Source: Clostridia bacterium
Lineage (GTDB): Bacteria; Bacillota; Clostridia; Christensenellales; Borkfalkiaceae
Direction: 5' to 3'
Assembly: GCA_021203865.1 (NCBI GenBank)
Contig: JAJQAJ010000061.1
Coordinates: 1 to 24,000, forward strand
Length of the DNA: 24,000 bases
The position numbers and the translations under genes were made by a program. The notes under the pieces were generated by a model. It was not told the origin of the DNA, searched no databases, and was given only the letters and a program-made list of their open reading frames with translations. Positions 1-24,000 of the stretch are shown one piece after another. How positions within the stretch are numbered: position 1 is the stretch's first letter; every line of letters begins with the position of its first letter.

Positions 1-23
1 GACCTTCTCGGCCGAAATGTGCC

Positions 24-48
24 ACGCCGATTACGGCGTCGAATTTTA
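24..48. terminator. Short GC hairpin with T-rich tail at the window edge, downstream of dnaN; possible terminator
   Basis: acgccg (24-29), loop atta, cggcgt (34-39), then aatttta. The stem is only 6 bp and the T-run is weak. Confidence 0.25.
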
Positions 49-73
49 TTATAATTATTGTTTATAATTTAAG

Positions 74-1174
74 TCAAGCGTTATTTCCCGTGCGCACGGG
101 CAAAATGAGATAGAGGGCGTCCTTGTTTTCCTCGCCCTGACATATGAACGGCTGAATGGGGGTGTTGAACTTCATCTCCACCTTTTCCTCCTCCATGGCG
201 CTGAGCGCCTCCGTGATGTAGCGCGAGTTCATGGCGATTTGTAAATCCTTTCCCGTGACCAAAGCCGGAACGCTCTCGTCCACGTTTCCAATCTCAGAAG
301 TCGAGGTTATCTGTATTCTGTCTTCGGTGATGTTGAAGATTATCAGACAGTTTTTTTCACCCCTCACATACACTGACGCTCTTTCTATGCTATTTTTGAG
401 GGTTTCTCTTTCACACACGACAACCGTTCCGAAATCCGACGGAATGATGTTCTCTTTTTTAATGAAGTCACCGGAATAGAGACGAGACGTCACGACAGTG
501 TCGTCAGTGTTCACAAGGATGTGATTTTTTTGCATGTAGATGGTCGTTTCATACCCCGCGAGCATTTTGTCAATCTCATTGAGCGTCCGCGCGGGACATA
601 CTATTTCGTTTTCACCGGATGACTCGGCTATTTTCATGTTGTACGTCGCGAGACGAAAACCGTCAATCGCCGTGACGTCAGCTTCGTTTTCCCTGAGAAG
701 AATCTGACATCCCTTGAATATGGGTCTTGACTCATCCGTGGCGCAGCAAAATGTTGTTCCTTCTATTGCCTTTTTGAGAAGCGCGGTGTTCACCTTGAAA
801 TAATTCTCATTGATGTCCGTGTCAATCACAGGAAAATCCTCTGATGACATTGTCTGAAGATCACTTCTGTTCTTTCCGTAAGATATGGTCATCTTTCTGT
901 CCGTCGCGACGAGCGTGAGTTCAAGTCCCTCGAGTTTTTTGACAAAATCGGCAAAAAACCTCCCCGGCACACAGGTCGAACCCTCTTCCAGTATTTCGGC
1001 TCTGACCTTTTTCATTATGAAAATTTCCCCGTCTGTCGCCGACAGAGAGAGACTATCGTTTTCCGCTGAAATTTTGATGCATTCCATCACGGGAACCGGC
1101 GTCTTCGTCGCGCAGGCTTTCACCACTCTTGAAACCGCTTCCGACAAATTTATTCCTTCACAGATGACCTTCAT
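74..1174 (-). CDS. dnaN: DNA polymerase III beta subunit (sliding clamp)
   Basis: 366-aa ORF with the length and three-domain layout of a beta clamp (MKVICEG...LSEAV..V.KA...K...P.L..I...A; C-terminal LILPVR). SD GAGGTG lies 4 nt upstream of the ATG at 1174. Confidence 0.93.
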   Translation of the reverse strand: MKVICEGINLSEAVSRVVKACATKTPVPVMECIKISAENDSLSLSATDGEIFIMKKVRAEILEEGSTCVPGRFFADFVKKLEGLELTLVATDRKMTISYGKNRSDLQTMSSEDFPVIDTDINENYFKVNTALLKKAIEGTTFCCATDESRPIFKGCQILLRENEADVTAIDGFRLATYNMKIAESSGENEIVCPARTLNEIDKMLAGYETTIYMQKNHILVNTDDTVVTSRLYSGDFIKKENIIPSDFGTVVVCERETLKNSIERASVYVRGEKNCLIIFNITEDRIQITSTSEIGNVDESVPALVTGKDLQIAMNSRYITEALSAMEEEKVEMKFNTPIQPFICQGEENKDALYLILPVRTGNNA

Positions 1175-1560
1175 GCTTCACCTCAAAAAATGTTTTTGTC
1201 CGACGCCGTCCGCTTGTGCCAGACATCATTTTTTTATTTATAGTTTTTTTTCTGAAATTAGTTTTTAATAAGGTGCTGTTGAAATGTGCAAAGCGACAGC
1301 CGTCGAGCTAAACAATATATATATGTTATCAAAAATGGTGACATTTTGCAAGAAATAAAGCCCGCAAAGCAGGAATTTTGTCGTTGTAAAATAAGGGTTG
1401 GAGGTGGAAGAAAATGTTCAGAATTGGGGAAATTGTTGACAGAGCAAAATCACTGCAAAGTAGGGAAGGCAACTTTTGAACTTTCAAAACAACGCTTGGG
1501 CCAAATTAAACAAAAGACTGTGTTTTTGTTGAAAAATTTATTCAACATTTCTACAAGCCG

Positions 1561-1589
1561 TTGATTAAAAAGATTAGTTTTGGTAAGAT
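1561..1589 (+). promoter_or_regulatory. Sigma-70-type promoter directly abutting the rsmG start codon (leaderless arrangement)
   Basis: -35 TTGATT (1561-1566), 17-nt spacer, -10 TAAGAT (1584-1589). The ATG at 1596 lies 7 nt after the -10. No SD is present. Confidence 0.4.
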
Positions 1590-1595
1590 AAATAC

Positions 1596-2282
1596 ATGAA
1601 ATTTGTTGACATAAAAAGTGAAGTTATTGAAAAACATAAAAAAGAGTTCGATGAATATTATGATTTTTTGATGACGGAAAATTCCAAATACAATCTCACC
1701 GGAATAACCGAAAAAGAAGACGTGTTTATCAAACATTTTGAAGATTCACTTGCGGGCGCAGAATTTTTACCTCAATGCGCCTCCGTTTTGGATGTGGGTT
1801 CCGGAGCCGGTTTTCCAGGCATTCCTCTTGCCATTGTTCGGCGGGATCTCTCTGTTTTCCTCTTGGACGGTAACGGAAAAAAATGCCGGTTTCTCTCCTC
1901 CTGTGTAGAAATGTTGAATCTTTCCGGTGTAAAAGTTGTCTGCGGCCGGGCTGAGGAGGCCGCCTCGGAGGATTTCCACAGAGAAAGGTATGACGCCGTA
2001 TTGTCAAGAGCCGTGGCCCCACTTCCTTCTCTTTTGGAGCTTTGTCTTCCGTTCGTCAAAATAGGGGGAGTTTTTCTTTCATACAAGGGAAAGTGTGTCC
2101 GGGAGGAGATAGAAGCTTCTTCTTCTGCCCTGACCCTTCTCGGTGGTAAAATAGCCGGGGTCCACCCCTATGTTCTTGACGGAGGCTTTGGCGAGAGATC
2201 TCTCGTTGTTATTGAAAAGATTTCACCCACACCTTCCAAGTATCCAAGAGGCAGGGGTTTGGAAAGAAAAAAGCCACTATGA
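1596..2282 (+). CDS. rsmG: 16S rRNA (guanine527-N7)-methyltransferase RsmG/GidB
   Basis: 228-aa ORF with NLTGI...HFEDSL and the SAM-binding motif LDVGSGAGFPGIPLAI, both typical of RsmG. Confidence 0.9.
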   Translation: MKFVDIKSEVIEKHKKEFDEYYDFLMTENSKYNLTGITEKEDVFIKHFEDSLAGAEFLPQCASVLDVGSGAGFPGIPLAIVRRDLSVFLLDGNGKKCRFLSSCVEMLNLSGVKVVCGRAEEAASEDFHRERYDAVLSRAVAPLPSLLELCLPFVKIGGVFLSYKGKCVREEIEASSSALTLLGGKIAGVHPYVLDGGFGERSLVVIEKISPTPSKYPRGRGLERKKPL

Positions 2283-2355
2283 TTTTTTGTGTCACGTCCC
2301 TTTCCGGGGCGTTTTTTTGTTCATGCGTTCCATCTGAAATTTTTCGTGGGCTTCG

Positions 2356-2619
2356 TTATCAACATTTTATCTACATTTTTGTAGCACTCTGTTTTTATTA
2401 TTTCTTTTTTGTGGATAAACTCCGCAATGATTTTTGTTTGTAAGCGGCCAAATTCCGGCCCAGGTTCCGGTTTTGCTAATTTTATGTCTAAAATTTGCTT
2501 TCTAGAGCGAATTTACATACCTTTCGCTGTTGTTTTGGTGGAAAATTACCGTGAAGATTACTTTTAGTCTTCCGATTTTTTATCCACATTTTCCACAAAC
2601 AAATAACCCTCCATCCACA
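2356..2619. promoter_or_regulatory. DnaA-box cluster (oriC-like or DnaA-box cluster region)
   Basis: Perfect TTATCCACA at 2580-2588, and on the reverse strand at 2410-2418 (tgtggataa). One-mismatch boxes: TTATCAACA 2356-2364, TTATCTACA 2367-2375, TTTTCCACA 2589-2597. Two-mismatch box CCATCCACA 2611-2619. AT-rich tract at 2365-2410. Confidence 0.6.
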
Positions 2620-2652
2620 ATTTCAACGCAAAAGTGTAATTTTTGCGTTTAT

Positions 2653-2668
2653 GGTTTCACGTGAAACA
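2653..2668. promoter_or_regulatory. parS-like ParB-binding palindrome
   Basis: ggtttcacgtgaaaca matches the Firmicutes parS consensus TGTTNCACGTGAAACA at 15 of 16 positions. The 14-bp core gtttcacgtgaaac is a perfect palindrome. Confidence 0.7.
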
Positions 2669-2693
2669 AAAAAAGACAAGATTCATCGATGAA

Positions 2694-2709
2694 GGTTTCA
2701 CATGAAACA
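2694..2709. promoter_or_regulatory. Second parS-like palindrome
   Basis: ggtttcacatgaaaca: same arms as the first site, with one change in the central dinucleotide. Confidence 0.6.
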
Positions 2710-2853
2710 GTAAAAAACCCACCTAAAACGTGGTAGCGCAATGGTTTTTTAAGGCTTCCGGGTCCGGCTTCTTCTGGCTTATTTTCCCGTTTCCGTCTAT
2801 GTGAAAAAAAAGTAAAAAATAAGTGAATAGCGCAATGTGACAATAAAAAACAG

Positions 2854-2883
2854 TTGTAACATGGGCGGTCGGTATGTTAAAAT
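2854..2883 (+). promoter_or_regulatory. Possible ftsH promoter with extended -10
   Basis: -35 TTGTAA (2854-2859), 18-nt spacer, TGT-TAAAAT (-10 at 2878-2883). Confidence 0.3.
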
Positions 2884-2934
2884 TATCCCATTGACCATTA
2901 AGGCGTTTTGCCGGAAATTTAAGGAGCATAAGTT

Positions 2935-5082
2935 TTGAGTAGAAGAGGTAAAATCATCCTTTGGGTGGTTATAGCGGTGATAATCGTAGCCATTTTGGTG
3001 TCTATAATCGTCTCCTCGCTCAACACCACCACGACGATAGATTTTGATGAGTTCGTAAAACGAGTCGAATACGGCACGCTCTATGAAACCGACGGATACA
3101 TAGATCTTGACGGCAATGTGCTGTACGATGACGACGGAAAGGTTCTTAAAGACCCGAGTGGCCTGGAAGAGGATACTTATGAGTCGGCACCCGTCACAGG
3201 TTATGACGGCTGGATTCTCGCCCCGGAAGATTATGAGAACTGCGTTGTGGATTACGATGACTACGGCGTCAAGACCATATACTACTATTCGTCTGACGGG
3301 TCGGGTTCGGGTAAGATTTCGACCATCGTTTACATGGAAATAAATCAATACACCTTTAACGGATACGTGTACAACAGTTCCGGCCGGCTTGTCAAAACGT
3401 ACAAGGCGATAGGCCCGTCTCTTTACTCCGCGGATTCGCTAAACAGCGACAGCATAGCGGCGTTCTGGATGACGCAGGGTATAGGAATCAATTTCAGCAA
3501 CCCCAATTCGGGTAGTTACTGGTCGACGATAATATCAATCGTCGCGATGATTATCATAATTGTGATTTTCTGGCTCATTATGCGTTCGTCGATGTCAAGC
3601 GGCGGGCGCGGAATGAGTTTCGGCAAATCCAAGGCCAAAGTGACCACGAACGTCAAGGTTCGTTTCACTGATGTCGCCGGTGCGGATGAGGAAAAGGTTG
3701 AACTTGCCGAGGTTGTTGAATTCTTGAAATCACCCAAAAAATTCAATGATCTGGGTGCCCGGACCCCCAAGGGGGTGCTCCTAGTTGGCCCTCCGGGAAC
3801 AGGCAAGACGCTTTTTGCCAAGGCGGTCGCGGGTGAGTCCGGTGTCCCCTTCTTCTCGGTATCGGGTTCTGATTTCGTTGAATTGTATGTCGGCATGGGA
3901 GCGTCGCGTGTGAGAGATCTCTTTGACATGGCGAAGAAGAGCGCGCCCTGTATCGTCTTCATAGATGAGATTGACGCGGTCGGGCGTCAGCGTGGAGCGG
4001 GGCTCGGCGGCGGAAACGATGAACGCGAGCAGACATTGAACCAGATTCTCGTGCAGCTGGACGGATTTGAATCAAGTGACGGCGTGATTGTCATGGCCGC
4101 GACCAACCGTGCGGACATACTGGATCCGGCCCTCATGAGACCCGGCAGATTTGACAGGCAGGTTTACGTCAATCTTCCCGATGTCAAAGGAAGGGAGCAA
4201 ATCCTTAAAGTGCACGCACGCAACAAGCCTCTCGCCGAGGATGTCAATTTCAAGACGCTCGCCAGGATAACTGCCGGATTCTCCGGCGCGGATCTCGCCA
4301 ATCTTCTCAATGAGGCTGCCATCCTCGCGGCGAGGAACAATAAAACTTTAATAGGGAACACGGAGCTTTACGAGGGCGTGAACAAGGTTCTTATGGGACC
4401 GCAGAAGAAATCTCGGGTTGTGACCGAGAGCGACAAGAGAATAACTGCCTATCATGAGGCCGGCCATGCGATTGTCGCCAGACTTTGTGAGTTCTGTGAT
4501 CCGGTTCAGGAAGTGTCCATCATTCCCCGCGGAAACGCTGCCGGCTACACGATGACCCGTCCCGACACCGATGATATGCATATGAGCAAGAGAAAGATTC
4601 TTGACTTTATCTGCATGGCGCTTGGCGGACGTGCCGCCGAGGAAATTGTCATCAAGGACATCACGACCGGTGCGAGCAACGACCTCGAACGCGTCACGGA
4701 TATGGCCAAGCGGATGGTCACTGAATGGGGAATGAGCGATAAACTTGGACTCATAACGTATGGTTCAAACTCACAGACAGTCTTTCTCGGAAAGGACATG
4801 GAAACGCATAATGCGTACAGTGAGGAAACCGCGCGGACGATAGACGAGGAGATGCACGCTATTGTCGACGATGCTTACACCAGGGCTAAACAGCTTCTCA
4901 CGGATAACAGAGCGGTTCTGGACAACATGACGAGAGTCCTTATTGAGAAGGAAACCATCTACTCGGATGAAGTCGACATGCTCATGGAAGGCAAATCTTA
5001 TTCGGAAGTGATTGCGGCCATGGAAGAGAACGAGAAATCATACGCCGGTAATCCTTTCAAGAGATACGAACAGAGCAACTGA
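2935..5082 (+). CDS. ftsH: ATP-dependent zinc metalloprotease FtsH (TTG start) with an enlarged extracytoplasmic domain
   Basis: 715 aa. Walker A GPPGTGKT, Walker [12 protein letters not shown] region, Zn motif HEAGHA. Two hydrophobic TM segments at about aa 8-28 and about aa 197-216. AAGGAG lies 9 nt upstream of the TTG at 2935. Confidence 0.95.
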
Positions 5083-5098
5083 TTTACAGGGTGTTATC

Positions 5099-5863
5099 AT
5101 GACTAAGGTCGTTGCCTTCACAAACAAAAAAGGCGGAGTCGGCAAGACAACCACGGCGATAAACATGGCGGGTTACTGTACGAGTTTTGGGAGTCGCGTG
5201 CTCATAATTGACATGGATTCCCAAGGAAACGCCTCAACGGGGCTGGGACTTTCAAAAAGTTCCCTTAAAAAATCCGTCAACGCTGTTTTGTCGGAAGGTG
5301 ACAAGGCGTCCAACAATATTGTAAAAACAGATTACAAAGGCCTTGACATTATGCCCGCCAACGTCGATCTTTCCGGAGCCGAAGTATCTCTCGTTTACAA
5401 GAGGGATCGCGAATCGCTTCTTCGTAAAGCGTTGGAAGAGGTTAAGGACGATTATGACTTTGTTTTCATTGATTGCCCTCCTTCACTTGGGATTCTGACC
5501 ATGAACGCCTGGGTCGCTTCTGATTCCATAATTATTCCCATACAGTGTGAATATTACGCGATGGAAGGGGTGTCTCAGCTCATGAACACGGTGCAGCTTG
5601 TTCAGAAGCATTTAAACCCAGATCTTTTCATAGAGGGTGTTGTGCTCACGATGTATGACGGCAGGGCACTTATTTCCAAACAAATAGCCACCGAACTTAG
5701 GAAGTTTTTCAAGGAAAAACTGTACGAGATTATTATACCGAGGAACATCAGACTCGCGGAGGCCCCGAGTTATGGCATGCCCATAATCGCCTATGATCCC
5801 AAATGCGTGGGAGCCCGGGCGTATAAGGCTCTTACAGAGGAGTTTTTGTCTAAACAAAAATAG
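5099..5863 (+). CDS. soj: Chromosome partitioning ATPase ParA/Soj
   Basis: MTKVVAFTNKKGGVGKTTT is a deviant Walker A motif. An internal ATG at 5099 was chosen because the tracked ORF start at 5012 would overlap the 3' end of ftsH. Confidence 0.93.
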   Translation: MTKVVAFTNKKGGVGKTTTAINMAGYCTSFGSRVLIIDMDSQGNASTGLGLSKSSLKKSVNAVLSEGDKASNNIVKTDYKGLDIMPANVDLSGAEVSLVYKRDRESLLRKALEEVKDDYDFVFIDCPPSLGILTMNAWVASDSIIIPIQCEYYAMEGVSQLMNTVQLVQKHLNPDLFIEGVVLTMYDGRALISKQIATELRKFFKEKLYEIIIPRNIRLAEAPSYGMPIIAYDPKCVGARAYKALTEEFLSKQK

Positions 5864-5876
5864 GAGTGAGATTACA

Positions 5877-6794
5877 ATGGCACGAGGATTAGGTAAAGGA
5901 TTTGACAGTTTGCATGAAGAAACGTCGAGAGCGTACGATAACATGTACGATGGCAGCGGAGATGTTTTTTCGTACACCGAGGAGGAAAGACAGAACGCTT
6001 CGGATGTTCCTCTTGAAAAAATCTGTGTGAACACCAACCAGCCGAGGAAAAATTTTGATGAGCAGGCACTCAACGAGCTCGCTGATTCCATAAAGAAATA
6101 CGGAGTCATAATGCCCATTGTCATAAATGACAACGGTGACGGCACATATCTGATAATTGCCGGAGAAAGGCGTTTTCGTGCGGCGACAATTGCGGGTCTT
6201 GCCTCCATTCCCGCGGTCATAAGAAATTATTCCCAGCGCGAAATAAATGAAATTTCTCTCATAGAGAATCTTCAAAGAGAGGATCTTAACCCCATTGAAG
6301 CGGCGACCGCCATGAAGCAGCTGATGGTTGAGTACAAGCTTACCCAGGATGAGCTCGCGGAAAGGATAGGTAAATCCCGTCCCGCCGTGGCCAACACATT
6401 GAGGCTCTTGAATCTTACACCAGAGGTTATTGAAATGGTCAAGGAGGGTAAAATTTCGTCGGGACACGCAAGAACCCTTGTGCCGCTGACCCCCGAAGAC
6501 CAGGTTGATTTTGCCAAAGAGGTCCTTAAATCCGGGATGACCGTCAGACAGCTTGAAAAGAAGGTCAGAGCGCACAATATTCCCGTGGACGATGTTGAGG
6601 CTCGCAGGCAAAAGAAGAAGCAGCTTATCTCCATAGAACTAAAAGCTCTTGTTGACAGAATGAGGGCGACGTTCCGAACCAAGGTTTCTCTCATTGGGAC
6701 GGACAAGAAAGGTCGGATATACATTGATTATTATTCCAAGGATGACCTTGACAGGCTTTCAGAGATTATGGATATTGTTGACAGACAAAAGTGA
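5877..6794 (+). CDS. spo0J: Chromosome partitioning protein ParB/Spo0J
   Basis: MARGLGKGFDSL N-terminus, GERRFRAA arginine patch (CTP-binding ParB box) and an HTH region. SD GGAGTGAG lies upstream of the ATG at 5877. Confidence 0.93.
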   Translation: MARGLGKGFDSLHEETSRAYDNMYDGSGDVFSYTEEERQNASDVPLEKICVNTNQPRKNFDEQALNELADSIKKYGVIMPIVINDNGDGTYLIIAGERRFRAATIAGLASIPAVIRNYSQREINEISLIENLQREDLNPIEAATAMKQLMVEYKLTQDELAERIGKSRPAVANTLRLLNLTPEVIEMVKEGKISSGHARTLVPLTPEDQVDFAKEVLKSGMTVRQLEKKVRAHNIPVDDVEARRQKKKQLISIELKALVDRMRATFRTKVSLIGTDKKGRIYIDYYSKDDLDRLSEIMDIVDRQK

Positions 6795-6798
6795 TTTG

Positions 6799-6814
6799 TG
6801 TTTCATATGAAACA
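6799..6814. promoter_or_regulatory. parS-like palindrome immediately after the parB stop codon
   Basis: tgtttcatatgaaaca: perfect 16-bp palindrome with consensus parS arms (TGTTTCA/TGAAACA) and an AT centre instead of CG. Confidence 0.6.
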
Positions 6815-6982
6815 AGGGCCCGGGCAGGATGTCCGAGCCCATCTTATTGGTAGAGAAAAAATATGGTGCATAAATATTAATAAAGAGGCGCTTTAATTGA
6901 AAAGGCTGCATGCCCGCAAAAAGTTAGAAGACTAACTATGCGTAAAATCAAGCACGTGGTCCAATCTGGCAAGGAGGATGAC

Positions 6983-8359
6983 ATGACAAAAGAAGAAATA
7001 CAAAAGCTCATAAAATTACAAAAAGAGCAGACTTTATCCCTTCCTCCCGTTTCCGTGAAGGAGCGGGTTGAAAGGCTGACAGGGCTCGCCAGAAGCATCA
7101 GATTGCACGAGGAGGAGGTTTATGACGCCCTTAAAAAAGACCTGAATAAAAGCCGTGAGGAAGCTTACATGTGCGAAATAGGCGGGGTTCTGGGGGAAAT
7201 TGCCTATATGAAGAAACACGTTAAGAGTTTCGCCATGGCGAAGAGGGTTCACACAGGTCTTGTGAATTATCCCGCAAAAAGCTACATCCGTCCCACTCCG
7301 ATGGGATGCTGCCTTGTCATGGCACCCTGGAATTATCCTTTTTTACTGTCCCTTGAGCCCCTTGTTGACGCCCTGGCGGCCGGGAACACCGCCATTCTTC
7401 GTCCGTCATCCTCAGCGCCTCATGTGGCGGCTGTGCTGGAAAAAATCATAAGCGAGGCGTTTGATGAAAAAATAGTCAAAGTGATAATTTGTGACCGGGA
7501 CACGGGAACTTTTCTCATGGAGCAGGACTTTGACAAAATCTTTTTCACGGGAAGCCCCACCGTCGGGAAAGAGGTGCTGAGACATGCTGCAGAGCATTAC
7601 ATTCCCGTGACGCTTGAGCTCGGGGGTAAGAGTCCCTGTGTTGTTGACGCTTCCGCGGACATAAAACTCTCCGCGAGGCGAATCGTGTTTGGAAAGCTTC
7701 TCAACGCCGGCCAGACGTGCGTCGCGCCGGATTATATATATTGTGAGGCGTGTATGAAGGATGAGCTTGTGGAGGCTCTGATAAGCGAAATTAAGGCACA
7801 GTACACGGATAACCCAATGAAAAACGAGTCTTTTCCCAGAATAATCAATCAATCGCAGTTTGACAGGCTCTCCTCGTATCTTGATCCCGAAAAAATAATT
7901 TACGGCGGAAGGACTGATGAAAAGAATTTGAAAATAGAGCCCACAATCTTAAATGCGGAATTTACCGACGACGTCATGAAAGAGGAGATTTTCGGACCAA
8001 TCCTTCCGATTGTCACATATGAAACGTCGGATGAGGCGGTTCGCATTATAAACGGGAGACCGACGCCGCTCGCACTGTATGTTTTCGCGAAAGACAAAAA
8101 GGTTCAGGAAAAATTTATGAGCAGCTGCGAGTTCGGAGGCGGATGCGTGAATGACACCATCATGCACCTTACGGGGTCAACGTTGCCTTTCGGAGGGCGC
8201 AGGCAGAGCGGCATGGGTTCATATCACGGTAAAGCCGGATTCGATGCTTTTACGCATTACAAAAGTGTCCTCAACAAATCCGTCAGAATAGACATGCGGC
8301 AAAGATACATGCCTATTACGGAAAAGAAGATGAAATCAATAAAACGCTTTTTGAAATAA
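6983..8359 (+). CDS. NAD(P)+-dependent aldehyde dehydrogenase (class 3-like ALDH family)
   Basis: Catalytic motifs ELGGKSP and GQTCVAPDY, EEIFGP, about 458 aa. AAGGAGG lies upstream of the ATG at 6983; the ORF is open from 6938. Confidence 0.85.
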   Translation: MTKEEIQKLIKLQKEQTLSLPPVSVKERVERLTGLARSIRLHEEEVYDALKKDLNKSREEAYMCEIGGVLGEIAYMKKHVKSFAMAKRVHTGLVNYPAKSYIRPTPMGCCLVMAPWNYPFLLSLEPLVDALAAGNTAILRPSSSAPHVAAVLEKIISEAFDEKIVKVIICDRDTGTFLMEQDFDKIFFTGSPTVGKEVLRHAAEHYIPVTLELGGKSPCVVDASADIKLSARRIVFGKLLNAGQTCVAPDYIYCEACMKDELVEALISEIKAQYTDNPMKNESFPRIINQSQFDRLSSYLDPEKIIYGGRTDEKNLKIEPTILNAEFTDDVMKEEIFGPILPIVTYETSDEAVRIINGRPTPLALYVFAKDKKVQEKFMSSCEFGGGCVNDTIMHLTGSTLPFGGRRQSGMGSYHGKAGFDAFTHYKSVLNKSVRIDMRQRYMPITEKKMKSIKRFLK

Positions 8360-8452
8360 AACCGTGGAAGCGCTGCCCGAGGGCGGGAAAAAAAGTTTGC
8401 AATCCTGCTGGCGCCGTTTTTTGAATAGGGCGCAAATGTTTCCGGAACGACG

Positions 8453-8476
8453 AAAACCCCGACGAGTCGGGGTTTT
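8453..8476. terminator. Bidirectional intrinsic terminator shared by the ALDH gene (+) and the tnpB/repeat transcript (-)
   Basis: aaaa-ccccga-cgag-tcgggg-tttt: a 6-bp GC stem with a tetraloop. The flanking A-tract and T-tract give a U-run on both strands. Confidence 0.75.
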
Positions 8477-8882
8477 ATAGTGAGTCGCATGTTCTTGATA
8501 TTCTTCCTGGCAGAGCAAAAAATTGCTCATTGAGGCGTTGAAGGAATCTCCGTCCGCTTCCGGATATCTGACGGTACGGTGCGACTTCCGGTTTCCCGGT
8601 GACCCACGTCGCACGGGGTGGGATGTATAAAGCAGGTCTCTTGGTATTACTTCCTGTTCAAGCAAAGGTTTGCTCTTGAGGCGTTGACGGAATATCCGTC
8701 CGCTCCCGGATACCTGACGGTACGGTGCGACTTCCGGTTTCCCGGTGACCCACGTCGCACGGGGTGGGATGTATAAAGCAGGTCTCTTGGTATTACTTCC
8801 TGTTCAAGCAAAGGTTTGCTCTTGAGGCGTTGACGGAATATCCGTCCGCTCCCGGATACCTGACGGTACGAACATTGTTCAA
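8477..8882 (-). ncRNA. Candidate TnpB-associated omega/reRNA-like structured transcript, multi-copy scaffold
   Basis: Occupies the position downstream of the tnpB 3' end where TnpB guide-RNA scaffolds lie (a canonical omega RNA also overlaps the ORF 3' end, which these repeats do not). Minus-strand reading gives GTGCGAC-GTGGGTCA-CCGG-GAAA-CCGG-AA-GTCGCAC (GNRA-capped), CCGTC...GACGG and GAGCAA-ACCT-TTGCTT (G-U closing pair). Ends at the terminator at 8453-8476. Confidence 0.5.
8503..8870 (-). repeat. Tandem direct repeat with a 146-bp period and 2.5 copies, directly downstream of tnpB
   Basis: 8579-8724 and 8725-8870 are identical at 146/146 by hand alignment. 8503-8578 aligns to the tnpB-distal 75 nt of the unit (plus-strand 8650-8724) with 11 mismatches and 1 indel. 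Weaker similarity continues to about 8487. Confidence 0.95.
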
Positions 8883-10100
8883 TTAAAAGTTATGTCCGGT
8901 TGACGTCTCAGCTGTTTTGAGTTGCCTAAGACCGATGTTCCGGATGTTTATGGCGGCGTTCACGTCCCTGTCTAGAACGGTTCCGCATTTCGGGCACGTC
9001 CATCCCCTAATTTTCGTGCTCTTGTATTCGTACTCTTTTCCGCAGACATGGCAGCAATATGTTGTCTTGGTGTATGCGGGAATGTAGGATACAACTTTCC
9101 CTGTCAAAAGCGCCTGATGTTCGAGCATGGAGCGAAAATGGTCAAACGCCGCATTGTAGACGGCGGTCCTCCTTCCTTTTCCGGGTTTGTCAGACTGTTT
9201 TCCTTTGTCCCCCAGGGCCATGTCTTCCATGCTCACGGTTTCAAGAAAAATATAGTCATTTTCCTCCAAAAGTTTGTGAACTTCCTTTCTCAGAAAGTCC
9301 TTCCGGGAATTTATGATTTTCTCTTCAACTTTGGCGAGTTGCAGGACAATCTCTTTCTGATTCGCGGAGCCTTTCTCGGTTTCACTGAGTTTGCGTTGCA
9401 AAAGCTTGCGTTTTTTCTCCAATTTGGGGAATTTACCCGTGTATTCCGGAGAATGACCGTTGCTGTCTATGTAAAGACGGTAAGGGCTGTAGTCCAAACC
9501 TATTGCTTTTTTCTCATCCAGAATGAGGGGTTTCGTAGCAATTTTCTCATAAATGATGTCAAGGAAGTATTTCCCGGTCCTTGTTTTCTTAATCCGGATT
9601 TTCTTAATGGTATTCACGTTCGGAAGAGGCATGTATTCCTTAACCGTCAGCTCCCCGATTTTAGAAACATAGACGTGCCTTGGATCGCAATATTTGATTT
9701 TCGGATATTCCGAACTATTGTTATCCATGCTCATGCAGTCGATTTGATATGCCTCCTTCGTTCGGGGCAGCAATTTCTCGTCACGAGTAGTCAGGAACTC
9801 ATCAAAGGCGCTTTGCAGCATGTAGGTGGCATTCTTGTAAACGGAAAAGTCCGTTTCTTTCAGAAAGGCGCAGTTTGGACGATTTAAATAGTCCATGATG
9901 TAGGGCACCTTGTTCAGGTCGCGGTTTGACACCTGCGGATCGTTTTTATGTTTCTCGTAATATGCGATTTTGTCTGCTAGAATCATATTCCAGACGACGG
10001 AGGTGTTGAAAAACCATCGGTCCATCAGTTCCTTTTGTTCGGTGTTGGGAAGAAGGAGACATGAAGCCGTGGTTATGCATTTGTTTACTGTATTTTCCAT
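8883..10100 (-). CDS. tnpB: TnpB-family (IS200/IS605 OrfB) RNA-guided endonuclease-like protein; RuvC triad apparently intact
   Basis: 405 aa. RuvC-I AIGLDYS, RuvC-II IFLETVSMED, Zn finger CCHVCG...CPKCG, RuvC-III DRDVNAAINI. AGGAG lies 8 nt upstream of the ATG at 10100. No Y1 or serine recombinase gene is adjacent. Confidence 0.9.
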   Translation of the reverse strand: MENTVNKCITTASCLLLPNTEQKELMDRWFFNTSVVWNMILADKIAYYEKHKNDPQVSNRDLNKVPYIMDYLNRPNCAFLKETDFSVYKNATYMLQSAFDEFLTTRDEKLLPRTKEAYQIDCMSMDNNSSEYPKIKYCDPRHVYVSKIGELTVKEYMPLPNVNTIKKIRIKKTRTGKYFLDIIYEKIATKPLILDEKKAIGLDYSPYRLYIDSNGHSPEYTGKFPKLEKKRKLLQRKLSETEKGSANQKEIVLQLAKVEEKIINSRKDFLRKEVHKLLEENDYIFLETVSMEDMALGDKGKQSDKPGKGRRTAVYNAAFDHFRSMLEHQALLTGKVVSYIPAYTKTTYCCHVCGKEYEYKSTKIRGWTCPKCGTVLDRDVNAAINIRNIGLRQLKTAETSTGHNF

Positions 10101-10162
10101 TTCGTTAGCTCCTAAATGTTTAAGTCCTTAAAAAAATTTGATTTTTGTTCTTTACATGTACC

Positions 10163-10191
10163 ATTATAACACGGGGAATGGGACATTTTTG
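10163..10191 (-). promoter_or_regulatory. Possible tnpB promoter with extended -10
   Basis: Minus strand reads TGT-TATAAT (plus 10163-10171). The -35 is weak (CAAAAA, 17-nt spacer). Confidence 0.35.
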
Positions 10192-10388
10192 GGACGCGCA
10201 ACAAAAATTTCTAAATTTTTTGAAAAAAATTGAAAAAATTTTTTTTCATGTGCCGAGGGAGAAAGAAGAATCGGATGGCACTAGGTCTCTCAATCGTGGG
10301 ACAAGTATAACATGGTGATTTCGGGATTTGGTCAACCGCAAATTGACAAATGAAAAATTTTTCAAGATCTTTGTCCAGAGCAAAACGC

Positions 10389-10417
10389 TTGCATTTTAAA
10401 TAACCTTTTGTTATATT
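10389..10417 (+). promoter_or_regulatory. Promoter for the tRNA-Cys/tRNA-Leu unit
   Basis: -35 TTGCAT (10389-10394), 17-nt spacer, -10 TATATT (10412-10417). Confidence 0.5.
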
Positions 10418-10456
10418 AGTTAAGCGCAGTTGAAAAATCAGTCGCGAGATCAACAC

Positions 10457-10530
10457 GGCGTCATAGCCAAGCGGTAAGGCACGGGTCTGCAAAATCCTAA
10501 CCCCCGGTTCGATTCCGGGTGACGCCTCCA
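10457..10530 (+). tRNA. tRNA-Cys (GCA)
   Basis: 74 nt. Acceptor ggcgtca/tgacgcc, anticodon loop ct-GCA-aa, T-loop ggttcgattcc, encoded CCA. Confidence 0.93.
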
Positions 10531-10548
10531 AAAACATGTGTGCGAAGT

Positions 10549-10587
10549 ACGGTAGACAAAGAGAAGAAATTCAGCCTTGTCTACCGT
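10549..10587. other. Perfect 11-bp stem hairpin between tRNA-Cys and tRNA-Leu
   Basis: acggtagacaa (10549-10559) and ttgtctaccgt (10577-10587) with a 17-nt loop. No adjacent U-run. Confidence 0.4.
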
Positions 10588-10714
10588 TATGCACAAAATG
10601 TTCAAAGGTTGTGTTTTGGCATGTGCGTGTCGAACGGGAAAAATCAAATCATATTTTTTGTTGATGTCGATAGCATTCAATGCTGATTTTCATGGCGTAA
10701 ACGAAGAAACCATT

Positions 10715-10801
10715 GCTTGTGTGGCGAAATCGGCAGACGCAAGGGATTTAAAATCCCTCGGGAGCGATCCCGTATCGGTTCGAGTCCGATCACAAGCACC
10801 A
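10715..10801 (+). tRNA. tRNA-Leu (TAA), class II with long variable arm
   Basis: 87 nt. Acceptor gcttgtg/cacaagc, anticodon loop tt-TAA-aa, variable arm cgggagcgatcccg, T-loop ggttcgagtcc, encoded CCA. Confidence 0.93.
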
Positions 10802-10803
10802 GT

Positions 10804-10841
10804 AAAATCGGGGCAGAAAGCAGTTTTCCCCGATTTTTTTT
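10804..10841 (+). terminator. Intrinsic terminator after tRNA-Leu
   Basis: atcgggg (10807-10813) pairs with ccccgat (10828-10834), followed by T7. Confidence 0.8.
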
Positions 10842-11073
10842 GACTAAGTGAAGATGTAAATTATAGCAAATAAATGTTGACGTAAATAACGTTTTGTTGC
10901 ACGGTGTCGCAGAAAAGGCTTACTGGAAAGGACTTGCCAATGACGTTATTTGTAATAGTGTTTTAACCGGCGAATGCGCGGCTAATTGGTTGTGTTGAAT
11001 GGTTTCTGACAGGCGGTTTTTGTCATGGTTGCTCACAATTTTTTGCTTGCTGAAAAATTAGTTGTGAAAACGC

Positions 11074-11102
11074 TTGCAAAGCGTCGTAAAAAATGGTAGG
11101 AT
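11074..11102 (+). promoter_or_regulatory. Promoter for the tRNA-Val/tRNA-Gly unit
   Basis: -35 TTGCAA (11074-11079), 17-nt spacer, -10 TAGGAT (11097-11102). Confidence 0.45.
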
Positions 11103-11113
11103 GTAGGGCAGAT

Positions 11114-11189
11114 GGAAGCATAGCTCAGTTGGGAGAGCGTCTGCCCTACAAGCAGAGGGTCGCAGGTTCGAGACCTGCTGCTTCTACCA
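11114..11189 (+). tRNA. tRNA-Val (TAC)
   Basis: 76 nt. D-arm gctcagttgggagagc, anticodon loop cc-TAC-aa, T-arm gcaggttcgagacctgc, encoded CCA. Confidence 0.92.
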
Positions 11190-11251
11190 TTTTTTTACGA
11201 CGCACTTACTTTATTTCTAGCATGTTTGTCGCATGATGAGTAGTGTGTTTC

Positions 11252-11286
11252 GCCGCGACCCCCGCTCTGCCATTGAGCTAGGCCGC
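11252..11286 (-). pseudogene. Inverted tRNA-like remnant: acceptor and D-arm fused to the variable/T-stem 5' half, with no anticodon arm
   Basis: Minus strand reads GCGGCC-TAGCTCAATGGCAGAGC-GGGGGTCGCGG. It parallels the adjacent tRNA-Gly (GCGGGAATAGCTCAGTGGTAGAGC...GGGGGTCGCGGG) minus the 17-nt anticodon stem-loop. No matching 3' half is present. Confidence 0.4.
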
Positions 11287-11290
11287 ATGT

Positions 11291-11365
11291 GCGGGAATAG
11301 CTCAGTGGTAGAGCATCACCTTGCCAAGGTGGGGGTCGCGGGTCCAAATCCCGTTTCTCGCTCCA
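11291..11365 (+). tRNA. tRNA-Gly (GCC)
   Basis: 75 nt. D-arm gctcagtggtagagc, anticodon loop tt-GCC-aa, T-arm with tccaaatcc loop, encoded CCA. Confidence 0.92.
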
Positions 11366-11395
11366 AATACTCGCTGGAGTACAAAACAGCACGGG

Positions 11396-11437
11396 AAAAC
11401 ATCATCTGGTGAAATGCCGAATGATGTTTTTTCTTTT
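11396..11437 (+). terminator. Intrinsic terminator after tRNA-Gly
   Basis: aacatcat (11398-11405) pairs with atgatgtt (11421-11428), followed by ttttcttt. Confidence 0.7.
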
Positions 11438-11593
11438 GGCGAGAAACGAGATTCGGTTTATAAAGCTTGCTTCATGAAAGGGAAGCCGTTTGACAACATT
11501 TCATTTATGTCAGGACAAATATTATTTCACCGTAAAATTGTCAACTGAAACTGATGATTTCTAAAAGCAGAACAAAATTATTGCGATTTTGCC

Positions 11594-11622
11594 TTGACGG
11601 AAAAATTCTAATTTGTTAAGAT
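11594..11622 (+). promoter_or_regulatory. trp operon promoter
   Basis: -35 TTGACG (11594-11599), 17-nt spacer, -10 TAAGAT (11617-11622). Confidence 0.55.
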
Positions 11623-11628
11623 AAGGAA

Positions 11629-11889
11629 AATTGAATACGCAAATAAACCATGGATGCAGAAAAAAGACGAAATGAGATCTCACAGCGAGTGCGGGGTGGT
11701 GAAAGCCGCATGGATGGGTTTCGTGTAATATGGGCTGCGGAGGGCGGCGTCAAATGCGCCGACGTGAGGCACGCGTAAAGTGGCAGGGAATGATGGTTCC
11801 CCCGAATGAGGACGACTTCGGTCGTTGAAGCAAGGTGGCACAGCGTAAAGAATACGCCCTTGACAAGTAACATTGTCAAGGGCTTTTTT
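11629..11889 (+). promoter_or_regulatory. T-box riboswitch leader with Trp (UGG) specifier and terminator/antiterminator
   Basis: Stem I distal elements AGCGAG-tgcgg-GGTGGTGAAAG-ccgca. UGG triplets at 11711-11713 and 11715-11717 on the 3' side of Stem I. T-box sequence AAGGTGGCACAGCG at 11832-11845. Terminator gcccttgacaag/cttgtcaagggc plus T6 at 11856-11889. Confidence 0.85.
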
Positions 11890-11913
11890 AGTAGTTTATT
11901 TTAGGAGGTTTAT

Positions 11914-13371
11914 ATGGTCAAATCAAAAATCGGAGAAGCGTTGAAGGCGAGAGGAGACGGGTACACGATATTTCCCGTGATTGGAGAGCTGGAGTCTTGT
12001 GCGGTTCCTCCGATAAACGCCTATAAGAGAATGAAGGGTGACGGCACCAGTTTTCTCTTTGAAAGCAGAGTGGGGAACGAAAGACAGGCGCACTATTCGT
12101 TCATCGGCGTTGATCCTGTCGCGCAAATATTCGTGTCTGACGGCAAAGTGGTCATCACCGAGGATGAAATAAGGACGGTGACGACGTCGGATCCGGACGG
12201 TGCCATTCGCGGGTTTATGTCAAGATTCAAATCTCCCGAATGCGACGTGCCGTTTTCCGGAGGGCTCGCCGGGTATTTTTCCTTCGAGTATTTCAAGTAC
12301 GGGCAGAAAATTGAAATGCCGGCGAGTGATCTCGGGGATGCGCACCTTTATCTTTTCAATGAAATCATCGTTTACGACAATCCGCGTCGAAAAATCTTCA
12401 TAATAGTGAACATGGATCTTGACGGCAACATCGGGGAGAAGTTTTTAAACGCGCAAAGAAGGATAGAAGAGACAGAAAGCCGCCTCATTTGCGGCAAAGA
12501 AGGCGAAACGGAGGATTTGGAGATGCTTTCCGGGTTTTCCGCCGTTTACAGCAAAGAGGAGTACTGCCGAAAGGTTGAAACGGCGAAGAAATATATAAAA
12601 GAAGGCGACATTTTTCAGTGCGTGCCCGCTGATAGGTGGGAGGCGAAAGCGAGAGGTTCACTATTCCCCGCGTATTTGACCATGCGTGAGAAAAACCCGT
12701 CTCCGTACATGATTTATCTCAGGACTAACGCATTGGAAATAGCGGGAGCTTCTCCGGAGACATTGGTGAAGAAAATCGGAGACACCGTGGAAACTTTCCC
12801 CATCGCGGGAACCAGGCCACGCGGCAGGGACGAGGAAGAAGACCTCGCTTTGGAGAAGGAGCTTAAAGGCTCAGCAAAAGAAAACGCTGAACATGACATG
12901 TTGGTAGATCTCGGCAGAAACGATCTCGGAAAGATTTGCAGGTTTGGAACGGTGGACGTTGTGGGTTATAAAGACATATTCAGGTTTTCTCACGTCATGC
13001 ACATGACGAGCCGCGTGAGAGGAACTTTGCAGGAGGGGAAAGGCGCGATAGACACTTTAAGGGCGACTCTTCCAGCGGGAACACTGTCCGGGGCGCCCAA
13101 AAGACGTGCGGTTGAAATCATACGCGAACTGGAGGATTACACCCCTCGCGGAATATACGGCGGGGCCGTGGGTTACATCTCGTTTTCGGGTGACAGTGAT
13201 TTTTGCATAGCGATAAGGACAGCCGTGAAAAAAGGTGACAGGATAACTGTTTCGGCGGGAGGCGGGGTCGTTGACGGCAGTGTCCCGGAAGAAGAATACA
13301 ATGAGGCGGCCAATAAAGCGGCGACGGTGAGAGACGTCATTTTAAGTTCCGCGAAGGAGGGAAGGAAATGA
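11914..13371 (+). CDS. trpE: Anthranilate synthase component I
   Basis: 485 aa, chorismate-binding family (FLFES...; GAPK..A.E.I..LE; GxYGGAVGY). AGGAGG SD. Confidence 0.95.
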   Translation: MVKSKIGEALKARGDGYTIFPVIGELESCAVPPINAYKRMKGDGTSFLFESRVGNERQAHYSFIGVDPVAQIFVSDGKVVITEDEIRTVTTSDPDGAIRGFMSRFKSPECDVPFSGGLAGYFSFEYFKYGQKIEMPASDLGDAHLYLFNEIIVYDNPRRKIFIIVNMDLDGNIGEKFLNAQRRIEETESRLICGKEGETEDLEMLSGFSAVYSKEEYCRKVETAKKYIKEGDIFQCVPADRWEAKARGSLFPAYLTMREKNPSPYMIYLRTNALEIAGASPETLVKKIGDTVETFPIAGTRPRGRDEEEDLALEKELKGSAKENAEHDMLVDLGRNDLGKICRFGTVDVVGYKDIFRFSHVMHMTSRVRGTLQEGKGAIDTLRATLPAGTLSGAPKRRAVEIIRELEDYTPRGIYGGAVGYISFSGDSDFCIAIRTAVKKGDRITVSAGGGVVDGSVPEEEYNEAANKAATVRDVILSSAKEGRK

Positions 13372-13952
13372 GTGAAAGAAGAATAGTCATAATAGACAAT
13401 TACGACAGTTTCTCATACAACCTTTACCAGTGTGTGGGTCTCATCGATGACGGAGTGTCGGTCATAAGGAACGACGACATGACGTGTGAGGAATTGGAAA
13501 GAAAATTCAATCCGACGCACATCATTCTGTCGCCGGGTCCGGGACGGCCGGACAAGGCGGGAATCTGTGAGAAGGCGGCGATTTATTTTGCCGAAAAGGC
13601 CGCCGTTCTGGGTGTCTGCCTCGGACATCAGGCGATATGTGAGGCGTTCGGCGCCAAAATAACGTACGCGAAACGCATAGCTCACGGCGTACGGGACAAA
13701 ATCGGCATCGATTCTGACTGTCGCGTTTTTGAAGGCCTCGGAAATGAGATCGTTGCCGCGAGGTATCATTCTCTCGCGGTGTGTGATTTGCCGGAAATTC
13801 TTTCTGTGACAGCGACGGCGAACGATGGTGAAATAATGGGCGTCTGGGTTCGAGGCACGCAGATTTACGGTGTCCAGTTCCATCCGGAGTCCTATATGAC
13901 GCCGTTCGGTGACAGAATCATAGAGAATTTTTTGAACTCAGAGGTGAAATGA
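13368..13952 (+). CDS. trpG: Anthranilate synthase component II (glutamine amidotransferase)
   Basis: 194 aa. Class I GATase motifs GVCLGHQ and FHPES. ATGA start/stop overlap with trpE. Confidence 0.93.
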   Translation: MSERRIVIIDNYDSFSYNLYQCVGLIDDGVSVIRNDDMTCEELERKFNPTHIILSPGPGRPDKAGICEKAAIYFAEKAAVLGVCLGHQAICEAFGAKITYAKRIAHGVRDKIGIDSDCRVFEGLGNEIVAARYHSLAVCDLPEILSVTATANDGEIMGVWVRGTQIYGVQFHPESYMTPFGDRIIENFLNSEVK

Positions 13953-13953
13953 A

Positions 13954-14958
13954 ATGATAGAAGAAGCGACGAAGATTGTTAGGCGGGGAACGGATTTGAG
14001 CTTTTCCGAGGCGGAGCGGACGGCGGAGGCCATAATGACGGGAAGGACGGACGAGGAAGAGCTTGCCGAATTCCTATCGGGGCTCGCGAAGAAAGGTGAG
14101 AGCGTGGACGAGATAAGCGCGTTCGCCGCCGTCATGCGTTCTCACTCCGTGCACACGGACATAGGATGTGACTGTCTTGACATAGTGGGAACCGGCGGGG
14201 ACAACAGTGGTACGTTCAACATCTCCACGTGCGCAGCCCTCGTGGCTGCCGCATGCGGTGTGAAGGTCGCGAAGCACGGGAATGTGTCGGTGTCCTCAAA
14301 ATGCGGCGCGGCGAACATTTTGGAAGCTTTGGGTGTGGATGTCAGGGCGGACCCTGCCGTGAACGCCGCGGCATTTGAAAAATGTGGTTTCGCTTTTTTG
14401 CATGCGCAGGTTTACCATCCCGCGATGAGATATGTCGCCCCGGTGAGGGCGAAACTCGGAATCCGTACCATATTCAACATTCTGGGTCCCCTGGCGAATC
14501 CGGCGGGAGCTAGGTATGAGGTTCTCGGCGTGTTCTCATCCGAATACGTCAGAACACTTTGTCTGTCCCTTAAAAATCTCGGATGCGAAAGAGTGGTCTC
14601 CGTGCACGGCGGAGGCTGTGACGAAATTTCTGTGTTCTCTCCGACGAAATGCTGTGAAGCCGAAGGCGGCGCGGTAAGGGAATACGAACTTGTGCCCGAG
14701 GATTTCGGCGTGAAAAGGCATGAGCCCGAAGATGTTTTGGGAGGAGACGTCAAGAGGAACAGAGAAATTTTCCTGTCCGTTCTGGACGGCGAAGAAAGCG
14801 CGTATCTTGACGCGGTGGCCGTGAACGCCGCGATGTGCCTTTATGTCTACGGCTTGTCCTCCGATTTGAAAAAAGCGTGCGTGAAGGCGAAGGAAGCCAT
14901 ATTTTCCGGTGCGGCCATGGCGGTTTTGGAGAGATACAAAAGGGAGCTGAAAGCATGA
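13954..14958 (+). CDS. trpD: Anthranilate phosphoribosyltransferase
   Basis: 334 aa. DIVGTGGD...FNIST, KHGN and PLxNP motifs. Confidence 0.95.
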   Translation: MIEEATKIVRRGTDLSFSEAERTAEAIMTGRTDEEELAEFLSGLAKKGESVDEISAFAAVMRSHSVHTDIGCDCLDIVGTGGDNSGTFNISTCAALVAAACGVKVAKHGNVSVSSKCGAANILEALGVDVRADPAVNAAAFEKCGFAFLHAQVYHPAMRYVAPVRAKLGIRTIFNILGPLANPAGARYEVLGVFSSEYVRTLCLSLKNLGCERVVSVHGGGCDEISVFSPTKCCEAEGGAVREYELVPEDFGVKRHEPEDVLGGDVKRNREIFLSVLDGEESAYLDAVAVNAAMCLYVYGLSSDLKKACVKAKEAIFSGAAMAVLERYKRELKA

Positions 14959-15752
14959 AAGATGTTTTGGGTCAAATTGCCGCAAGCACAAAGCGAAGAT
15001 ATGCCGTGAGAAAGGAGAGCGTCCCTCTGGAAGTTCTCAGAGATGAGATAGACGCGGGGGCGGGCTCGCCTCTTTTCCCGCACGCCTTTGAAAGAGCGCT
15101 CCGAGGTGCCGGTTTCGCAATCATTTGTGAAATCAAAAAAGCCAGCCCATCAAAGGGAGTGATATCCGCTGACTTCCCGTACATTGAAAAGACTAGAGAC
15201 TACGTGAGAGGCGGAGCCGCGGCGATATCCTGTCTCACCGAACCCGAGTATTTTTTGGGGTCCGACGAGATATTCAAGGCGGTGCGCGAGGTTTCTCCCA
15301 TTCCAATCCTCAGGAAGGATTTTGTCGTTGACGAGTATCAGATTTACGAAAGTAAAGTCATCGGTGCTGACGCCGTTCTTCTGATTTCGTCGCTTCTTTC
15401 GGCCGGGGAGATGGAGAAGTTCCTTTCACTCACGAGGTCCCTCGGAATGAGCGCGCTGTGTGAGTGCCGCACCGAGGAGGAAGTCAAAAGGGCCGTGGAC
15501 ATCGGGGCGCGGGTTATCGGCGTGAACAACAGAGACCTCACAGATTTTTCTGTGGACAGGACGCGAGCCGAAAGCTTCATAAACCTTGTTCCGGAAGACA
15601 GGGTGTTCATAACGGAGTCGGGAATGTCGAACGCCGTGGATGTGAGGAGGGCCTATAAGAGGGGCTTCGGAGGCGTCCTCATGGGTGAGGCTCTCATGCG
15701 GGCGGATGACGCGTACATGTTCCTTTGCGAGGTGAAAGAGTGTGTAAAGTGA
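14955..15752 (+). CDS. trpC: Indole-3-glycerol phosphate synthase
   Basis: EIKKASPSKG motif. The start was chosen at the ATG at 14955, which overlaps the trpD stop (ATGA). The tracked ORF opens at 14835 inside trpD. Confidence 0.92.
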   Translation: MKDVLGQIAASTKRRYAVRKESVPLEVLRDEIDAGAGSPLFPHAFERALRGAGFAIICEIKKASPSKGVISADFPYIEKTRDYVRGGAAAISCLTEPEYFLGSDEIFKAVREVSPIPILRKDFVVDEYQIYESKVIGADAVLLISSLLSAGEMEKFLSLTRSLGMSALCECRTEEEVKRAVDIGARVIGVNNRDLTDFSVDRTRAESFINLVPEDRVFITESGMSNAVDVRRAYKRGFGGVLMGEALMRADDAYMFLCEVKECVK

Positions 15753-16354
15753 AGATATGCGGCCTTTGCGATATCGGGGTGACGGCGGTCATAAATGAAA
15801 TGCTGCCCGAATATGCCGGATTCATACTCTCTACGGGATACAGAAGAAGCGTGGACGCGTCGCTCGCAGCGAAATTTCGGGGAAACATCGACGAACGCGT
15901 GATATGCGTGGGTGTTTTTGTGGACGCGGGGTTGAACGAGGTCTTTCGCGCGGTTGAAAAGACGAAGATCACGTGTGTCCAGCTTCACGGACGCGAGGAT
16001 GAGAAATATATCGGCGAACTCAAAAAAGAAAGCGGCGTTTCGGTCATAAAGACCGTGTCATATATATCGTTTGTCAGAGGCGGTTGGCCGGAAAACGCCG
16101 ACGTCATTCTGATTGACGGGACGAGGCGCAAGGGGTTCGAGGGCGGAGAGATTGGTTCGTTGGATTTACGCGGGAAAGATAAACCAGTTTTCATCGCGGG
16201 AGGACTCACTCCGGAAAATGTCCGAGGCGTGATAGACAGGGTCCGTCCTGACGGCGTGGATGTGTCCTCCGGCGTGGAGACAGACGGAGAAAAAGACGCG
16301 GGAAAAATAAAAAATTTCATCCGGGAGGTGAGAAAAAATGGCTGGAAAAGGTAG
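15749..16354 (+). CDS. trpF: Phosphoribosylanthranilate isomerase
   Basis: VKICGL N-terminus and VQLHG motif. A probable GTG start at 15749 overlaps the trpC stop (GTGA). An alternative ATG is at 15725. Confidence 0.88.
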
Positions 16355-17522
16355 ATTTGGCGAATACGGCGGACAGTATGTTCCCGAAACGCTCATGAAC
16401 GCGCTATCGGAGCTCGAATCGGCCTATGAATATTTCAAAAGTGACGAAAATTTTCGTGCGGAGCTTGGTGCGCTTTTGACGCAGTACGCCGGAAGGCCTT
16501 CTTTGCTTTATTTCGCTGAGAACCTGACACGGCGCGCGGGCGGGGCGAAGATATATCTCAAAAGGGAGGACCTCAACCACACGGGCGCTCACAAGATAAA
16601 CAACGCCCTAGGACAGGGACTGCTCGCGAAGCGCATGGGTAAGACTCGGCTCATCGCCGAAACCGGTGCGGGTCAGCACGGTGTCGCGACGGCGACGGTG
16701 GCGGCGCTTCTGGGGTTGGAGTGTGAAATCTACATGGGAGAAGAGGACGTGAAAAGACAGGCCCTAAACGTCTATAAGATGAAGCTTCTCGGCGCGTCGG
16801 TTCATCCCGTGAAATCCGGCACGGCGACGTTGAAGGATGCCGTGAACGAGTGCATGAGGGAGTGGACGAGAAGAATTTCCGACACACATTATCTTCTGGG
16901 ATCAGTCATGGGCCCTCATCCCTTTCCGACCATGGTCAGGGATTTCCAGTCTGTCATATCCGAAGAGGCGAAGGCTCAGTTTCTTGAAAAAGAGGGAAAG
17001 CTTCCCAGGGCTGTGTTGGCCTGCGTCGGCGGCGGGTCAAATGCCATGGGGGCGTTTTATAACTTCCTGGACGACGATGTGCGCCTCATAGGCTGCGAAG
17101 GCGCGGGAAAGGGCGTGGACACCCCCGACACGGCCGCCACGATTTCGGTGGGCAAAGAGGGCATATTCCATGGCATGAAGTCGATTTTCTGCCAGACGGA
17201 CGACGGCCAGATAGCGCCGGTGTATTCCATATCGGCCGGGCTTGACTATCCCGGCATCGGTCCCGAACACGCCGCTCTGCACGCGTCGGGTCGTGCGGAA
17301 TACATTCCCGTTTCGGACGAGGAGGCGGTCAGCGCCTTTGAAACGCTGTCCGAATGCGAGGGGATAATCCCGGCGATAGAAAGTTCGCACGCCCTAGCCG
17401 TTGCCATGAGGGTGGCGAAAGAATACGAAAGGGAAGACTCCGTCATGGTGTGTTTGTCGGGGCGTGGCGACAAGGACGTGAAGGCAATCGCGAGATACAG
17501 GGGGGAAGAGATTTATGATTAA
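16338..17522 (+). CDS. trpB: Tryptophan synthase beta chain
   Basis: 394 aa. PLP-lysine motif HTGAHKINN and GGGSNA. Confidence 0.96.
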
Positions 17523-18285
17523 ACTTGGAAACGCGTTCAAAAAAGGCAAGGCCTTCATTCCGTTCATCACGGCGGGAGATCCAAACCTTTCCTCGACGGA
17601 AAGGTTCGTCCGTGTGCTTGAAGAAGCCGGCGCGGACGCGATAGAACTCGGAATCCCGTTTTCCGACCCAACAGCGGAAGGTGAGACGATAGAGGCGGCG
17701 GACGCGCGGGCCCTGAAGAGCGGCGCGAGCGTGGAAAAAATCTTCGACATGACGGAAAGGATTAAAAGAAATGTGCCCCTTCTTTTCATGACGTATGCCA
17801 ATCCGGTGTTTGTCTACGGCTACGACAGGTTTTTTTCGAGGTGCGCGCACGCCGGCGTTTCGGGTGTGATAGTGCCCGATGTGCCGTTTGAGGAGAGTCC
17901 GGAGATAAAGGTGGTCGCGAAAGAGCACGGCGTCACCGTCATAGACATGGTCGCGCCCACATCCGACGAAAGGGTGAACGCCATTTGTGAAGGTTCAGAG
18001 GGGTTCATTTACCTCGTGTCCTCCCTCGGGGTCACCGGGGTGAGAAGCGAGTTTGATTTGGACATTGGCGCCGCGGTCGAAAAAATCAGGAAGGTTACGA
18101 AGACTCCCGTCTGTGTGGGATTTGGCATTTCAGGCCCCGAAAAGGCTGCCGAAATGGCCGCGAAAGCTGACGGCGCGATAATAGGCAGCGCCATTGTTAA
18201 AATAATCGCTGAAGGCGGTGCGAAAGCGGATCGGAAGCTTTTTGAGTTCTCGTCAGCCGTGGCGAGGGCGGTTCACGGGTGCTAA
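17515..18285 (+). CDS. trpA: Tryptophan synthase alpha chain
   Basis: 256 aa. ELGIPFSDP and GFGIS motifs. 8-nt overlap with trpB. Confidence 0.95.
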
Positions 18286-18371
18286 GGCCTATCTTTCGTG
18301 CGTAGCCGGGGCCAATCCCCGGCATTTTCGCGTGTCGCGGCGAAGGCATAAAAATAGATTTCGATAATTTG

Positions 18372-18400
18372 TTGACACGGCATTTTTATTGTTTTATACT
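18372..18400 (+). promoter_or_regulatory. Near-consensus promoter of the polyamine operon
   Basis: -35 TTGACA (18372-18377), 17-nt spacer, -10 TATACT (18395-18400). Confidence 0.55.
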
Positions 18401-18413
18401 TTGCCTTGCAGGT

Positions 18414-18427
18414 ATGACCATGGTCAT
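18414..18427. promoter_or_regulatory. Perfect 14-bp palindrome just downstream of the -10; candidate operator
   Basis: atgaccatggtcat is its own reverse complement. It starts 14 nt after the -10 hexamer. Confidence 0.45.
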
Positions 18428-18675
18428 GTGCAAATATTTATTGGCAGCATAGGCTGCGTTATTGATTGAGTTAAGAGCTCAAATTTTATAAGTACGGCAG
18501 AGCCGTTATCATAAGACATTCATAGTGTCACTTGTGAAATGATCAATAAAGTGTTAGGAAGTATTTGCTTTGTAATCACCTGATTTGCCCACAGTCATAC
18601 GGTATAGGCATATATCGCATTTTGAGAAAGTGACGCCGTAAAACGCGCCGCTTAATTTTTTGTCCGGAGGTTTCG

Positions 18676-20127
18676 ATGAATAAGGCCAGACAGGAAAGGG
18701 CACCTCTTTATGAGGCGCTCGAGGCTTTCAGAAAAAAAAGAATTGTGCCATTCGACGTTCCCGGACACAAGAGGGGACGCGGCAATCCCCAGCTCGTCGA
18801 ACTTTTAGGGGAAAAGTGCGTCGGGATAGACGTAAACTCCATGAAACCGCTCGACGACCTCTGCCATCCGTCGTCCGTCATCCGGGAGGCGGAGGAGCTC
18901 GCCGCGGAGGCGTTCGGGGCGGCACATTCTTTCTTCATGGTGGGCGGCACGACTTCCGCCGTGCAGAGCATGATACTTTCGTGCAGCATGGAGGACGAGA
19001 AAGTCATCGTTCCGAGAAACGTCCACAAGTCGGTCATCAATTCACTTATACTCAACGGAGCCATCCCCATATACGTAAATCCGGAAGTCGAGCCGAAACT
19101 CGGGATATCCCTCGGAATGGAGCCCAAAAAGCTTCTCCAGGCCGTTGAGGACAACCCGGACGCGGTCGCCGTCATAGTCAACAATCCGACTTATTACGGG
19201 ATTTGCTCCGACCTCAAATCCATAGTGGACATCGCACATTCCCACGGCATGAAGGTTCTTGTCGATGAGGCGCACGGCACCCATTTTTCGTTCAGCGACA
19301 AACTTCCGCTGTCCGCCATGCAGGCCGGCGCCGACATGGCCGCGGTGAGCATGCACAAATCCGGCGGTTCTCTCACTCAGAGCTCGCTCCTTCTTCTGAA
19401 TGCTGACATGAACGTCGATTATGTGAGGCAGATAATTAACCTCACGCAGACGACGAGTTCATCCTATCTTCTGACGTCCAGTCTCGACATCACGAGACGC
19501 AACCTCGCGCTCAACGGGGAGGCGCAGTTTGAAAAGGTCATCAACATGGCGAAATACGCGAGGGAGGAGATAAACGACATCGGTGACTATTACGCTTACG
19601 GCACCGAGCTCATAAACGGCACGTCCGTCTTCGATTTTGACGTGACCAAGCTCGCCATATACACGAGGGACCTAGGACTCGCGGGAATAGAGGTGTACGA
19701 CATTCTGCGCGACGAATACGACATACAGGTTGAGCTTGGCGACATCTCAAACATGCTGGCGTATCTATCGATAGGCGACAGGCTCCAGGACATAGAAAGG
19801 CTCGTCGGCGCGCTCGATGACATAAGAAGGCTGTATAAACGGGACCCCAGCGGCATGCTCTCGGCCGAATACCTTCCGCCGAAGGTTTCCGTGTCACCGA
19901 GGCAGGCGTTCTATTCTGACAAGGAGTCGCTGCCGCTCAAAGAGTCGGCCGGGAAGATCTGCACGGAGTTCGTCATGTGCTACCCGCCGGGGATACCCAT
20001 CCTCGCGCCCGGCGAGCTCATAACCAGGGATATAATAGAGTACATAGAATACGCGAAGGAAAAGGGGTGTTCCGTTCAGGGCACGGAGGACTTCGCGGTC
20101 AATTACATAAACGTTCTCACAAGATAA
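18676..20127 (+). CDS. speA: Orn/Lys/Arg decarboxylase family PLP enzyme (Bacillus SpeA-type arginine decarboxylase-like)
   Basis: 483 aa. PLP-lysine motif SMHKSGGSLTQSS, with fold-type I major-domain layout and length as in Firmicutes SpeA. GGAGG SD. Confidence 0.82.
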   Translation: MNKARQERAPLYEALEAFRKKRIVPFDVPGHKRGRGNPQLVELLGEKCVGIDVNSMKPLDDLCHPSSVIREAEELAAEAFGAAHSFFMVGGTTSAVQSMILSCSMEDEKVIVPRNVHKSVINSLILNGAIPIYVNPEVEPKLGISLGMEPKKLLQAVEDNPDAVAVIVNNPTYYGICSDLKSIVDIAHSHGMKVLVDEAHGTHFSFSDKLPLSAMQAGADMAAVSMHKSGGSLTQSSLLLLNADMNVDYVRQIINLTQTTSSSYLLTSSLDITRRNLALNGEAQFEKVINMAKYAREEINDIGDYYAYGTELINGTSVFDFDVTKLAIYTRDLGLAGIEVYDILRDEYDIQVELGDISNMLAYLSIGDRLQDIERLVGALDDIRRLYKRDPSGMLSAEYLPPKVSVSPRQAFYSDKESLPLKESAGKICTEFVMCYPPGIPILAPGELITRDIIEYIEYAKEKGCSVQGTEDFAVNYINVLTR

Positions 20128-20139
20128 GGAGGTGGCGGC

Positions 20140-21012
20140 ATGGGCACAGAAATGTGGTTCGCGGACGAACACACGCCGAACGTCAAGCTCAACATAAGGG
20201 TCAAAAAGCAGCTCTTTTCCGATCACAGCGACATCCAAAGGGTGGACGTCTTTGATTCCGAGGACCTCGGCAAGTTCATATCCCTTGACGGGAACATCGT
20301 CTTTTCCGAAAGGGATGAGTTCATTTATGATGAAATGGTGGTTCATGTCCCCATGGCCGTGCACCAGCACGCCAAGAAAGTGCTTGTCATAGGCGGCGGC
20401 GACGGAGGTGTCGCGAAGGAGCTCTGCCGCTATGATGAGATAGAGACCATTGACGTCGTCGAAGAGGACGAGATGTTCGTCGAGGTATCGAAAAGGTTTT
20501 TCCCCGACACGGCGGAAGGGCTCGAGGACAAAAGGGTCAATCTCTACATCCAGGACGGGCTCAAATTCATACGCGGGAAGGTCGGGGACTACGACCTCAT
20601 AATAAATGACTCCACTGACCCGTTCGGGCCCACGGAGGGGCTTTTCACCAGGGAGTTCTACGGGAGCTGTTACAAGGCGCTCAACAAGACCGGCATCCTC
20701 GTGTACCAGCACGGCAGCCCTTTCTATGACGTTGACAGGGACGAATGCTGCAAGATGCATCAAAAAGTCTACTCAATCTTCCCCATATCCAGGGTGTATC
20801 AGGCGCACATTCCGACGTGCTCCTCGGGTTACTGGCTCTTCGGGTTCGCCAGCAAGAAATATCATCCCGTGAAAGATCTGGACGCCGACGCCTGGGACGA
20901 GAGGAAGATCCACACGAAATATTACACCACGAACGTTCACAAAGGTTCGTTCATGCTCCCCAAGTATGTCGAAGACATGCTGAGGCGGGTTGAAAAGGGA
21001 AAGGAGGGCTGA
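20140..21012 (+). CDS. speE: Polyamine aminopropyltransferase (spermidine synthase family)
   Basis: 290 aa. LVIGGGDGG, DSTDPFGP and tetramerisation N-terminus MWF.E. GGAGG SD. Confidence 0.9.
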   Translation: MGTEMWFADEHTPNVKLNIRVKKQLFSDHSDIQRVDVFDSEDLGKFISLDGNIVFSERDEFIYDEMVVHVPMAVHQHAKKVLVIGGGDGGVAKELCRYDEIETIDVVEEDEMFVEVSKRFFPDTAEGLEDKRVNLYIQDGLKFIRGKVGDYDLIINDSTDPFGPTEGLFTREFYGSCYKALNKTGILVYQHGSPFYDVDRDECCKMHQKVYSIFPISRVYQAHIPTCSSGYWLFGFASKKYHPVKDLDADAWDERKIHTKYYTTNVHKGSFMLPKYVEDMLRRVEKGKEG

Positions 21013-21013
21013 G

Positions 21014-22267
21014 ATGAAACTCCTTGTCATAGGATGTGGCGGCGTTGCAAGAGTGGCGATAATAAAGGCCGCGAAATCAGGCGAATTTTCGGAAATCATG
21101 ATAGCCAGCCGCACGGTGGGGAAATGTGAGGCCCTCGCGCGCGAACTGGAGGGCGAATCTAAGGCGAAACTTCTGACGGCCGCGGTGGACGCGGCGGACG
21201 TTGAGGCGCTATGCGGCCTCATATCGGGTTTCGGGCCCGGGGCGGTTCTCAATCTCGCGCTCCCTTACCAGGACCTCACGATAATGGAGGCATGTCTTAA
21301 ATGCGGGGTCGATTACATTGACACGGCGAATTACGAGTGCGAGGACACGGATGACCCCGAATGGCGCGCGGCGTACGAAAAGAGGGTGAAGGAGAAAGGC
21401 TTCACTGCCTATTTCGACTATTCTTATCAGTGGGCCATGAAGGAGAAATTTGAAAAGGCGGGACTTTGCGCACTCCTCGGCAGCGGGTTTGACCCCGGGG
21501 TGAGCGAGGTTTACTGCGCTTACGCGCAGAAGCACTACTTCGACACGATTGAGACAATAGACATTCTGGACTGCAACGGCGGCGACCACGGATACGCGTT
21601 CGCCACGAACTTCAATCCGGAGATAAATTTAAGGGAAGTTTCCGCCAACGGCTCGTACATCGAAAACGGAAAATGGATCGAGACGAAGCCTCTTGAGATA
21701 AAGAGGGAGTATGATTTTCCGGAAGTCGGGAAAAAGGACATGTACCTTCTCCACCACGAGGAGCTGGAAAGTCTCGCCGTGAACATAAAGGGCGTCAAAA
21801 GGATAAGGTTTTTCATGACGTTCGGCCAAAGCTACATCCAGCACATGAACTGCCTCAAAGACGTCGGCATGCTTTCGACCACTCCCGTGGAGTTTGAGGG
21901 AAGGGAGATTGTGCCAATAAAGTTTCTCAAAGAGCTCCTTCCCGACCCCGCGACGCTCGGCGCGAGAACCAAGGGCAAGACAAACATCGGCTGCATTTTC
22001 ACCGGGATGAAGGACGGCAAAAAGAAGACGCTCTACATATACAATGTGTGCGATCACGAGAAATGCTATGAAGAGGTCGGCTCCCAGGCGATATCGTACA
22101 CAACAGGGGTTCCCGCGATGGTGGGCGCGCTGCTCGTTTCGAACGGCACGTGGAGAAAGCCGGGAGTTTACAACTGCGAGGAGTTCGACCCCGACCCCTA
22201 TATGGAGGCGCTTGAAAAATACGGGCTCCCCTTCGTCGTGAAGGAAGACCCCGAGCTGGTGGATTAA
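21014..22267 (+). CDS. Saccharopine dehydrogenase-like carboxy(nor)spermidine dehydrogenase
   Basis: About 417 aa. N-terminal Rossmann motif LVIGCGGVA. Length and its position directly upstream of the carboxynorspermidine decarboxylase are typical of CASDH/CANSDH. AAGGAGG SD upstream of the ATG at 21014. Confidence 0.82.
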   Translation: MKLLVIGCGGVARVAIIKAAKSGEFSEIMIASRTVGKCEALARELEGESKAKLLTAAVDAADVEALCGLISGFGPGAVLNLALPYQDLTIMEACLKCGVDYIDTANYECEDTDDPEWRAAYEKRVKEKGFTAYFDYSYQWAMKEKFEKAGLCALLGSGFDPGVSEVYCAYAQKHYFDTIETIDILDCNGGDHGYAFATNFNPEINLREVSANGSYIENGKWIETKPLEIKREYDFPEVGKKDMYLLHHEELESLAVNIKGVKRIRFFMTFGQSYIQHMNCLKDVGMLSTTPVEFEGREIVPIKFLKELLPDPATLGARTKGKTNIGCIFTGMKDGKKKTLYIYNVCDHEKCYEEVGSQAISYTTGVPAMVGALLVSNGTWRKPGVYNCEEFDPDPYMEALEKYGLPFVVKEDPELVD

Positions 22268-23380
22268 ATGGAATTTTCCCTCGTTCCCTCCCCCGCGTAC
22301 ATCGTGGATGAGGACCTTCTGACGCGCAATCTTGAGATTTTGGCCGGTGTGGAAGAGCGCACCGGCTGCCGGATTCTTCTCGCCCAGAAGGCGTTCTCTT
22401 CATATGCCTTCTATCCTCTCATCTCAAAATACCTTTCCGGCACGACGTCGAGCGGGCTTTTTGAAGCGAGGCTCGCGGCTGAGCATTTTCCGGGCGAGCG
22501 TCATGTCTACGCGCCGGCTTACACCGACGCCGAATTTGACGAAGTGGCGGCTCTTTGCGATCACATCGTGTTTAACTCAAACGCCCAAAAGGAAAAATTC
22601 GCGAAAAGAGCGGCGGGAAGGAGCCTCGGACTTCGGATAAACCCCGAGTTTTCCACACAGGGCGGGGGCATATATGACCCATGCGCGCCGAAATCGAGGC
22701 TGGGAATAACGAGGGAGAATCTCAGCGATGAGTGCCTTGACGGTGTCGAGGGCCTTCATTTTCACACGCTTTGCGAACAGGGCGCCGATGCCGCAGCCGC
22801 GACTGTCGCGGCCGTCGAAAAAAAATTCGGGGAATTTTTCGCGAAAATCAAATGGATAAACTTGGGCGGAGGACATCATATAACAAAACCGGGGTACGAC
22901 GTCGGACTTTTGGAGCGCGTCATAAAGGGGCTCCGGGACAAATACGGGCTTGACGTCTATCTGGAGCCCGGCGAGGCCGTGGCCCTGAACGCGGGATTTC
23001 TGAAATGCACGGTTCTGGAAATCGTCCAAAACGGCGCGGACATCGCCATTTTGGACGCGTCGGCCGAATGTCACATGCCGGACGTTCTGGAAATGCCCTA
23101 CCGGCCGCCCTTGGAAGGCGCGGGAGAAATCGGCGAAAAGGCCCACACGTACAGGCTTTCATCGAGGTCCTGCCTCGCGGGTGACGTCATCGGTGACTAT
23201 TCCTTCGACCGTCCGCTGAAACCCGGGGACACGCTGATGTTTTCCGACATGGCGATATACACAATGGTGAAAAACAACACGTTCAACGGCATGCCCCTTC
23301 CCACCATCGTGAGAAAGAAAGGGGATGACTACGACGTTTTGAAAACGTTCGGGTACGAGGATTTCAAGAGAAGATTATGA
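22268..23380 (+). CDS. nspC: Carboxy(nor)spermidine decarboxylase
   Basis: 370 aa. Alanine-racemase-fold decarboxylase with INLGGGHH and EPGEA motifs and NspC-like length. Confidence 0.88.
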   Translation: MEFSLVPSPAYIVDEDLLTRNLEILAGVEERTGCRILLAQKAFSSYAFYPLISKYLSGTTSSGLFEARLAAEHFPGERHVYAPAYTDAEFDEVAALCDHIVFNSNAQKEKFAKRAAGRSLGLRINPEFSTQGGGIYDPCAPKSRLGITRENLSDECLDGVEGLHFHTLCEQGADAAAATVAAVEKKFGEFFAKIKWINLGGGHHITKPGYDVGLLERVIKGLRDKYGLDVYLEPGEAVALNAGFLKCTVLEIVQNGADIAILDASAECHMPDVLEMPYRPPLEGAGEIGEKAHTYRLSSRSCLAGDVIGDYSFDRPLKPGDTLMFSDMAIYTMVKNNTFNGMPLPTIVRKKGDDYDVLKTFGYEDFKRRL

Positions 23381-24000
23381 ACGACGTGAGACTTCCGGCG
23401 GAATACGAAAAACACGACGCCACCATAATGATATGGTGTGAGAGACCCGGGTCGTGGACATACGGCGGGAAATACGCGAGACCGGCCTTCGCGAGACTCG
23501 CCCGCGAAATATCGAAGGGTGAGAAGGTATATCTTTGTGTGTCGCCGAACGGTTTCGGGGAGGCGATGACGTACCTTTTTGACCTCGTGGAGGAGGGGAA
23601 AGTCGTGCCCGTGAACATTCCGACGGACGACTGCTGGGCGAGAGACATATCCCCGGTGTTCGTCAAAAGAGGAAAGAGAGTGGAAGGCGTCGATTTCGCG
23701 TTCAACGCCTGGGGCGGGGACTATGACGGTCTCTACCGCGATTACAAAAAAGACGACGCGTTCGCGGGAAAACTGTGCGCGCTTTTAGGTTACGACATCA
23801 TTTCCGCGAGACCCTTCGTTCTGGAAGGCGGCGCGGTTCATTCCGACGGCAAAGGCACGCTCCTTGTCACGGAGGAATGCCTTCTAAGTCCCGGCAGGAA
23901 CCCCGGCATGGTAAAGGGCAGCATAGAGGATGAGCTCAAATCCCGCTTCGGAGCGAAGAGGGTGGTGTGGCTTCCCTATGGGGTTATTGGCGATGAAACC
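23377..24000 (+). CDS. aguA: Agmatine deiminase (5' part, truncated by the window end)
   Basis: My own translation gives MNDVRLPAEYEKHDATIMIW...DDCWARD...NAWGG...EGGAVHSDGKGTLLVTEECLL, matching the PAD_porph/agmatine deiminase family. ATGA overlap with the nspC stop. The frame stays open to 24000. It is absent from the ORF track because it has no stop codon. Confidence 0.85.
   Translation, partial: MNDVRLPAEYEKHDATIMIWCERPGSWTYGGKYARPAFARLAREISKGEKVYLCVSPNGFGEAMTYLFDLVEEGKVVPVNIPTDDCWARDISPVFVKRGKRVEGVDFAFNAWGGDYDGLYRDYKKDDAFAGKLCALLGYDIISARPFVLEGGAVHSDGKGTLLVTEECLLSPGRNPGMVKGSIEDELKSRFGAKRVVWLPYGVIGDET

Follow-up and report, generated by a model that had tools for sequence, protein, structure and literature searches.

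A tnpB gene followed by a tandem array of omega-RNA-like modules upstream of the trp operon in a Clostridia genome

In the window (the whole 24-kb stretch of DNA analysed), the gene of a TnpB-family nuclease with an intact active site is followed by a tandem array in which a unit made of a scaffold core, a variable tail and a hairpin is present three times. The RNA structure of the core is conserved, the array is multi-copy in both known loci, and dispersed copies were absent from the collections scanned. With moderate confidence, we interpret the locus as an active TnpB that has become immobilised and is served by an array of several omega-RNAs; the array probably arose by duplication of a whole scaffold-guide-terminator unit, and the locus would be chromosomally fixed and single-copy. 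Natural arrays of this type are rare and have already been sketched in the literature, so that the locus is no new class of system.

The tnpB gene and its product

The protein encoded by the tnpB ORF matches the Pfam families PF12323, PF01385, and PF07282 (HTH_OrfB_IS605, OrfB_IS605, and Cas12f1-like_TNB), all above their cutoffs, and the NCBIfam model guided_TnpB with 163 bits against a cutoff of 100. According to Pfam and NCBIfam, it possesses the HTH/WED-RuvC-zinc-finger architecture of TnpB, and it is ~30-35% identical to classical IS605-type TnpBs. In ISDra2 TnpB, the motifs GVDVG, GTEHL, and DRDENAALNI hold D191, E278, and D361, respectively. Alignment to the structures 8bf8 and 8exa (8h1j was also used) matched these motifs with GLDYS, FLETVSMED, and DRDVNAAINI of the window protein, in which both the RuvC D/E/D triad and the CxxC...CxxC zinc finger are intact. 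The triad is also kept in the 53% identical homologue described below. Window TnpB looks catalytically competent, as the first-pass annotation of this DNA had proposed from the TnpB hallmarks. The domain matches and the motifs aligned with ISDra2 TnpB are in agreement with that proposal, and the residues which it had taken as catalytic fall at the catalytic motifs of the ISDra2 structure chains.

A candidate extended -10 promoter and a ribosome-binding site precede tnpB (Table 1). The former is absent from the consensus promoter scan listing.

Organisation of the tandem array

Tandem Repeats Finder detected a single tandem array in the window (8493-8870, period 146, 2.6 copies, 94% matches). 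Units 8870-8725 and 8724-8579 are identical at 146/146 positions, which, together with the period of 146, reproduces the head-to-tail duplication reported in the first-pass annotation. The gap of 12 nt given there between the tnpB stop codon and unit 1 is correct as well. Similarly, the scaffold-like module lies outside the tnpB ORF, with no overlap, and is iterated on the tnpB strand with one shared terminator downstream, as had been described. Over the first ~88 nt, which correspond to the scaffold, unit 3 is 83% identical to unit 1 (75/90). The third copy is diverged as stated earlier (83%, where ~85% had been given), but it is not a partial copy, since the whole structured core is present. 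The array consists of the core-tail-hairpin unit three times (Table 1).

Table 1. Features of the tnpB locus, with positions in the window
Feature	Position	Strand	Basis or remark
Candidate extended -10 promoter of tnpB, TGtTATAAT	10161..10171	minus	inferred, read from sequence
AGGAG ribosome-binding site of tnpB	within 10098-10114	minus	read from sequence
tnpB ORF	8883..10100	minus	405 aa including start; stop codon 8883-8885
Hairpin CGGACAU...AUGUUCG directly 5' of module 1	8869..8898	minus	spans stop codon; MFE fold of 8440-8900
Module 1, omega-RNA-like scaffold core	8788..8870	minus	alignment A2, pair counts, covariance model R1 (93.6 bits)
Tail 1, variable, 19 nt (AGAGACCTGCTTTATACAT); candidate guide	8769..8787	minus	conservation falls right after pseudoknot strand; position as for ISDra2 guide (PMC10097598)
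Structured inter-module linker 1	8725..8768	minus	T hairpin CCCAC/GUGGG and S0 helix GUGCGAC/GUCGCAC abutting module 2
Module 2, identical to module 1	8642..8724	minus	R1 (93.5 bits)
Variable tail 2, sequence of tail 1	8623..8641	minus	sequence comparison
Structured inter-module linker 2, sequence of linker 1	8579..8622	minus	sequence comparison
Module 3, diverged scaffold core, 83% identity	8496..8578	minus	R1 (92.3 bits)
Tail 3, variable, 19 nt (AGAACATGCGACTCACTAT); candidate guide	8477..8495	minus	sequence comparison
Bidirectional intrinsic terminator, AAAACCCCGAC-TC-GTCGGGGTTTT	8453..8476	both	inverted-repeat scan, Rfam terminator parts, MFE fold

The array is closed by a perfect inverted repeat of 11 bp with a T-run behind it. 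This element, which the first-pass annotation had already recognised as a terminator, matches the terminator portions of Rfam models and is missing from the crude consensus terminator scan. For the convergent aldehyde dehydrogenase (ALDH) gene, too, it is in a downstream position.

The number of identical units is at least two, short-read assemblies leaving the exact number unfixed. The Logan assembly of run SRR15221294 stops exactly 30 nt into unit 1. This is independent support for the duplication, because a k=31 graph breaks in this way when the start of the unit has two different predecessors.

Structure of the RNA module

The module core comprises ~83 nt. Its stem-1 hairpin encloses the 5' pseudoknot strand GGUAU, and stem 1 is followed by two internal hairpins, the sequence AGGAAG, the 3' pseudoknot strand AUACC, and a conserved A. 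Five non-identical modules from the two genomes, with a mean column identity of 73%, form 22 pairs in which 95% of the cells are paired, whereas pairing reached only 34-49% in the control with slid partner columns. Compensatory changes were found at 10 pairs, and the long-range helix covaries at 5/5 pairs, the basis of the covariation being five sequences from two loci. In module 3, the pseudoknot GGUAU/AUACC is replaced by GAUAU/AUAUC; this G-to-A change breaks an alternative local hairpin and is compensated in the long-range helix. The local hairpin UACC/GGUA given by the single-sequence MFE fold was dropped, since the substitutions of module 3 and the homologue sequences support only the long-range helix. 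The compensatory differences could predate tandem assembly if the units came from diverged mobile copies.

The S0 helix of the linker is 96% paired, with modest support from 2 compensatory pairs. Similar hairpins abut every module of both loci, and the hairpin directly 5' of module 1 is the positional counterpart of the inter-module S0 hairpin. The T hairpin, whose register shifts between sequences, is suggestive only; in the alignment it corresponds to the terminator hairpin in unit 3. The inter-module segment has no significant similarity to the 3' end of tnpB.

A covariance model of the module, R1, could be built, which the first-pass annotation had raised as a question, and it scores the window modules with 92.3-93.6 bits. 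The search of the array against Rfam, at gathering thresholds and at E<=10, returned only weak chance-level matches and terminator fragments. Judged by sequence, the scaffold is a new family, presumably an omega-RNA structural family absent from Rfam. The repeated unit is supported as a genuine structured RNA module placed like an omega-RNA scaffold. As far as sequence and predicted structure tell, tnpB is followed at its 3' end by a cognate omega-RNA-like scaffold with a covarying pseudoknot helix and a topology as in ISDra2.

Homologous locus and distribution

The only close homologue of window TnpB shares 53% identity and is encoded in a second Clostridia MAG, again a short distance upstream of the trp operon. 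Scored with R1, the homologous locus possesses three strong modules (83-91 bits) and one degenerate module (17 bits). The helices of its modules are kept via compensatory changes despite their divergence. The decay of one unit indicates that maintenance is not universal among the copies; multiplicity of the array is common to both known loci. The first-pass annotation had asked whether related tnpB genes carry one or several copies. The database searches revealed that the homologous locus is also multi-copy (three to four modules), and in the genome and metagenome pattern scans the module was seen only beside the two tnpB genes.

A pattern fitting all six copies matched only the homologue contig in the genomes of 185,579 species. 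Other pattern matches, in genomes and metagenomes, were singletons with less than 20 bits with R1 where reported, which is at chance level. Comparison of the array with phage and plasmid collections by blastn gave no match, and tblastn of TnpB against phages and plasmids detected nothing above 31% identity.

In TnpB relatives of ~34% identity, a classical single omega-RNA is placed where the module begins, 12 nt past the stop codon. The module itself was also sought with R1 in the loci of these relatives (L014-L018) and of a viral relative (L022). They do not have it, and they possess a classical single omega-RNA ending in ...GTGGGAG.ATGTCAC.

Genomic setting

The locus is flanked by parAB and ALDH on one side, and by a tRNA cluster and the trp operon on the other. 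A homologous trp promoter and T-box lie no more than 2 kb from each of the two loci, and TrpE of the two hosts is 71% identical. The two loci are oppositely oriented relative to trpE, and their common descent at the trp site is plausible but unproven. Clustering of the TnpB protein gave a single member on a single contig, with the assembly running through both flanks, in MAGs that are incomplete. The best ALDH homologue is 55% identical, and the host lineage is very poorly sampled.

Variable tails

The apparent boundary between scaffold and tail lies right after the pseudoknot strand. Tails of 17-21 nt followed by a hairpin were found in every well-preserved unit of both loci. Guides located in flanking DNA, as in IS200/IS605/IS1341 elements, were not found, and the tails precede the hairpin or terminator at a conserved distance in both loci. 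Tail 2 repeats tail 1 exactly; the window would therefore encode at most two distinct guides, and this duplication may be a recent, neutral event. Tails 1, 3, and homologue tail 2 have their first ~10 nt at the 5' end in common, AGA(G)AC(C/A)TG; therefore, part of the tail may still belong to the scaffold, or the tails are simply diverging copies. The two diverged genomes give evidence here that the tails evolve faster than the scaffold.

The search for targets of the tails in the window and the homologous locus, with up to 3 mismatches, found none. Exact tail 18-mers had 0-2 matches in IMG/VR, with no extension beyond 18-19 nt, and by rough estimate these look like chance matches.

Origin and possible function of the array

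If the locus is an active TnpB with several omega-RNAs, a transcript from the own promoter of tnpB would run on through three complete guide-RNA genes, each composed of a 5' hairpin, the ~83-nt core with a TnpB/Cas12-type pseudoknot, an A, a tail of ~19 nt, and a second hairpin. In the last unit, this second hairpin would act as the intrinsic terminator. The array would have originated by tandem duplication of the whole unit of scaffold, guide, and terminator, and the internal terminators would have become non-terminating hairpins. Each scaffold may be bound by TnpB, which would also trim the transcript. ISDra2 TnpB acts on its own mRNA in this way, and processing of the own mRNA into omega-RNA by TnpB is described in PMC10278001. 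The resulting ribonucleoproteins would be loaded with two different tails in the window genome and with three to four in the homologous locus, and these tails would act as guides.

According to a second explanation, the right-end or omega-RNA region of an immobile or decaying solo tnpB (IS1341-type) was duplicated by slippage or unequal recombination, and only a single scaffold is in use, either the first or the last, with the rest as passengers. The 100% identity of units 1 and 2 including their tails, such as a recent, perhaps unselected duplication would give, the degenerate 17-bit unit of the homologue, and the lack of targets for any tail in the window and the homologous locus at <=3 mismatches are in favour of such a neutral by-product. 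Nevertheless, module 3 and the three strong homologue modules have diverged considerably with every helix kept via compensatory or loop-restricted changes, and multiplicity is present in both known loci. We regard a neutral by-product as rather doubtful, though deserving serious consideration.

Tandem insertion of PATE-like mini IS200/IS605 elements beside the right end was the main alternative in the first-pass annotation. Such elements would consist of a left and a right end without ORF and would be mobilised in trans by a TnpA encoded elsewhere in the genome. Standalone mobilised omega-RNAs exist (PMC10691335), and the structured, hairpin-forming segment between the modules might in principle represent a left end. 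However, this segment does not resemble the upstream region of tnpB, where the left end of a full element is expected (score 20 against 18.6 +/- 2.9 for shuffles, not significant). No left-end homology was seen, the tnpB upstream region and the array share no related hairpins, and the putative left and right ends are without a common hairpin sequence. A comparable hairpin also stands directly at module 1, in or next to the end of the ORF, where a left end would not be expected, and TnpA was not found in the 24-kb window. The first-pass annotation had also named dispersed 146-bp units independent of tnpB as evidence against a guide-RNA array; such units were absent from the homologue MAG and from the genome and metagenome pattern scans, which speaks against mobile elements without being conclusive, as MAGs can lose repeats. 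In addition, the alignment of the internal hairpin with the terminator of the last unit favours duplication in place. Altogether, tandem PATE-like insertions are unsupported and improbable.

Slightly less probable again is a regulatory or decoy RNA array, whose extra scaffolds would titrate TnpB or set the stability of the tnpB mRNA with no guiding. The scaffolds are within the 3' UTR of the tnpB mRNA, and identical tails bring no added targeting capacity, which would fit this role. In contrast, units and genomes agree in the layout of a ~19-nt tail plus hairpin and differ in the sequence of the tail, which is guide-like, and the nuclease is intact. An assembly artefact as the source of the perfect duplication is very improbable: although the source is a short-read MAG and a 146-nt exact repeat exceeds typical k-mers, so that the copy number is poorly determined, the junction of the linker with a module-1-type start (GGTATCC) requires at least two such modules, the independent Logan assembly breaks at k-1 = 30 nt, the boundary expected for that branch, and the issue touches neither the diverged third module nor the homologous locus with its several copies.

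Returning to the active TnpB with several omega-RNAs, models of how type V CRISPR originated derive the arrays from serial duplication of omega-RNA segments, and TranC shows a later stage with split RNA. A nuclease-competent TnpB with tandem whole omega-RNA genes, if true, would be a natural example of the earlier, pre-split stage. Tentatively, and as a possibility that we do not rate as probable, the locus could be such a pre-CRISPR-array stage: an active TnpB that lost its mobility and was vertically inherited beside the trp operon across genus-level divergence, whose fixed, unsplit omega-RNA genes with terminator-derived hairpins would form an innate multi-guide system of defence or genome maintenance, the array growing via duplication of whole units followed by divergence of the tails. 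The locus would then also offer a compact, naturally multiplexed single-transcript guide design with an effector of ~405 aa and a scaffold core of ~83 nt. If only one unit is used, the finding would be a locally duplicated right end, mainly of interest to annotators.

Comparison with known systems

The novelty claimed in the first-pass annotation was overstated. Arrays of omega-RNAs formed by duplication of the whole omega-RNA, as well as omega-RNA-like arrays with long repeats (>60 bp), are described in PMC10691335 (Altae-Tran et al., PNAS 2023, citing Science 2021), omega-RNAs without ORF overlap were already known (PMC10097598), and TranC systems have already been published as intermediates between TnpB and Cas12. 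In PMC10691335, the whole-omega-RNA arrays occur with RpoE-associated proteins in which RuvC is inactivated, and the merely similar long-repeat arrays with related Cas12f1 and V-U40-43 groups. Similar to the omega-RNA arrays as presented there, the window locus has tandem copies of an entire omega-RNA-like scaffold behind a tnpB-family gene that is probably non-mobile, repeats of >60 bp, and what may be a sharp boundary between conserved scaffold and variable tail. It differs from the RuvC-inactive proteins of that account by a small TnpB with an intact triad, and from those loci by the lack of an RpoE or Xre neighbour, by a hairpin or terminator after each tail, and by a new scaffold family.

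Compared with ISDra2, a canonical IS200/IS605 element (Karvelis 2021; Nakagawa 2023, PMC10097598), the window locus shares the domain architecture, the catalytic residues, and the placement of the scaffold at or after the 3' end of tnpB. The pseudoknot topology is also alike: in ISDra2 omega-RNA the 5' strand of the pseudoknot lies in the loop of stem 1, and the 3' strand plus one A stand just before the guide (PMC10097598). However, ISDra2 is present in multiple copies, has a TnpA partner, and carries one scaffold whose guide is outside the element in flanking DNA, whereas the window has three scaffolds, tails inside a conserved hairpin-ended unit, and apparently a single copy with no TnpA or recognisable ends seen.

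TranC and compact type V systems (Cas12f/V-U) similarly have an array behind the gene of a RuvC effector of TnpB size, and are viewed as a step from transposon to CRISPR. Their repeats are short (32-38 bp) with a separate tracrRNA derived from RNA splitting, whereas in the window the repeat is an entire unsplit scaffold of ~83-127 nt within a 146-nt unit. Thus the array lacks the combination of features that defines type V CRISPR or TranC (repeats of ~30-40 bp, unique spacers, and a separate tracrRNA). Window TnpB matches LaTranC only in the C-terminal RuvC/zinc-finger part (E = 5e-9).

PATEs and standalone mobilised omega-RNAs are also scaffold-bearing units without ORF, but those are dispersed and flanked by transposon ends, whereas the units of the window are strictly tandem beside tnpB. 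Similar to TldR, the window protein would be a domesticated tnpB relative at a fixed locus with a fixed guide RNA. Nonetheless, TldRs are without the RuvC catalytic residues, while D/E/D is intact in window TnpB and its homologue.

TnpB protein

The ORF upstream of the array contains three TnpB Pfam domains, and its product exceeds the NCBIfam guided_TnpB cutoff. Its motifs GLDYS, FLETVSMED, and DRDVNAAINI align with GVDVG, GTEHL, and DRDENAALNI of the ISDra2 TnpB structures, which contain the catalytic residues D191, E278, and D361. This is in agreement with the TnpB hallmarks described in the first-pass annotation. The window TnpB is a rare protein: among 5.8 billion protein clusters, its relatives were itself and one protein at 53% identity, encoded in Clostridia MAG GCA_021203845.1 (locus L001), and all other matches had 35% identity or less.

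Conserved RNA module

Tandem Repeats Finder detected one array only in the window, with a period of 146 and 2.6 copies. The identical 146-nt units claimed in the first-pass annotation were the same on recheck, its diverged third copy is present (83% identity to the other units across the first ~88 nt), and its terminator corresponds to a perfect 11-bp inverted repeat followed by a T-run; a simple consensus terminator scan did not pick up this site. Three copies of the module, the ~83-nt scaffold core of each unit, were found 3′ of tnpB in L001; their homology to the window unit covers its first ~88 nt.

The repeated element corresponds to a structured RNA that both loci conserve. The alignment of the five non-identical modules of both loci (A2) comprises five helices with 22 pairs, in which 95% of cells are paired, falling to 34-49% in a control with slid partner columns. 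Compensatory changes were present in 10 of the 22 pairs, and in a long-range helix every one of the five pairs covaries. This helix is GGUAU/AUACC in window modules 1 and 2, GAUAU/AUAUC in module 3, and GGCGC/GCGCC and a CGGA/UCCG variant in L001 modules. The single G-to-A change of module 3 is compensated within the long-range helix, whereas it abolishes a local hairpin suggested by the single-sequence fold, which was rejected. The covariance model R1, built from these modules, scores six copies at 83-94 bits and also detects a fourth, degenerate copy in L001. This copy possesses its own GGGCAAC/GUUGCCC hairpin just before it, indicating that units can decay in place. A family for the module was not found in Rfam.

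The module consists of a CCG/CGG hairpin around the 5′ strand of the long-range helix, two hairpins, AGGAAG, the 3′ strand, and a conserved A, right after which conservation falls off. The ISDra2 scaffold has 116 nt and a pseudoknot of nucleotides -5 to -3 with -105 to -103, the latter located in the stem 1 loop, and a single A (-1) directly 5′ of the guide (PMC10097598). The layout of the module is alike, with the 5′ strand in a small hairpin, and the 3′ strand and A before the tail. Module 1 starts 12 nt past the tnpB stop codon, and the ~34% identical TnpB relatives carry a classical single omega-RNA at that same place after the gene; R1 did not match it in the loci of these relatives. From its structure and position, the module looks like the omega-RNA scaffold of this TnpB clade.

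Across 16 nt, the last codons of tnpB with the linker (AACTTTTAATTGAACA) are 81% similar to AACCTTTGCTTGAACA, the 3′ half of the second hairpin in the module. The likeness may be accidental, or an earlier scaffold copy that overlapped the end of the ORF may have left it behind.

Organisation of the units

Each unit is organised as scaffold, variable tail (the candidate guide), and hairpin. Window tails 1 and 3 have 19 nt each, tail 2 equals tail 1, and L001 tails have 17-21 nt in well-preserved units. Internal window units possess a candidate CCCAC/GUGGG hairpin; pairing of its loop with sequence further downstream gives a helix adjoining the next module (S0; 96% paired, two compensatory pairs, n = 4 sequences). 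Unit 2 of L001 has a GCCGUU/AACGGC hairpin, and module 1 of the window also has an adjoining hairpin, across the tnpB stop codon. The hairpin of the last unit is an intrinsic terminator in both loci, and the internal hairpin of window units 1 and 2 aligns with that of unit 3 in pairwise alignment. The simplest history would be the duplication of a whole scaffold, tail, and terminator unit.

Since the hairpin keeps its spacing at two separate genomic sites, the tail lies inside the conserved unit, in contrast to mobile IS, in which the guide is arbitrary flanking DNA. The first ~10 nt are common to window tails 1 and 3 and L001 tail 2, and may represent residual scaffold or common descent. With up to three mismatches, no tail had another match in the window or L001. 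Exact 18-mer tail matches in IMG/VR do not extend further and look like chance.

The best explanation of the locus, slightly more likely than not, is an immobilised, active TnpB with an array of several omega-RNAs. The main rival, a neutral duplication with one working unit only, is possible but unlikely; the identity of tails 1 and 2 would fit it. However, scaffolds are 83% identical between window units, compared with roughly half for tails, and most differences between modules 1 and 3 are found in loops; the paired positions show one compensatory pair, one change from G-U to G-C, and one disruptive change. These observations speak for the maintenance of at least two scaffold types in the window and of three in L001, though not by themselves for guided cleavage.

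Genomic setting

The window encodes, in this order, dnaN, rsmG, an ftsH-like gene, parA, parB, aldehyde dehydrogenase, tnpB, four tRNAs, a T-box, trpEGDCFBA, and polyamine genes. The origin-proximal genes place the tnpB array in the core chromosome near oriC. Each tnpB locus lies upstream of a homologous trp promoter and T-box, at a distance of no more than 2 kb, and the TrpE proteins of the two hosts are 71% identical. The two loci have opposite orientation, and the corresponding L001 interval is without the tRNA cluster. Vertical inheritance plus rearrangement would be a plausible history. Among the 5.8 billion protein clusters, the aldehyde dehydrogenase has its nearest homologue at only 55% identity; therefore, the host belongs to a very sparsely sampled Clostridia lineage with few comparators.

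No TnpA was detected in the 24-kb window, nor similarity between the inter-module segment and the region upstream of tnpB (the expected left end), nor related hairpins between both putative ends. PATE insertions, the main alternative of the first-pass annotation, are improbable: the database search that it proposed revealed no dispersed copies with target-site signatures, and a degenerate pattern fitting all six copies matched the L001 contig only (185,579 species, one genome each), although MAGs can lose repeats. Remaining pattern matches in genomes and metagenomes were singletons, below 20 bits with R1 where reported at all. Phage and plasmid collections contained neither the unit nor a close TnpB relative.

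An AT-rich near-palindrome with 31-nt arms (74% complementary) is present in the divergent intergenic region of tnpB and tRNA-Cys, and could be an operator, a transposon left-end remnant, or low-complexity promoter DNA.

Coordinates of features in the window and in L001
Feature	Location	Strand	Remarks
dnaN, rsmG (GidB), FtsH-type AAA protease, parA/soj, parB/spo0J	window 74-6794		origin-proximal
Aldehyde dehydrogenase	window 6938-8359	+	
ORF, 109 aa	window 8336-8665	-	traverses array
Terminator	window 8453-8476		
Tandem array	window 8493-8870		
Identical units	window 8870-8725, 8724-8579	-	
ORF, 54 aa	window 8647-8811	-	traverses array
AACCTTTGCTTGAACA	window 8801-8816, 8655-8670		
AACTTTTAATTGAACA	window 8876-8891		
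tnpB	window 8883-10100	-	
Near-palindrome	window 10191-10254		
tRNA cluster Cys-GCA, Leu-TAA, Val-TAC, Gly-GCC	window 10457-11365	+	between tnpB and trp leader
TTGACG promoter	window 11591-11642; L001 1935-1987		homologous, just upstream of T-box
T-box leader upstream of trpE	window 11642-11864	+	76 bits (Rfam gathering score 93), E ~1e-16
T-box leader upstream of trpE	L001 1988-2215	+	75 bits (Rfam gathering score 93), E ~1e-16
Degenerate fourth module	L001 1535-1623	+	17 bits with R1; between strong copies 2 and 3

Comparison with known systems

The locus differs from mobile IS (no TnpA in the window, no related ends, tail internal), PATE (no dispersed unit copies in the collections searched), and TldR (RuvC triad intact). 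It also differs from TranC/CRISPR, since TranC systems, described in the literature as intermediates between TnpB and Cas12, combine 32-38-bp repeats with a split tracrRNA/crRNA, compared with the 146-nt unit. Standalone omega-RNAs work in trans, and related Cas12f1/V-U groups are accompanied by CRISPR-like, long-repeat arrays that resemble omega-RNA arrays (PMC10691335). Arrays of whole omega-RNAs ("the entire omega-RNA subsequently duplicated") belong to RpoE-associated, nuclease-dead, Cas12f1-descended proteins (PMC10691335). The window locus fits this concept. In contrast to those nuclease-dead proteins, its TnpB has an intact RuvC triad; it also differs in its effector, a small, IS605-like TnpB on a long branch, in its scaffold, a new family, and in its tails, bounded by hairpins or the terminator. 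A decoy RNA is improbable.

From the array interpretation of the first-pass annotation, the conserved omega-RNA-like scaffold in several copies and the intact triad were retained, but not the novelty: the omega-RNA array concept is already published, and the putative case here is known from the sequences of two loci. As a pre-CRISPR stage the locus would be instructive, and it would offer a compact natural design for multiplexing.

Assembly and annotation of the array

The independent Logan assembly of sequencing run SRR15221294 stops exactly 30 nt inside unit 1, the point at which a k=31 graph breaks if two distinct sequences precede the unit start. Hence, the reads themselves contain the duplication, and an assembly artefact is hardly credible. 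At least two identical units are present, and the assemblies do not fix their exact number. The mechanical ORFs of 109 and 54 aa are, in all likelihood, by-products of the repeated non-coding DNA, and might be annotated as genes by mistake.
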